Positions 1-64,000 of a DNA stretch of 64,000 nucleotides are shown here, one piece after another. Source of the stretch: Escherichia coli (GTDB taxonomy: Bacteria; Pseudomonadota; Gammaproteobacteria; Enterobacterales; Enterobacteriaceae); the NCBI RefSeq assembly GCF_009931435.1, contig NZ_CP043414.1; one strand, 5' to 3'. The notes beneath the pieces are model-generated. The model worked only from the letters and a program-made list of their open reading frames with translations. It was not told the DNA's origin and did no database searches. The translations under genes and the position numbers were made by a program. Each line of letters opens with the position of its first letter. Within the stretch, counting starts at the first letter, position 1.

Positions 1-936
1 CCGGAACAGATTGATTTGATTGATTTACTGGTGCAGTTGTGGCGTGGCAAGATGACAATTATCATCTCTGTCATTGTTGCTATTGCCCTGGCTATAGGGT
101 ATCTGGCCGTTGCCAAAGAAAAGTGGACTTCCACAGCTATCGTTACTCAACCTGATGTGGGACAAATCGCTGGTTATAACAATGCCATAAATGTGATTTA
201 TGGTTCGGCAGCGCCGAAAGTGTCTGAGATCCAGTCGATGTTAATTGGTCGTTTCAGCACGACATTTTCTGCATTAGCAGAAACGCTGGATAATCAGGAA
301 GAACCTGAAAAACTGACCATTGAGCCTACCGTTAAAAATCAGTCATTACCTTTAGCGGTTTCTTATGTGGGTGAAACACCTGAAGGTGCGCAGAAACAGC
401 TGGCGCAGTATATCCAGCAAGTTGACGACCAGGTAAATGAAGAACTGGAACAAGACCTGAAAGACAACATCGCGCTGCGTATGAAAAACTTGCAGGATTC
501 TCTGAAGACGCAGGAAGTGGTCGCTCAAGAACAGAAAGATCTGCGTATCCGTCAGATTCAGGAAGCGTTGCAGTATGCGAATCAGGCGCAGGTGACAAAG
601 CCGCAGATTCAACAGACACAGGACGTAACCCAGGATACTATGTTCCTTTTGGGGAGCGAAGCGCTGGAGTCGATGATTAAGCACGAAGCGACCCGTCCGT
701 TGGTGTTCTCATCAAACTACTATCAGACTCGTCAAAACCTGCTGGATATCGACAATCTTGACGTTGATAAACTTGATATTCATGCTTACCGCTATGTAAT
801 GAAACCGACGTTACCTATTCGTCGCGATAGCCCGAAGAAAGCAATTACCTTGATTCTGGCTGTGCTGCTGGGCGGTATGGTGGGCGCGGGGATTGTGTTG
901 GGGCGTAACGCACTGCGTAATTACAACGCGAAGTAA
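1..936 (+). CDS. wzzB: O-antigen chain length determinant WzzB, 5'-truncated by window edge
   Basis: ORF reaching the window start; protein has the Wzz/Cld N-terminal TM segment and coiled-coil Q/E-rich periplasmic region; conserved position next to hisI. Confidence 0.85.
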   Translation, partial: PEQIDLIDLLVQLWRGKMTIIISVIVAIALAIGYLAVAKEKWTSTAIVTQPDVGQIAGYNNAINVIYGSAAPKVSEIQSMLIGRFSTTFSALAETLDNQEEPEKLTIEPTVKNQSLPLAVSYVGETPEGAQKQLAQYIQQVDDQVNEELEQDLKDNIALRMKNLQDSLKTQEVVAQEQKDLRIRQIQEALQYANQAQVTKPQIQQTQDVTQDTMFLLGSEALESMIKHEATRPLVFSSNYYQTRQNLLDIDNLDVDKLDIHAYRYVMKPTLPIRRDSPKKAITLILAVLLGGMVGAGIVLGRNALRNYNAK

Positions 937-952
937 TCTTTTTGGTTTTAAA

Positions 953-990
953 GAAAACGGGCAGGGTGGTGACACCTTGCCCGTTTTTTT
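953..990. terminator. Bidirectional rho-independent terminator between convergent wzzB and hisI
   Basis: GC-rich inverted repeat AACGGGCAGGGTGGTGACACCTTGCCCGTT flanked by T-run on plus strand and A-run upstream. Confidence 0.5.
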
Positions 991-1031
991 GCCGGATGCG
1001 ACAACAACATCGCATCCGCTTACCCCGCCAC

Positions 1032-1636
1032 TCACTGATGCCGTTTACGCAGGTTCTCAATTACCGTCGTTAAATCCAGATCCTGATCCTGCAACAACAC
1101 CAGCAGGTGATACATCAAGTCAGATGCCTCGTTGGTCAGCTCAAAGCGGTCATGTACCGTTGCTGCCAGTGCGGTTTCCACGCCTTCTTCGCCCACTTTC
1201 TGCGCAATGCGTTTGGTGCCGCTGGCATACAGTTTGGCGGTGTAGGAGGTTTCCGGGTCGGCAGATTTACGTTCGGCGAGCAGTTGTTCCAGTTGATGCA
1301 GGAACAGCCACTGGTGAGCGGTGTCGCCGAAGCAGCTGCTGGTGCCTTTGTGGCAGGTTGGCCCGATGGGATTCGCCAGCACCAGTAATGTGTCGTTGTC
1401 GCAGTCCGGCGCAATGCTCACCACATTGAGAAAATTGCCCGAGGTTTCGCCTTTGGTCCACAGTCGCTGTTTAGTGCGCGAGAAGAAGGTGACTTTACCG
1501 CTTTCGATGGTTTTGTCCAGAGCTTCCGGGTTCATGTAGCCCAGCATTAACACTTCGCCAGATACCGCGTGTTGCACAATCACCGGCATCAGTCCGTCGG
1601 TTTTTTCCCAGTCCAGTTCGCGACGTTGTTGTTCTG

Positions 1637-1643
<7 letters not shown>
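1032..1643 (-). CDS. hisI: Bifunctional phosphoribosyl-AMP cyclohydrolase / phosphoribosyl-ATP pyrophosphatase
   Basis: 203 aa ORF, last gene of his operon, overlaps hisF stop; recognised HisIE sequence. Confidence 0.95.
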
Positions 1644-3721
<2,078 letters not shown>

Positions 3722-3722
<1 letters not shown>

Positions 3723-4788
3723 TACAGCACTCCTTTCGATGAGGGCAGGGTGTCGCCTTCCACGCGGATGGCCTGGCGCAGGGTGCGACCAAAGGCTTTA
3801 AAGAGACTCTCAACACGGTGGTGATCGTTTTTACCTTTGGTTTTCAGGTGTAGCGTCACGCCCATGGTGTATGAGAGCGAACGGAAGAAGTGCTCGATCA
3901 TTTCGGTGCTGAGATCGCCCACGCGCTGGTAGGTAAACTCGGCTTTATATTCCAGGTGCGGGCGACCAGAGATATCCAGCGCGCAGCGGGCAAGGCATTC
4001 GTCCATCGGCAGTACAAAACCAAAGCGGCAAATACCGCGTTTGTCGCCAAGAGCAATTTTTAATGCTTCGCCCAGCGCCAGGCCGGTATCTTCGACGGTG
4101 TGGTGATCGTCGATATAGAGGTCGCCTTTGACATTGATTTCCATGCGGAAACCGCCGTGGGTGGCGATCTGATCCAGCATGTGATCAAAGAAGCCAACGC
4201 CGGTGTTAATCTTGCTGCCACCTTCGCGATCCAGCCACACCTGGGCGTCAATCTGCGTCTCTTTGGTGTTGCGCACTACATGGGCGTAACGGTCTCGTTT
4301 AGTGAGTTGCTCGCCAATCATTGGCCAGTTCAGGGTTTCGCGGTCGTAGCGTAAACCATTAATGCCCATGTTTTCCGCCAGTTGAATGTCGGTCGCGCGA
4401 TCGCCAATTACATAACTGTTGGCACGATCCATCGCTTGCTCAGCCAGATAACCCTCCACCAGTTTTACTTTCGGCTTACGGCAGTCGCACTCATCGGCGG
4501 GCAGGTGCGGACAAATCAGCACTTCATCAAACTGCACGCCTTGCGAGGTGAAGATCTGCATCATCAGGTTGTGCGGGCCATCAAAATCCGCTTGCGGGAA
4601 ACTTTGTGTTCCCAGACCATCCTGATTAGTGATCATCACCAGCTTGTAGCCCGCTTTTTGCAGCTTCAGCAATTCCGGGATCACGCCCGGTTCAAAGGCG
4701 AGTTTGTCAAAGCGGTCCACCTGAAAATCACTCGGCGGTTCGCTAATCAGGGTTCCATCGCGATCGATAAAAAGATACTTCTGACTCA

Positions 4789-4789
<1 letters not shown>
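3722..4789 (-). CDS. hisB: Bifunctional histidinol-phosphatase / imidazoleglycerol-phosphate dehydratase
   Basis: 355 aa from [14 protein letters not shown] start; operon order. Confidence 0.95.
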
Positions 4790-7160
<2,371 letters not shown>

Positions 7161-7165
7161 AGCGA

Positions 7166-8065
7166 TCACTCCATCATCTTCTCAATCGGCAGGACCAGGA
7201 TTGAACTGGCACCCAGCGCTTTCAGTTTTTCCATCGTTTCCCAGAACAGGGTTTCGCTACTCACCATGTGCATCGCTACGCGCTGTTGATCACCCGCCAG
7301 CGGTAGAATAGTTGGGCGTTCGGCACCTGGCAGCAGGGCGATGACTTCATCCAGGCGTTCGGTCGGTGCGTGCATCATGATGTATTTTGATTCGCGCGCC
7401 TGGATAACACCCTGAATACGGGTCAGCAGTTTGTCGATCAGTTGCTGTTTGGATTCTTCCATTTCGCCATCGCGCTGGATCAGGCAGGCTTTCGAGCGGT
7501 AGATAACTTCGACTTCGCGCAGGCCGTTAGCTTCCAGCGTGGCACCGGTGGAAACCAGATCGCAAATCGCATCCGCCAGTCCGGCACGCGGCGCAACTTC
7601 GACAGAGCCGTTCAGTAAGCAGGATTTAAAAGAGATACCTTTCTGGTCGAGATAACGCTTGAGCAGGTGAGGATAAGAGGTGGCGATACGTTTACCATTT
7701 AAGGAGAGCGGACCGTCCCAGGCTTCATCAACCGGCGTTGCCAGCGAAAGGCGGCAGCCGCCGAAATCCAGACGACGCAAGGTAAAGTAGCGCGGATCTT
7801 CACCCTGGGCGCGGCGGTTAAGCAGCTCTTCTTCCAGCACGTTTTCGCCGATAATCCCAAGGTCTACCACGCCGTCCATTACCAGACCGGGAATGTCATC
7901 GTCACGCACGCGCAGAATATCAATCGGCATGTTTTCTGCCATCGCGATCAGGCGCTGGGTGTGAAGATTGATTTTAATGCCACAGCGCGCCAGTAATTCG
8001 CGTGAGTCATCACTTAAACGGCCGGATTTCTGCATAGCTATGCGTAAACGAGTGTTGTCTGTCAT
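7166..8065 (-). CDS. hisG: ATP phosphoribosyltransferase
   Basis: 299 aa from [17 protein letters not shown] start; first structural gene of his operon. Confidence 0.95.
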
Positions 8066-8110
8066 TTTCTTATTCCTCTTTAAACCTGTCTGAACCGTTA
8101 TCAACCGCGC

Positions 8111-8148
8111 AATAAAAAAGCCCCCGGAAGGTGATCTTCCGGGGGCTT
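8111..8148 (-). terminator. his operon attenuator (leader terminator hairpin)
   Basis: Minus-strand AAAGCCCCCGGAAGATCACCTTCCGGGGGCTTTTTTATT hairpin plus U-tract located between hisL and hisG. Confidence 0.8.
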
Positions 8149-8210
8149 TCTCATGCGTTCATGCACCACTGGAAGATCTGAATGTCTTCCAGCACACATC
8201 GCCTGAAAGA

Positions 8211-8261
8211 CTAGTCAGGATGATGGTGATGATGGTGGTGTTTAAATTGAACGCGTGTCAT
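8211..8261 (-). CDS. hisL: his operon leader peptide (MTRVQFKHHHHHHHPD)
   Basis: Reverse complement of 8211-8261 translates to MTRVQFKHHHHHHHPD* with seven consecutive His codons. Confidence 0.9.
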   Translation of the reverse strand: MTRVQFKHHHHHHHPD

Positions 8262-8543
8262 AAAAGTCTCTGTGAATGTTTATTCAACTGATGTCTTTTA
8301 ACCTAAACCACTTTCACGTTAGAAAGCAAGGGCTTTTTTATATATTTTATGGCGATGGATTTGTTTAATGAATGAGCGGGAAAAGGAGGGGGCTAAGAGG
8401 ACTGTCCTCTAACTTGACAGCACCAAAAAGAGCAAAGTCTGATTTTTCGTCTCGCTGGCAATGTCTTGATCTACAAACTAATTAATAAATAGTGAATTAA
8501 CACCCATCATTGTACAATGAACTGTACAAAAGAGGAGATTTAC

Positions 8544-8795
8544 ATGCGTACAATTAGCTACAGCGAAGCGCGTCAGAATTTGTCGGCAACAATGATGAAA
8601 GCCGTTGAAGATCATGCCCCGATCCTCATTACTCGTCAGAATGGAGAGGCTTGTGTTCTGATGTCACTCGAAGAATACAACTCGCTGGAAGAGACGGCTT
8701 ATCTACTGCGTTCCCCCGCTAACGCCCGGAGATTGATGGACTCAATCGATAGCCTGAAATCAGGCAAAGGAACGGAAAAGGACATTATTGAGTGA
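8544..8795 (+). CDS. yefM: Antitoxin YefM (type II TA)
   Basis: 83 aa from [13 protein letters not shown] start; overlaps yoeB by 4 bp. Confidence 0.9.
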
Positions 8796-9046
8796 AACTA
8801 ATCTGGTCTGAGGAATCATGGGATGATTATCTGTACTGGCAGGAAACAGATAAGCGAATTGTTAAAAAGATCAATGAACTTATCAAAGATACCCGCAGAA
8901 CACCATTTGAAGGTAAGGGGAAACCAGAACCCCTGAAACATAATTTGTCAGGTTTCTGGTCCCGACGCATTACAGAGGAGCACCGTCTGGTATACGCGGT
9001 TACTGATGATTCACTGCTCATTGCAGCATGTCGTTATCATTATTGA
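8792..9046 (+). CDS. yoeB: Toxin YoeB (ribosome-dependent mRNA interferase)
   Basis: 84 aa [20 protein letters not shown], translationally coupled to yefM. Confidence 0.9.
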
Positions 9047-9128
9047 ACAGATTCATTCATAGAATGAATTGTCAGTTTTGATACGCTAGCGTAGCCTTAT
9101 AGATCTAAGGTGTATCAGGAGATAACGG

Positions 9129-9953
9129 ATGAAAAAGGTCGCAATTGTCGGGTTAGGGTGGTTAGGCATGCCGCTGGCGATGTCACTTTCAGCGCGAGGC
9201 TGGCAAGTCACCGGGAGTAAAACCACACAAGATGGTGTCGAAGCGGCCCGAATGAGTGGCATTGATAGCTATCTGCTTCGCATGGAGCCTGAGTTAGTTT
9301 GCGATTCTGACGATCTGGATGCCCTGATGGATGCCGATGCGCTGGTCATTACGCTTCCGGCACGTCGTAGCGGCCCCGGCGATGAGTTCTATTTACAAGC
9401 GGTACAAGAGTTAGTGGATAGCGCGCTGGCCCATCGTATTCCCCGCATTATTTTTACCAGCTCGACATCTGTCTATGGCGACGCGCAAGGCACGGTGAAA
9501 GAAACCACCCCGCGTAATCCGGTGACCAACAGTGGACGAGTATTAGAAGAACTCGAAGACTGGCTGCACAATTTACCCGGTACTTCGGTCGATATTCTGC
9601 GTCTTGCGGGCCTGGTCGGACCGGGACGTCATCCCGGACGCTTCTTTGCCGGAAAAACCGCCCCTGATGGTGAACATGGTGTTAATTTAGTCCATTTAGA
9701 AGATGTTATTGGCGCTATCACTCTGTTGTTACAGGCACCTAAAGGCGGACACATCTATAATATATGTGCGCCAGCTCACCCTGCGCGTAATGTTTTCTAT
9801 CCGCAGATGGCCCGTTTATTGGGGCTGGAACCTCCGCAGTTCAGAAATAGTCTGGACAGCGGCAAAGGTAAGATTATTGATGGCAGTCGGATTTGTAATG
9901 AACTGGGATTTGAATACCAGTATCCCGATCCGCTGGTAATGCCGCTGGAGTAA
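9129..9953 (+). CDS. yeeZ: NAD(P)-binding Rossmann-fold protein YeeZ (epimerase/dehydratase-like)
   Basis: 274 aa with N-terminal GxxGxxG motif (VAIVGLGWLG); conserved synteny. Confidence 0.85.
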   Translation: MKKVAIVGLGWLGMPLAMSLSARGWQVTGSKTTQDGVEAARMSGIDSYLLRMEPELVCDSDDLDALMDADALVITLPARRSGPGDEFYLQAVQELVDSALAHRIPRIIFTSSTSVYGDAQGTVKETTPRNPVTNSGRVLEELEDWLHNLPGTSVDILRLAGLVGPGRHPGRFFAGKTAPDGEHGVNLVHLEDVIGAITLLLQAPKGGHIYNICAPAHPARNVFYPQMARLLGLEPPQFRNSLDSGKGKIIDGSRICNELGFEYQYPDPLVMPLE

Positions 9954-9998
9954 ACGATCACGCCAGCAGGACGCCGCATACACTGCAAGGGGGCGTGT

Positions 9999-10928
9999 AT
10001 GAAACCACTGCTGGATGTGTTGATGATCCTCGATGCCTTAGAAAAAGAAGGCAGTTTTGCGGCGGCGTCGGCTAAACTCTACAAGACGCCGTCCGCTCTG
10101 AGTTATACCGTTCACAAGCTGGAAAGCGACCTTAATATTCAATTGCTTGATCGTAGCGGTCACCGCGCTAAATTCACCCGCACCGGAAAAATGTTATTAG
10201 AGAAAGGGCGGGAAGTTCTGCATACCGTGCGAGAACTGGAAAAGCAGGCGATCAAACTGCATGAAGGCTGGGAAAACGAGCTGGTGATTGGCGTGGACGA
10301 CACCTTCCCTTTTTCTCTGCTTGCGCCACTCATTGAGGCTTTTTATCAACATCATAGCGTGACGCGCCTGAAGTTTATCAATGGTGTACTCGGTGGTTCA
10401 TGGGATGCCCTGACTCAGGGGCGAGCGGATATTATTGTTGGCGCGATGCATGAGCCACCATCTTCCAGTGAGTTTGGTTTCTCTCGGTTGGGCGATCTGG
10501 AACAAGTCTTTGCGGTCGCGCCTCATCATCCGTTAGCCCTGGAAGAAGAACCGTTAAACCGTCGTATCATTAAACGATATCGGGCGATTGTGGTGGGGGA
10601 CACTGCACAGGCCGGCGCTTCTACGGCCTCACAACTTCTCGACGAACAAGAAGCTATTACCGTTTTCGATTTTAAAACCAAGCTGGAGCTGCAAATTAGC
10701 GGCCTCGGCTGCGGCTATTTACCCCGTTATCTGGCGCAACGTTTTCTCGATAGTGGTGCGTTAATCGAGAAGAAAGTGGTCGCCCAAACCCTCTTTGAAC
10801 CCGTCTGGATTGGCTGGAATGAACAGACCGCGGGGCTTGCCAGTGGTTGGTGGCGGGACGAAATTTTAGCAAATAGTGCGATCGCCGGTGTTTATGCAAA
10901 ATCTGATGACGGAAAATCAGCCATTTAA
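9999..10928 (+). CDS. yeeY: LysR-family transcriptional regulator YeeY
   Basis: 309 aa; N-terminal LysR-type HTH, substrate-binding C-terminal domain. Confidence 0.85.
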   Translation: MKPLLDVLMILDALEKEGSFAAASAKLYKTPSALSYTVHKLESDLNIQLLDRSGHRAKFTRTGKMLLEKGREVLHTVRELEKQAIKLHEGWENELVIGVDDTFPFSLLAPLIEAFYQHHSVTRLKFINGVLGGSWDALTQGRADIIVGAMHEPPSSSEFGFSRLGDLEQVFAVAPHHPLALEEEPLNRRIIKRYRAIVVGDTAQAGASTASQLLDEQEAITVFDFKTKLELQISGLGCGYLPRYLAQRFLDSGALIEKKVVAQTLFEPVWIGWNEQTAGLASGWWRDEILANSAIAGVYAKSDDGKSAI

Positions 10929-11194
10929 AGAAAAATTATTATGACAAGCCTCTCATTCTCTTGTCATTTCCCCCCCATTTAGGCACAATGCGCCGCTGTC
11001 AAAAAATGACTAAAAACCGACGTTTAATTAGCGTCGGTTATTTTTTGCTTCAAACCAATCATTCATACCAAGAGGCCGGGCTTCGTACCGGATAGATATT
11101 TACTAAAAATCGACAGTTGTTGTCGCTGAGGAATCCAAAAAAATGGGGCAATTTTTTGCTTACGCGACGGTTATCACCGTAAAGGAGAATGACC

Positions 11195-12553
11195 ATGTCG
11201 CATAACGTTACTCCAAACACCTCTCGCGTGGAATTGCGTAAAACGCTTACGTTAGTTCCGGTTGTAATGATGGGTCTTGCCTATATGCAGCCGATGACGC
11301 TGTTTGATACATTTGGTATCGTTTCAGGCCTCACGGATGGTCATGTGCCGACAGCCTATGCGTTCGCATTGATTGCGATCCTGTTTACGGCTCTGAGCTA
11401 CGGGAAGCTGGTTCGCCGCTATCCTTCTGCTGGCTCTGCATACACTTACGCCCAGAAATCCATTAGCCCGACTGTCGGCTTTATGGTGGGTTGGTCTTCT
11501 CTGCTCGACTATCTGTTCGCGCCGATGATCAACATTCTGCTGGCGAAAATCTATTTTGAAGCTCTGGTGCCTTCCATCCCATCGTGGATGTTTGTGGTGG
11601 CGCTGGTGGCCTTTATGACCGCCTTTAACCTGCGTAGTCTGAAATCCGTAGCGAACTTCAACACTGTAATCGTCGTGTTGCAGGTAGTGCTGATCGCGGT
11701 GATTCTGGGCATGGTTGTTTATGGCGTATTTGAAGGTGAAGGCGCGGGTACGCTGGCGAGCACTCGTCCGTTCTGGTCTGGCGATGCGCATGTTATCCCG
11801 ATGATTACCGGGGCGACAATCCTGTGCTTCTCCTTTACCGGCTTTGACGGCATCAGCAACCTGTCGGAAGAAACCAAAGATGCAGAGCGCGTGATCCCGC
11901 GTGCGATTTTCCTGACCGCACTGATTGGCGGCATGATCTTCATCTTTGCAACTTACTTCCTGCAGCTGTACTTCCCGGATATCTCTCGCTTTAAAGATCC
12001 GGATGCGTCACAGCCTGAAATCATGCTGTACGTTGCGGGTAAAGCGTTCCAGGTTGGCGCGCTGATCTTCTCCACCATTACCGTACTGGCGTCCGGTATG
12101 GCGGCGCATGCAGGCGTAGCGCGTCTGATGTACGTAATGGGGCGTGACGGTGTGTTCCCGAAAAGCTTCTTCGGTTATGTACACCCGAAATGGCGTACTC
12201 CGGCAATGAACATCATCCTGGTTGGCGCGATTGCCCTGCTGGCAATCAACTTCGACCTGGTAATGGCTACGGCGCTGATTAACTTTGGTGCGCTGGTGGC
12301 GTTCACCTTCGTTAACCTGTCGGTTATTTCGCAGTTCTGGATCCGTGAGAAGCGTAACAAGACGCTGAAAGATCACTTCCAGTATCTGTTCCTACCGATG
12401 TGTGGTGCGCTGACCGTTGGTGCGCTGTGGGTTAACCTGGAAGAAAGCTCAATGGTTCTGGGTCTGATCTGGGCTGCTATCGGTCTGATTTACCTGGCTT
12501 GCGTAACCAAGAGTTTCCGTAATCCGGTTCCGCAGTACGAAGACGTAGCATAA
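11195..12553 (+). CDS. plaP: Putrescine importer PlaP (APC family amino acid/polyamine permease)
   Basis: 452 aa multi-TM permease from [11 protein letters not shown] start; conserved synteny upstream of yeeE. Confidence 0.85.
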
Positions 12554-12731
12554 TCATCTTTTCTAATAATAAACCGGAGTCGAATGAACATTTGGCTCCG
12601 GTTTTTTTATTCTTTTTTATCGAAATCCTCATTAATAACCATTTGTTCTAATTTAGAGAATTTGGTTATTGGTCTGCATTCCACCAGTCATGAATAATTT
12701 CCCCATTAACATTCATCTGGTTAATTAATTT

Positions 12732-13790
12732 ATGTTTTCAATGATATTAAGCGGGCTAATTTGTGGTGCTCTGCTGGGATTTGTCATGCAGCGTGGGCGT
12801 TTTTGCCTGACAGGTGGTTTTCGCGATATGTATATCGCGAAAAATAATCGCATGTTTTACGCCTTGCTGATTGCAATTTCGGTACAAAGCGTGGGGGTTT
12901 TTGCGTTAATTCAGGCGGGCCTACTGACTTACGAAGCCGGGGCGTTCCCGTGGCTTGGTACTGTTATAGGTGGGTATCTTTTCGGGCTGGGAATTGTTCT
13001 GGCGGGTGGATGTGCCACCGGGACCTGGTATCGCGCGGGTGAGGGATTGATCGGCAGTTGGATCGCGCTTTTCACTTATATGGTGATGAGTGCGGTGATG
13101 CGTTCTCCACACGCCAGTGGTTTAAATCAAACCTTGCAGCACTACACTACTGAACATAACTCTATTGCTGATACTTTTAATTTGTCTGTGTGGCCGTTGG
13201 TTGCCGTTTTGCTGGTGATAACGCTCTGGGTGGTGATGAAAGAGTTGAAGAAGCCAAAACTCAAAGTCGCGACCTTACCGCCGCGCCGAACCGGGATCGC
13301 TCATATTCTGTTTGAAAAACGCTGGCATCCCTTTGTCACTGCTGTACTCATCGGTTTGATTGCGCTTTTAGCTTGGCCCCTGAGTGAAGCAACCGGACGC
13401 ATGTTTGGGTTAGGAATCACTTCCCCAACGGCCAATATTCTGCAATTTCTGGTCGCGGGTGACGTGAAATACATTAACTGGGGCGTTTTCCTGGTGTTAG
13501 GGATCTTCGTGGGGTCATTTATTGCAGCCAAAGCGAGCCGTGAGTTCCGCGTTCGCGCTGCTGATGCACAAACAACATTACGTAGCGGGTTAGGTGGTGT
13601 ACTGATGGGCTTCGGTGCCAGCATTGCAGGTGGTTGCTCTATCGGTAATGGACTGGTCATGACTGCAATGATGACCTGGCAGGGCTGGATTGGCCTTGTA
13701 TTTATGATTCTCGGAGTCTGGACTGCGTCCTGGCTTGTGTATGTTCGACCGCAGCGTAAGGTACGACTGGCAACTGCTGCGGCAAATTAA
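12732..13790 (+). CDS. yeeE: Thiosulfate transporter YeeE/TsuA
   Basis: 352 aa membrane protein with conserved Cys-containing motifs; followed by TusA-like yeeD. Confidence 0.85.
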   Translation: MFSMILSGLICGALLGFVMQRGRFCLTGGFRDMYIAKNNRMFYALLIAISVQSVGVFALIQAGLLTYEAGAFPWLGTVIGGYLFGLGIVLAGGCATGTWYRAGEGLIGSWIALFTYMVMSAVMRSPHASGLNQTLQHYTTEHNSIADTFNLSVWPLVAVLLVITLWVVMKELKKPKLKVATLPPRRTGIAHILFEKRWHPFVTAVLIGLIALLAWPLSEATGRMFGLGITSPTANILQFLVAGDVKYINWGVFLVLGIFVGSFIAAKASREFRVRAADAQTTLRSGLGGVLMGFGASIAGGCSIGNGLVMTAMMTWQGWIGLVFMILGVWTASWLVYVRPQRKVRLATAAAN

Positions 13791-13803
13791 GTAAGGTGTA
13801 AAG

Positions 13804-14031
13804 ATGGCGATTAAAAAGCTGGATGTGGTGACGCAGGTCTGTCCGTTTCCACTCATAGAAGCAAAAGCAGCACTGGCAGAAATGGCCAGCGGCGATGAGT
13901 TGGTAATTGAGTTTGATTGCACCCAGGCAACTGAAGCAATCCCACAGTGGGCGGCAGAAGAAGGACATGCCATCACCGATTATCAGCAGATTGGCGATGC
14001 AGCGTGGAGCATCACCGTTCAAAAAGCCTGA
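13804..14031 (+). CDS. yeeD: TusA-like sulfurtransferase YeeD
   Basis: 75 aa with CPxP motif (VCPFPLIEAK). Confidence 0.85.
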   Translation: MAIKKLDVVTQVCPFPLIEAKAALAEMASGDELVIEFDCTQATEAIPQWAAEEGHAITDYQQIGDAAWSITVQKA

Positions 14032-14073
14032 CTCAAAATTGTCCTCCGCCGTACCAGCGGCGGAGGCTTCACA

Positions 14074-15501
14074 TTAGACAATCTCTTCCGCGTACTGCCA
14101 AAGCGCTTTTAACAGCGCCACTTTTTCTTTATCGTCGGCATACTGCTGCGCCAGCATCTGAATCTCTTCTGCATAGCCTTGTAAAAACTCTGGCGTGAAG
14201 ACCTGGCGGCGGTGCTCCAGCCAGCGTTGCTGCTCGGCATAATCCAGCGTCCCCGGGAAGTTGCGCGCCCGATAATTGAACAACAGCTTTTCAATTCGTT
14301 TATCAACAAAAGTGATATCCAGTGCCGGTAAATTACGCGGCTCGGTTTCCAGCACAATTTTCATTGCTGCACGATCGGCGTCACTGAAAAAGCCGTTATA
14401 AAGCTGTGCATCCACATTATCTGAAGGTGTAAACGGTTCGGCTTCCACGAATATCGCTACCACTTTTTCACGCACTTGCGGATTTTCACGCAGAATTTTT
14501 AGGTTATCGAGGCAATGCTGACGATTAATTCCCAGTCGGTCGGCATCTTCCGGGCGTAGCGTATTCGCCTGGGCCAGTACCGGACATTTATTGATATGTA
14601 CCAGCTTAACCGGAACGGCGGCGTTATCGCCAAGATCGGCTTTTGCGGTATATAAACGCTCGCGCAATGTGTCGCTATCCAGCTCCAGTAATGGCGAAAT
14701 GTCTCCTGCCAAATCCACCATAATTACGGCATTGCGATTTTCAGGATGCCACGCCAGCGGTGCCACCCAGCTTGTATTGCCGCGCCATGCACCAAACATT
14801 CCGGAAACGTGAACCAGGGGTTTCATCTGAGGAACATCAATCAACGCCATTAGTTTGTGTTTATTACGATGGGTAAAGAGATAATCAAACAGGCGTGGCT
14901 GACGCGTTTTTACCAGTTTTGCCATCGCAATAGTGGCGTACACATCAGCCATCGCATCGTGGGCGTTGCTATGTTCAATACCATTCGCTTTGGTTAAATG
15001 CTCAAGGCGAAAGCTCGGTAGACCGTCATCATTTTCAGGCCAATTTATTCCTTCCGGGCGCAGGGCATAACAGGCACGCATAACATCCAGTAAATCCCAG
15101 CGCGAGTTATCATGCTGCCAGCTCCAGGCGTAAGGATCGTAGAAATTACGATAAAAAACGTTGCGTGTGACTTCGTCGTCGAAACGCACATTGTTGTAGC
15201 CCAGAATACAGGTCTTCGGTACGGTAAAAAGCGAGTGAATACGGGCGGCAAACGCGGCTTCGTTTTCTCCTTTCGCTCGTGTCTCCTGCGGGGTAATACC
15301 GGTAATTAATACTGCTCCAGGCTGGGGTAAATAGTCATCCGCGGGCTTGCAGTAAAAGACTTCGGGTTCGCCGATGACATTGAATTCGTCATCGGTGCGA
15401 ATGGCTGCGAACTGTGCAGGGCGATCTAACGCGGGGTGCGTGCCAAAGGTTTCGTAATCGTGAAACAAAAAGGTAGATTGTTGCTTACCGTCATTCATCA
15501 T
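14074..15501 (-). CDS. sbcB: Exodeoxyribonuclease I
   Basis: 475 aa from MMNDGKQQSTFLFHDYETFGTHP (DEDDh exonuclease motif); the 491-aa ORF has extra upstream in-frame codons. Confidence 0.9.
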   Translation of the reverse strand: MMNDGKQQSTFLFHDYETFGTHPALDRPAQFAAIRTDDEFNVIGEPEVFYCKPADDYLPQPGAVLITGITPQETRAKGENEAAFAARIHSLFTVPKTCILGYNNVRFDDEVTRNVFYRNFYDPYAWSWQHDNSRWDLLDVMRACYALRPEGINWPENDDGLPSFRLEHLTKANGIEHSNAHDAMADVYATIAMAKLVKTRQPRLFDYLFTHRNKHKLMALIDVPQMKPLVHVSGMFGAWRGNTSWVAPLAWHPENRNAVIMVDLAGDISPLLELDSDTLRERLYTAKADLGDNAAVPVKLVHINKCPVLAQANTLRPEDADRLGINRQHCLDNLKILRENPQVREKVVAIFVEAEPFTPSDNVDAQLYNGFFSDADRAAMKIVLETEPRNLPALDITFVDKRIEKLLFNYRARNFPGTLDYAEQQRWLEHRRQVFTPEFLQGYAEEIQMLAQQYADDKEKVALLKALWQYAEEIV

Positions 15502-15709
15502 TAGGTTAAATCCGTTATTTCTGCTGTCTGCCAGAGTATCAAATATCACCGTGCTAATCAGCTTTAGCGCGACAATTTGACAGCGAGTGACAACAGATCA
15601 TGTCAGATAAAAATGAGAGGGTAGTCACATTTTCTTGCACTTTATTCCAGCCAGTTCATAAGTATTTCCGTAAAAAGAACAGCTATTTGAAACTCCTGAG
15701 GGTTTGCTG

Positions 15710-16876
15710 TTGAAACGCCGTCTTATTATTGCTGCTTCTTTGTTCATTTTTAACTTATCGTCTGGTTTTGCGGCGGAAAACATTCCTTTTTCACCTCAGC
15801 CTCCAGAGATTCATGCCGGCTCCTGGGTACTGATGGATTACACCACCGGTCAGATCCTCACCGCGGGTAATGAGCATCAACAGCGCAATCCCGCCAGCCT
15901 GACAAAGCTGATGACGGGCTATGTCGTGGATCGCACTATCGATAGTCATCGCATTACGCCAGACGATATTGTCACCGTGGGGCGCGATGCGTGGGCGAAA
16001 GATAATCCAGTGTTTGTCGGTTCTTCACTGATGTTTTTGAAAGAGGGCGATCGCGTATCGGTACGTGATTTAAGCCGTGGTTTAATTGTGGATTCCGGAA
16101 ATGACGCTTGTGTTGCACTGGCTGACTATATTGCCGGTGGGCAACGGCAGTTTGTTGAAATGATGAACAACTATGCCGAGAAGTTGCATCTCAAGGATAC
16201 GCATTTTGAAACAGTGCATGGTCTGGATGCACCAGGTCAGCATAGCTCGGCTTATGATTTAGCTGTGCTTTCTCGCGCTATCATCCACGGCGAGCCCGAG
16301 TTTTATCATATGTACAGTGAGAAAAGTCTCACCTGGAACGGTATCACCCAGCAAAACCGTAACGGGTTATTGTGGGATAAAACCATGAATGTTGACGGCC
16401 TGAAAACGGGTCATACTTCTGGTGCCGGGTTTAATCTCATTGCTTCGGCTGTCGATGGGCAGCGTCGTCTCATTGCAGTGGTAATGGGGGCTGACAGTGC
16501 AAAAGGTCGTGAGGAAGAGGCAAGAAAATTACTGCGTTGGGGGCAACAAAACTTTACTACGGTGCAAATTTTGCACCGTGGGAAAAAGGTCGGTACGGAA
16601 CGCATCTGGTATGGCGATAAAGAAAATATCGACCTGGGAACGGAACAAGAGTTCTGGATGGTGCTACCGAAAGCCGAAATTCCACATATCAAAGCCAAAT
16701 ATACCCTTGATGGTAAAGAACTCACCGCGCCAATTAGCGCCCATCAGCGGGTAGGGGAAATTGAACTTTACGACCGTGATAAACAGGTGGCGCACTGGCC
16801 GCTGGTTACCCTGGAATCTGTCGGGGAAGGCAGCATGTTTTCTCGCCTGAGTGATTATTTCCACCATAAGGCCTGA
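15710..16876 (+). CDS. dacD: D-alanyl-D-alanine carboxypeptidase DacD (PBP6b)
   Basis: Signal peptide, SxxK motif (ASLTKLM), SGN and KTG motifs; probable TTG start (MKRRLIIAAS). Confidence 0.85.
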   Translation: MKRRLIIAASLFIFNLSSGFAAENIPFSPQPPEIHAGSWVLMDYTTGQILTAGNEHQQRNPASLTKLMTGYVVDRTIDSHRITPDDIVTVGRDAWAKDNPVFVGSSLMFLKEGDRVSVRDLSRGLIVDSGNDACVALADYIAGGQRQFVEMMNNYAEKLHLKDTHFETVHGLDAPGQHSSAYDLAVLSRAIIHGEPEFYHMYSEKSLTWNGITQQNRNGLLWDKTMNVDGLKTGHTSGAGFNLIASAVDGQRRLIAVVMGADSAKGREEEARKLLRWGQQNFTTVQILHRGKKVGTERIWYGDKENIDLGTEQEFWMVLPKAEIPHIKAKYTLDGKELTAPISAHQRVGEIELYDRDKQVAHWPLVTLESVGEGSMFSRLSDYFHHKA

Positions 16877-16960
16877 CCTTTCTTTTGCAGCAGACTGGCA
16901 GGAGTGCGAGTCTGCTCGCATAATCAACACTCATTTCTTGTGGTTTTAATATCGCAATTA

Positions 16961-16980
16961 TACTGTATATAAAAACAGTG
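16961..16980 (+). promoter_or_regulatory. LexA (SOS) box upstream of sbmC
   Basis: TACTGTATATAAAAACAGTG matches CTGT-N8-ACAG LexA consensus, 14 bp upstream of sbmC start. Confidence 0.6.
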
Positions 16981-16993
16981 TTAATGGGACGTC

Positions 16994-17467
16994 ATGAACT
17001 ACGAGATTAAGCAGGAAGATAAACGTACCGTTGCAGGTTTCCATCTCGTTGGCCCGTGGGAACAGACGGTAAAGAAAGGCTTTGAGCAGTTGATGATGTG
17101 GGTAGATAGCAAAAATATTGTGCCGAAGGAGTGGGTTGCTGTCTTTTACGACAATCCAGATGAAACACCCGCCGAAAAATTACGCTGCGACATCGTCGTG
17201 ACGGTGCCGAATAACTTTACGCTCCCCGAAAACAGTGAGGGCGTCATTCTGACAGAAATTTCAGGTGGTCAGTATGCGGTTGCGGTGGCTCGTGTAGTCG
17301 GTGATGATTTTGCTAAACCCTGGTATCAGTTCTTTAATAGCCTCTTGCAGGACAGTGCTTATGAAATGTTACCAAAGCCCTGCTTCGAGGTTTATTTGAA
17401 CAATGGCGCGGAAGATGGGTACTGGGATATCGAAATGTATGTTGCGGTGCAGCCAAAACATCACTAA
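16994..17467 (+). CDS. sbmC: DNA gyrase inhibitor SbmC/GyrI
   Basis: 157 aa [25 protein letters not shown]. Confidence 0.9.
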
Positions 17468-17664
17468 TTCATCTCAGGGCGGTGTGTTAACGCGATGACC
17501 ACTCTTTTTTTGAAAGCGAAAAGAGTAAGATGCGCCTTTCAATTTTTTCGCTCCTGCCGGGAAATTACACTGTTCCCGGTTTGTCCGTCGGATAATTCAG
17601 AGGCGGGCCTTCTGGCCGACAGATGAGTTATGAGCGCTTTTAATCTTCATTACGGAGTTTCTGC

Positions 17665-18722
17665 GTGCGTGCCGATAAGTCATTAAGCCCGTTTGAAATC
17701 CGGGTATACCGCCATTACCGCATTGTGCATGGTACTCGGGTCGCGCTGGCATTCCTGCTCACTTTTCTCATTATCCGCCTGTTTACTATCCCGGAAAGCA
17801 CCTGGCCGCTGGTCACCATGGTGGTGATTATGGGGCCAATCTCGTTCTGGGGTAACGTTGTCCCTCGCGCCTTCGAACGTATTGGCGGTACGGTGTTGGG
17901 TTCGATTTTAGGTCTTATCGCTCTGCAACTGGAGTTAATTTCGTTACCGCTGATGTTAGTCTGGTGCGCGGCGGCTATGTTTCTTTGCGGTTGGCTGGCG
18001 CTGGGCAAGAAACCGTATCAAGGATTATTGATTGGGGTGACGCTGGCAATTGTTGTGGGTTCCCCGACAGGTGAAATTGATACGGCGTTATGGCGAAGCG
18101 GCGATGTGATCCTCGGCTCTTTACTGGCAATGTTGTTTACCGGTATCTGGCCACAACGGGCGTTCATCCACTGGCGCATTCAACTGGCGAAAAGTCTGAC
18201 CGAGTATAATCGGGTTTATCAATCTGCATTCTCACCGAACTTACTCGAACGCCCACGTCTGGAAAGCCATCTACAAAAACTCCTGACCGATGCCGTGAAA
18301 ATGCGTGGGCTGATTGCGCCCGCCAGCAAAGAAACTCGTATTCCAAAATCGATATATGAAGGTATCCAGACCATTAACCGCAATCTGGTTTGTATGCTGG
18401 AGTTGCAAATCAATGCATACTGGGCCACGCGCCCCAGCCATTTCGTGTTATTGAACGCGCAAAACTTCGTGATACCCAGCACATGATGCAGCAAATACTG
18501 CTGAGCCTTGTTCATGCGCTGTACGAAGGTAATCCGCAGCCGGTTTTTGCCAATACGGAAAAATTGAACGATGCTGTGGAAGAGCTGCGTCAGTTGCTGA
18601 ATAACCACCATGACCTGAAGGTTGTGGAAACACCAATCTATGGTTATGTGTGGCTGAACATGGAAACGGCACATCAGCTTGAGTTGCTATCGAGTCTGAT
18701 TTGCCGGGCCTTGCGCAAATAA
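17665..18722 (+). pseudogene. yeeA: Inner membrane protein YeeA, reading frame interrupted (apparent -1 frameshift in an A-run near 18461-18464)
   Basis: Two ORFs (17665-18486 and 18390-18722) in different frames together cover a ~352 aa protein; junction at CAAAACTT. Confidence 0.7.
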
Positions 18723-18893
18723 TTCCTGAACTTCAGAATCATCTTGCTGCTGCTTCGATTCAGCAAGGATAAAGGGTATGATAGTGAAAAGGGATAAAAG
18801 CATTGTCATCTGCGGCAGCTATGAGTAATGTTGGCCCTAACGAATAGCGGTTGCTTAAACGAATCCGACTCTCACATTATCAGGGGTATAAAA

Positions 18894-19223
18894 ATGGAAA
18901 CTACCAAGCCTTCATTCCAGGACGTACTGGAATTTGTTCGTCTGTTCCGTCGTAAGAACAAACTGCAACGTGAAATTCAGGACGTTGAGAAAAAGATCCG
19001 TGACAACCAGAAGCGCGTCCTGTTGCTGGACAACCTGAGCGATTACATCAAGCCCGGGATGAGCGTTGAAGCAATCCAGGGCATCATCGCCAGCATGAAA
19101 GGTGACTATGAAGATCGCGTTGACGATTACATCATCAAAAATGCCGAGCTCTCCAAAGAACGCCGCGATATCTCCAAAAAGCTGAAAGCTATGGGCGAAA
19201 TGAAAAACGGCGAAGCGAAGTAA
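18894..19223 (+). CDS. yeeX: UPF0265 protein YeeX
   Basis: 109 aa from [14 protein letters not shown] start; good spacing from upstream RBS. Confidence 0.85.
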
Positions 19224-19323
19224 TTCCTGTTTTATTCAATGAGGGTTGCCCGGCAACCCTCATTGCTCATTGATTCTTATCTGTGTATCACCGTCATCAT
19301 TCTCATCTGAGAACCTATCGAAA

Positions 19324-19749
19324 TTAGCAACAGCCTTCTTCTGTATGCAGCAAGGCAAAAAGTTCTGTAACTCCATTGTTATTAACCGCACTGGTTACTA
19401 ACACGTTGTGCGCTCCAGCTTCCCGTAACCAACATTTCACCAAAGATATGTGTTCCATGCTGGCTAAATCTGCTTTGGTTACTACTCCAATGACCGGGTG
19501 ATTCATGGCCCGGTAGGGCGTTTTTACCTCTAATTCCTGCCTCAGCGCTGAGATTCCTGCTTGTTGCCGGAAAAGCATATAGATTTGCATAAGTATGCTC
19601 TTTCGTATAGCCAGAATGTGTCGGATTCTGGTTGAACAGATAACGTGCCCGTTGACTTCTTTCGGAAGTGAGATTGTCATATCTGACATACATGGTCGCC
19701 CCTGTTTGCCAAGTCCCCGTGTCAAAAAGTCATCTGTGTAAGATTCCAA
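19324..19749 (-). pseudogene. EutP/PduV-family GTPase C-terminal remnant (possibly yoeF-like); N-terminal P-loop half missing
   Basis: C-terminal half (VIGVVTKADLA...NVLVTSAVNNNGVTELFALL) resembles EutP/PduV; upstream part of ORF lacks P-loop. Confidence 0.4.
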
Positions 19750-19900
19750 TCATACATATGGACTCAGATTGGCCTGTGTCCGTGCTTCCTAAAGGAATTC
19801 ACAGATTTAGTCCTAATCATGATGACACATTAGCGAAGCTATGCCATGAACCGCCCCGGAAATCCTGGAGACTAAACTTCCTGAGAAAGAGGTAAACAGG

Positions 19901-20227
19901 ATGACTAAAAATACTCGTTTTTCCCCCGAAGTCCGTCAACGGGCAGTCCGTATGGTTCTGGAAAGTCAGAGCGAATATGACTCACAATGGGCGACAATTT
20001 GTTCCATTGCTCCAAAGATTGGCTGTACGCCGGAGACTCTGCGTGTCTGGGTTCGCCAGCATGAGCGGGATACCGGGGGCGGTGATGGAGGGCTCACCAC
20101 CGCTGAACGTCAGCGTCTGAAAGAGCTGGAACGTGAAAATCGTGAACTGCGCCGCAGTAACGATATCCTTCGCCAGGCTTCCGCTTATTTTGCGAAGGCG
20201 GAGTTCGACCGCCTCTGGAAAAAATGA
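19901..20227 (+). CDS. IS3-family transposase OrfA (HTH)
   Basis: 108 aa [21 protein letters not shown]...; A-rich slippery stretch (GGAAAAAATGA) at the orfA/orfB overlap. Confidence 0.85.
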
Positions 20228-20641
20228 TGCCACTGCTGGATAAGCTGCGTGAGCAGTACGGGGTCAGACCGGTATGCAGCGAACTGCATATTGCCCCGTC
20301 AACGTATTACCATTGTCAGCAACAGCGACATCATCCGGATAAACGCAGTGCCCGTGCGCAGCACGATGACTGGCTGAAGAAAGAGATACAGCGCGTATAC
20401 GATGAAAATCACCAGGTATACGGTGTGCGTAAAGTCTGGCGTCAGTTGTTACGGGAAGGTATCAGAGTGGCCAGATGCACTGTGGCACGTCTCATGGCGG
20501 TTATGGGACTTGCCGGTGTTCTCCGGGGTAAAAAGGTCCGTACGACCATCAGCCGGAAAGCCGTTGCCGCAGGCGACCGCGTAAACCGTCAGTTCGTGGC
20601 AGAACGACCTGACCAGCTGTGGGTGGCTGATTTTACTTACG
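20224..20641 (+). CDS. IS3-family transposase OrfB, 5' exon (upstream of intron)
   Basis: Reading frame matches IS3-family OrfB up to ...[10 protein letters not shown], then diverges at intron 5' end. Confidence 0.8.
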
Positions 20642-21297
20642 GTGTGCCCGGAGTTCAGGGCGGGCATGGATGCTTAAATGAACCGCGAGTCTGTCTGGAA
20701 TATTGAACCGGTAACTCACGATGAGAAACCCAACAATCCCACCGGGTGTGACGGTGGAGAACCTGAGCGGCAGTGACCTGCGGCATGCCCGCAGGGTGAT
20801 GTAACCCGCTGACAACGGGGATTGAGGCGAGATCACTAAGCCGAGATGATCCTCAAGGTTAAGTACTGAAAGGCTGAAGAACATGAACCCGTTAATCCGC
20901 CTCTGTGGGTTGAAAACGTCACCACGGCCTACGTGATCTGACAGGCCGTGCAGGAGGAACTGGCAGTGATACGTAAGCACTGCCGGTCGAAGGTGTTTTG
21001 ACATGTATGCGAAACACCGGGGCAGCAGCGTCTATCACGCTTGCGTTGCTGACTTCTGCCAACTTGCGGCAAGCAAGGATAAAGAGTGCGACGGGCAGCC
21101 TCCTCAGTATGCCTGAGTCCAGGCAGGTAAACCGGGGAAGGTCAGCGACGGATGTTAAGGGGGCATGGCTCCGATGACGCGCTGGCTGGCGGAGCTTCCG
21201 TAGTAGTCCGCGATGGGGAAAGCCCATTACATGGCGAAGGGAAGCAGTTTGAATGTGTTTGCGACGTGAATTAACTGACCTAACGAGGTGAAGACCT

Positions 21298-22821
21298 TTG
21301 ATAATCAGCGAAATGCAACGCAAGCTTGCCACATGGGCAGTCACCGATCCGTCCCTACGGATTCAACGGCTGCTGCGTCTGATAACACAACCAGAATGGC
21401 TGGCTGAAGCGGCGCGGATCACGCTTTCATCAAAGGGGGCCCATACCCCCGGCGTTGATGGCGTGAACAAAACAATGCTACAGGCCAGACTGGCTGTTGA
21501 GCTGCAAATCCTCAGGGATGAATTACTCTCAGGCCACTACCAGCCCTTGCCCGCCAGACGGGTTTACATCCCTAAAAGCAACGACAAACTGCGACCACTG
21601 GGTATCCCCGCGTTGCGGGATCGTATTGTTCAGCGGGCCATGCTGATGGCGATGGAGCCGATATGGGAGAGTGATTTTCATACGCTCTCATATGGCTTCC
21701 GGCCTGAGCGCAGTGTCCACCACGCTATCCGCACGGTGAAATTACAGCTCACAGACTGTGGTGAAACCCGGGGACGCTGGGTGATTGAAGGCGACCTGTC
21801 CAGTTACTTCGACACCGTACATCATCGACTGCTGATGAAGGCTGTACGCCGCAGGATCAGTGACGCACGTTTCATGACTCTGCTGTGGAAAACCATCAAG
21901 GCGGGACATATCGATGTCGGTCTCTTTCGGGCGGCCAGTGAAGGTGTGCCACAGGGCGGTGTTATATCGCCGCTATTATCGAACATCATGCTGAATGAGT
22001 TCGATCAATACCTGCATGAGCGCTACCTGAGCGGGAAAGCCAGAAAAGATCGGTGGTACTGGAATAACAGTATCCAACGGGGCCGAAGTACGGCGGTCAG
22101 AGAAAACTGGCAGTGGAAACCCGCGGTGGCGTACTGCCGCTATGCCGATGATTTTGTCCTCATCGTCAAAGGCACCAAAGCACAGGCGGAAGCCATCAGG
22201 GAGGAGTGTCGGGGTGTGCTCGAAGGCAGTCTGAAACTCAGGCTGAACATGGATAAGACTAAAATCACCCATGTTAATGACGGCTTTATCTTTCTGGGGC
22301 ACAGGATCATTCGCAAACGCAGTCGTTATGGCGAGATGCGAGTGGTCTCAACGATCCCGCAGGAGAAAGCCAGAAACTTCGCCGCATCGCTGACAGCACT
22401 GTTATCAGGCAACTACAGTGAAAGCAAAGTCGATATGGCTGAACAACTCAACCGAAAACTGAAAGGCTGGGCCATGTTCTATCAGTTCGTTGATTTTAAG
22501 GCCAAAGTCTTCAGTTATATCGACCGTGTCGTGTTCTGGAAGCTGGCTCACTGGCTGGCCCGCAAATACCGTACAGGTATCGCTTCCCTGATGAGGTGGT
22601 GGTGTAAATCACCGAAACCGGGTCAGAGCAAAACGTGGGTTTTATTTGGTAAAACCAATCACGGCAAGCTCAGCGGCGAAATACTGTACCGGTTGGTGGG
22701 GCAAGGCAAGAAGCTGTTCCGCTGGCGGCTACCCGAAGGTAATCCCTATCTGAGGACGGAGACCAGAAACACGTATACATCGCGCTTTACAGAAGTGGCA
22801 ATGGCGTTCGCCAGCATTTAA
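21298..22821 (+). CDS. Group II intron-encoded reverse transcriptase/maturase
   Basis: 507 aa; RT motifs (…RRVYIPK…LRPLGIP…, YADDFVL) followed by maturase X-like domain; located inside the intron. Confidence 0.85.
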   Translation: MIISEMQRKLATWAVTDPSLRIQRLLRLITQPEWLAEAARITLSSKGAHTPGVDGVNKTMLQARLAVELQILRDELLSGHYQPLPARRVYIPKSNDKLRPLGIPALRDRIVQRAMLMAMEPIWESDFHTLSYGFRPERSVHHAIRTVKLQLTDCGETRGRWVIEGDLSSYFDTVHHRLLMKAVRRRISDARFMTLLWKTIKAGHIDVGLFRAASEGVPQGGVISPLLSNIMLNEFDQYLHERYLSGKARKDRWYWNNSIQRGRSTAVRENWQWKPAVAYCRYADDFVLIVKGTKAQAEAIREECRGVLEGSLKLRLNMDKTKITHVNDGFIFLGHRIIRKRSRYGEMRVVSTIPQEKARNFAASLTALLSGNYSESKVDMAEQLNRKLKGWAMFYQFVDFKAKVFSYIDRVVFWKLAHWLARKYRTGIASLMRWWCKSPKPGQSKTWVLFGKTNHGKLSGEILYRLVGQGKKLFRWRLPEGNPYLRTETRNTYTSRFTEVAMAFASI

Positions 22822-22826
22822 ATGGA

Positions 22827-22860
22827 GAGCCGGATGCGCTGAAAGGTGCACGTCCGGTTC
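22827..22860 (+). ncRNA. Group II intron domain V (catalytic hairpin)
   Basis: GAGCCGGATGCGCTGAAAGGTGCACGTCCGGTTC: 34-nt hairpin with AGC triad and GAAA tetraloop, followed by domain VI with bulged A about 7 nt from the 3' splice site. Confidence 0.7.
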
Positions 22861-22883
22861 GGGGAGGAGAGGCAGGGAAATAG

Positions 22884-23384
<501 letters not shown>

Positions 23385-23542
23385 GTTCACAGATAAAACA
23401 CTCTCCAGGAAACCCGGGGCGGTTCACCATGTCAGATACAGGTTCACTTAGTCGCGGTCTTATCAGTCTGGCCTTTAATACTTGTTTATCCTTAGCAATC
23501 AGTAGGTTGGTTTTATTTTTCAACAGACAGAAGTAGTTTCAT

Positions 23543-24330
23543 TTACATATATGCAGCTACCATCACTTCTTCTGGTGAAATCTCTTTATCGTTGGTTAGC
23601 AATACCCAGAGCACTCTGGCATTTTTGTTGTTCAGCGCTACGGTGGCAACATTTTTATTCCGCCGCGAGACTGGTCTGCCCAGCCAACTTTCCTGGACCT
23701 GTCTGCCCTTTCTGGCGTTTGACACTGTCTTCGCACCATGGAACAGTAGCGTTCTGATATAGACATCGTCCCGTTTACTGATAGACCCCAGCGTGTTTTT
23801 ACCTACGCTGAAGCACTGTCGGGGAACCAGTCCAAGCCATGCAGCAAGCTGACGCCGGTTTTTGAAGCCGATACTACCCGGTGCTGACAATTGCAGTGGT
23901 GGTAAGAATAGCAATCCCCGAAATGGTGGCAATTTTCCTACACAGTTCGTCGTTCCCGACGTGTTCGTTGCTCACGGCTTCTATGGTTTCAATGTGTACG
24001 CTCAGTTGTTTCACATTTTCATTAGAGATAGGACGACAGCTGTCTGAACGGTATTGTTAAACAGTTTTCCGCGTCTTCAGGCAGGGCAGGGACATGACGA
24101 CTGAATGCTACAATGTCGGGCGGGAAAACGATGCCAAATTCAGCCAGTAATTCTCTGATCTGGTTTATCTGCGCAGCCCTTGATTTAACAAATCCCGTTT
24201 GGGCACGATGAAAAGACAGTAATGACTACTGCTCAGGCGTCTTGATGCTGACAAACTGCATATTAGGTCGGGTAACGGCTTCACAGATGGCCTCGGCAGC
24301 AGCCATATCATTCTTGTTTGTTTTCACATA
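23543..24330 (-). pseudogene. IS110-family transposase remnant (5'-truncated, internal stop)
   Basis: C-terminal domain FKNRRQLAAWLGLVPRQ…LGSISKRDDVYIRTLL typical of IS110/IS902 family; upstream frame contains stop and lacks N-terminal DEDD start. Confidence 0.6.
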
Positions 24331-24855
24331 TGGCTTTACAAATCGCGGGCATTAGTCTGACATTATGCCCCTAAGTAGACAGCATTCTCACTAATGACGC
24401 GCTCCGGCGCAGACCTCCATCCCAATCCGACAGGAAGACATATTCGCGAAGAATACGGGCATCAGGGAACGTTTAATCCGTTTTCTGAGCTTAGATTTTT
24501 CTGTTCCTACCCAGACCGTGGATTTGGAATTCATTTTTTGTCAGGTCAATGCTAATCGTTAAAACGGCCATAACGCACCTCCACTGGAAGGTTTATCAGT
24601 AATATCCTACCGTTGCTTCATGGTAGGGGCGTCCATTCCATTATTATCGGTTTTCCTTTCTGTTTATAAATGAAAACGCCAGCTGTATTCAGGCTGGCGT
24701 CAGGGGAAATGAAGCCTGTTGAGTGAGATTCACCGGTTCTGGTGCAGAAGCTGCAGATGGCGCAGGGTAAGGACATCTTCTCTTGCCTGCTTAATACAGG
24801 ACAACAGTGCTGTTTCTGTGGTTAATGGCACTATACCCTGTATCACTGCATTGTC

Positions 24856-25059
24856 TTACAGCAACTGGTGAGGGCTGGCATAAGTTGCCGGTGTTTCGGT
24901 AGAGTCACGTTCATCCACCACGCGGAGTGAATCACCGTTTTCAGCGACCTTGTTAATCAGTTCAGCGAGATTAACACCATCGACGTCAACGACAATGCGC
25001 CCCATGTTCAGCGCCTGCACGTTAACGCTGTCGGCTTCCAGCGTCAGGGCCAGTTTCAT
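24856..25059 (-). CDS. yeeW: YeeW-like small protein downstream of cbtA
   Basis: 67 aa ORF overlapping cbtA stop by 4 bp; conserved position in CP4-type islands. Confidence 0.6.
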   Translation of the reverse strand: MKLALTLEADSVNVQALNMGRIVVDVDGVNLAELINKVAENGDSLRVVDERDSTETPATYASPHQLL

Positions 25060-25433
25060 CGTTTCGCCTCCGGATGCTTCCCCAGGGTAATGTTATTTAC
25101 CGTTCTGTAATTGTCGCGGGTCATCAGGCCTGTTGCCCGGCGAGCCCGGAGGATATCAATACTGTTTATTAACTGAGAGCGGGGACAAGTGCTGAATCCC
25201 GGCTGGTCGGTACGCACCAGCGCGTATTTTTCCACGAGAAAATTCACCGCATCACACAGTGAAATGCCAGCTTCAATATGCTGCTCAATCACACGTTCAT
25301 CGGCGAACGGTGTGTCATTCAGTGTAAGGCCGTAATGCTGGCCCAGTAGTCGGGAGAGCAGAGTCTGCCAGATGGTGACGGGGGACGGGCAGCTCGATGC
25401 CTCCCGTACGTGTGTATCGGGTAATGTTTTCAT
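25056..25433 (-). CDS. cbtA: Cytoskeleton-binding toxin CbtA (YeeV)
   Basis: 125 aa; CbtA/YkfI/YpjF family sequence; immediately downstream of cbeA. Confidence 0.85.
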   Translation of the reverse strand: MKTLPDTHVREASSCPSPVTIWQTLLSRLLGQHYGLTLNDTPFADERVIEQHIEAGISLCDAVNFLVEKYALVRTDQPGFSTCPRSQLINSIDILRARRATGLMTRDNYRTVNNITLGKHPEAKR

Positions 25434-25522
25434 ACTGAAGGTTTTCCTGATATGCAGAGATGAAAAATGGAAAAGTGGCGTGGTGAAAGCACCAGGCCGG
25501 AGCAGAAGGTTATTCCGGTGGT

Positions 25523-25891
25523 TTACTTTTTCGTTTCGGGCGTCGGATAAACAGCCAGATAAACGTAACCACCGCTACCGAGGGTGTCAGCTTTGCAGGT
25601 CAGACCTTTCGCATACAGCGTGACGGTATGCTGATGGCGGGGATTCAGTTCACCGCTGGTGAGCATGAGTTCCAGTTGTTTCATCAGCAGCGGAAAGGCC
25701 TGGTCCAGGTGGTACGCATCTGCATCGCTGAACAGGCCTCTGATACCGGCGCGGTCGGCAAGGTAATGCAGGCGGTTACCCTCCTGCACCAGACGTGCCC
25801 CGAAACAGGGCGTCACGGTGCAGGGCAGCCCCCACCAGGGGCGGTCGTGATTGTCGTCGGGAAGCATTGTCCCGGAGAGTGCGTCTGACAC
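25523..25891 (-). CDS. cbeA: Antitoxin CbeA (YeeU)
   Basis: 122 aa; YeeU/YafW/YfjZ family. Confidence 0.85.
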   Translation of the reverse strand: MSDALSGTMLPDDNHDRPWWGLPCTVTPCFGARLVQEGNRLHYLADRAGIRGLFSDADAYHLDQAFPLLMKQLELMLTSGELNPRHQHTVTLYAKGLTCKADTLGSGGYVYLAVYPTPETKK

Positions 25892-26053
25892 GATAAAATC
25901 CTCACAGAAAATCGGTTAAGAATGGTTTAACGATGACAGGTCAGCCGGCGCGCAGACCGCCTTCGGTAAAGGTGTATTCGTTTATGAGCAGGGCCTCATC
26001 CACAGCGGCGTCTGAGCTCAGCCAGTCGTACTCGTTTTCCGGGTGACGGAACA

Positions 26054-26275
26054 TCAGTTCAGGGTGACGCTCATCAGCCGGACATACGGGCCAAAACTGT
26101 CCTTACGGCGTTCTGCAAACACGGCCAGCACACCGGGAATATCCTGCACTTCACGACCGGTATACGCTTCAGTGCCACCGTGCCAGCGGTATTTGCCGGT
26201 ACAGAACGGAAAAAGACGGGATGTCGGATGTTGTTGGTGAATTCGCATGGCTTCACCACGGGTGATGATTTTCAT
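26054..26275 (-). CDS. yeeT: DUF987 protein YeeT
   Basis: 73 aa ORF in conserved position between yeeS and cbeA. Confidence 0.8.
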   Translation of the reverse strand: MKIITRGEAMRIHQQHPTSRLFPFCTGKYRWHGGTEAYTGREVQDIPGVLAVFAERRKDSFGPYVRLMSVTLN

Positions 26276-26337
26276 AGTGTGATGCCTCTGAAGACGGAAG
26301 ATAAAAGTGAAAACAGGTGTGATGTGGTTGTGACGGG

Positions 26338-26829
26338 TTAAAGCAGACCATGTTCGGCAAAGGAGAAAACCTGGCTGCCACCGACTATCAGATGGTCCGG
26401 CACCCGGATATCCACCAGGCCCAGTGCCTGTACCAGACGTTCCGTGATAAGGCGGTCTGCCTTGCTGGGTGTGACTTCACCGGACGGGTGATTGTGTGCC
26501 AGCACCACAGCAGCGGCATTGTGATACAGGGCGCGTTTAATCACTTCCCGGGGATGGACTTCCGTGCGGTTGATGGTGCCGGTGAAGAGGGTTTCACCGG
26601 CAATCAGCTGATTCTGGTTATTCAGATACAGCACCCGGAATTCTTCACGCTCCAGTCCCGCCATGTTCAGAATCAGCCATTCCCGTGCCGCACGGGTGGA
26701 GGTGAAGGCCACGCCGGGTTCATGAAGATGGCGGTCCAGGGTTTTCAGGGCCCGTTGAATGAGGCTGCGCTCACCGGGTGTCATCTCTCCGGGCAGAAAG
26801 GAAAGCTGCTGCATTGTCCCTGCCTCCAT
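26338..26829 (-). CDS. yeeS: RadC-like JAB-domain protein YeeS
   Basis: JAMM-type motif region (…VVLAHNHPSGEVTPSKADRLIT…); alternative start MQQLSF at 26814. Confidence 0.8.
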   Translation of the reverse strand: MEAGTMQQLSFLPGEMTPGERSLIQRALKTLDRHLHEPGVAFTSTRAAREWLILNMAGLEREEFRVLYLNNQNQLIAGETLFTGTINRTEVHPREVIKRALYHNAAAVVLAHNHPSGEVTPSKADRLITERLVQALGLVDIRVPDHLIVGGSQVFSFAEHGLL

Positions 26830-27315
26830 TCAGTCGATGATGCGCATAATGGCGCTGCATTCCGGATGCTGCAGGGCGTAATCCCGCAGCCGGTAATAAT
26901 GGACCGTCATGGCATAACACTCCGTACGACAGGCATGATGACTGTACGTCATCAGACAGGCAGCAATGCCAGCGGCTTCCGGGCTCATTTCAGCGCGGTT
27001 GCCGTTCATGGCATTGAACAGTACCCATGTTTCGTCATCATCGTCATCCGGTTCGGGTGCCATAAATGCCCCGCCGTTGTTCAGAGTGTACAGATTCCAG
27101 ATACCACCGCAGTAGTCTTCGCACAGACGGTCCATCCAGCCGAAAACACGGGGCTCCAGGGTCACCCACTGTGGAATGAGGCCAAAATGCTGCGGCCAGA
27201 AGCTGATGCGCTGTTCATCAGGGACTATGGTGGCAACCAGCTGAGGCTGGTCATTCCCTGATGCAGCGGTTACGGAAACAGAAGATGTGGTGGAATTATG
27301 TGAAATGGTTTTCAT
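26830..27315 (-). CDS. Antirestriction protein (ArdB/KlcA-like; YfjX/YafX family)
   Basis: 161 aa with acidic DDDDDETW stretch and family-typical C-terminal region; position upstream of radC-like gene. Confidence 0.75.
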   Translation of the reverse strand: MKTISHNSTTSSVSVTAASGNDQPQLVATIVPDEQRISFWPQHFGLIPQWVTLEPRVFGWMDRLCEDYCGGIWNLYTLNNGGAFMAPEPDDDDDETWVLFNAMNGNRAEMSPEAAGIAACLMTYSHHACRTECYAMTVHYYRLRDYALQHPECSAIMRIID

Positions 27316-27369
27316 GAAATGACTCCTTAAAGGACAAATAAATGCGTGGTTTTCAGGGTAATGGCTGAA

Positions 27370-28188
27370 TCAGCGCAGGCTCTCCAGCAGGGTTTCCGCC
27401 ATCACCCACAATGCGCGGTTGAGCTTAATGTCAGTGTCAATGCTGTGAATGGCACGGGTATGGATACGTTTTCCTTTAGCGCTGCGACCTGAAATTCCGC
27501 CTTTCAGCATATTCTCCTGAATGGTCTGATAAGCACTCCACAGGTCCTTACCGTAATCCTCCCGGCGTCGTGGCGTCAGAATGTCGGCGGTGGTGACGGG
27601 CTGATGTTCGTCACCATAACGGTAAGTCAGTGCCGCCTGTGCCAGCGCCTGGCGTGCCGGTGGCGGCAGAATCAGCGACTGCATGGCATCACGCTTTTCC
27701 TCAATCCGGTCAAAAACCCCCACCACCTCGTAAGCCCCTTCAATGACTCTGTCCACCACATTTCCCCGGTGCGGAACACGCACTTCCCCCAGAGACTGAC
27801 CACAGACGCATCCGTTCTGGCAGACGAACCTGAAGTAACCCGGCAGCATCTGGTAGCTGGAGGTACCGTCATGAGAGTTGAGCAGAATAATTTCAGGGAC
27901 ATGTTCTCCGTTTATCTCTCCGGCCCGCCGCAGACGCAGCATGTGTTTTGTGTATCCCCGGCGGCCCGGGTCGCGCACACGGGTCTGGCAGGCGAAGAAT
28001 GGCTGAAAGCCTTCCCGCTGCAGGCTTTCCAGTACGGTGATGGTGGGGATGTACGTATAGTTCTGGCTTCGGGACGTGTGTTTATCTTCCCCGAAAATCC
28101 CCGGCACATAGTGCATCAGTTCTTCGTGTGTCAGCGGACGGTCACGGCGTATCTGGTTCGCATAACCAAAACGACTGGCTAGTCGCAT
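27370..28188 (-). CDS. DUF932 domain protein (YafZ/YfjQ-like)
   Basis: 272 aa ORF in conserved island position; family assignment from recalled sequence features. Confidence 0.7.
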   Translation of the reverse strand: MRLASRFGYANQIRRDRPLTHEELMHYVPGIFGEDKHTSRSQNYTYIPTITVLESLQREGFQPFFACQTRVRDPGRRGYTKHMLRLRRAGEINGEHVPEIILLNSHDGTSSYQMLPGYFRFVCQNGCVCGQSLGEVRVPHRGNVVDRVIEGAYEVVGVFDRIEEKRDAMQSLILPPPARQALAQAALTYRYGDEHQPVTTADILTPRRREDYGKDLWSAYQTIQENMLKGGISGRSAKGKRIHTRAIHSIDTDIKLNRALWVMAETLLESLR

Positions 28189-28287
28189 AATTTGCTCCTT
28201 ATCGGTGGTTAAGATTTACTGGTGTAATAAATGAAAAAGCCACGTCTCCCGGAGAAGACGCGGCCTGATGGGTGAAATGAATGACGT

Positions 28288-28521
28288 TTATTGTCTGAGA
28301 AGACCGTCACTGGCGAGCCGCGTATTAAGCACCTTTCCGGCATCGGGTTCAGAATTCCGGCAGCGCCAGCGTCGCTGACCTTCCGCGTTGCGGATAACCC
28401 GACGGAAATGCATTCCCGGATCATCCTGGATAAACACATTGCGGTAAGCGGTTATGACAGCAACCGCCTGCCCGTATGAGAAAGATCCTTCAGCCAGGAC
28501 ATACTCTGTGTAACCCGGCAT
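28288..28521 (-). CDS. Small hypothetical protein (77 aa), possibly DUF905-like
   Basis: ORF only; fits a gap between DUF932 gene and downstream exported protein; weak support. Confidence 0.3.
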
Positions 28522-28599
28522 ATCTGTTTTCTCCTGATAAATAAAAAGCCTCTGCCACGCGTTGTGACAGAGGCTGAAGCATGAAACTGACTTCAGGGA

Positions 28600-29055
28600 T
28601 CAGTTAACGTTTTTTCCGGAAACGGTAATCAGCAGTGGATGGTAGTCCTGGGGATTGAAAACCGATAACGGCAGACTGACACGATGGCCGTTACTTTCTT
28701 CAGTTGCTTTAATGATTTCGGTTGTGGCGACATTTTCCACGCACTCCGTTTCCAGAAATGCGTCTGTGGTTCGCGTGGCATTACTGTCACCAAAAGCTTC
28801 CGTTTCCATTTTTCTGGTCACCAGCGTCTGACCATATTTGTCTTTGAGTTGCAGAGTGATGGTGAGGGGGCCAAATCCTTCATCGTTTCCGCCATTATCC
28901 AGCCGGAACTGGTAAGCACAAATATTTCCCGGGAGCCATATCGTATCTGTATTGCGTATACTGATGTAACGTTGATCCTGTGCCCGGAGTGGGGCAGACC
29001 ACGTTAACCCCAGAATGAAGGCGGTAATCATGCAGGTTTTGAACAGGTGAATCAT
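28600..29055 (-). CDS. Hypothetical exported protein (signal peptide, 151 aa)
   Basis: N-terminal hydrophobic signal sequence ending LRA|QD; RBS-like GAGAGG upstream. Confidence 0.5.
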   Translation of the reverse strand: MIHLFKTCMITAFILGLTWSAPLRAQDQRYISIRNTDTIWLPGNICAYQFRLDNGGNDEGFGPLTITLQLKDKYGQTLVTRKMETEAFGDSNATRTTDAFLETECVENVATTEIIKATEESNGHRVSLPLSVFNPQDYHPLLITVSGKNVN

Positions 29056-29130
29056 GGTATTTACCTCTCTGAGTCATGACGATGACACTGACAAATCAGG
29101 TGATAAAGCGTAAAAGGCGCAGAATAGCCG

Positions 29131-31653
29131 TTATGCCGGTAACTCCGGGGGTAATGCTTCTTCCAGTCGGTTAACCATATTGCCGAGATGGGATGCATCA
29201 TATTCCATGACGGGGCGTTGCCTGATGATACTGACCACCAGTGGTTTGATTAACATATTGGTCGCGGCCCGTTGTTGTATACCGGCGGCGAAAATGATCT
29301 CCAGAGCATTCTGATCGATAACACGGGCCAGATTCTCGTTCAGATTTTCAATCTCATGTCCGGTCAGCAGGAAACTGCCGGCAAGCCATGTCACCTGCTC
29401 CTGAATCATTGCCAGAATTTTGACGCGATCTTCTTCAACCAGCGCTCCGGCAATTTTTCCTGATACAGCGGAGGCAATCATTCCCCCCAGAACACCGCCA
29501 ACCACACGCCCTGTCAGTGCACCAAATGGTCCCAGTGGACTGAACAGTATCCCGCCCGCCACTGACCCGACAGCTCCACCTGCCACACCGGAAGATGCCA
29601 CGGCAAGATTCCTGATGAACTGCGCACCGGAGATCCGTCCCCGCAACATTTTGATCATGTCAGGGCCGGTTGTGACAGCTACCAGTGCCAGAGATGTCAC
29701 CAGCGTACCCTTCATTACTTTGTTCAGGGCACTGATATTTCCTGCACCGGTCCCCTTCTGAAGAGCCAGTCGGACAGTCGGGCTGGCAGTCGAAAAATCA
29801 ATGTGCTTCAGCATACCCTGAACAACACTGAGCCGGTGGAGTTGCTGGGTTGTGACGTAGACAGCCAGTGTGCGGGTGAAGGTTTTTCCTGCCTGGACAG
29901 CAGCTGTCTGCAGGGCAGCATCGCGATCGCCGGTGCTGAGCCAGAAGACCGATGCCGTCAGGGCAAAACTGATCCCTCCGGCCGCCAGACTGACAACCGA
30001 ACCCTCGGCAATATCATAAGTGACCGATTCGATGGTCCCGAACCGGGTGATATTACGGGCCTGAGTATAAGTCAGATGTCCCCGACGAATCAGCCGGGAC
30101 GCTTCTGCGGGATCGGTTACACCGGGTACTTTACCTTCGCGGATCTTATTCCTCATGGTTTCAACAGCGCCGGCATACTGATCACGGGGGACTTCCAGTT
30201 GCATGGGGCCATTATTTCCCATGTAACGATACTGTCCGTTTTGTCCGTCGAATGCCGCACCGACGCTACGGGCTGCAGTTGAACAATATTTCGTCTGGAT
30301 TTCTGTTCCGCTGACCAGCCTGTCTGCTCCATTTCTGGCATTATTATCACCGAGGATCCGTGCGTTTTTCAGACGGACTCTGTCGACAATATGGTTTCCC
30401 CGTTCAGCGGCAAACCCATGTCCCTGCCCTCCGGAAGCAAACATTTTCTCATTTGTACTCCAGGTTTCCGGCAGTTTCATGAGAATCAGACCATTCGCCG
30501 TTGCATCGGAAATAAAGCTGTTGTAAGGGCGTTCATAAATTTCCTGACACAGTGTTTCTGTTTCGCGACAAAGAGAGGAGCAGTACCATTCCGGATCCGG
30601 CTTATGATTTTCCGGGGCATGATGTACTTCTGTCAGCCCGCAGGAGGCACAGATACGAAGCTCATCCACGTGATGGAATGATACAAAACGGCGACCTTCT
30701 GAAAAGGGATACCAGTCACCGCCGTCCAGGCAACGATCGAGAAAATCGTCATTTGCTTCCGGTGATAAATTCAGGCGGTTCCGGAAGAGCGTTTTCAGTT
30801 CATCAGGTGTGAATGACAGGTTCTCTTTCAACTGTTCGTTAAACCCTGCCATGTTTCTTTCATACCAGGCATTGTTCAGTAACCAGTTTCCGTCTGCCAG
30901 TTCAAATTCCCTCAGCTCTCCCCGGGAAATCCGTTGAGAAATGAGCGTCAGCCAGATGCGCTCCGTCAGTGAGTCAGGAAGGCTGTAATCGTTTTGCAAA
31001 CTGGTCAGCCACGATTTACTGTTGAGCACCGGTTGTTCTTCCAGTGTCTGGCTGATGGCACAGGTCAGTTTTTTCAGCGCCTGGATCTGGCTGGCCGCCC
31101 ATAGCAGCGTCACTAATGCAGCCAGCCAGTACAACAACCCGCCCCACCACATCAGTGACGGTGAAATATCGTACTGTAACGCGATCAATGGTGCGCATGC
31201 AGAACACGCCATAAGGAAAAAGGCAGTATAAAAACAGCAGTAATACCCGTTAATTTCCTTGCTGATATCTTCTGGTGTGATCCCGTTCTGCTGAATGTTT
31301 TTGATCTGCAGGGGAACAGCCAGCAGACCACCGGCGAGAGCGGTGGTCAGAATAAATTTCACAGAGTCAAAGGTGCGAGCCTCCAGCGCGATATGTTTAC
31401 CATCAAGTCCCCACATGAAGCTGATGATCATTCCGGCAATCGTCAGAAATACGCCTGCCAGCCAGCGAATATGGAACAACCGGGTTATGCGTTCGGTGAT
31501 ATAGCCAGCCAGTAAGGCCGGGCCGAACAGACACAGCAATATGAGCCCTGCCAGCGCAGAAGCCGTGCTGATTAATGCTCTGAACAAAAGGCGAAGAATG
31601 GCAAATCCTGCGATCAGCAGGATCAGCGCGCCGACTATCTGTAACATAGTCAC
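29131..31653 (-). CDS. yeeR: YeeR-like inner membrane protein (840 aa) with C-terminal glycine-zipper region
   Basis: Multiple N-terminal TM segments; C-terminal G/A-rich zipper-like segments; located between flu and the antirestriction/DUF932 cluster. Confidence 0.65.
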   Translation of the reverse strand: MTMLQIVGALILLIAGFAILRLLFRALISTASALAGLILLCLFGPALLAGYITERITRLFHIRWLAGVFLTIAGMIISFMWGLDGKHIALEARTFDSVKFILTTALAGGLLAVPLQIKNIQQNGITPEDISKEINGYYCCFYTAFFLMACSACAPLIALQYDISPSLMWWGGLLYWLAALVTLLWAASQIQALKKLTCAISQTLEEQPVLNSKSWLTSLQNDYSLPDSLTERIWLTLISQRISRGELREFELADGNWLLNNAWYERNMAGFNEQLKENLSFTPDELKTLFRNRLNLSPEANDDFLDRCLDGGDWYPFSEGRRFVSFHHVDELRICASCGLTEVHHAPENHKPDPEWYCSSLCRETETLCQEIYERPYNSFISDATANGLILMKLPETWSTNEKMFASGGQGHGFAAERGNHIVDRVRLKNARILGDNNARNGADRLVSGTEIQTKYCSTAARSVGAAFDGQNGQYRYMGNNGPMQLEVPRDQYAGAVETMRNKIREGKVPGVTDPAEASRLIRRGHLTYTQARNITRFGTIESVTYDIAEGSVVSLAAGGISFALTASVFWLSTGDRDAALQTAAVQAGKTFTRTLAVYVTTQQLHRLSVVQGMLKHIDFSTASPTVRLALQKGTGAGNISALNKVMKGTLVTSLALVAVTTGPDMIKMLRGRISGAQFIRNLAVASSGVAGGAVGSVAGGILFSPLGPFGALTGRVVGGVLGGMIASAVSGKIAGALVEEDRVKILAMIQEQVTWLAGSFLLTGHEIENLNENLARVIDQNALEIIFAAGIQQRAATNMLIKPLVVSIIRQRPVMEYDASHLGNMVNRLEEALPPELPA

Positions 31654-31767
31654 TCCGTGATGAATATCATGTTATTGTTAATGCCAGCGAATGTGGCGTT
31701 GAAGATCCGTTGCGCCGGTCCGGGTCCCGGTCATGATGACCGGGACCACAGAGAGGCGATGGTTCTG

Positions 31768-34700
31768 TCAGAAGGTCACATTCAGTGTGGCCTGACCGTT
31801 ATACCCTTCAGCGCTGCTGCCGCTGACGCTGTGGGCATAACCGGCCTGAACGCCCAGGGTGATATTTTCCCGGACACGGGCTTCCAGTCCGGCCTGCAGG
31901 TCCAGTGATGTGCCATTCTGTGAGGGAGAGAACGTCATCCCGCTGCCTGCAGTGGAAGTCCCCACACGCATATCTCCCCGGGAGCTGAAGGTGCGGATAA
32001 CAGAAGGCTGTACCCACCAGTTCACCGGTAATTCACTCACACTGTGTTTTGCACTGTCACGCAGGGGGGCACGGGATGAGGTGCCTTCGCCAAAGGTCAT
32101 ATCGTTGTGGCTGCCCAGACGGAAACCGGCACGCACATGTTGTGCACTGCCATGCCCGAACTTCACATAACCGGCGTTGTCCTTACCGTCATCCAGGGAA
32201 AGTCCCTGCCAGGTATACTGCAGTTGTGGCTCCAGCATCAGGTTGTCAGTGATACTGAAGGGCAGACCGGTTTCCAGTGAGCCCAGCCAGCCCCAGCCCC
32301 GGGCGCGGAAGTCGTTATTGTCCGATGACGCTTTCATGCTGTGGCGGGTTCCCTGTGCCACAATGTCAGCCCACAGGCCGGAGGACGTGTGTGTCAGATT
32401 CAGGTATCCGCCCAGGCTGCCGGCATCATCCCGGACCGTGCCGGCACGGGAGCCGTCATCATCCTTAACATCAACGGAAGAATGGCCAGCAGCACCATAT
32501 ACCCCCGCGGTCACAGACATACCGGCAACCTCTGTTCTCATCAGGTCACCCTCCAGACGGACGAATCCATAGCTGCCGCTGCTTTCCGGCGTGGCCCCAC
32601 GGGCAATACCGCCATTGTTATCGTGACCGAGATGACCGCCCTGAATGCTGAGACGGACGCTGTTGTTTTCACCATTTACACCGGTCTGATGGCTGCGGGA
32701 GCCTGCCACAATCCGGTCATAGTCCATTGCCTGTGTCAGCATGGAGGCATACAGGGGGACTTCTGCACGATAAGCATTTTCACTGCGCAGATACCAGCTC
32801 TCACCACTGTCCCGGTTGAGGGAGTAGTTAAAGGCACCGGCCTGCAGCCTGTTCCCCTGGACAAAGGCCCCTTCCTCCGTGGTGGCACCGTTAATGGCTT
32901 CCACCACCTGAATACCCTTACCGCTGGTCGCCAGCCCCGACGCACTGTTGCCGGCGTTCACCAGGTTCAGGATGGTTTTTCCGGTTGCCCTGCCGCCGTC
33001 AATGACCAGTCTGTCAGCATTGTTCTGTGCCATATCCGGGCGTACACGCAGGCTGATGGTGCCATTCTGTCCGTTCAGGTTTTTCACTTTCAGGGTTGCC
33101 GGTACGAACTTCCCTGTGCGGGTGGAGGTGAAATGAATCTGTCCGGCATGGCTGAGGTCATCCACCACCGACTGCACCGTGGCGTTATCGGGGATATTCC
33201 AGGTGGCACCGGAGGCGAGAGTGACATTCGTGGGGTCAATGGCACCGTTCAGCACAGTGCTGCCGGTCAGCTTCAGGGCTGTACCGCGCTGAGCAATGAC
33301 ATCCGTGGTGACGGTACTGTCGTTCAGCGTCAGCGTGCCTTCATTCAGGTTGACGGCTTTCTGGGTGAGTGTGGTGTTGCTGACAGTGAGTGTGCCACTT
33401 CCTGATTTTTCCACGCTGCCGTTACCGGTGAGAGAGCCTCCCTGCAGGAGTGCATCGCCTTCACGGATGGTCAGGGTATCGTTGTTCACCGTCTTCCCGG
33501 AAAGGGTAAGTATGGCGCCGTTATTCAGCGTGGTGGTGCCCGCCAGTGTGCCGCCCCTGGCGGTGAACAGTCCGCCATTTACCGTGGTATCCGTGGCCGT
33601 ATCACCGGCGTTCAGCGTGAATGAACTGCCTTTTTCCAGCATCAGGGCATCCGCCTGACCGCCTCCGATACTGAATGCCTTTCCGTCGCTCCGGGTACCA
33701 CTGACAGCGGCACCGGAATCGGCCAGCAGTACACCGCCATTTCCCATGGATACGGTGGTGGCGGTACCACCGTTGCGGACATCCAGCGTTCCGCCATCAT
33801 CCACGCGGGTATTAGTGGCTGTGTGTCCGGTCAGCACATCCAGGCGTCCGCCATTTTCCAGTACGACATTATCAGCTTTACCCTCCACAACCGAGAATGC
33901 TCCAAGGCGGTTTATGCCGGTAACGGTTGCAGCCGTACTGGTAACCAGTGCGCCGCCCTGCTTCAGGGTGACATTCGTGGCTGTACCACCGGCGTCCACC
34001 TGCAGTCTGCCCTTCTGATTAACGGTGGTATTCCCGGCCACACCCCCGTTTTTGACAATCTGCCAGCCGTCACTGTTCACAACAGTGTCAGACGCTGTAC
34101 CGCCGTTGTGCACATACTGGTATCCCCCATTCAGCGTGGTATCCAGTGCGTGACCATGTACAGTCTGGTCGCCGCCGGCATAAACCACAGTGGTATTTGC
34201 CGTTCCTTCAGTTCTCACAATCTGGCGACCGTTTTTATTGATGGTTGTGCGTACGGCATCCCCGCGAACAAACTGCCCGGTATCACCGTTTTCTGCATCC
34301 GGTCCCCCTTCCGCCCCGGTATTAACAACGGTATCCGTTGCCACTGTACCGGGCTTGACGACCTGCCAGCCCTTATCATTAATGACGGTTCCTGTGGCTA
34401 TCGCCCCCTCATGCATCCACTGTTCGCCACCATTCAGCGTGGTGTTCACTGCCCGTCCCTGAAGGCTCTGTCCGCCTCCGGCACTGATAACCGTGTCTGA
34501 GACACTTCCACCGGGGTTCACTCTCTGAAGACCACCACTGGTGACAGTCGTTTTGTTGGCTGTTCCGCCATCCTGTACCCATTGCCCGCCGGTATTGGCC
34601 TCGTTATCCGGCCCATACTCCAGCCCGGTACTGATGGTCATTCCGTTGGTCGTACCGAAGACAATCTGGTTGTCATGATTTTCCAGTGTTCCGCCGTTCA

Positions 34701-34887
34701 CGGTTTCACCTGCCTGTACAATACTGTCAGCAGCCAGGGCCGGGACTGACGTGACAGCAGCAAGAGACAGAGCAACCGCCACACCGGCGCCTTTTCCCCG
34801 TGAGCGGGCCAGTTCGGAGGCCACCACCAGGGTGCCCGTAATGTGATTCCATACCAGCCTGTAGCTGGTGTTCAGATGTCGTTTCAT
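31768..34887 (-). CDS. flu: Antigen 43 autotransporter adhesin (self-associating autotransporter)
   Basis: 1039 aa from MKRHLNTSYRLVWNHITGTLVVASELA extended signal peptide; repetitive beta-helix passenger; C-terminal beta-barrel ending …ATLNVTF. Confidence 0.9.
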   Translation of the reverse strand: MKRHLNTSYRLVWNHITGTLVVASELARSRGKGAGVAVALSLAAVTSVPALAADSIVQAGETVNGGTLENHDNQIVFGTTNGMTISTGLEYGPDNEANTGGQWVQDGGTANKTTVTSGGLQRVNPGGSVSDTVISAGGGQSLQGRAVNTTLNGGEQWMHEGAIATGTVINDKGWQVVKPGTVATDTVVNTGAEGGPDAENGDTGQFVRGDAVRTTINKNGRQIVRTEGTANTTVVYAGGDQTVHGHALDTTLNGGYQYVHNGGTASDTVVNSDGWQIVKNGGVAGNTTVNQKGRLQVDAGGTATNVTLKQGGALVTSTAATVTGINRLGAFSVVEGKADNVVLENGGRLDVLTGHTATNTRVDDGGTLDVRNGGTATTVSMGNGGVLLADSGAAVSGTRSDGKAFSIGGGQADALMLEKGSSFTLNAGDTATDTTVNGGLFTARGGTLAGTTTLNNGAILTLSGKTVNNDTLTIREGDALLQGGSLTGNGSVEKSGSGTLTVSNTTLTQKAVNLNEGTLTLNDSTVTTDVIAQRGTALKLTGSTVLNGAIDPTNVTLASGATWNIPDNATVQSVVDDLSHAGQIHFTSTRTGKFVPATLKVKNLNGQNGTISLRVRPDMAQNNADRLVIDGGRATGKTILNLVNAGNSASGLATSGKGIQVVEAINGATTEEGAFVQGNRLQAGAFNYSLNRDSGESWYLRSENAYRAEVPLYASMLTQAMDYDRIVAGSRSHQTGVNGENNSVRLSIQGGHLGHDNNGGIARGATPESSGSYGFVRLEGDLMRTEVAGMSVTAGVYGAAGHSSVDVKDDDGSRAGTVRDDAGSLGGYLNLTHTSSGLWADIVAQGTRHSMKASSDNNDFRARGWGWLGSLETGLPFSITDNLMLEPQLQYTWQGLSLDDGKDNAGYVKFGHGSAQHVRAGFRLGSHNDMTFGEGTSSRAPLRDSAKHSVSELPVNWWVQPSVIRTFSSRGDMRVGTSTAGSGMTFSPSQNGTSLDLQAGLEARVRENITLGVQAGYAHSVSGSSAEGYNGQATLNVTF

Positions 34888-35069
34888 CAGCTTTTCCTTA
34901 GATTGAGGGTGAATAAAAAAGCCGGTACCCACAAACGTGGATACCGGCAGGTAAAGGGTTACAGTGCCGGAGGTCCGGCTGTGGGAGTTTCTGAATTGTG
35001 GTTCTGTTGTTCCCTGAATGTCTTTCTGTACGTATCTGTGCATGTTACTGACAAAGGTTATTATTAGCT

Positions 35070-35112
35070 TATCGATCGATATAAACGATCGATAAAATAG
35101 ATATCGATCGTT
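35070..35112 (-). promoter_or_regulatory. agn43 (flu) phase-variation switch: OxyR-binding region with three Dam GATC sites
   Basis: GATC at 35074-35077, 35087-35090 and 35106-35109 within 36 bp in the flu 5' region. Confidence 0.7.
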
Positions 35113-35214
35113 TTATTCTATTATTGAGCTATTGCACGGACAAGAGAGACAGTAACGAAAACAGTGCTTTTGTGAGCAGACTCAGAGTCAGGGAGGGCAT
35201 CAGTCACGACAGGT

Positions 35215-36126
35215 TCAGAAGAAAATCCAGTTCCATACCGCACGGGCAACAGAGACCACCGTGTCACGAACAGCGCGCAGGGCCGTACGGACAACAGAGG
35301 CAACACAGACGCTCTCCGCTGTGTCAAATATCCGGTCCACCGCACCGGTAAACTGTTCACGGGCCTGAGAGCGGACAGATTCCGTGCGCAGCTCGTCCTG
35401 CAGTCGGGTCATCAGGGGACTGGCGGCATGGTCGGGAAGCGCTGTCATGAGCGCACTGACCAGCGTATCCAGTTCCCAGCCGGTGCGGGCCGATACGGCC
35501 ACAACCGGATGTACGGGCCGGAACAGACGGAATACCGCCTCCGTTTTTTCGCGAATATTCTGTGCCTGTGCAGGAGAAGGCTGAATACCGGCCATATCCC
35601 ATTCATGGCAGGGCTCCGTTTTGTCGGCCTGCGTCACCACAAACAGTACCCGCTGATGTCCCCGGTGCAGGATGTGTCGCCAGAAATACTCATCCACAGA
35701 CAGGGCACGGTCATCGGCTTTAATCAGCCACAGTACCAGGTCAAGTTCAGGCAGAATGTCACGGTACAGGGCCTCATACTCTGCATCCCTGTCCCGGCTC
35801 TCGCCCACCCCGGGCAGGTCAGTGATAACCATGCTGTGACCGTGGCCACTCAGACGGAAGCGCCGTACTTCCCGGGTGCCGGCGTGAACATCACTGACCG
35901 GGGTGACCTCCCCCTGAAACAGTGCATTACAGAGTGAGGATTTACCGGCCCCGCTTTTACCCATAATGCCAATCACGGGTTCGTGACGGGTGAGTTTGCG
36001 CAGATGTTCCAGGATGTGACGGGAAAGCGAGTAAGGCAGGGAGGAGAGCGGTTTTTCAATTGCCTCAATGGCATCAGACGGATTCATACATGTATTCCCG
36101 GTGAAAAAAGACAAAACCCCGCGCAC
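35215..36126 (-). CDS. yeeP: YeeP-family GTPase (P-loop; YkfA/YfjP-like)
   Basis: P-loop GIMGKSGAGKSS and DxxG (DLPGVGE); probable start at MNPSDAIEAIEK (36087). Confidence 0.75.
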   Translation of the reverse strand: MRGVLSFFTGNTCMNPSDAIEAIEKPLSSLPYSLSRHILEHLRKLTRHEPVIGIMGKSGAGKSSLCNALFQGEVTPVSDVHAGTREVRRFRLSGHGHSMVITDLPGVGESRDRDAEYEALYRDILPELDLVLWLIKADDRALSVDEYFWRHILHRGHQRVLFVVTQADKTEPCHEWDMAGIQPSPAQAQNIREKTEAVFRLFRPVHPVVAVSARTGWELDTLVSALMTALPDHAASPLMTRLQDELRTESVRSQAREQFTGAVDRIFDTAESVCVASVVRTALRAVRDTVVSVARAVWNWIFF

Positions 36127-37315
36127 CGGAAAGGTGGCGGGGGATTCACGGAGATAATATCTGTCTGAAATTGTTTTTAATCGATGGGATTGTTGCGTAT
36201 TAACATGAAGGAGATCAGGACTTATCCGTTACTGGGTGATCTCCTTCCATGAAAATACGCCGTTATTGTTAAACAGCAGGCTGATTTCTCCGTAAAGGGG
36301 AAAATATTTATCGGCTGCATGATTATCAGGTGTGTCTGTGTTTACTGCTGTGAGTATTTTTCAGTGTATTGTGGGGGAGATGTCAGTGGGAGATATTAAA
36401 TTTACATTTATAATTATCTTACTTCTTCTGTGTGTTTTTTATAAGAGTGCACACGTAATGATATCTGTTGATACCATGTGGTTAAGTGTTTCCCTTCCTG
36501 GTCATGCGTAATGATTAAATGCTTTTGTGACACCATTCTTCCGGTCTGAATATTTATCCCGTTCTTTTTTATTTGTGCAGTGATACTGTCGGAAGAGAAT
36601 TCAGTAATGTGAGGTGTCCTGGTCAGGATAATATCTGCTGAGATATTATTAGTTGAGTGTGTTTTTACTGAGCAAAAGCTGGCTTTTAATTCCTGTACTG
36701 AAACGCTGTTGCTCGTCCGGGGTTAACTGAAACTGGATGATGATGTAAAATGAAGGCTGTTTTTGTGTTTGTCGAAGAAGTGTTATTTTAATCCATTCTC
36801 ATCATTGGCTGGCGATTATACAGAAGTATTTGAAGAAAAAATGGTGCATTTTATCTGCGTCAGCAGGGAGGAAGTATTTTATTGATGTATCAGTATTAAA
36901 TGGTTTTTGTTATTTAGAAATATGTCATCCTGTCCATAGAATATTGTACTCAGCATTCAGTGCAGGAACTGTAGTCTTCTTTATTTTATTCTTCTTCAGG
37001 AGGGGGGATTCCTGAAGGCGTTATTCCCGGTGTTCTGTTTATGATTCATCCCGGCAGGAAACCGGTATCTGCAATACCCGGGATGATGCTTTTTGTTCGT
37101 ACGTGGTTGTGTAAAATTTGAATAGTGGATGTGCTCTGAAGGGAAGGAGGGGACACACAGATTCATTTTGTCTTTCTTCAGCAGCAAAACACACTGTGGT
37201 TATTATTTAACCATTAAATCAACAAAAATTTTTACCTCATATTGATTTGACTGCTATTTTTGCTATTAATAGCCAGAATTGCAGTACTTTTATATCTGTG
37301 TGTAGTGAGGTTACT

Positions 37316-38800
37316 ATGTCATTCGGTCAGCCTTGTGATGAGTTTCCCCTGAGTTCGCTGCCTCCACTCATTCGTGATGCCGTTATTGAAGCTCAGCAAA
37401 TTACGCAGGCTCCCCTTGGGCTTGTGGCAGCGTCTGCCCTGGGCGCTGTTTCACTTGTCTGCCAGAATCTGATTGATGTCTGCAGACTGAATACACTGCG
37501 GGGGCCGGTCTCTCTTTTTTTCCTGACGCTTGCCGAGTCCGGAGAACGAAAAATCGCAGTGGACAAATTATTAATGAAGCCCCTGTATCAGCAGGAGATG
37601 CAGTTATATTCCAGATACAAAAGTGAACTGGCTGTCTGGAAAAACAAGGAAGAGCTTTTAAAGGCTCAGAAAAAAGCATTGTTGTCAAAACTGAATAAAG
37701 AACTCCGCAAAGGAGCGGATGAGTCAGAAACCCTCAGACAACTGGAAGTACTTCAGAAAAACAGTGCGGAAGAACCTGTGAGGTATAAATTCATTTTTAA
37801 TGATGCCACGACTGCGGCAATTAAGAATCAGCTTTGTGGTAAATGGCGTTCAGTGGGTATTATGTCAGATGAAGCCGGTATTATATTTGATGGATATACC
37901 CTGTCTGAGTTGCCATTTATTAACAAAATGTGGGATGGCTCTGTATTGTCTGTGGACAGAAAGAATGAACCCGAACAGATGATTGAAAATGCCAGAATGA
38001 CGTTATCCCTCATGGTGCAACCCGGTCTTTTTGACCGATATATGGAGCGAAAAGGTTCTGTTGCCAGGGACAGTGGTTTTCTTGCCCGTTGTCTTATCAG
38101 TAAACCTGCAACCACGCAGGGGAAACGCTTTATTAACGGAGCTGTGATTCCGGGAGGATCATTAACGGCATTTCATGAACGATTAATGGAACTGGCCAGA
38201 GGCAGTATTGAAAAATCCAGTGAGGATGAACGGTATTGTCTGCATTTTTCGCCTGAAGCGCAAAAAATATTTATTGAGCACTATAATGTTCTGGAGCAGG
38301 ATTTATCTCCCTCCGGTCCGTTAAGTGCGTTTCGGGGACATGTTTCAAAAAAAACAGAAAACATTGCAAGAATTGCAGCGTTATTTCAGTATTTCAGCTA
38401 TGGTGAAGGGAAAATCTCTGCCGATATCATGACGTCTGCTGTCGTAATAAGTTCGTGGTACACAGATGAATATAAAAAATTATTTGCGTTACCTGATGAA
38501 TCTGAACTGCAGCAGAAGGACGCCGAGGAGCTGTTCGACTGGCTCATTGAGGAGTGCCGCGGAGAATGCCCACCCCGTGTCAGGAAAAATTATATTCTCC
38601 AGTGTGGCCCGGGTCGGTTCAGAAACAGGAAAAAACTGAACGCATTGCTGAACATTCTTGAATCTCAGTTCAGGCTTTCTGTCGTGCCGGAAGGAAAAAC
38701 CATGTATGTTCTGCTTCCCCAGATAGCCAGTTTAAAGTTGTCTGATGTCTCTGGTATTTTTACCTCGGGTTATCACTACAATAAGCTGAGAGCGAAGTAA
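37316..38800 (+). CDS. DUF3987 domain protein (YfjI-like)
   Basis: 494 aa from MSFGQPCDEF with AGTGAGG RBS upstream; family assignment by recalled similarity to CP4-57 YfjI. Confidence 0.65.
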   Translation: MSFGQPCDEFPLSSLPPLIRDAVIEAQQITQAPLGLVAASALGAVSLVCQNLIDVCRLNTLRGPVSLFFLTLAESGERKIAVDKLLMKPLYQQEMQLYSRYKSELAVWKNKEELLKAQKKALLSKLNKELRKGADESETLRQLEVLQKNSAEEPVRYKFIFNDATTAAIKNQLCGKWRSVGIMSDEAGIIFDGYTLSELPFINKMWDGSVLSVDRKNEPEQMIENARMTLSLMVQPGLFDRYMERKGSVARDSGFLARCLISKPATTQGKRFINGAVIPGGSLTAFHERLMELARGSIEKSSEDERYCLHFSPEAQKIFIEHYNVLEQDLSPSGPLSAFRGHVSKKTENIARIAALFQYFSYGEGKISADIMTSAVVISSWYTDEYKKLFALPDESELQQKDAEELFDWLIEECRGECPPRVRKNYILQCGPGRFRNRKKLNALLNILESQFRLSVVPEGKTMYVLLPQIASLKLSDVSGIFTSGYHYNKLRAK

Positions 38801-39121
38801 CCGGTGAGCAGTTTTTCTCCATTATGCTTCAGACTTAGATGATTGATTATTATGGGGATTTCATCACCGATATTCAGATGTATGAATATCGGTGATGAAC
38901 TAAAGCTCAGGAGTTGCGTGGTGGTGATGAATCAACAGGCATATAACTGATACCCGCCGGTCAGAAGTTCCAGCCTGCGACTTTCCTGTCTGCGTGCCCG
39001 CAGTCCGGCGTTCAGGTGCAGCGTGTGACAGAACGCACGGAGAGCGAAACGGCAGGCAGACAGGCTGTTCAGTCAGCCCTGGCACCCTGCCCGGATACCA
39101 GCTTCCCTGAAACAACTGGCA

Positions 39122-39730
39122 TCAGGTGCGCTTATCGTCAACCGTTGTGCGGTATGCCAGGAGCACGTACTGATCCATCAGATCCGTCAGTGCTGCGCTC
39201 TGCTTCTGACGGTTGATGATCCATTCCTCCAGCTCTTTTTCTGATTTCCGTTTCAGATTCTCCGTCCAGTCGTCAAGGCAGTTTCCGGTCATTAAATCAA
39301 GCCAGCAAAGCCAGACCAGTTTGAGGCGCAACTCCGTGCCACCAAACTGACGGAAGAGGCTGATCAGTTTATTTGCCAGCGAACGCTGCCTCAGACGTTC
39401 ACATTCAGACAGGAGAATGCCTTCCAGCATCGGATGATGAACCAGCAGATGTTCACTGGTGCATAAATTCACTATCAGATCATCATCCAGGGGCGGCGTG
39501 GTCCGTTTGTCCGGACCATAAATCAGCCGGTGCAGACTCTGGGGTACGATGGCAATCTCCGGTTTTTCACCATTGAATGACACCCACCCGGGCGTCAGAT
39601 TATGGAAGTAGTAGATATTCGGATGACACACGCCCCAGGATACGGCGTGCCGGGTGAAGCCGGTCAGCCATTTCTGGTAGCTTTCGTGGAGCAGCTCGTA
39701 ACGGGTCTGATACTGTGGTTTCATTTTCAT
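39122..39730 (-). CDS. Hypothetical protein (about 202 aa) downstream of alpA-like gene
   Basis: ORF with GAGGA RBS before MKMKPQYQTRYELLHE start; no confident family assignment. Confidence 0.5.
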   Translation of the reverse strand: MKMKPQYQTRYELLHESYQKWLTGFTRHAVSWGVCHPNIYYFHNLTPGWVSFNGEKPEIAIVPQSLHRLIYGPDKRTTPPLDDDLIVNLCTSEHLLVHHPMLEGILLSECERLRQRSLANKLISLFRQFGGTELRLKLVWLCWLDLMTGNCLDDWTENLKRKSEKELEEWIINRQKQSAALTDLMDQYVLLAYRTTVDDKRT

Positions 39731-39810
39731 ATTCCTCACGGGAGATAACAGGCAGCAGAACGCCGCCGGCAGGCCGGAGACTGCGTCTGCTGCAGATGAA
39801 CGGTTAAGAA

Positions 39811-40017
39811 TTACGGACGGGACTGTGCAATACGCGCCTGCAGCCAGGCTTCCACTTCGCTTTTCAGCCATCGGGAGCTGCGGCCCATTTTGATGGGCGC
39901 AGGAAAGTCACCATCCTTGATGAGTTTGTAAAACCACTTATCGGTCAGGCCGGTCAGTTGAGTGATAAATGCCATGTCGACCATCTGGTCATCCATCAGT
40001 GAAACTGGGGTGATCAT
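39811..40017 (-). CDS. AlpA-family phage transcriptional regulator (HTH)
   Basis: 68 aa from MITPVSLMDDQ with GGAGG RBS; AlpA-like motif …IKMGRSSRWLKSEVEAWL…. Confidence 0.65.
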   Translation of the reverse strand: MITPVSLMDDQMVDMAFITQLTGLTDKWFYKLIKDGDFPAPIKMGRSSRWLKSEVEAWLQARIAQSRP

Positions 40018-41727
40018 GAGAATGTTCCTCCGGATGTTGTTAAACCAGCCGGTGTGGTCATGAAAACAACGCACCACCTTCACCGGCATAACAACCGGGG
40101 AGAAACGTAAAAAATAATCGGGAATGTGACCGCCAGGAGATAAACGGGGAGGTTACGGTGGCTGAGCCGTACCGGTATGCCGGGTGGTTGTTACGAAACG
40201 ATGCTTCCGCACGCGCGCGCGATAAAGAAGGGATGATTTTCGTGAGGAAGAGGGGAAAACTGGCGTTCTGATAATTGCAGAGTTATTTACGGGGCGGTTA
40301 CGATGGGGCAGACCGTGTCCGGTGGGCAGGCGACAGGTATCACCGATGGGATAAGACTGTCTGATTGGTATTATAAATATATAAGAGAGATCAAACACAT
40401 GAGATCAAATACATGAGTTCATATATGTGAAATAAACACGGTGAGTGTGATCAGTGGGCATGATGAGAACGCAGTAGCAACAGACTGCGCTATCCCTGAT
40501 AGCTGGCGTATAACCTGCGTATATAAAACGTACCAGCAACGCACGTGAACAGAGTGCATTAAGCATCCGTCGTTGACACCGACCTGGTGAGTGACAGTCT
40601 GAGAGACCGGTTAAGTGGTGGTACGGGAGTAATGAGTTTGGGGTGGGTACCAGAATGCCAGTCTGGCGGTATGCTGACAGTATCACGTTAATTGCAGCAT
40701 AAAGTGATGAGAGGCTAATGGAAGTTAAAACCAGAGCAGTTCCGTCGTTGTTCATCCCGGGAGACGCTGGAAAAAGTGATTTCCCACACGCGTTATAAGC
40801 TTACTCCAGCGGAGATGGAAGCCTTCAACTCTGCGGTCGATCACCGACTGGCAGAACTGACAATGAACAAGCTTTACGATCGTGTTCCCGCTTCAGTCTG
40901 GAAATATGTCATCTGAGCGTTCGGTAATCACAACTGCATCGCGCCAGGTGTTATCCGCTTTGTGATTCTTATTGGCTCTTCTCAGGTTATTAAAAGCTGA
41001 ATATGTTCCTGTTGTCGGGAACCAGGATAATACCGGGAGCGTTAAGCGGTATAGCGACAACAAAGAATTCGAAATCAAAAGGGAATGGTGCCGGAGGCGT
41101 GGGCGGTAATAGGCTGATTTTCAGGTATTACCGGCTTACAACGTGTGGTTGATATTGAGGGGCTGTGAGTTTCGCGTATTTGTCAGAAACCCAGATGAGT
41201 TTTCCTGTATGGGACGAAATAAGGCAGCGGCAATACCTGGAAAATTTAATATGGTATGAAGGAGAACCTGTCGGTTACGCTTAATATACACGGTACACTG
41301 TCAGCTCAGGGGATACATGAACCGTTATCTCACCAGCTACACAGTATACACACACTGACGCTGACAGTAGTCAGCAGGACCACAATAATCAGCGCCAGCA
41401 GTATGGTAACGATACGGTCTGTATTCCGGTAGTAGCCGAAGGGGTCGACAGAACCACAATACGGGCAACACACTGTATTATTAGTAATCGCGTTTCCACA
41501 GTCCCTGCACTTCTTTTGCGTATCACCATAACTCCCTCCTCACAGCCTTACCCGTAACCGGTTTTTTACATTAAAAAACAACGCTGAAAATTCAACCGTC
41601 AGTCCGGAGACGACCGTTCGGGTTATCACAGAGTGCCTGAGACAGTGTCCTGCCGGAGGTCACTTCAGGGACTCTGCGCATTTTTTACGACGTGGCTATT
41701 CCGTATGAACCATACGGAGATTTAACC

Positions 41728-42297
41728 ATGACCTACAAATACAACCCCTTCTGGCAGCAACGTATTCGTGAGACGGTGCGGCACGCACTGAATGTTCATC
41801 CCCGCCTGACGGCATTGCGGGTTGACCTGCGTCTCCCGGATGTACCGGCAGCAACGGACGCAGCTGTGATATCCCGCTTCATCAATGCCCTGAAAGCCCG
41901 AATCGACGCTTACCAGAAACGTAAGCATCGGGAAGGTAAACGCGTGCATCCCACCACCCTGCATTACGTCTGGGCCCGGGAGTTTGGGGAGTTCAAAGGT
42001 AAAAAACACTATCACCTGATGCTGCTGGTCAACCGGGATACCTGGTGTCGTGCCGGTGATTACCGCGCTCCGGAGTCTCTGGCCGGGATGATTAAACAGG
42101 CGTGGTGCAGTGCCCTGGGAGTGGATGTCGGGTGCCATGCCACGCTGGTGCATTTTCCGGCCTGGCCGGCGGTGTGGCTGGCGCGTAATGATGACACCGG
42201 CTTTCAGCAGGTGCTGGAACGTGCTAACTATCTGGCGAAGGAGCATACCAAAGCTCACTGCACCGGTGAGCGCAACTTTGGCTGCAGTCGTGGCTGA
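41728..42297 (+). CDS. YagK/YfjJ-family protein (inovirus Gp2-like domain)
   Basis: 189 aa from MTYKYNPFWQQRIRE with GGAG RBS; family assignment from recalled features. Confidence 0.55.
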   Translation: MTYKYNPFWQQRIRETVRHALNVHPRLTALRVDLRLPDVPAATDAAVISRFINALKARIDAYQKRKHREGKRVHPTTLHYVWAREFGEFKGKKHYHLMLLVNRDTWCRAGDYRAPESLAGMIKQAWCSALGVDVGCHATLVHFPAWPAVWLARNDDTGFQQVLERANYLAKEHTKAHCTGERNFGCSRG

Positions 42298-42462
42298 GCC
42301 AGACAGACGAGTTATCTGACTTCAGTGTGATGACGTGTTCACGGCCACCACACTGATTTTCCCTTATGAGACTGAACTGAAACCGCCATTCACACCTGAC
42401 CACGCTGCCCGTACCGGGACGGCTGTTGCCTGCGTGTCGTCTGACGGTAAGGAACATATACT

Positions 42463-42855
42463 ATGTACGCAAAATCCTTTCTCGCTCTTGATGGCAACGG
42501 ACGTCTGACGGGCGCCCGTACAGCACAGGCCGCACCTTATGCTCACTACACCTGCCACTTGTGTGGCAGTGCACTCAGATACCATCCGCAATACGACACT
42601 GAACTTCCCTGGTTTGAACACACTGACGACAGGCTGACAGAGCACGGTCAACAGTGCCCTTATGTCAGGCCGGAGCGCAGAGAAATACAGTTGATTAAAC
42701 GTCTGCAGCAATTCGTACCGGATGCCTTACCCGTGGTGCGTAAAGCCAGCTGGCACTGCAGACAATGTCACCACGATTATTATGGGGAGCGGTACTGCAC
42801 ACACTGCCAGACCGGAGGTTTCAGTCTTCCCCGGACAGCTCAGCAACTGTCTTGA
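42463..42855 (+). CDS. Zinc-ribbon protein with CxxC…PWFEH motif (paralog 1)
   Basis: 130 aa; CHLCGSAL…LPWFEH…WHCRQCHHDYYGERYCTHC; paralogous to ORF at 44019-44423. Confidence 0.55.
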   Translation: MYAKSFLALDGNGRLTGARTAQAAPYAHYTCHLCGSALRYHPQYDTELPWFEHTDDRLTEHGQQCPYVRPERREIQLIKRLQQFVPDALPVVRKASWHCRQCHHDYYGERYCTHCQTGGFSLPRTAQQLS

Positions 42856-42864
42856 ACGTAAAAA

Positions 42865-43851
<987 letters not shown>

Positions 43852-44018
43852 ATGCGTTATGGCGTACTGACAACTGTTCGGGTTTCAGATGAGTGGCTCA
43901 GTGTATGCGCCATTCGCTGAGCTACGGGCTATGAACCCCTTGAGGGATCGGGCTGCATACACCTTGCCAAATCTAATCACAGTTATTTTAACCAATTGTC
44001 AAGATACAAGGAGGAGAT

Positions 44019-44423
44019 ATGCGAATTCTGAACTGCTATATGGCGAATGACAGCAAAGGCCATTTTGTTACGGCGAAAGAAGCCGCGAAGAACAACCGAC
44101 AGGACGTTTTGTGCTGTGTGTCCTGTGGTTGTCCGTTAACACTTAAGCGGGGCAATGACGGACAACCGCCGTGGTTTGAACATGACCAGATGACTGTTGC
44201 TGCGAAAATCCTGCTGCGATGCACCTGGCTTGACCCGGCAGAGAAAGAGGCCCGTCGTTTGCATCTGCAGGGCATGACGGTTCCGGATTATACGGTGAAG
44301 GTGAGAAAGTGGTTTTGTGTGATGTGTGACGAAGATTATGAGGGGGAAAAGTGCTGCCCGCGTTGTGGTACCGGGGTATACAGCAGGGATAGGGGGGCTG
44401 CAGGAGGGCAACTGGAAGGATAG
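44019..44423 (+). CDS. Zinc-ribbon protein with CxxC…PWFEH motif (paralog 2)
   Basis: 134 aa; CVSCGCPL…PPWFEH…WFCVMCDEDYEGEKCCPRC; strong AGGAGG RBS. Confidence 0.55.
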   Translation: MRILNCYMANDSKGHFVTAKEAAKNNRQDVLCCVSCGCPLTLKRGNDGQPPWFEHDQMTVAAKILLRCTWLDPAEKEARRLHLQGMTVPDYTVKVRKWFCVMCDEDYEGEKCCPRCGTGVYSRDRGAAGGQLEG

Positions 44424-44713
44424 GAACTGAGCGGTTCAGTCGCGGAAATCAGTTGCAGAGCTGTAATGATATCTCCGGGAGTGCTGCGTTGGTAGGGGCA
44501 TCCCGGGATAGAGAAATTTTAGCACTTTGCCCTGAATGATTGTAGACGTCCCGAGTACTCGTACCGGCCTGAGTTATTACAGTTAGATATTCGCTTTTTC
44601 TCCCGCATACTTCACAGCTGTCAACGACGGATGAAAAGTGGTTCTTCCGCAACTTGGGTGGAAGAAAATGGATGAAACTTTCTGGTGAACAAAGATCTAA
44701 GCTGATTTAAGTT

Positions 44714-45390
44714 ATGGGCAACGCAATGCACTCTCTTAAGACACTTTTAAAGTTACCTTGCGGATGGCGATGCAGTCGACAAATTATTAGCTCTGACGGT
44801 ATAACCCTCCATCTCCACGGAAAACGCAAAACAGCACAATGTCCTGAATGCTTTAAGCGTAGCGACTCTGTTCATAGTTGTCGTCGGCGCCGGATACAGC
44901 ATCTACCCTGCTCAGGGCAGACGCTATGGCTTGTATTTTCCGTCCGCCACTGGTACTGCCGTAACCCGGCTTGTTCACGTAAAATTTTTGCCGAGTCGCT
45001 TGCTCCCTTCGCCAGTTCACACCAGCAGTCTTCACAGGCGTTACAAAATTAACAACGTCAACTGGGATTAATAGCTGGAGGTGAGGCTGGAAAACGGGCT
45101 GCAACGGCAGCGGGTCTCCGTTGCAGTGCTGATACTCTTCTTCGCAGGCTTATCAATACCCCGGAGACGAAACAGTCAGGCGCGCCTCATGTCGGTATTG
45201 ATGAGTGGGCGTGGCATTGGGGCCACCGTTACGGTACGTTAATATTCAATCTTGATACTCACCGCCCCCTGGTCCTGCTTCCCGGCCGTGATCAGCGTAC
45301 GCTGGCGACCTGGTTCAGAAAAGGTCCGGAAATACAGGTTGTATCGCGTGATCGCAGTGGAGTCTATGCGACAGCTGAGGTAGCCTGAGT
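44714..45390 (+). pseudogene. ISL3-family transposase remnant (N-terminal zinc-finger region, frameshifted and 3'-truncated)
   Basis: N-terminal Cys/His zinc-finger ORF followed in another frame by …HVGIDEWAWHWGHRYGTLIFNLDTHRPLVLLPGRDQRTLATWF…VVSRDRSGVYA. Confidence 0.6.
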
Positions 45391-45439
45391 TTAACGGACA
45401 CTCCTTCCTGAAATAGAATGGCATCAGAAGGAGCTAATA

Positions 45440-45648
45440 ATGAGCAGAAAAACCCAACGTTACTCTAAAGAGTTCAAAGCCGAAGCTGTCAGAACGGTTC
45501 TTGAAAATCAACTTTCGATCAGTGAAGGCGCTTCCCGATTATCTCTTCCTGAAGGCACTTTAGGACAATGGGTTACCGCCGCCAGAAAAGGGCTCGGTAC
45601 TCCTGGTTCCCGCACGGTGGCTGAACTGGAATCTGAAATTCTGCAACT
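45440..45648 (+). pseudogene. IS3-family orfA fragment truncated by IS30
   Basis: MSRKTQRYSKEFKAEAVRTVLE… HTH orfA-type sequence ending exactly at the IS30 inverted repeat. Confidence 0.6.
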
Positions 45649-46869
45649 TGTAGATTCAATCTGTCAATGCAACACCCCTTTCAATTATCTCTTTCGGTGT
45701 TTTGAACTTCAGTGTCTTTCTCGGTCTGTTGTTTAGCTGAGCAGCAACCAGATCTAGTTCATGTTGAGTATATTGGGCAAGACATGTCTTTTTAGGAAAG
45801 TACTGCCGAATTAGCCCATTTGTGTTCTCATTTGTTCCCCGCTGCCAAGGACTCTGAGGATCGCAGAAGTAAACTTTAACGCCGGTGCTGACAGTAAATT
45901 CTAGATGTCTGGCCAGTTCCATTCCTCTGTCCCATGTCAGTGATTTTCTGAGTTCTGACGGTAAACTCAGGAATTTGTCGGTAAGAGCCTGATTTACTGA
46001 GACAGAATCTTTGCCCCTGAGTCTGAGGATGATCGTATAACGTGATTTTCGGTCTACAAGTGTGGCTATATGAGAGTTTTTTGTACCTGAGACTAAATCG
46101 CCCTCCCAATGCCCCAGAGAGCGTCTGTTATCGATATTTCGGGAACGTTCGTGAATTGGTGTTCCGTTCACTATGTTAATCGTACCTCTTTCGCCTTTGC
46201 GGGTATGACGCCTGCCATGGCGAAGGCTATGCGACCGTCGCAGATGCTGTATATTCAGGTGGTGTAGCGCTTCACGGCTACGAAAGTACAGCGTTTTATA
46301 AATTGTCTCAGGTGATATTCGCAGCGTTTTTTGACGTGGTTTTGTTCGCCTTAACCATCCTGATATTTGCTCTGGAGACCATTTCATCTCCAGCTTTTCC
46401 AGAACAAGCTTTCGCAATGGCAAATTTTGATCCAGTAAGCACGGTTTTGGCCTTTTCGCCATTCTGTTGGCTCGGTTATTAGCATCAACAGCTTTGTAAT
46501 AGCGTCTGCCCCGATTACGCTGAACTTCACGTGAGATCGTCGAAGGACTGCGATTCAGCGCAGTAGCTATCGCACGAATGCTCATTTTGGCTGACAAACC
46601 AGCTCGTATCTCCTCGCGCTCAGACAGTGTCAGGTGAGCTACAGCCCGCTTACGCTCATGGGGTTTTATGCCGCCAGTATCCCTTAACATAGTGAAGATC
46701 GTTCCGGGTTTTGAACCCAGGATATTCGCTATTTCACTGAAGCCTGTTCCGTTCTTCCATAGTTCAAAAACAGAGGCTTTTTCCTCTGCTGTAAATGTTC
46801 GTCTCATTCAAAAAACCTCCGCAACCCCATGTTTTCACATAACTGTTGCGTTGACCAATTGAATCTACA
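45649..46869 (-). mobile_element. IS30 (1221 bp, complete)
   Basis: Terminal inverted repeats TGTAGATTCAAT… at both ends; encodes 383-aa IS30 transposase. Confidence 0.9.
45656..46807 (-). CDS. IS30 transposase
   Basis: 383 aa MRRTFTAEEKASVFELWKNGTGFSEIA… with DDE motif region. Confidence 0.9.
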   Translation of the reverse strand: MRRTFTAEEKASVFELWKNGTGFSEIANILGSKPGTIFTMLRDTGGIKPHERKRAVAHLTLSEREEIRAGLSAKMSIRAIATALNRSPSTISREVQRNRGRRYYKAVDANNRANRMAKRPKPCLLDQNLPLRKLVLEKLEMKWSPEQISGWLRRTKPRQKTLRISPETIYKTLYFRSREALHHLNIQHLRRSHSLRHGRRHTRKGERGTINIVNGTPIHERSRNIDNRRSLGHWEGDLVSGTKNSHIATLVDRKSRYTIILRLRGKDSVSVNQALTDKFLSLPSELRKSLTWDRGMELARHLEFTVSTGVKVYFCDPQSPWQRGTNENTNGLIRQYFPKKTCLAQYTQHELDLVAAQLNNRPRKTLKFKTPKEIIERGVALTD

Positions 46870-47120
46870 GCGGCTTTTTTTAATATGTCCCGTTCGTCGG
46901 TAACCCGTTTCAGCTCTTTCTGGAGACGGCGGATCTCGGCCGGAGCATCTGACTGTTCTTTATTAGTGGAAGAATCCGGACCGTACTTCTTTATCCAGGC
47001 ATAAAGGCTGTGGGTGGTGATATCGAGACGTGTTGCAACGCTGGCAACAGAATAACCGCGATCAACAACCTGTTTGACTGCTTCAGTTTTAAACTCTTCG
47101 GGATAACGCTTACCGCTCAT
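46870..47120 (-). pseudogene. Second, different IS3-family orfA fragment truncated by IS30
   Basis: MSGKRYPEEFKTEAVKQVVDRGYSVASVATRLDIT… ; frame runs into the IS30 end. Confidence 0.6.
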
Positions 47121-48172
47121 GGGCACTTCTCTTTAAGCCATCTTAAATGACTCTGAGGTGTCTGTTAAACCCGTGGCGATTCAGTACAAAACACAACAAT
47201 AGCTTCATGATATATAAATACGTGATGACGAGTGGTACTCCGCATGGTTATTTAACTTCTCAGCACCACTAATGATCCTGAGCAACTTCGTATTTGGGCC
47301 ATTGCCATGGAGTAGAAAGCTGTGTCTGAGAATGCAGAATTTGAGAAAAGAATTAGCTTTCTTGGAGAGCTTCTGAAAATGGCACGCTAACAACGTTTTG
47401 TTAAAAAATGTGAATCACTTGCCGGGGCTGCATTTTCTATTCGAGGAGAATGTTGACGTAGATATTACAGAAATCTCAGCGCATCAGGATAAACTGCTAC
47501 CTTAGGTCAACCACCAAAAGAAAATACAATACGTCCAGTTTGTATGCCTTTAATAACACATCTTCTAAATGTTGAAGAATTATCCCGCCTGCTGAAGAAC
47601 GTTGCTCTGAGTGTGATAAACCTTTTTATTCTTGATGATGTCAGCGAGAAGATGGAATATATCCCCGACTGGGTCGTGGTTACCCGGTTAAACATCTGGT
47701 GGCGCTAATAAATCTGGCAGGTCACATTCTGTTGAATGCTGTGACAGTGCCTTACCGAGAGAGCGAAATTGTGGTGTTCTAGTGCATAGTCGCCACCATT
47801 CCGGATAATTCTATTGCGTTGTTTTACAAGTTCTTTTACAGCGCAGATCTGTCGCTGACGTTGAATCAATAGCCTGGATTTCAGAACACAATGCCTGTTT
47901 GCTGGTTGGTCCGGCAGTAGCATTAATTCATTATCTGAATGAAATGTGTCAATCCACAGAAACCGCTGTCAATGACGCATTTTGTCGGACGTTAACACGA
48001 GAAAGTTTGGCTATTCCGTAATGCCATCTTATTTCGTAATGGATTGAGAATGCTGGATTTTTAATTATATTACGCGCAGTATTAATCGCGTAAATGTTTT
48101 GCGGTCAGCAACGGTGGGGGATCCATTGTTCTGTTCAATGAATACCATCATACATTTGAATCAGGAGTCGGT

Positions 48173-48718
48173 ATGATGATTTTGGTGACGGGGGGCGCAC
48201 GGAGCGGGAAGAGTCGCCACGCAGAGGTGCTTATTGGGGACTCTTCACAGGTTCTGTATATCGCTACCTCGCAAATCCTTGATGATGAGATGGCTGCACG
48301 GATAGAACATCATCGGCAAGGCCGCCCGGAGCACTGGCGCACAGTGGAGCGCTGGCAACATCTTGATGAATTAATTCATGCAGACATTAACCCGAATGAG
48401 GTTGTGTTGCTGGAATGCGTTACCACAATGGTGACTAATCTGTTGTTTGATTATGGCGGCGATAAAGACCCTGATGAATGGGATTATCAGGCGATGGAAC
48501 AGGCGATTAATGCTGAGATTCAGTCGTTGATTGCTGCCTGCCAACGTTGCCCCGCAAAGGTTGTATTAGTGACTAACGAAGTGGGAATGGGGATTGTGCC
48601 GGAGAGTCGTCTGGCACGACATTTTCGTGATATTGCCGGGCGGGTAAATCAGCAGTTGGCCGCTGCGGCAAATGAAGTATGGCTGGTGGTTTCTGGTATT
48701 GGAGTAAAAATCAAATGA
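48173..48718 (+). CDS. cobU: Adenosylcobinamide kinase / adenosylcobinamide-phosphate guanylyltransferase
   Basis: 181 aa with P-loop GGARSGKS; overlaps cobS start. Confidence 0.9.
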
Positions 48719-49458
48719 GTAAATTATTTTGGGCGATGCTCTCATTTATTACGCGTCTGCCTGTACCGCGTCGCTGGTCCCAGGGACTGGATTTCGAGCA
48801 TTATTCTCGCGGTATTATTACTTTTCCTTTGATTGGATTATTGCTTGGCGCGATTAGCGGGCTGGTCTTCATGGTGCTGCAGGCATGGTGTGGCGCACCA
48901 CTGGCGGCACTGTTTAGCGTACTTGTGCTGGTGCTGATGACCGGGGGATTCCATCTGGACGGCCTCGCTGATACCTGTGATGGCGTATTTTCTGCACGTA
49001 GCCGCGATCGCATGTTGGAAATCATGCGTGATAGCCGTTTAGGCACCCACGGCGGTCTGGCATTGATTTTTGTGGTACTGGCAAAGATTCTGGTGTTAAG
49101 CGAGTTGGCTCTGCGTGGCGAATCGATCCTTGCATCGCTGGCGGCAGCATGTGCGGTCAGCCGCGGGACTGCCGCATTATTGATGTATCGTCATCGTTAT
49201 GCGCGGGAAGAAGGGCTTGGCAATGTGTTCATTGGCAAAATTGATGGGCGACAAACCTGCGTCACACTCGGCTTAGCCGCTATTTTTGCTGCCGTATTAT
49301 TGCCGGGTATGCATGGTGTGGCTGCTATGGTGGTGACGATGGTGGCGATTTTCATCCTCGGTCAGCTTCTCAAACGTACGCTGGGCGGGCAAACGGGCGA
49401 TACGCTGGGAGCAGCCATAGAGCTTGGTGAACTGGTCTTCCTGCTGGCACTGCTATAA
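48715..49458 (+). CDS. cobS: Cobalamin (5'-phosphate) synthase
   Basis: 247 aa membrane protein from [11 protein letters not shown]; ATGA overlap with cobU stop. Confidence 0.9.
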
Positions 49459-49469
49459 AGAGACGTGAC

Positions 49470-50549
49470 ATGCAAATACTTGCCGATTTACTGAATACGA
49501 TCCCAGCCATCGATTCTGCCGCTATGTCGCGTGCACAACGGCATATTGACGGGTTACTCAAACCTGTTGGTAGCCTGGGAAAGCTGGAGGCGCTTGCCAT
49601 ACAACTGGCAGGAATGCCGGGGTTGAATGGCATACCGCATGTGGGCAAAAAAGCGGTACTGGTTATGTGTGCCGATCACGGCGTCTGGGAGGAAGGGGTC
49701 GCTATTTCTCCAAAAGAAGTGACAGCCATACAGGCTGAAAATATGACCCGTGGAACAACCGGCGTGTGTGTGCTGGCAGAACAAGCGGGCGCTAACGTCC
49801 ACGTAATTGATGTTGGTATTGATACTGCTGAGCCTATCCCCGGGCTTATCAACATGCGTGTCGCACGAGGTAGCGGCAATATTGCTTCAGCTCCGGCAAT
49901 GAGTCGCCGTCAGGCTGAAAAGTTGCTTTTGGACGTCATATGTTATACGCAGGAGCTGGCAAAAAACGGTGTCACGCTGTTTGGTGTAGGTGAACTGGGG
50001 ATGGCAAACACGACACCGGCAGCAGCAATAGTCAGCACAATCACTGGCCGGGATCCTGAAGAAGTGGTTGGGATTGGCGCAAACCTGCCGACAGATAAAC
50101 TGGCTAATAAAATTGATGTTGTGCGTCGGGCGATTACGTTGAATCAACCAAATCCTCAGGATGGTATTGATGTCCTGGCAAAAGTGGGTGGATTTGATTT
50201 GGTCGGAATAGCTGGAGTGATGTTAGGTGCTGCTTCCTGCGGTTTACCCGTGTTGCTGGATGGATTTCTTTCTTATGCTGCTGCGCTCGCAGCCTGCCAG
50301 ATGTCTCCTGCAATCAAACCGTATCTCATTCCTTCTCACTTGTCGGCAGAAAAAGGCGCGCGTATAGCGCTCTCGCATTTGGGGCTGGAGCCTTATCTCA
50401 ATATGGATATGCGTTTAGGTGAGGGGAGTGGTGCAGCTCTGGCGATGCCCATCATCGAAGCTGCTTGTGCGATATACAACAACATGGGCGAACTTGCTGC
50501 CAGTAATATTGTTCTACCGGGGAATACGACTTCTGATTTGAACTGCTAA
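49470..50549 (+). CDS. cobT: Nicotinate-nucleotide--dimethylbenzimidazole phosphoribosyltransferase
   Basis: 359 aa ORF; cobUST operon order. Confidence 0.9.
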
Positions 50550-50613
50550 AAACGAAAAGTCTGATAAAAGCTATACTTATCGGATAGTATTCGCGACTTA
50601 GGAAAGGGACATG

Positions 50614-51546
50614 ATGCGTCGTGTAAATATTCTTTGCTCATTTGCTCTGCTTTTTGCCAGCCAAAATAGCCTGGCGGTAACTTATCCATTACCTCCAGAG
50701 GGTAGCCGTTTAGTGGGGCAGTCGCTTACTGTAACTGTTCCTGATCACAATACTCAGCCGCTGGAGACTTTTGCCGCACAATACGGGCAAGGGTTAAGTA
50801 ATATGCTGGAAGCGAATCCGGGCGCTGATGTTTTTTTGCCGAAGCCTGGCTCACAACTCACCATTCCGCAGCAACTGATTTTGCCCGCCACTGTTCGTAA
50901 AGGGATTGTGGTTAACGTCGCTGAAATGCGTCTTTATTACTATCCGCCAGACAGTAACACAGTGGAAGTCTTTCCTATTGGTATCGGCCAGGCTGGGCGA
51001 GAAACCCCGCGTAACTGGGTGACTACCGTTGAACGTAAACAAGAAGCACCAACCTGGACGCCAACGCCGAACACCCGGCGCGAATATGCGAAACGAGGGG
51101 AGAGTTTGCCCGCATTTGTTCCTGCGGGGCCCGATAACCCCATGGGGCTGTACGCGATTTATATTGGCAGGTTGTATGCCATCCACGGTACCAATGCCAA
51201 TTTTGGTATTGGGCTCCGGGTAAGTCAGGGCTGTATTCGTCTGCGCAATGACGATATCAAATATCTGTTTGATAATGTTCCTGTAGGCACTCGTGTACAA
51301 ATTATTGATCAGCCAGTGAAATACACAACGGAACCGGATGGTTCAAAGTGGCTGGAAGTTCATGAGCCGCTGTCGCGCAATCGTGCAGAATATGAGTCTG
51401 ACCGAAAAGTGCCATTGCCGGTAACCCCATCTTTGCGGGCGTTTATCAACGGGCAAGAAGTTGATGTAAATCGCGCAAATGCTGCGTTGCAACGTCGATC
51501 GGGAATGCCTGTGCAAATTAGTTCTGGTTCAAGACAGATGTTTTAA
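50614..51546 (+). CDS. ldtA: L,D-transpeptidase LdtA (ErfK)
   Basis: 310 aa, signal peptide and YkuD catalytic domain (…[20 protein letters not shown]…). Confidence 0.85.
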
Positions 51547-51565
51547 GAGCGTTGGTAATTAGAAA

Positions 51566-51598
51566 GTAAAAAGCCTGCTCGAAAGCAGGCTTTTTTTG
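51566..51598. terminator. Bidirectional terminator between ldtA and tRNA-Asn
   Basis: AAGCCTGCTCGAAAGCAGGCTT hairpin flanked by A-run and T-run. Confidence 0.5.
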
Positions 51599-51602
51599 AA
51601 TT

Positions 51603-51678
51603 TGGCTCCTCTGACTGGACTCGAACCAGTGACATACGGATTAACAGTCCGCCGTTCTACCGACTGAACTACAGAGGA
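51603..51678 (-). tRNA. asnV: tRNA-Asn (GUU)
   Basis: 76-nt sequence TCCTCTGTAGTTCAGTCGGTAGAACGGCGGACTGTTAATCCG…GGAGCCA on minus strand; anticodon GTT. Confidence 0.9.
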
Positions 51679-51933
51679 ATCGTGTGAACGGGGCGCATAT
51701 TAATGGCAGTGCATGGTGATGTCAAAGGGTGAAATGTATTTTTTTGTTTGTTTGCTGCCAATTTCAACAAAGTGGTGAGCTTTCAATCTTATTGTGTAAT
51801 GAACCATCGTGGTGCATACCCTCCTTTTATAGGGCAGGTGAATGCGACTGCTGATAAAAAGGGCCAATGACGAATCTATCATAATCTTTTATTTGACAGT
51901 TGGTTAGCTTGCGCATCAACGCCAAAATAGAAC

Positions 51934-51949
51934 TGGCAAGCATCTTGCT
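51934..51949 (+). promoter_or_regulatory. Putative sigma-54 promoter of nac (GG-N10-GC)
   Basis: TGGCAAGCATCTTGCT about 55 bp upstream of nac start; nac is known to be sigma-54/NtrC dependent. Confidence 0.5.
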
Positions 51950-52004
51950 TTCTGGTTGTAAGTAATGGCGGCACTTGGGCCGATTCTTAAAAACCGGAGG
52001 CAAC

Positions 52005-52922
52005 ATGAACTTCAGACGCCTGAAATACTTCGTAAAAATTGTAGATATTGGTAGCCTGACCCAGGCTGCTGAAGTATTGCATATCGCACAACCAGCGCTC
52101 AGCCAGCAGGTTGCCACACTGGAAGGTGAGTTAAATCAACAGCTTTTGATTCGCACAAAACGGGGCGTTACGCCAACAGACGCCGGAAAAATTCTCTATA
52201 CCCATGCACGGGCCATTTTACGTCAGTGTGAGCAGGCCCAACTGGCGGTGCATAACGTTGGTCAGTCATTATCGGGGCAAGTCTCGATTGGCTTTGCGCC
52301 AGGAACCGCTGCGTCATCCATCACCATGCCCTTATTACAGGCGGTTCGCGCTGAATTCCCGGAGGTCGTTATCTATCTTCATGAAAATAGTGGTGCAGTG
52401 CTTAACGAAAAACTGATAAATCACCAACTCGATATGGCGGTGATTTATGAGCATTCCCCTGTGGCTGGTGTATCCAGTCAGGCTTTACTGAAAGAAGATC
52501 TTTTCCTGGTAGGGACTCAAGATTGTCCGGGGCAAAGCGTTGATGTTAATGCTATTGCACAAATGAACCTCTTTCTTCCCAGTGATTACAGTGCTGTTAG
52601 ACTTCGTGTTGATGAGGCTTTTTCCCTACGGCGACTCACGGCAAAAGTCATTGGTGAAATTGAGTCAATTGCCACGCTTACCGCAGCGATTGCCAGCGGC
52701 ATGGGCGTTGCAGTATTACCCGAATCGGCCGCGCGTTCGTTATGTGGCGCAGTAAACGGGTGGATGTCACGCATTACCACACCTTCCATGAGTCTCTCTT
52801 TGTCATTAAATTTACCCGCCAGAGCGAACTTATCACCACAGGCACAGGCAGTGAAAGAGTTGTTAATGTCAGTGATGAGTTCTCCAGTGATGGAAAAAAG
52901 GCAGTGGCAATTGGTGAGCTAA
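52005..52922 (+). CDS. nac: Nitrogen assimilation control protein Nac (LysR family)
   Basis: 305 aa from MNFRRLKYFVKIVDIGSLTQAAE. Confidence 0.9.
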   Translation: MNFRRLKYFVKIVDIGSLTQAAEVLHIAQPALSQQVATLEGELNQQLLIRTKRGVTPTDAGKILYTHARAILRQCEQAQLAVHNVGQSLSGQVSIGFAPGTAASSITMPLLQAVRAEFPEVVIYLHENSGAVLNEKLINHQLDMAVIYEHSPVAGVSSQALLKEDLFLVGTQDCPGQSVDVNAIAQMNLFLPSDYSAVRLRVDEAFSLRRLTAKVIGEIESIATLTAAIASGMGVAVLPESAARSLCGAVNGWMSRITTPSMSLSLSLNLPARANLSPQAQAVKELLMSVMSSPVMEKRQWQLVS

Positions 52923-53023
52923 GCGTTATATCGGGATGGAATAAGATGCGGGTTTTTATTATTTGTTATGCCGGGCATTAGACTTTAACAATGACGGAAA
53001 ATCTGAACTGCCCGGAGTTTACC

Positions 53024-53974
53024 GTGAATTTCCAACAACTAAAGATAATCCGCGAGGCTGCACGTCAGGATTACAACCTGACAGAGGTTGCGAATATGCT
53101 TTTTACCTCACAGTCCGGCGTCAGCCGTCATATTCGGGAACTGGAGGATGAACTTGGCATCGAAATATTTGTTCGACGAGGTAAGCGACTGCTGGGCATG
53201 ACTGAACCGGGCAAAGCATTACTGGTCATTGCAGAACGTATTCTGAATGAAGCCAGTAATGTTCGTCGGCTTGCAGACCTGTTTACCAACGATACGTCTG
53301 GCGTTCTCACTATTGCAACAACGCATACTCAGGCACGTTATAGCTTGCCTGAGGTCATTAAAGCTTTTCGCGAACTTTTCCCGGAGGTTCGGCTGGAGCT
53401 AATCCAGGGTACGCCACAGGAAATTGCGACGTTGTTGCAAAATGGCGAAGCTGATATTGGTATCGCCAGCGAGCGTTTGAGTAATGACCCGCAGCTCGTC
53501 GCCTTCCCGTGGTTTCGTTGGCACCATAGTTTGCTTGTTCCACTCGATCATCCCTTGACGCAAATTACACCGTTGACGCTGGAATCAATAGCGAAGTGGC
53601 CGTTAATCACTTACCGACAGGGGATTACGGGGCGCTCACGTATTGATGACGCATTTGCCCGCAAAGGTTTGCCGGCAGATATTGTATTAAGTGCACAGGA
53701 TTCTGATGTCATTAAAACCTATGTTGCTCTTGGGCTTGGGATCGGATTAGTTGCCGAACAATCCAGCGGTGCACAAGAGGAAGAGAATTTAATCCGCCTG
53801 GATACGCGGCATCTTTTCGATGCTAATACTGTCTGGTTGGGACTGAAGCGAGGACAACTTCAGCGTAACTATGTCTGGCGCTTTCTGGAACTTTGTAATG
53901 CAGGACTGTCAGTTGAGGATATCAAGCGCCAGGTGATGGAAAACAGTGAAGAGGAAATTGATTATCAGATATAG
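53024..53974 (+). CDS. cbl: LysR-family regulator Cbl (cys regulon accessory activator)
   Basis: 316 aa, probable GTG start (MNFQQLKIIREAARQDYNLTEVA). Confidence 0.85.
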   Translation: MNFQQLKIIREAARQDYNLTEVANMLFTSQSGVSRHIRELEDELGIEIFVRRGKRLLGMTEPGKALLVIAERILNEASNVRRLADLFTNDTSGVLTIATTHTQARYSLPEVIKAFRELFPEVRLELIQGTPQEIATLLQNGEADIGIASERLSNDPQLVAFPWFRWHHSLLVPLDHPLTQITPLTLESIAKWPLITYRQGITGRSRIDDAFARKGLPADIVLSAQDSDVIKTYVALGLGIGLVAEQSSGAQEEENLIRLDTRHLFDANTVWLGLKRGQLQRNYVWRFLELCNAGLSVEDIKRQVMENSEEEIDYQI

Positions 53975-54011
53975 CAAAAAGCCCGCTATAAAAGCGGGCT
54001 TTTCAGAAATT

Positions 54012-54087
54012 TGGCTCCTCTGACTGGACTCGAACCAGTGACATACGGATTAACAGTCCGCCGTTCTACCGACTGAACTACAGAGGA
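54012..54087 (-). tRNA. asnU: tRNA-Asn (GUU)
   Basis: Identical 76-nt tRNA-Asn sequence on minus strand. Confidence 0.9.
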
Positions 54088-54247
54088 ATCGCTGTTGAGG
54101 CACATCTTAACGGCGAAAAATCTTTTGTCAAACCCGATTTTTAAATTCCCCAACTGTTTGCCGTTTCTATCAACAGTTTGTTGCATTTGCAGACAATTTG
54201 TTGGCGAAAATCTTTGCAGCTTTGCTGATTCTCCCTCATTATTTGAA

Positions 54248-54876
54248 ATGTGGTTTCACTTTCTGCAATTAAGGTCGGCTTTGAATATCTCCTCTGCTTT
54301 ACGTCAGGTTGTTCACGGCACTCGCTGGCACGCTAAACGCAAGAGCTACAAAGTGTTGTTCTGGCGCGAGATAACCCCGCTTGCTGTTCCTATCTTCATG
54401 GAGAATACCTGTGTCCTGTTGATGGGGGTTCTGAGCACTTTTCTGGTCAGCTGGCTGGGAAAAGATGCGATGGCCGGCGTGGGATTGGCGGACAGCTTCA
54501 ATATGGTCATTATGGCTTTTTTTGCTGCTATCGATCTTGGTACTACTGTCGTTGTGGCATTTAGTCTCGGTAAGCGGGATCGACGACGAGCGAGGGTGGC
54601 GACGCGGCAGTCATTGGTGATCATGACGTTGTTTGCCGTACTGTTGGCAACGCTTATTCATCATTTTGGCGAGCAAATTATTGATTTCGTCGCGGGTGAT
54701 GCCACGACAGAAGTTAAAGCACTGGCGTTGACTTATCTGGAGCTGACGGTACTCAGTTATCCAGCAGCTGCCATCACTCTAATTGGTAGCGGGGCACTTC
54801 GTGGTGCAGGGAATACGAAAATACCGCTACTGATTAACGGTAGCCTGAATATTCTTAATATTATTATTAGCGGCAT
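54248..54876 (+). pseudogene. yeeO: MATE efflux transporter YeeO, 5' portion (disrupted by IS1 insertion)
   Basis: Frame from MWFHFLQLRSAL… to …NILNIIISG then IS1 inverted repeat. Confidence 0.85.
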
Positions 54877-55313
54877 GGTAATGACTCCAACTTACTGATA
54901 GTGTTTTATGTTCAGATAATGCCCGATGACTTTGTCATGCAGCTCCACCGATTTTGAGAACGACAGTAACTTCCGTCCCAGCCTTGCCAGATGTTGTCTC
55001 AGATTCAGATTATGTCGCTCAATGCGCTGAGTGTAACGCTTGCTGATAACGTGCAGCTTTCCCTTCAGGCGTGATTCATACAGCGGCCAGCCATCCGTCA
55101 TCCATACCACGACCTCAAAGGCCGACAGCAGGCTCAGAAGACGCTCCAGTGTGGCCAGAGTGCGTTCACCGAAAACGTGCGCCACAACTGTCCTCCGTAT
55201 CCTGTCATACGCGTAAAACAGCCAGCGCTGACGTGATTTAGCACCGACGTAGCCCCACTGTTCGTCCATTTCAGCGCAGACAATCACATCACTGCCCGGT
55301 TGTATGCGCGAGG

Positions 55314-57576
<2,263 letters not shown>

Positions 57577-57603
57577 CTAAATCAGTAAGTTGGCAGCATT
57601 ACC

Positions 57604-58471
57604 TAGCGGCATATTGATTTACGGCCTTTTCTCCTGGCCGGGACTGGGATTTGTCGGGGCTGGGTTGGGTTTAACCATTTCTCGTTATATTGGCGCAGTT
57701 GCAATTTTGTGGGTGCTGGCGATTGGTTTTAATCCTGCGCTAAGGATTTCGTTAAAGAGCTATTTTAAACCGCTGAATTTTAGCATTATCTGGGAAGTCA
57801 TGGGGATTGGTATTCCAGCGAGTGTCGAATCAGTGTTATTTACCAGTGGTCGGTTATTAACCCAAATGTTCGTTGCCGGGATGGGGACCAGTGTTATTGC
57901 CGGAAATTTTATCGCGTTTTCAATTGCGGCTCTTATCAACTTACCCGGAAGTGCGCTCGGCTCTGCTTCTACGATCATTACAGGCCGAAGGTTGGGGGTA
58001 GGGCAGATAGCGCAAGCAGAGATTCAGTTGCGGCATGTGTTCTGGCTGTCCACTCTTGGATTAACGGCCATCGCCTGGCTAACGGCTCCCTTTGCCGGGC
58101 TTATGGCATCGTTTTACACCCAGGATCCACAGGTTAAACATGTCGTTGTGATTCTGATTTGGCTAAATGCTTTATTTATGCCTATTTGGTCCGCCTCATG
58201 GGTGCTACCCGCTGGATTTAAAGGTGCTCGTGATGCCCGTTACGCCATGTGGGTTTCGATGTTGAGCATGTGGGGTTGTCGGGTTGTAGTCGGTTATGTG
58301 CTGGGAATCATGCTTGGCTGGGGTGTGGTTGGTGTCTGGATGGGAATGTTTGCCGACTGGGCTGTGCGGGCCGTGCTGTTTTACTGGCGAATGGTTACTG
58401 GACGTTGGCTATGGAAATACCCTCGACCCGAGCCGCAAAAGTGTGAAAAAAAGCCAGTTGTGTCGGAATAA
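57604..58471 (+). pseudogene. yeeO: MATE efflux transporter YeeO, 3' portion
   Basis: Frame resumes …SGILIYGLFSWPGLGF… right after the IS1 right end. Confidence 0.85.
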
Positions 58472-58571
58472 ACGACAAAATGCAGATTATTTCAGCAAAC
58501 GATTTCAAATTTAAAAAACAGGCTTTGACATTGTGGGTGGGCATCGCTAATATTCGCCTCGTTCTCACGAT

Positions 58572-58647
58572 TCCTCTGTAGTTCAGTCGGTAGAACGGCG
58601 GACTGTTAATCCGTATGTCACTGGTTCGAGTCCAGTCAGAGGAGCCA
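58572..58647 (+). tRNA. asnW: tRNA-Asn (GUU)
   Basis: Identical 76-nt tRNA-Asn on plus strand (inverted relative to the other two copies). Confidence 0.9.
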
Positions 58648-58707
58648 AATTTTAGTTTTGAGACATCTCTATGAGTCTCAAAACAGTTAAAAAATAAAAA
58701 TTATTTT

Positions 58708-58746
58708 TACCCGGTTACCTTGTAAAAAAGTGACCGGGTTTTTTGA
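58708..58746 (+). terminator. Putative rho-independent terminator downstream of tRNA-Asn
   Basis: CCCGGTTACC…GTGACCGGG hairpin followed by TTTTTT. Confidence 0.45.
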
Positions 58747-59099
58747 TTTCTGTGTTTCGTGCGCTTAATCGAGTCTCACGCTTCAGTGAGCAAGTTGCCC
58801 CCCAACAGACATCACGATTCGCAAGGTCAAAAACTCTGTTCCATGAAGTACCGTACAAAGATAAAGAGAAAAATGCCTTATGCGGGATGTCGCTATCGCG
58901 TCTTTATCGGGAAACTATGCGTTATTGCCACTTTGCCTTCTGTAATCAGAAAAAGAAGAACTGGAATTTTAATAAATATTATTTCTCTGGGGACGGGGAT
59001 TTTTTATAATCAATATGACGAGTTGAACATTATATTTTTTATAAGGGTTATATGAGATTAAAGAAATCTGCCGTAAAGACAGATTTCTTTAAAATATAA

Positions 59100-59816
59100 T
59101 TAGAGATTTGCGACGTTATGATAAACTTTTTGTACATCGTCGTCATCTTCAAGGGCATCAACAAGCCCTTCAAAGATTTCTAAATCTTCTGGGGAAAGCT
59201 CAACTTCAGATTGAGCAATCATTTCTAATTCTGTTGTTGAGAACTCAGTGATTCCAGCTGCTTTTAGAGCCGCGATTCCTTTATGAAGGTCAGTAGGTTC
59301 GGTATAAATAACAATGTTACCTTCTTCTTCAGTCACATCACGAACATCAACTTCAGCTTCAAGTAAAATTTCAAAAATATGGTCAGGGTCTGATCCTTTA
59401 AATACAATCACACCCGTATTGTCAAACATATAGCTGACAGAACCTGCCGCTCCGATATTGCCGCCTTTTTTATTGAAAATTGTGCGAACGTTAGCAATCG
59501 TACGGTTAACATTTGAAGTCAATGTCTCGGCGATAATCATTGAGCCATTAGGACCAAAGCCTTCATAACGTCCCTGCACGAACGTTTCATCTCCGCCGCC
59601 TTTGGCTTTATCAATTGCTTTATCAATAACGTGCTTTGGAACTTGTGCCTGCTTTGCACGTTCAATAACGAATTTTAAAGATGTGTTTAATTCTGGATCG
59701 GGTTCACCTTGTTTAGCAGCAGCATAGATTTCTACACCGAATTTTGCATAAATTTTAGACGTTGCACCGTCTTTAGCCGTTTTTTTAGCAACAATATTGG
59801 CCCATTTACGTCCCAC
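59100..59816 (-). CDS. yeeN: YebC/PmpR-family transcriptional regulator YeeN
   Basis: 238 aa [18 protein letters not shown]… typical YebC family. Confidence 0.85.
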
Positions 59817-60158
59817 TGGAATGATCTCCTCGAAAATTTATTTACATTACTGGTAAATCGTTAACATGTGTTAATTCGGCATATTATATCATAACAGGAA
59901 AAATCTCGTCTATTAGGAATAAAAATATTCTAAAGCCATAATCTTATATTTAATTTTATAAAAACTTATATTGTTGGCGGGATTTTTTATAATTGTGTTT
60001 TGAAAGCATACTTGCTTTTAATATGTGGAAATCATTAAGACGATAATAAAACACGTATCCGCCCAAGGAAGCAAACAGCCCACGATTATTGCAGGCTATT
60101 TGCCAGGTCTCTTACTTACTCCTTCACATCTATTTCTGATAAGAAGGTTCAGAACTTA

Positions 60159-61613
60159 TTATCGGAACGGCGGCTCATTAAAGGTTCGTAATTTACGCGA
60201 ATGCAGTCGGTCGCCTTCTGCGCGCAGCAAATCGATCGCCCGAATGCCAATTTGCAGATGTTCGGAAATAGCGCCTTCATAAAAACGGTTAGCCTGGCCG
60301 GGAAGTTTAATCTCGCCATGCAACGGTTTATCTGAAACACACAGTAGTGTCCCGTATGGCACGCGGAAACGATATCCTTGCGCGGCAATGGTTGCACTTT
60401 CCATATCAATTGCTACGGCCCGGCTTAAGTTAAAACGAAGTGCAGAAGCTGAGTAACGTAATTCCCAGTTCCTGTCATCTGTGGTTACCACAGTACCAGT
60501 ACGTAGCCGCTGTTTGACTTCCTCACCGGGCCTGCCGCTCACCAGCTTGGTGGCGTCATAAAGCGCACGTTGCACTTCAGCAATGCTCGGAATAGGAATA
60601 TCGGGCGGCAGAACCGCATCAAGAACGTGGTCATCGCGTAAATAAGCGTGTGCAAGTACATAATCGCCAATGGCCTGACTTTCACGTAATCCGCCACAGT
60701 GACCAATCATCAACCAGACATCCGGGCGTAGCACTGCCAGATGATCGCAGATGGTTTTAGCATTTGACGGTCCCACGCCAATATTCACCAGAGTAATACC
60801 CTGACCATTGGCGGTAATTAAATGCCATGCTGGCATCTGATGTTTTTTCCATGCAAGGTCGGAAATGGCTTCTTCTGGCGCTTCGGTTTCGGCGGTGATC
60901 CAGTTCCCGCCAGCACAAGAAAGGGCAATGTAGGGACTATCAGGATCGAGGATCTGGCTGCATCCCCAACGAACGAATTCATCCACATAACGTGTGTAGT
61001 TGGTAAACAAGACGAACGGCTGAAAATGTTCAACTGGCGTACCGGTATAATGGCGCAACCGCGCGAGGGAAAAATCGACGCGGCGCGCATCAAAATGCGA
61101 TAGCGGGGAGAATTCAGTTGGATGATAAATGCCGTCTGCAGTTTCATCGCCAATTTGCGCCAGTTCTGTTGTCGGGAAGTAGCGAGTTAACCCAGCGCTC
61201 ATTGAGCGATCAAGTGTCAATTCAGAGCCATCGATGACATAAGGATAGGGGATTTCATGCTGCGAGGGTTGCACCGAGATATGCGCACCATAATCCTGAT
61301 ACAGCAACGTAAGTTGTTCATTGAGATACGAACGAAAGAGAGTAGGGCGAGTAATCGTGGTGGTGTAGCTGCCTGCGTGAGTAAAACGACCAAATGCGCG
61401 CGTTTTGGGGGGATTGGTTGTGCTACCGTCCCAGGTTACGGTCAGTGATGGATAGACAAAAAGACCTTGTTTGCGGGCGTTTTCATCAGGTAATTCGCCA
61501 CTTGTAATATAGTTGCCAATGGCGTTGCGTAATGCGACTACAGATTGCTCATACAGCGCGTCGAGTTTATCCAGTGCCTGAGCTGGGGTCAGACCGGAGC
61601 CCTTATTATTCAT
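60159..61613 (-). CDS. amn: AMP nucleosidase
   Basis: 484 aa from MNNKGSGLTPAQALDKL; the longer ORF has 52 extra upstream codons. Confidence 0.9.
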   Translation of the reverse strand: MNNKGSGLTPAQALDKLDALYEQSVVALRNAIGNYITSGELPDENARKQGLFVYPSLTVTWDGSTTNPPKTRAFGRFTHAGSYTTTITRPTLFRSYLNEQLTLLYQDYGAHISVQPSQHEIPYPYVIDGSELTLDRSMSAGLTRYFPTTELAQIGDETADGIYHPTEFSPLSHFDARRVDFSLARLRHYTGTPVEHFQPFVLFTNYTRYVDEFVRWGCSQILDPDSPYIALSCAGGNWITAETEAPEEAISDLAWKKHQMPAWHLITANGQGITLVNIGVGPSNAKTICDHLAVLRPDVWLMIGHCGGLRESQAIGDYVLAHAYLRDDHVLDAVLPPDIPIPSIAEVQRALYDATKLVSGRPGEEVKQRLRTGTVVTTDDRNWELRYSASALRFNLSRAVAIDMESATIAAQGYRFRVPYGTLLCVSDKPLHGEIKLPGQANRFYEGAISEHLQIGIRAIDLLRAEGDRLHSRKLRTFNEPPFR

Positions 61614-61714
61614 GTGTGTCTCCTGTTCCATACAATTACCGCACATCCGATAGTATGTCACAGGAATGTGAAACAAAAGTGTAAGGCGAAGATCGGATGA
61701 TCTTCGCCAGGCTA

Positions 61715-63031
61715 TCAAGCGCGGTGATTGTCTTTCATCAACAAAGCGGTCATTGCGGAAATCAGACATCCAGCCAGCAAATAAATGGCGACGCTATGCC
61801 AGTTCCCGGCAAAGTAAGTGATGAGCGCAGCGGCAATAAAAGGTGTAAATCCACCGCCAACCACACTGGCGACCTGATAACCGACTCCAGCACCACTATA
61901 GCGATAACTGGCACCAAACATTTCGGTAAACATCGGTTGTTGCACACACACCACCATGTCATGCGCAATGTTTGCCAGCATTATGGAGAAGAAAACTATC
62001 CAGAAAATAGATTGTGCTTCAAGCGCCATAAAGAAAGGAAATGCGCTCAACGTTCCGATTAACGCACCTGTGATATAAACCCTGCGGCGACCAAAACGAT
62101 CGGCAAGCCAGGCAAAACAGGGAATTGTCAGGCAGCTTAATCCACCTACCAGCAAACCAATATTGAGGAAAAGTTCGCGCGGTAACCCCATATTCTGGGT
62201 TGAATAATTAAGTGCAAAGGCAGTAACGATGTACATCGTCAGCAATTCGCACAGTCGTAGCGCAATAATCTTCAGGAAAGCACCGGGATGTCGTAACAGC
62301 GCTTCGATAACCGGGATGCGTTTTTTCGCGGCAGCTTGATAATGTTGCTGTTGTTCAAATTCCGCGGACTCCTCCATGCCATTGCGCACCCACAATGCTC
62401 CCAGTACCAGTACGATGCTAAACAGGAAAGGAATGCGCCAGCCCCAGCTTAAAAACTGTTCGTCAGTCGTCATCATACTGATCAATGAAACCAGTCCGGT
62501 TGAAAGCAGTAAACCTACACCGTAGCCAACTTGTACACCGCTACTGTAAAAGGCTTTTTTATTTTTCGGTGCACTTTCAACGGAAAGCAACGCCGCGCCT
62601 CCCCATTCGCCGCCGACGGCAAATCCCTGAATGGCACGCAGTGTCACCAGCAAAATAGGTGCCCACCACCCAATGGTCGAGAATGAAGGAAGAATACCAA
62701 TCAAGGCTGTCGCGATGCCCATCATCCAGACGGTCAGCATTAACATGCGCTTACGTCCCAGTCGGTCGCCAAAGTGACCGAAAATGACACCGCCGAGCGG
62801 ACGGAAAAGAAATCCGACGCCAAAGGTAGCAAATGCGGCGAGCGTTCCCATCGCCGGGCTTACTTGCGGGAAAAACTCGCGATTAAACACCAGTGCGGCG
62901 GTGATGCCATAGAGTAAAAAATCATACCAGTCGACGACGGCACCAGCGAAGCTGCCTAACGCAGCTCGTCGGGCGCGACTTAACGAAAGCGTCCCTTCAT
63001 CGGGACGAGTGGAGATGAGCGTGGAGTCCAT
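61715..63031 (-). CDS. shiA: Shikimate transporter ShiA (MFS)
   Basis: 438 aa, 12-TM major facilitator with family signature motifs. Confidence 0.9.
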   Translation of the reverse strand: MDSTLISTRPDEGTLSLSRARRAALGSFAGAVVDWYDFLLYGITAALVFNREFFPQVSPAMGTLAAFATFGVGFLFRPLGGVIFGHFGDRLGRKRMLMLTVWMMGIATALIGILPSFSTIGWWAPILLVTLRAIQGFAVGGEWGGAALLSVESAPKNKKAFYSSGVQVGYGVGLLLSTGLVSLISMMTTDEQFLSWGWRIPFLFSIVLVLGALWVRNGMEESAEFEQQQHYQAAAKKRIPVIEALLRHPGAFLKIIALRLCELLTMYIVTAFALNYSTQNMGLPRELFLNIGLLVGGLSCLTIPCFAWLADRFGRRRVYITGALIGTLSAFPFFMALEAQSIFWIVFFSIMLANIAHDMVVCVQQPMFTEMFGASYRYSGAGVGYQVASVVGGGFTPFIAAALITYFAGNWHSVAIYLLAGCLISAMTALLMKDNHRA

Positions 63032-63346
63032 AATGATCCTGTTTGTACTGTCTTTTTATAATTAGTATGGAAAAGGTAACTCACATTGCCGTCGATCTAT
63101 AAACGAACCTTATGAGACTACCTCGACAGAGCGCATCTGCAAATGATTTTATGGCTGATTAGCGGCAACATGAAAAATTCGATGGAAGATGAAAGCGCAG
63201 GAGTTGCTGGTGTTGTTTAAGGATTAAGCAGAGGACCCACAGGTTAGAGATATGAAACATAAAAGTCCGCATATGCACAAAATGGCACCCTGATGAGTCT
63301 GATAGACTGCATTGCATTATAACCAGTAGGGAGGCGAGGTTAGGTA

Positions 63347-64000
63347 TGTTTTTAGCATCATTGTTGAGACGTATTGCATTTAGTTACTACGATTATAAAG
63401 CTTATAATTTCAATATTGAAAAAACAGACTTTGTTGTCATCCATATTCCCGATCAGATTGGCGATGCTATGGCCATCTTTCCTGTTATTCGGGCGCTTGA
63501 ATTGCATAAAATTAAGCATCTATTAATTGTTACGTCGACAATTAATTTAGAAGTCTTTAATGTGCTCAAACTTGAACAGACTAAATTAACATTAGTCACA
63601 ATGACTATGCAGGATCACGCAACATTAAAAGAAATAAAAGATTTAGCGAAGAACATAACACAGCAATACGGTACGCCGGATCTTTGTATAGAGGCGATGC
63701 GTAAAAAGAACCTGAAAACGATGTTATTTATCAGTCAGTTGAAAGCAAAAACGAATTTTCAGGTTGTTGGTTTAACCATGAAGTGCTATTCCCCTGTGTG
63801 TAAGAACGCGTCCCGGATGGATCAGAATCTCCGGGCTCCCGTACCCATGACATGGGCATTTATGATTCGTGAGGCGGGTTTTCCAGCAGTCAGGCCAATA
63901 TATGAATTGCCACTAAGTGAGGATGTACTCGATGAGGTGCGCGAGGAAATGCGATCGTTAGGATCTTACATTGCGCTTAATTTAGAAGGTAGCTCGCAGG
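63347..64000 (+). CDS. YeeL-like glycosyltransferase family 9 protein, 3'-truncated by window edge
   Basis: Open frame from ATG at 63347 to window end without stop; expected synteny after shiA. Confidence 0.45.

Follow-up and report, generated by a model that had tools for sequence, protein, structure and literature searches.

The interval examined lies in a 64,000-nucleotide stretch of Escherichia coli DNA (the window), between two divergently oriented genes that encode a yeeP-like GTPase and the DUF3987 protein YfjI (Table 1). Measured between the PGAP start codons, an ATG at 36087 on the minus strand and an ATG at 37316 on the plus strand, the gap comprises positions 36088-37315, or 1,228 nt. 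The start at 36127 in an earlier note on this DNA rests on an upstream GTG for the GTPase; the PGAP ATG moves that boundary to 36088, and the end at 37315 is retained. In the five loci for which the whole gene order is available (L001-L005), it runs AlpA-like HTH (minus), hypothetical (minus), YfjI (plus), gap, GTPase (minus) and Ag43 (minus); three shorter fetches (L028-L030) make only Ag43, the GTPase and YfjI visible. None of these eight E. coli records carries a PGAP feature across the gap. The region is present in 3,750 of 5,426 complete E. coli genomes, 1,857 of which have it at essentially full length.

The description of the interval as AT-rich with T/A tracts and free of a credible ORF is borne out. 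AT content is 61.7% in the gap and 49.7% in the window, and the corresponding GC content, 38.3% versus 50.3%, falls in the lowest 0.9% of 1,228-nt windows. The gap holds 28 A4+/T4+ tracts (18 T and 10 A; top 0.3% of windows), and its TpA frequency is in the top 1.6%. Its GC skew of +0.20 is the largest among the 1.2-kb stretches of the window, a point that weighs against plain spacer DNA. The longest start-to-stop ORF inside the gap has 63 aa, with none conserved, and the longest stop-to-stop frame has 102 aa. No k-mer is over-represented, the maximum k-mer count being that seen in shuffles.

Table 1. Features of the gap and the two genes that bound it
Feature	Position	Strand	Remarks
yeeP-like GTPase, 290 aa from the PGAP start	35215..36087	-	Pfam MMR_HSR1, E=9e-15; PGAP "GTPase family protein" in all copies
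yeeP-proximal module	36088..36185 (end ~36185)	-	accompanies the GTPase gene in every context
Intrinsic-terminator-like hairpin	36104..36142	-	CCCCGCCACC/TTTCC/GGTG-C-GCGGGG, then TTTTGTCTTTTTT; core flagged by terminator prediction
20-nt block GATAATATCTGTCTGAAATT	36153..36172		invariant in all lineages and contexts
E1, dispersed ~67-nt palindromic MITE-like hairpin	36194..36260		TGCGTATTAACATGAAGGAGATCA...TGATCTCCTTCCATGAAAATACGC
Unconstrained AT-rich core	36261..37196 (start ~36261)		no coding, RNA or repeat function detected
Operator-like palindrome, four GCTAT/ATAGC half-sites	37250..37285	+	ACTGCTATTTTTGCTATTA.ATAGCCAGAATTGCAGT; 31-66 nt upstream of the yfjI ATG
yfjI Shine-Dalgarno (GAGG) and ATG	37307..37318	+	GAGGT conserved in nearly all aligned yfjI loci; PGAP start
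YfjI/DUF3987 protein	37316..38800	+	Pfam DUF3987, E=4.7e-94

The conserved ends of the gap

An alignment of six contexts shows no variation between AATTTCAGACAGATATTATC and the GTPase ATG, and the terminator sequence is almost invariant across these contexts. Partial matches that span only positions 1-77 or 1-86 of the query adjoin a hypothetical gene, an R-M system or IS debris. The yeeP-proximal module contains the relic last codons of a same-strand upstream gene, which is intact in strain Y5. By blastn, Y5 has only the first ~86 nt in common with the window's gap, and 101-107 nt in common with the gaps of the other two lineages. Derivation of the core from the 383-aa Y5 gene was rejected: the shared part consists of the last few codons and the terminator, and tblastn with the Y5 protein was negative.

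The terminator-like hairpin has a 10-bp stem with one bulge, runs directly into its U-tract (TTTTGTCTTTTTT), folds at -21.3 kcal/mol and ends 17 nt ahead of the yeeP ATG. The minus strand of 36090-36189 has a structure z score of -3.8. The yeeP end of the gap, ~100 nt, would comprise what remains of the 3' end of an upstream gene since lost, together with that gene's intrinsic terminator. With the predicted terminator activity, minus-strand transcription leaving the gap would largely be halted just ahead of yeeP. Since the terminator lies only 17 nt before the start codon, expression of yeeP, and possibly of flu by read-through, probably requires either transcription past the terminator or a very compact promoter. 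On the minus strand, the invariant 20-nt block contains TATTAT, a possible -10 element that has no convincing -35 partner; the block is possibly a promoter element.

At the opposite end, the palindrome upstream of yfjI is the sole match to its pattern in the 64 kb (0.01 expected) and the sole cluster of at least three half-sites. The same element is observed between alpA and yfjI in CP4-57 of K-12 and in 15 of 16 distant Enterobacterales loci, with its start 66-97 nt ahead of the ATG or of the match start. Among the 16 distinct sequences, the GCTA/TAGC half-site cores are invariant at three of the four sites, the fourth being degenerate in the three E. coli lineages, and 90.6% of the palindrome cells are symmetric or paired. 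The spacers vary freely, as does the fifth base of some half-sites, whereas the cores are essentially invariant across genera in which YfjI identity is ~50%. The palindrome accompanies yfjI although alpA lies elsewhere in the present island.

These features suggest that the palindrome is probably the operator of yfjI. As an RNA hairpin it is disfavoured: full pairing shows wobbles and mismatches in both strand senses, and the half-sites are fixed. Fixation of the half-sites despite wobbles favours recognition as DNA over an RNA hairpin, if not decisively. RNAalifold chose an alternative register for the palindrome. The yfjI end of the gap (~70 nt), with its palindrome and ribosome-binding site, most likely holds the operator and promoter of the helicase-like gene. 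The palindrome would be recognised as DNA by a protein; that YfjI acts in this way on its own gene is a guess. AlpA was rejected as the binder, the upstream region of intA, its documented target, having no GCTAT sites. Literature searches found nothing on the GCTAT palindrome, and those for yeeP, the CFT073 locus tags and AlpA binding sites found nothing on the interval. The divergent promoters proposed in the earlier note are half supported: the yfjI side has a conserved operator-like palindrome and a Shine-Dalgarno sequence, and next to the start codon on the yeeP side there is an intrinsic terminator and no recognisable promoter. Only these two short ends of the gap, with a terminator at one gene and a conserved palindrome at the other, look functional.

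The AT-rich core and its mobile hairpin

Between its conserved ends, the gap evolves neutrally. Of the lineages compared, B is carried by CFT073 and Nissle 1917, and the allele of the window by strains 504239 and CFSAN061769. Whole-gap divergence between lineages is 12-23%, versus 11-18% at fourfold sites in the two bounding genes. Most indels have lengths not divisible by three (triplet indels 4/20, 0/9 and 4/19 in the three lineage pairs), and substitutions show no overall 3-nt periodicity (p = 0.17-0.70). The core diverges at the neutral rate, and most of the 1.2 kb shows no sign of a regulatory role and behaves as unconstrained filler, in a comparison of three lineages with a mosaic recombination history that short constrained elements in the core could escape. 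The gap length is maintained at 1.18-1.34 kb across the three lineages, which could hint at a spacing or structural role, though linkage explains it equally well.

The core could be a decayed or unrecognised protein-coding region, either a remnant of one or more AT-rich genes or one that still encodes a small protein, and we consider this unlikely. The 102-aa stop-to-stop frame, on the minus strand, has approximate counterparts in lineage B (85 aa) and lineage C (80 aa) and has given rise to partial "hypothetical protein" calls at NCBI. Among 5.8 billion proteins, however, core frames matched only such partial calls from the same E. coli locus, with no homologue outside it, and no Pfam or NCBIfam family matched. 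Open frames in the core are ~56% identical in amino acids at ~84% nucleotide identity, which is the neutral expectation, and the 102-aa frame was rejected as a gene on these grounds. A local exception to the absence of periodicity, at 36488-36640 between lineages B and C (p = 0.003), would suit a coding remnant; it is borderline after ~70 tests and falls in an indel-rich stretch. A hydrophobic frame of 41-59 aa at 36332-36511 (start at 36332 or 36381) was likewise rejected as a type I toxin, being frameshifted in L005 and L002 and deprived of its start in L002 and L003. No ORF of at least 12 aa is intact in all lineages, and in the core only a 10-codon TTG frame, at 36907-36939, persists in all three. 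Variable AT-rich genes of ~300 aa lie upstream of yfjI in distant loci; as with the Y5 upstream protein, tblastn was negative, searches of the three gap lineages with ORFs of at least 60 aa from the 16 distant loci yielding noise, and the core was rejected as a decayed form of such a gene. An ancient, fully eroded gene remnant would leave the assignment as ordinary spacer unchanged.

The hairpin E1 adjoins the core on its yeeP side. It is a 67-nt element without coding capacity, has the terminal inverted repeats TGCGTATT...AATACGC(A) and folds at -28 to -30 kcal/mol on either strand (z = -4 to -5.8). E1 is found at 5,265 places in 2,716 E. coli genomes, with 1-6 per genome. It also occurs directly after the eaaC stop in phage P-EibC, where it is annotated as a stem_loop, on pVir68 and in the ibrAB region of 55989. 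In lineage C, E1 is missing and the flanking ATTGTT is single. Where E1 is present, ATTGTT stands on both sides of the element without being flush with it, and no clear target-site duplication was seen. A related element, E2, occurs in lineage B; following its arm, the TGCAAAATGGCATC... end, transposon-end-like 22-bp repeats are found in O157:H7. An attC-like identity for E1 was rejected by inspection, the core-site consensus giving no fit.

The AT content, TpA steps and A/T tracts of the gap fit H-NS-bound foreign DNA. Because of this composition, the middle of the gap is very probably coated by H-NS, together with Hha, and a Hha-family gene is located 3.5 kb away. The high-affinity H-NS motif (TCGATAAATT-like) is not enriched, with 2 matches at no more than two mismatches, a number equalled by 35% of windows, and the degenerate-pattern motif has zero matches in the gap. 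H-NS covers AT-rich acquired DNA and suppresses spurious promoters there (PMC3923964). The predicted coat would similarly silence spurious promoters and insulate the two modules from each other. H-NS also makes AT-rich acquired regions hotspots of transposition (PMC11335895). The gap illustrates how AT-rich spacers gather small mobile hairpins, in agreement with this reported role in transposon capture. The middle of the gap, ~1 kb, would be foreign AT-rich filler that evolves neutrally while gaining and losing small palindromic mobile elements.

Other functions considered and overall assignment

A quite unlikely function for the AT-rich DNA beside yfjI is that of a cis-acting origin, or an origin with an autoregulatory site, for YfjI as an SF6-type helicase. 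As in P4, SaPI/PICI and iteron plasmids, the initiator would bind the palindrome, and the AT-rich DNA would serve as the unwinding element. Published work assigns DUF3987 proteins to SF6 and describes them as MCM-like replicative helicases that phages and mobile elements carry; they have a C-terminal winged helix, and 5'-3' helicase activity has been proven for one of them (PMC4889955, PMC11724360). In line with such a role, the DUF3987 gene adjoins AT-rich DNA, and the palindrome repeats its half-site four times, shows conservation across genera, stays with yfjI rather than alpA and is flanked by very AT/T-rich DNA in most loci. Against it, the gap has no further GCTAT sites, and no 7-mer occurs more than four times, a maximum in line with chance (P = 0.37). 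One 7-mer, ATATCTG, occurs four times on the plus strand where 0.14 are expected; as a set of iterons it was rejected, given that a maximum of 4 is unremarkable and the choice of motif post hoc. The DnaA, IHF, Chi and GATC motifs show no enrichment in the gap, where, as in shuffles, a single DnaA-like match appears under relaxed criteria and IHF sites are missing. The core evolves neutrally, and no primase partner is adjacent to YfjI here. In addition, the alpA-yfjI spacer of K-12 is ~130 nt, and an alpA-like gene appears to lie close to yfjI in the distant loci as well, ending no more than ~180 nt upstream of it; because these spacers are short, the 1 kb of the present gap is not needed for an origin. 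CP4-type islands are generally regarded as non-replicating relics.

A broader proposal, that the palindrome and the adjacent AT-rich DNA form the cis site of an uncharacterised YfjI-based replication or autoregulation module common to CP4-57/CP4-44-type islands across Enterobacterales, is doubtful. If it were true, "cryptic prophage" islands would retain an origin or an operator that their own helicase recognises.

The suggestion that the interval could host a small RNA finds no support in the sequence. Rfam gave no credible match over the gap and nothing beyond noise even at E<=10. The central ~800 nt has no excess of structure (z ~0 over 36290-37100 on both strands) and no covariation, and its divergence is neutral. 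A transcript that starts in the gap, either ending on the minus strand at the 36104-36142 terminator or forming on the plus strand a long structured yfjI leader, is accordingly very improbable. A strong minus-strand terminator that has no upstream gene in the present arrangement would fit such a transcript, as would the presence nearby of the island sRNA IsrC; the terminator is accounted for as the relic of a Y5-type upstream gene. Promoter prediction returned six promoter-like sites, one on the minus strand at 36485-36458 (candidate -10 at 36463-36458) and five on the plus strand, which is not above the 3.5 +/- 2.0 of shuffles. E1 would belong to such an RNA, yet it is dispensable in lineage C. 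Two individual hairpins were also rejected. The plus-strand hairpin and T-run at ~37045-37095, a candidate sRNA terminator, has a z score of only -1.9, and its apparent conservation in three lineages reduces, through mosaic recombination, to a comparison of two. The hairpin at 37130-37180 is not conserved in lineage B.

Two further readings, an invertible or phase-variable switch and one large non-autonomous element, take as their boundaries a pair of 26-nt imperfect inverted repeats at 36091-36116 and 37166-37191, and are extremely unlikely. These repeats are the top inverted repeat of the region (81% complementary) and bracket almost the whole gap, and the neighbouring flu gene is phase-variable. 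Against such readings, the arms are low-complexity A/T runs, one of them the T-tract of the terminator; lineage B does not conserve the right arm, the genes next to the gap include no recombinase, and among the matches listed the full-length copies are a single collinear piece or, in lineage B, two same-strand pieces split by insertions, with none in the opposite orientation.

The interval is composite in structure, with conserved ends and a neutrally evolving core that bears neither coding nor RNA signatures. We place at about 70% the probability that it is non-coding DNA of composite make-up that joins two divergently oriented modules of a CP4-44/CP4-57-type genomic island, rather than one functional element. 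The DNA is an ordinary spacer, gene-free and AT-rich. Such junction DNA is expected in decaying genomic islands, so that leaving the interval unannotated is right, and the interval as a whole is of little importance.

Comparison with known systems

Similar to H-NS-silenced acquired islands (PMC3923964, PMC11335895), the gap has an island context, a GC content 12 points under that of the host, abundant TpA steps and A/T tracts, promoter-like hexamers without evident use, mobile-element insertions and a Hha-family gene nearby. It differs from them in having no enriched high-affinity motif and in being a gene-free spacer, whereas the silenced cases described are mostly genes or promoters.

E1, and E2 in lineage B, resemble the enterobacterial MITEs, ERIC/IRU and REP elements in being hairpins of 65-70 nt with terminal inverted repeats, in the dispersal of their copies on chromosomes, plasmids and phages, and in presence/absence polymorphism. 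To our knowledge, neither sequence matches a published ERIC or REP consensus. E1 differs from these families in its low copy number and its lack of a clear target-site duplication.

The regulatory region of IsrC (IS102 RNA) and flu, on the other side of yeeP, is also non-coding island DNA with a terminator directly upstream of the next gene. IsrC, however, has a family of its own in Rfam and scores 253 bits at 34908-35111, and the gap has nothing comparable. With the P4 ori/crr and SaPI/PICI origins, the gap shares AT-rich DNA beside a helicase-family gene, an island of the P4-integrase type and a repeated short motif. It differs from them in having one compact palindrome in place of direct-iteron arrays, and an unconstrained core.

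The closest counterpart of the yfjI end is the alpA-yfjI region of K-12 CP4-57, where the same four-half-site palindrome precedes the DUF3987 gene and is followed by a GAGG ribosome-binding site. The distance from the start of the palindrome to the ATG is 66 nt here and 79 nt in K-12. In K-12 and the distant genera, alpA lies directly upstream of yfjI, with an entire intergenic spacer of ~130 nt, whereas in the present island the alpA-like gene and yfjI converge, an unrelated AT-rich stretch of ~1.1 kb lies ahead of yfjI and the fourth half-site is degenerate (ATTGC). For the uncharacterised DUF3987 helicase genes of the yfjI type, that of K-12 included, the palindrome offers a concrete cis element.

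Extent, composition and distribution of the gap

The gap, the non-coding interval that separates the yeeP-like GTPase gene from the DUF3987 gene encoding YfjI, is a spacer of ordinary, composite make-up: its two short ends look functional and its middle is neutral. It is free of genes and spans 1,228 nt (36088–37315), with limits set by the PGAP start of the GTPase gene (ATG 36087, minus strand) and by ATG 37316 of YfjI; the start at 36127 in the earlier note stems from the use of an upstream GTG for the GTPase gene. The gene-free interval described in that note is real: the longest ORF measures 63 aa from start to stop (102 aa from stop to stop), the PGAP annotation is empty, and no PGAP feature lies inside the gap in the eight records fetched. 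The AT-richness and T/A tracts that it reported are also borne out by a GC content of 38.3%, versus 50.3% for the window (lowest 0.9% among equal-sized windows), and by 28 A/T tracts, 18 of them T-tracts (top 0.3%); TpA steps rank in the top 1.6%. Strand asymmetry is unusually strong: no other 1.2-kb stretch of the window has a GC skew as large as the +0.20 of the gap, the AT skew is −0.17 and C makes up only 15%. In sign, though not evidently in size, the skew fits either a leading-strand bias or one caused by transcription in the direction of yfjI. The sole other equally AT-rich stretch of the window is at ~58350–60400 (GC down to 35.9%).

Among 5,426 complete E. coli genomes, 3,750 have gap sequence, with two places per genome as the median, and 1,857 have it essentially in full. 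The gene order AlpA-like HTH (−), hypothetical (−), YfjI (+), gap, GTPase (−), Ag43 (−) is entire in five fetched records (L001–L005); in three others (L028–L030), fetched with shorter flanks, only Ag43, GTPase and YfjI are visible. The island adjoins cobU/cobS, the CP4-44 position. Three gap lineages, 77–88% identical, are distinguished: A (this window), B (CFT073/ST131) and C (STEC379). Imperfect 26-nt inverted repeats (36091–36116 and 37166–37191, 81% complementary) enclose nearly the whole gap; they are of low complexity, are not conserved in lineage B and are probably due to chance.

Hairpins and palindromes of the gap
Feature	Position	Strand	Description
Hairpin of yeeP-proximal module	36142 to 36117	minus	ten bp, one bulge, −21.3 kcal/mol
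E1, dispersed hairpin	36194–36260		~67-nt palindrome, termini TGCGTATT...AATACGC
E2, second hairpin element	inserted after 36506 in lineage B copies (L002 gap); record L034, 2501–2610		65–73-nt palindrome, CGTA each side
GCTAT palindrome	37250–37285		four GCTAT/ATAGC half-sites, upstream of yfjI

The two ends of the gap

Many genomes match the gap over its first 77–86 nt alone, and in these the DNA upstream of the GTPase gene differs: strain Y5 has a 383-aa gene on the same strand there, and others have a type I R-M system or IS debris. As visualized in an alignment of six contexts, the module running from AATTTCAGACAGATATTATC through the hairpin to the ATG is almost invariant. Behind the hairpin comes TTTTGTCTTTTTT, and the structure stops 17 nt short of the start codon; in form it would be a textbook intrinsic terminator acting on minus-strand transcription. 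The upstream gene of Y5 has its stop inside this module, and the window gap and Y5 have only the first ~86 nt in common. We read the yeeP end as a probable relic 3′ end plus terminator, left from a fuller hypothetical–GTPase arrangement. In some strains, exemplified by Y5 (L022, 1–3723), this GTPase gene thus belongs to another cluster, in which the 383-aa hypothetical gene comes first, the GTPase second and a dynamin-family protein third, without Ag43, and the same terminator stands between the first two. No convincing yeeP promoter is visible in the gap; TATTAT at 36160–36155 (minus strand) is without a −35 element.

At the opposite end, the GCTAT palindrome is the sole portion of the gap conserved outside E. 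coli. The 64 kb contain no other match to it (0.01 expected) and no other cluster of at least three half-sites. Of 16 loci in other genera, among them Dickeya, Pectobacterium, Siccibacter, Kluyvera and Erwinia, where YfjI is ~50% identical, 15 have the palindrome ahead of yfjI; in CP4-57 of K-12 it lies between alpA and yfjI. An alpA-like gene seems, as read from the sequence, to end just upstream of it in the other-genus loci, as is annotated in K-12; in this island, alpA is downstream of yfjI and convergent. The palindrome thus stayed with yfjI although alpA is placed elsewhere, which indicates that it belongs to yfjI. The intA upstream region, the documented target of AlpA, contains no GCTAT sites. 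The sixteenth locus (L017, ~3900–3960), which encodes the most diverged YfjI homologue (48% identity), has at the same position a different perfect inverted repeat, GTATCAGTTGTGA...TCACAACTGATAC, a hint that the site and its presumed binding protein co-vary. On full-dyad pairing, the GCTA/TAGC cores are invariant except at the fourth site, which is degenerate in the E. coli lineages; the spacers vary, and both strand senses show wobbles and mismatches. Together, the fixed cores, varying spacers and wobbles favour, not decisively, a DNA site read by a protein over an RNA stem. Of the regulatory role suggested earlier, a candidate yfjI operator is retained, and a regulatory hub in the rest of the gap is largely unsupported.

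The middle of the gap and its mobile hairpins

The gap differs by 12.3% (A–B), 17.4% (A–C) and 22.6% (B–C), compared with 11–18% at fourfold-degenerate sites of both flanking genes, so the gap is evolving at the neutral rate or slightly above, and its core (~36261–37196) appears to be without constraint. Indels are frequent, with triplet multiples making up 4 of 20, 0 of 9 and 4 of 19 between lineage pairs, and three-base substitution periodicity is absent across the gap overall (p = 0.17–0.70); one local window, in an indel-rich stretch, gives p = 0.003, borderline given about 70 tests. Against the window (36100–37330), lineage B is 91–98% identical up to ~37000 and 68–82% beyond, and lineage C is 71–86% identical up to that point and 95–99% beyond. 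This mosaic implies recombinational exchange with a breakpoint near 37000, and it calls for caution over blocks seemingly conserved in three lineages.

Signs of coding are lacking. A hydrophobic frame (36332–36511) was rejected as a gene, with a frameshift in L005 and L002 and its start gone in L002 and L003. The 102-aa minus-strand frame has rough counterparts in B and C, and was rejected because its ~56% amino acid identity at ~84% DNA identity is the neutral expectation (0.84^3); among 5.8 billion proteins, its only matches were partial "hypothetical protein" calls made at this very locus in E. coli. Ten six-frame fragments from the three lineages have no Pfam or NCBIfam match, and tblastn was negative both for the upstream protein of Y5 and for every ORF of the 16 distant yfjI loci. 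The sole small ORF of the core intact in all three lineages is a 10-codon TTG frame (36907–36939), in keeping with the earlier statement that no credible ORF is present.

In sliding-window folds against dinucleotide shuffles, excess stability is confined to three putatively functional spots, the yeeP-proximal terminator, E1 and the yfjI palindrome; a fourth stable hairpin (37115–37214) is not kept in lineage B, and 36290–37100 has no excess structure on either strand (z about 0). Promoter-like sites number 6, versus 3.5 ± 2.0 in shuffles. The Rfam scan returned only IsrC/IS102, beyond the far side of yeeP, and a permissive scan of the gap alone gave noise; the suggested small RNA is largely unsupported. 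The IsrC/IS102 RNA (RF00124, 253 bits) is full length at 34908–35111 (−), with yeeP on one side and the Ag43 gene on the other, an arrangement shared with CP4-44 of K-12.

E1 is missing in lineage C, where the flanking ATTGTT is present once. Taken by itself, E1 is present at 5,265 places, spread over 2,716 genomes. It is seen in phage P-EibC, directly past the eaaC stop codon and annotated as a stem_loop, in the vicinity of cdtC on pVir68 and in the ibrAB region of strain 55989. E. coli genomes contain E2 at 6,400 places, of which 660 are on plasmids, and a single genome has as many as 50. E1 and one E2 arm have in common TGCGTATT, 11 nt, then GATCA. In O157:H7 TW14359, four ~22-bp CGATCAnnGTTTGGCAT repeats come after the other E2 arm, beside terW/IS66, and resemble a transposon end with multiple transposase-binding sites. 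Both E1 and E2 look like MITE-like derivatives of a transposon.

A possible replication origin and probable silencing

DUF3987 proteins, which have a C-terminal winged helix, have been described as MCM-like replicative helicases of SF6 (PMC4889955), and 5′–3′ helicase activity is demonstrated for one of them (PMC11724360). This makes the AT-rich DNA next to the YfjI gene a candidate replication origin, a reading of low probability that is kept for the palindrome-proximal part only: the core is neutral, DnaA and IHF boxes are absent from the gap, no GCTAT half-sites occur besides the palindrome, no k-mer is over-represented (maximum 7-mer count P = 0.37) and the entire alpA–yfjI spacer of K-12 is about 130 nt. 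The fourfold occurrence of ATATCTG was a post hoc choice and was discarded on the same 7-mer statistic.

For the composite spacer, the overall description in the earlier note, gene-free and AT-rich, was right. A Hha/YmoA-family gene, a paralogue of an H-NS co-repressor, lies at 40767–40916 (+), 3.5 kb from the gap (PGAP annotation of the identical locus L001). Relaxed matches to the high-affinity H-NS motif are without enrichment in the gap. Coverage by H-NS is predicted as a well-founded inference, and the middle of the gap is probably silenced. The composition of the gap matches that of known H-NS targets. H-NS is reported to cover acquired DNA that is AT-rich and to suppress spurious promoters in it (PMC3923964), and to turn such regions into hotspots of transposition (PMC11335895). 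That E1 and E2 have come and gone in this gap agrees with this published picture.

Follow-up and report, generated by a model that had tools for sequence, protein, structure and literature searches.

A small zinc-ribbon gene of Escherichia coli CP4-44-type islands, very probably inactivated by a recent one-base deletion

The window, a 64,000-nt stretch of the E. coli contig NZ_CP043414.1, contains on its minus strand a short frame encoding a zinc ribbon and a C-terminal transmembrane (TM) helix. The frame lies between a 5'-truncated hha remnant, convergent with it, and a divergent gene of the YagK/YfjJ ('inovirus Gp2') family (Table 1). Machine translation of the minus strand of 41330-41551 yields VRL-stop-GGSYGDTQKKCRDCGNAITNNTVCCPYCGSVDPFGYYRNTDRIVTILLALIIVVLLTTVSVSVCILCSW-stop, which from GDTQKKC on (41539-41333) is identical to the hand translation given in a preliminary description of this DNA. 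That description had asked for the translation to be recomputed, and the repeated translation bears out all its details. The zinc-ribbon frame is closed by a TGA just upstream and therefore has no usable start; the first ATG, GTG or TTG in it is a GTG at 41473, which is 3' of the first CxxC. A strong ribosome-binding site (RBS) and an ATG are present in a different frame. The AGGAGG core of the Shine-Dalgarno (SD) sequence (41540-41535) is 5 nt 5' of this ATG, and the SD sequence is invariant in four aligned copies of the locus. From the intact RBS and ATG of the window copy, only a 46-codon out-of-frame ORF would be translated; among about 15 billion collected proteins, none is identical to its peptide. 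The zinc-ribbon peptide is not a chance ORF: in a tblastn search (E = 2e-40), 96.8% of 62 aligned residues were identical in an annotated E. coli protein of 66 aa, which belongs to the WP_001297219.1 cluster, a 64-66-aa enterobacterial family. The frame had also been correctly described as unannotated, as RefSeq genomes with identical DNA carry no annotation here.

Table 1. Features of the small-gene locus and its immediate neighbours (window coordinates; residues numbered as in the intact protein)
Feature	Coordinates	Strand	Remarks
YagK/YfjJ ('inovirus Gp2 family') gene	41728..42297 (also delimited as 41692..42297)	plus	divergent; Pfam PF11726, E = 7.7e-48
hha remnant, 5'-truncated	40776..40916	plus	convergent; Pfam PF05321, E = 9.9e-20, profile positions 16-57 of 57
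Probable pseudogene, whole	41330..41529	minus	200 nt; ATG 41529-41527 to TGA 41332-41330; alignment A1
SD-like sequence GAGGAGGGAG	41532..41541	minus	intact in the window; sequence
TGA closing the zinc-ribbon frame	41540..41542	minus	within the SD sequence, just upstream; machine translation
46-codon out-of-frame ORF MVIRKRSAGTVETRLLIIQCVARIVVLSTPSATTGIQTVSLPYCWR	41389..41529	minus	MVIRK and 41 unrelated residues, then TGA
A4 run, deletion site	41514..41517	minus	A5 in intact alleles, nt 13-17 of the coding sequence
Zinc-ribbon remnant	41456..41509	minus	Cys8-x2-Cys11 ... Cys22-x2-Cys25
Asn codon AAT at residue 17	41480..41482	minus	CAT (His17) in every other aligned family member
C-terminal TM helix remnant IVTILLALIIVVLLTTVSVSVCILCSW	41333..41413	minus	residues 40-66

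The gene order around the frame is conserved. In all distinct loci examined, including one in a Salmonella assembly, the divergent YagK/YfjJ gene is followed by two genes with DUF7828/Zn_ribbon_11 domains. Where the downstream flank was recovered, it usually carries a convergent hha gene or hha remnant, usually with an AlpA-type HTH gene beyond it. The window copy occupies this conserved position, its neighbours being confirmed by Pfam. PGAP annotates hha as 'missing N-terminus' in E2865 and in O26 11368. Over 7.5 kb, the window is 99.06% identical to an island of the O26:H11 strain 11368 that lies next to cobU and tRNA-Asn genes. This island carries genes encoding Ag43, a YeeP-like GTPase, and DUF932, antirestriction and RadC proteins, and this gene content identifies it as a CP4-44-type island. 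Three tRNA-Asn(GTT) genes (51603-51678 and 54012-54087 on the minus strand, 58572-58647 on the plus strand) are found in the neighbourhood of yeeO, cbl and nac, where the island borders on the chromosome; they correspond to the asn tRNA cluster flanking CP4-44-type islands. The YagK/YfjJ gene of the window has no blastn match at E <= 1e-3 to three K-12 cryptic-prophage loci, including yfjJ and yagK, and the family (PF11726) appears to be deeply diverged between island types.

The module around the probable pseudogene is also decaying, as hha is truncated and the ORF of an IS110 transposase is split. The IS110-family element (42865-43851, minus strand) lies between the two DUF7828/Zn_ribbon_11 genes (42463-42855 and 44019-44423, plus strand). 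Its transposase is divided in the window into parts of 140 aa (Transposase_20) and 165 aa (DEDD_Tnp_IS110); in O26:H11 11368 and E2865, the same transposase is a single intact 969-nt CDS. The DUF3987 gene (37247-38800, plus strand) is an uninterrupted 517-codon ORF in the window and is split by an ISEc8 (IS66-family) insertion in O26:H11 11368 and E2865, so the window comes from neither strain, despite the shared small-gene haplotype. The window stretch 45375-47184 did not align to the 40-kb O26:H11 11368 locus; a 383-aa transposase ORF at 45656-46807 (minus strand), containing HTH_38 and rve domains, is IS30-like by its size and domains.

The DNA of the window is 98-100% identical to annotated loci (98-99% over 451 nt), among them those of ATCC 11775 (EAS44_RS25645, WP_001297219.1) and HUSEC2011 (WP_001297900.1), which we used as references for the intact allele. 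Both carry this gene, located in the island just as in the window, and the intact allele comprises 201 nt, that is, 66 codons and a stop. Alignment A1, which combines the two references with the copies from the window and E2865, contains one single-base gap, located in a run of A: the window and E2865 have CGCAAAAGAAG, with four A (A4), while the annotated copies have CGCAAAAAGAAG, with five (A5). The five A encode Lys5-Lys6, and the loss of one of them changes AAA AAG to AAA AG. Hence the frameshift of 1 nt directly after the start codon, which had been offered as one of two explanations, is right, and the missing A is located in codons 5-6. When the fifth A is restored, the ATG behind the SD sequence reads through to give MVIRKKKCRDCGNAITHNTVCCPYCGSVDPFGYYRNTDRIVTILLALIIVVLLTTVSVSVCILCSW, the 66 residues of WP_001297219.1. 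Following the loss of one A, the intact RBS and ATG read the 46-codon nonsense frame, and the zinc-ribbon/TM frame is left without a start. The homologues do carry the in-frame ATG for which a check had been proposed, as the intact CDSs translate to MVIRKKKCRDCGNAITHNTVCC...CSW. In contrast to them, the window copy has no uninterrupted frame from an ATG or GTG and is, in all likelihood, a pseudogene member of the WP_001297219.1 family.

Compared with the ATCC 11775 allele, the window copy has the deletion, the substitution His17Asn and one upstream SNP, with zero synonymous differences. So few differences indicate that the inactivation is recent. Once the frame is repaired, the two alleles encode proteins that are identical apart from residue 17. 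His17 is found in all 12 intact family members that were aligned, which cover three divergent variants. Its invariance hints at importance in the intact protein; His17Asn may either have been a further inactivating hit or reflect drift once the gene was inactive.

To describe the alleles in the population, we surveyed 5,426 complete E. coli genomes; a 451-nt query spanning the site matched 3,544 of them. For the individual alleles, the queries were kept short enough for the top identity band to contain exact matches alone. The A5 48-mer (the intact allele) has an exact match in 2,436 records, the A4 47-mer (the window allele) in 213, and the A6 49-mer in 2, both from one strain series; thus, where this allele series is present, about 92% of the genomes carry the in-frame A5. 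The exact 89-nt haplotype of the window, defined by A4, T at 41530 and the Asn17 codon, occurs in 196 records, or about 92% of A4 copies. Its carriers include O26:H11 11368, RM10386, RM8426 and FWSEC0001, as well as ETEC TW11681. Since 196 of the 213 A4 records share one haplotype, the deletion is inherited and is neither an assembly artefact nor the product of a hypervariable tract. It appears to be essentially a single event, passed on together with the flanking SNPs in lineages including O26:H11, by descent or by island transfer. The 17 A4 records outside the haplotype represent a few independent deletions or later SNPs, these two sources being indistinguishable. Annotation differs between the alleles: copies identical to the window, such as that in E2865, are unannotated, and copies one base longer are annotated as a 201-nt CDS, 'hypothetical protein'. 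In a spread sample, 54 out of 54 rows at 97.9% identity span 48 nt (A5), and 53 of these have a CDS annotation; no sampled A4 row has any.

Taken together, the frame, the alignment and the survey indicate that the window copy is, very probably, a recently inactivated pseudogene of a real 66-codon gene of E. coli CP4-44-type islands, broken by a deletion of one nucleotide. The odd start-less ORF is then an ordinary finding, a single-base pseudogene of a known RefSeq-annotated gene. The intact gene is already annotated in RefSeq in thousands of E. coli genomes, although it is uncharacterised. Inactivation is not limited to the A4 allele. SE694_RS14715 of strain 39EVA, annotated by PGAP as 'hypothetical protein, frameshifted', is also an inactivated copy of the WP_001297219.1 family in the same gene order; it differs from the window copy in belonging to the type-3 TM variant and in having its frameshift in the TM-coding part and not in the A-run. 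In E500002, the gene has an internal deletion. The differing lesions are plain decay, usual for island genes.

Several readings would leave the A4 copy with a product or a function. A shortened 47-aa protein (MCCPYCGSV... and the TM helix) could start at the internal GTG 41473 and keep some membrane function. The corresponding ORF, 41473-41330, does exist and retains the whole TM helix; however, no SD-like sequence precedes the GTG (the upstream sequence is ACTAATAATACA), the zinc ribbon cannot form as the first CxxC is gone, and ribosomes coming from the strong upstream RBS cross this GTG in another frame. We therefore regard such a protein as very unlikely. We would give equally little weight to the idea that the A4 allele is still alive, a trickle of protein being kept up by low-level -1 slippage at AAA-AG, with its upstream SD-like element and rare AGA, or by occasional reversion from A4 to A5. 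If this were so, the A-run would act to dim the expression of a protein that serves the YagK/YfjJ island module as a functional partner.

Recoding, the second explanation offered in the preliminary description, fares slightly worse and seems extremely unlikely. Here, a -1 shift at the A-run (AAA, then AAG), or an A added by RNA polymerase, would produce MVIRKKKC... and so the full protein from A4. A -1 shift after Lys5 would indeed give the wild-type protein exactly, an SD-like element is located 14 nt 5' of the A-run, and the next zero-frame codon is AGA, a rare codon that could pause ribosomes. In its A-rich site, the SD-like element upstream and the right protein resulting from a -1 shift, the locus resembles a programmed -1 frameshift of the dnaX type, although only on the surface, as the window site has neither the slippery heptamer nor the stimulatory structure nor the conserved layout. 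In particular, there is no X XXY YYZ heptamer: the zero frame reads CGC AAA AGA, in which tRNA-Lys slipping by -1 would pair with CAA. The sole perfect re-pairing is a +1 slip onto AAA 41516-41514, which leads into the third frame, and that frame stops after 10 codons (GAA GTG ... TAC TAA). For the 83 nt downstream, the folding energy is -19.5 kcal/mol, no better than the mean of -19.8 for shuffled sequences (z = 0.08), so no stable structure is evident. As for slippage in transcription, the tracts known to cause it are much longer than four A. Finally, the two-frame layout is not conserved: A4, with 213 records against 2,436 for A5, is a minority allele with one main haplotype, and the divergent homologues are all encoded in one frame.

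Phase variation, with the A-run serving as a contingency tract for a reversible on/off switch, could be proposed from the three tract lengths in the population, A4, A5 and A6. However, the tract is just 5 nt long, A6 is nearly absent (2 records), the occurrence of a single SNP haplotype in 196 of the 213 A4 records points to descent and not to repeated switching, and the copies of 39EVA and E500002 are inactivated by lesions elsewhere in the gene, all of which makes a switch exceedingly improbable. Homopolymer indels are the most frequent long-read error, and the two A6 records from one strain series may be such errors, but that one base was dropped in the window from a source strain that is truly A5 is hardly credible given an 89-nt haplotype (A4 and two linked SNPs) present in 196 complete genomes from many laboratories, including O26:H11 11368.

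The intact gene was characterized through its relatives. A word-indexed search returned 78 of them. Almost all come from E. coli or Shigella; one entry bears the name Klebsiella and one the name Salmonella. They fall into three variants, in which the N-terminal half, MVIRKKKCRDCGNAITHNTVCCPYCGSVDPFGYYRNTDR, is almost invariant and the hydrophobic tails are different. By the Nei-Gojobori method, dN/dS between the variants is 0.05-0.29 (dS 0.27-2.5) in the zinc-ribbon half, codons 2-39, and 0.36-1.65 in the TM half; still, the best 19-residue Kyte-Doolittle window scores 2.9-3.0 in all three TM variants. This pattern fits a soluble domain constrained in its sequence and a tail that would be constrained in its character only. 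The exact 66-aa protein is found on at least 1,000 contigs, under source names such as 'zinc-ribbon domain-containing protein' and 'predicted nucleic acid-binding Zn ribbon protein'. The purifying dN/dS in the zinc-ribbon half, the preserved hydrophobic tail, the fixed gene order and the presence on at least 1,000 contigs show that the intact gene is real.

In K-12, no counterpart of the gene was found in CP4-57, CP4-6 or CP4-44 either by blastn or, at better than E = 0.06, by tblastn, and hence the gene has no K-12 name. On plasmids the gene is rare: eight plasmid records contain it, several of which are megabase-sized and look like chromosomal sequence filed as plasmids. In a phage collection, the only match was one 20-residue fragment; together with weak PHROGs matches, this gave no grounds for a phage origin. 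A literature search on the island module, the protein accessions and the sequence returned nothing relevant. Simple consensus scans found no sigma-70-like promoter or intrinsic terminator on the minus strand, a result that is uninformative for a possibly silenced island.

The zinc ribbon and C-terminal TM helix noticed at the outset are both recovered in the intact protein: there are two CxxC knuckles, weak matches to zinc-ribbon HMMs, a strongly hydrophobic C-terminus and a predicted helix. In alignment A2, there is no variation at Cys8, Cys21, Cys22 and Cys25 and almost none at Cys11; C8-x2-C11 and C22-x2-C25 are thus conserved as the two knuckles of a zinc ribbon with a short beta-hairpin spacer. 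The Kyte-Doolittle maximum, 2.99, falls on residues 40-58 (the best 19-residue window). AF2 applied to the family alignment predicts a helix at residues 34-65, with pLDDT of about 92 over residues 41-60, and short strands at both CxxC knuckles with pLDDT of just 55-65, so the model is confident for the helix only. Residues 1-39 carry a net charge of +4. By these predictions, the intact allele encodes a protein that has a soluble, basic N-terminal domain and, at its very C-terminal end, its only TM helix, as expected of C-tail-anchored proteins, and we infer that in A5 strains the protein would be a tail-anchored inner-membrane protein with the zinc ribbon in the cytoplasm and almost nothing beyond the membrane.

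The same topology, a cytoplasmic N-terminal domain and a C-terminal single TM helix, is known from ElaB, YqjD and YgaM, bacterial C-tail-anchored inner-membrane proteins that contain a DUF883 domain and no zinc ribbon. Unlike in topology, we found no sequence relationship between them and the intact protein. No Pfam model reached its gathering threshold (best match 16.5 bits, cutoff 23.2), nor did any NCBIfam model (16.6, cutoff 32). The best matches in both are generic zinc-ribbon models at E = 0.005-0.08. Among those of Pfam, Zn_ribbon_3, DZR, UPF0547 and zf-ChsH2 match weakly over residues 5-28, sharing the two CxxC knuckles about 10 residues apart; generic proteins composed of a zinc ribbon and a single TM helix share the basic linker followed by one hydrophobic helix. 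In PHROGs, residues 6-59 weakly match the N-terminal zinc-ribbon/TM part of phage proteins in phrog_38187 and phrog_10292, although these are longer families (136-178 profile positions) without an annotated function. An exhaustive profile search of 1.84 billion representatives gave 53 matches, about 27 of them the same gene. The remainder is a weak tail of unannotated 61-78-aa proteins of the same layout, C-x2-C-G ... C-x2-C-x-S-x-DPFG ... R-x-DR.

Two other assignments were considered and set aside. A defence role found no backing in PADLOC, where neither the small protein nor the neighbouring YagK/YfjJ and DUF7828 proteins had a match. An RNA gene was rejected, as Rfam gave nothing credible within 40500-42500. 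For a type I toxin-antitoxin system, in which a short hydrophobic peptide is paired with an overlapping or adjacent antisense RNA, Rfam has no family in this interval and PADLOC gave no match. The cysteine-rich soluble domain of 39 residues would be atypical for membrane toxins of such systems, but an RNA not yet described may be present.

In the loci examined, the neighbours of the intact gene in CP4-44-type islands are always the YagK/YfjJ and DUF7828 genes. This strict placement next to a Rep-like (YagK/YfjJ) gene and two DUF7828/Zn_ribbon_11 genes suggests a role in the module, and our guess would be that the intact protein acts together with the YagK/YfjJ-DUF7828 module, for instance, as a membrane tether for a partner that could be a protein or a nucleic acid. 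As a conserved small predicted membrane protein that is under purifying selection and has no curated family, it makes a modest candidate for small-protein studies.

The deletion also has a consequence for annotation. PGAP leaves the A4 pseudogene unannotated in every sampled A4 genome, which, if general, amounts to about 200 complete genomes. The O26:H11 reference strain is among the unannotated, and pan-genome tables would score the gene there as absent and not as broken. A different detail of annotation concerns the type-3 variants, which begin with ATC GTG and not with ATG GTG, as seen in AR_0162 (L006, 3173-3370) and 39EVA (L008, 3117-3313). In these, the PGAP CDS starts at ATC, and the real start may be the GTG one codon downstream.

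Follow-up and report, generated by a model that had tools for sequence, protein, structure and literature searches.

IS30 generates a target-site duplication (TSD) of 2 bp, prefers nearly palindromic hot spots and its own inverted repeats (IRs), and forms IR-IR junctions that attack hot spots to give deletions and inversions (PMC9333248). In Escherichia coli K-12, IS30A interrupts an IS911 element, and 184 bp remain of IS30B (PMC9333248, Fig 3 legend). The occurrence of IS30 inside IS911 in K-12 is thereby already in the literature, and several arrangements of IS30 with IS3-family elements can be set beside the locus that we report here, which lies in a stretch of 64,000 nucleotides of an E. 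coli chromosome (hereafter the window).

The closest of these are as follows: the K-12 IS30D locus: this consists of the 5' part of IS911 (+), IS30 (-), the 5' part of IS600 (-) and the rest of IS911, with IS911 ending at the hot spot, IS600 represented by bases 327-1, and IS911 resuming 127 bp past the hot spot. We take it to be the locus near fec that is annotated insN-2 / insI-3 / insM / insO-2. As in the window, two different IS3-family orfA 5' fragments converge on a complete IS30 that has no TSD; the partners, however, are IS911 and IS600 in K-12 and IS600 and an ISEhe3-like element in the window. Moreover, only about 1 kb was lost in K-12, inside IS911, and both of its joints are at the DILKKA hot spot, whereas the left joint of the window is 54 bp short of it. 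The K-12 IS30A locus of the CP4-6 region: here too the homologous codons of an IS3-family orfA carry IS30, but as a simple insertion with both IS911 halves and the TSD AC. The K-12 IS30B remnant: an ISEhe3-like 5' fragment 98% identical to that of the window is adjoined here at the identical base, but by the IRR end, whereas it is the IRL end that adjoins it in the window. The ATCC 8739 chimera: this joins an ISEhe3-like 5' part, IS30 and an IS911 3' part. The IS30 dimer or IR-IR junction rearrangements, of which Olasz, Stalder and Arber in 1993 and Kiss and Olasz in 1999 have reportedly given accounts, and which Olasz et al. 2022 (PMC9333248) also treat: these prefer hot-spot targets and, as in the window, the end lies exactly at the IS30 tip with no matching duplication round the remaining copy. 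The evidence for these events comes from plasmids and laboratory strains, whereas the mechanism at the window is deduced from a natural end product.

The window adds a further instance of this known pattern, and the biology involved is known. As a whole, the region may well be a scar left by insertion sequences in several steps, at that end of a CP4-44-type E. coli island which faces cobU.

Components of the locus

Beginning in the O-antigen cluster, the window passes through gnd-ugd-wzz, the his operon, sbcB-dacD-sbmC-yeeA and tmaR and reaches the CP4-44-type island, which carries yeeR, agn43, a GTPase gene, a YfjI-family gene and small regulators. The island stops immediately before cobU-cobS-cobT, and the region under study is its junction with these genes (Table 1). 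In other strains, the PGAP annotation of the orthologous DNA shows a series of transposase pseudogenes surrounding a single intact IS30, and an Rfam scan of 41500-48500 returned zero matches. Many strains have inherited the structure: 195 of 5426 complete E. coli genomes contain the 3.1-kb region 44400-47500, counting those in which at least 80% of it is covered in one place per genome, and a 50-mer test recovered the exact left junction of the window (IS600 base 273/IS30) in 34 complete genomes.

Table 1. Features at the junction of the island with cobU; positions are those of the window.
Feature	Position	Strand	Remarks
ISL3-family element remnant	44640..45375	+	left boundary approximate; left end resembles an IR, GGTTCTTCCGCAAC at 44640, its placement likewise approximate
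ISL3 transposase pseudogene	44714-45375	+	3' part missing
IS600 (IS3 family), bases 1-273 of 1264	45376..45648	+	left IR TGAGGTAGCC... and orfA codons 1-69
Complete IS30	45649..46869	-	1221 bp; ends read directly from the sequence
IS30 IRR	45649-45674		left end of the copy, begins TGTAGATTCAATCTGTCAATGC
IS30 transposase gene	45656-46807	-	383 aa
IS30 IRL	46844-46869		right end of the copy, reverse complement, finishing ...GTTGACCAATTGAATCTACA
ISEhe3-like IS3-family element, bases 1-314 of 1229	46870..47183	-	orfA codons 1-84
ISEhe3-like left IR	47183		TGAATCGCCACGGG, read on the minus strand
cobU-side flank	47184..48172		common to all locus variants; 99.4-100% identity across strains that differ on the left
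IS4-family fragment	about 47681-47869		inside the cobU-side flank; PGAP annotation of the orthologous region
Cobalamin biosynthesis gene, 3' fragment	about 47878-48021		lies shortly before cobU (48173); annotated by PGAP in the orthologous region

The leftmost component is an ISL3-family remnant with a Zn_ribbon_ISL3 domain (Pfam, E=4.8e-8), in which the DDE part and the right end are absent. It shows 95.8% nucleotide identity to the 5' part of an ISL3 element found on a plasmid, which has an intact 1422-bp transposase gene, and the PGAP label of the orthologous DNA is ISL3 family transposase pseudogene. The preliminary description of this DNA had called the transposase both truncated and frameshifted: the truncation stands, but the 221 codons lie in a single frame that is broken by one in-frame TAA, at codon 113. 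A candidate for the missing right end at 37765, with a 12-bp inverse match to the putative left end, fails to extend and is attributed to chance. The remnant is cut off at 45376, precisely where the left IR of IS600 starts; hence, IS600 had inserted into the ISL3 element.

The IS600 fragment is 99.6-100% identical to IS600 copies in other genomes. Its orfA begins with an ATG at 45440, of which 69 codons plus 2 nt remain, encoding an HTH_Tnp_1 domain (E=2e-18). For comparison, the full 1264-bp IS600 was rebuilt from strain ABU 83972; a complete IS600 copy also yielded the full 100-aa OrfA, for which the sources use the name IS600 ORF1, and the window encodes its first 69 residues. The window thus has a fragment and not a complete IS600, which comprises 1264 bp, orfA and orfB with a frameshift, both IRs and a 3-bp duplication. 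On the other side of IS30, the ISEhe3-like fragment is 99.0% identical to bases 1-314 of a full 1229-bp copy, and owes its name to source annotations ('ISEhe3 orfA') of an identical OrfA. Its orfA starts with an ATG at 47120, retains about 84 codons with an HTH_Tnp_1 domain (E=1.5e-18), and stops at the hot spot used by IS30, ...GACATATTAAAAAAAGCCGC/. With 38% identity between their OrfAs, the flanking fragments belong to different elements. The window, which was searched throughout, contains neither the 3' part of IS600 nor that of the ISEhe3-like element, the missing partner ends that the preliminary description had suggested looking for elsewhere in the genome.

The IS30 copy between them encodes a transposase identical to WP_001254932.1, the standard IS30 protein, with HTH_38 and rve domains (Pfam) that fit an N-terminal HTH and a DDE core. 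Its 26-bp IRs start with TGTAGATTCAAT and match at 23 of 26 positions. It is flanked by ...GCAACT/ on the left and /GCGGCTTTTT on the right, such that the outside dinucleotides are CT (45647-45648) and GC (46870-46871), and the 2-bp TSD expected around a simple IS30 insertion is absent. These unequal flanks indicate that the copy is not a simple insertion, while leaving its membership in IS30 unaffected. The window contains no other IS30. Judging from its sequence, this copy looks intact and could still move, whereby it could still cause rearrangements here; the composite of IS30 and IS3-family fragments is quite possibly without a function of its own.

Much of this had been anticipated. The preliminary description recognized a complete IS30 at these positions, with which both the end mapping and the identity of the transposase agree, and placed a plus-strand IS3-family orfA cut at about codon 70 to its left and a different minus-strand one cut at about codon 85 to its right; these are now identified as the orfA genes of IS600 and the ISEhe3-like element, and the divergence of the two OrfAs upholds their being distinct rather than parts of one element. 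It had also noted the CT and GC flanks and the lack of a 2-bp duplication, and had named precise end mapping as a check against its own reading: this mapping found no TSD.

A recurrent IS30 target in IS3-family orfA genes

IS30 recurs at the homologous ...DILKKA(A/T) codons of several IS3-family orfA genes. These comprise: IS600, after base 327, with the TSD AC, where IS30 is in the same orientation as IS600 in ABU 83972 and MS1718 and in the opposite orientation in 55989; IS911, again with the TSD AC, in K-12 (IS30A) and Yersinia aleksiciae; the ISEhe3-like element, in both orientations, in the window, KH_005, K-12 (IS30B), Silvania and Tatumella; and a more distant IS3-family member in a Methylococcaceae metagenome bin. 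The shared left arm of the hot spot is ATATTAAAAAA(A/G)GCN, followed by the duplicated dinucleotide (NC). In the ISEhe3-like element the target reads ...ATATTAAAAAAAGCC-GC-GGCG and falls in the 'DILKKAA' codons of orfA. Both IS3-family breakpoints at the window appear to relate to one conserved IS30 hot spot. The dinucleotide that adjoins IS30 at the ISEhe3 hot spot varies between GC, GT and AC. A correspondence of the orfA target to the lambda LHS hot-spot region (lambda 33244-33498) was also considered, but the best alignment, 15/26, is unconvincing.

We see an even chance that the conserved '...(D/E)ILKKA(A/T)' stretch of orfA is a natural IS30 hot spot across genera. If so, IS30 would systematically disable IS3-family elements; when it later joined the hot spots of neighbours, the DNA between them would be deleted and chimeric IS3 remnants would form; and one IS would thereby act against another in shaping the margins of genomic islands. 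The repeated targeting of one conserved IS3-family orfA sequence, through which IS30 would regularly destroy and shuffle IS3-family elements, is the only wider point of the locus, which beyond annotation matters little. Locally, the region accounts for the cobU end of the island carrying only pseudogenes, and would mark a deletion that removed island DNA.

The two junctions and their variants among strains

Across the position of the right junction, the sequence of an uninterrupted ISEhe3-like copy is ...GACATATTAAAAAAAGCC GC GGCGTACTTCGC (codons D-I-L-K-K-A-A-A-Y-F-A) and continues past the break point as GC/GGCGTAC. The window has the native ISEhe3-like sequence up to this GC (base 314), followed directly by the IRL of IS30. 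The junction thus reads as an ordinary hot-spot insertion seen from one side, of the simple kind in which a GC is duplicated. In strain S1-CAM-01-C the whole ISEhe3-like element is present in minus orientation beside the flank with the IS4-family fragment, the cobalamin gene fragment and cobU, and its junction with this flank has 15 extra bp, AATATATCTACTGAT. The arrangement in S1-CAM-01-C represents the ancestral state on the right side. KH_005 is the sole strain with both halves of the ISEhe3-like element around IS30 at the locus; the flanks are GC and GT, and the orientation of IS30 is opposite to that in the precursor sought here. That precursor, an ISEhe3-like element (-) carrying IS30 (-) with both halves at this flank, is found in none of the genomes of the collection. 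On the left side, likewise, an intact IS600, or an IS600::IS30 with both halves, at the junction of ISL3 and IS600 is absent from the 5426 genomes. The comparison with related genomes that the preliminary description had recommended for finding the ancestral arrangement has accordingly delivered it for the right side, in the intact element of S1-CAM-01-C, but not for the left.

The left junction exists in a commoner form. In strain C6 and many others, IS600 at the same locus comprises bases 1-327 and ends ...AAAAAAGCAAC/TGTAGATTC, which joins the IS600 hot spot (...GCAAC/) to the IRR of IS30. This position-327/IS30 junction occurs in 337 genomes, a count that includes some complete IS600::IS30 composites at other loci, as against 34 for the 273 junction of the window. 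The latter is 54 bp shorter and rarer, and it lies off the hot spot, at IS600 position 273, yet it is still exact to the IS30 tip. In the flanks, IS30 and the ISEhe3-like fragment, the variants of strains such as C6 and ST167 isolates are identical to the window; they differ in having IS600 1-327 up to the hot spot, and many of them also have an IS2 at about 47229 of the window. Going by frequency, which is what suggests the order, the 273 junction would be a 54-bp-shorter derivative of the 327 junction. A slip between GCAACTG repeats does not account for the 54 bp: it predicts GCAAC/TGTAGATTC, whereas the window has GCAACT/TGTAGATTC. The window keeps one more T and the full tip, which indicates that a complete IS30 end was rejoined to IS600 base 273, and transposase action produces new joints with just such an exact IS end. 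The junction variants (IS600 273 or 327, with or without IS2) are usable as lineage markers.

Origin of the structure

The reading that we consider best, and hold with moderate confidence, is an insertion of IS30 in the ISEhe3-like element followed by one or more IS30-associated deletions. It has five steps, of which the first three are read from the sequence and the comparison of strains, while the last two we infer: IS600 inserted into the ISL3-family element (step 1); the ISEhe3-like element lay in minus orientation beside the cobU-side flank (step 2); IS30 entered it after base 314, at the hot spot (step 3); the IRR end of IS30 may then have been joined to DNA further left, initially at IS600 position 327, which would have removed bases 315 onwards of the ISEhe3-like element, bases 328 onwards of IS600, the remainder of ISL3 and the intervening stretch (step 4); and a second event at the same IS30 end may have removed 54 bp more, putting the joint at IS600 273 (step 5). 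The agent would most likely be the IS30 transposase: when an IR-IR junction (IS30 dimer) attacks a target within its own molecule, the result would be a deletion with an exact IS end and without a TSD. Of the marks expected from such an adjacent deletion, a joint exactly at the tip, an unchanged old joint and the lack of a duplication are all seen; a hot-spot target is seen for the 327 junction, but not for the 273 junction.

The product of step 4 is the same whether the transposase or recombination between IS30 copies made the deletion, and it could equally be the work of recombination. The corresponding alternative, which is possible though we would advance it only tentatively, is homologous recombination between two direct IS30 copies, one opposite in orientation to its IS600 host and the other in the same orientation as its ISEhe3-like host, that deleted the DNA between them and left one hybrid IS30 with a flank from each. 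Both of its ingredients occur elsewhere in E. coli, each with its two halves and a proper duplication: IS600(+)::IS30(-) in 55989, and an ISEhe3-like element carrying a same-orientation IS30, as two-piece matches. Further, the hot-spot preference makes two nearby IS30 insertions plausible, 1.2 kb of homology is ample, and chimeric IS30 flanks are common, as in ATCC 8739. Nevertheless, it requires one more insertion than the transposase route, no genome has both IS30 copies at the locus, and it accounts for the 327 junction but not for the 273 junction, which calls for a further non-hot-spot insertion or a separate deletion. Ten IS30 copies compared for a recombinant signal have 12 variable sites, mostly singletons and mixed, which do not discriminate. 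The preliminary description had left the choice between these two routes open while holding that one of them fused unrelated DNA, and this fits the joining of a foreign IS600 exactly to the IS30 tip, the native sequence of the right junction to base 314, and the intact element retained in S1-CAM-01-C.

Two other explanations carry far less weight. It is very improbable that IS30 made a simple insertion between IS600 and ISEhe3-like fragments that were already fused, with the duplication later mutated away: imperfect dinucleotides do occur at IS30 hot-spot insertions, such as the GC and GT of KH_005, but here both bases must have changed (CT versus GC), the right break coincides exactly with the hot spot, past which an uninterrupted element runs on natively, the left break of other strains at the same locus is 54 bp further on, and the fragments are fused without IS30 in no genome. 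An assembly artefact, wherein the collapse of a repeat over two IS30 copies gave a false chimeric join, is more improbable still; IS copies are a classic cause of misjoins in short-read assemblies, yet the identical left junction recurs in 34 complete genomes and the whole arrangement in 195, from many laboratories and platforms.

The MS15047 variant has IS600 1-327 and TGTAG, then a plus-orientation ISEhe3 variant with IS30 and an internal loss of 195 bp; of the inversion models that would derive it from the window type, none fits in one step. In different strains, nested losses of 639 and 654 bp are seen beside the left end of ISEhe3.

Length variation beside the ISEhe3-like element

The DNA neighbouring the left end of the ISEhe3-like element (47183/47184 in the window) varies among strains at the cobU-side locus: relative to the window, KH_005 carries 654 bp of extra sequence beside this end, and S1-CAM-01-C carries 15 bp. 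These strain-to-strain differences in length suggest that nested deletions adjoin the left end of the ISEhe3-like element too. A further form of the locus, ending in the same cobU-side flank, is seen in MS15047, where IS600 1-327 is followed by TGTAG, the opening 5 nt of an IS30 inverted repeat. A one-step path from the window arrangement to the MS15047 variant was sought, and none was found.

Coordinates and composition of the features discussed
Sequence	Feature	Coordinates	Strand
Window	small protein gene, DUF7828 + Zn_ribbon_11	42463-42855	+
Window	IS110-family transposase pseudogene, internal stop	42865-43851	-
Window	small protein gene, DUF7828 + Zn_ribbon_11	44019-44423	+
Window	IS4-family fragment; cobalamin biosynthesis gene, 3' end only	47681-48021	
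S1-CAM-01-C (L016)	extra DNA, 15 bp	~7230-7245	
KH_005 (L017)	extra DNA, 654 bp	7453-8106	
MS15047 (L007)	IS600 1-327; TGTAG; ISEhe3 variant (+) with IS30 inside and a 195-bp internal loss; cobU-side flank	4061-6374	
ATCC 8739 (L004)	5' part of ISEhe3-like element; IS30; 3' part of IS911	932-3374	
K-12 lineage WG1 (L023)	5' part of IS911; IS30 (IS30D); inverted 5' part of IS600; rest of IS911	2078-4674	
O157 strain 9000 (L005)	IS600 1-327; 47 bp of IS30 IRR	3787-4161	

IS30 copies at the orfA hot spot

The dinucleotide next to IS30 on the 5' side of ISEhe3 is GC, AC or GT (window 46870-46871 and loci L017, L004, L007 and L015), and at K-12 IS30B the base preceding it is variable as well; IS30 duplications at the ISEhe3 hot spot are therefore often imperfect. 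The K-12 IS30D locus shares the convergent layout of the window, with both of its breaks at the orfA hot spot, the recurrent IS30 target at the DILKKA(A/T) codons. A further copy whose sides derive from two different IS3-family elements is that of ATCC 8739, flanked by GT and AC. In O157 strain 9000 IS600 ends in GCAGC and is fused to only a short remnant of the IS30 right end, followed by an autotransporter fragment; in O157 strains this fusion adjoins the urease cluster.

Surrounding remnants

Immediately upstream of cobU, the IS4-family fragment and cobalamin gene 3' end are probably the scar left by losing the remainder of the cob operon. Many related strains, with either left-junction type (IS600 broken at 273 or 327), carry an IS2 insertion at the position equivalent to ~47229; the window lacks this IS2. 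The two DUF7828 proteins are paralogues (~33% identical), with the IS110-family pseudogene lying between their genes.
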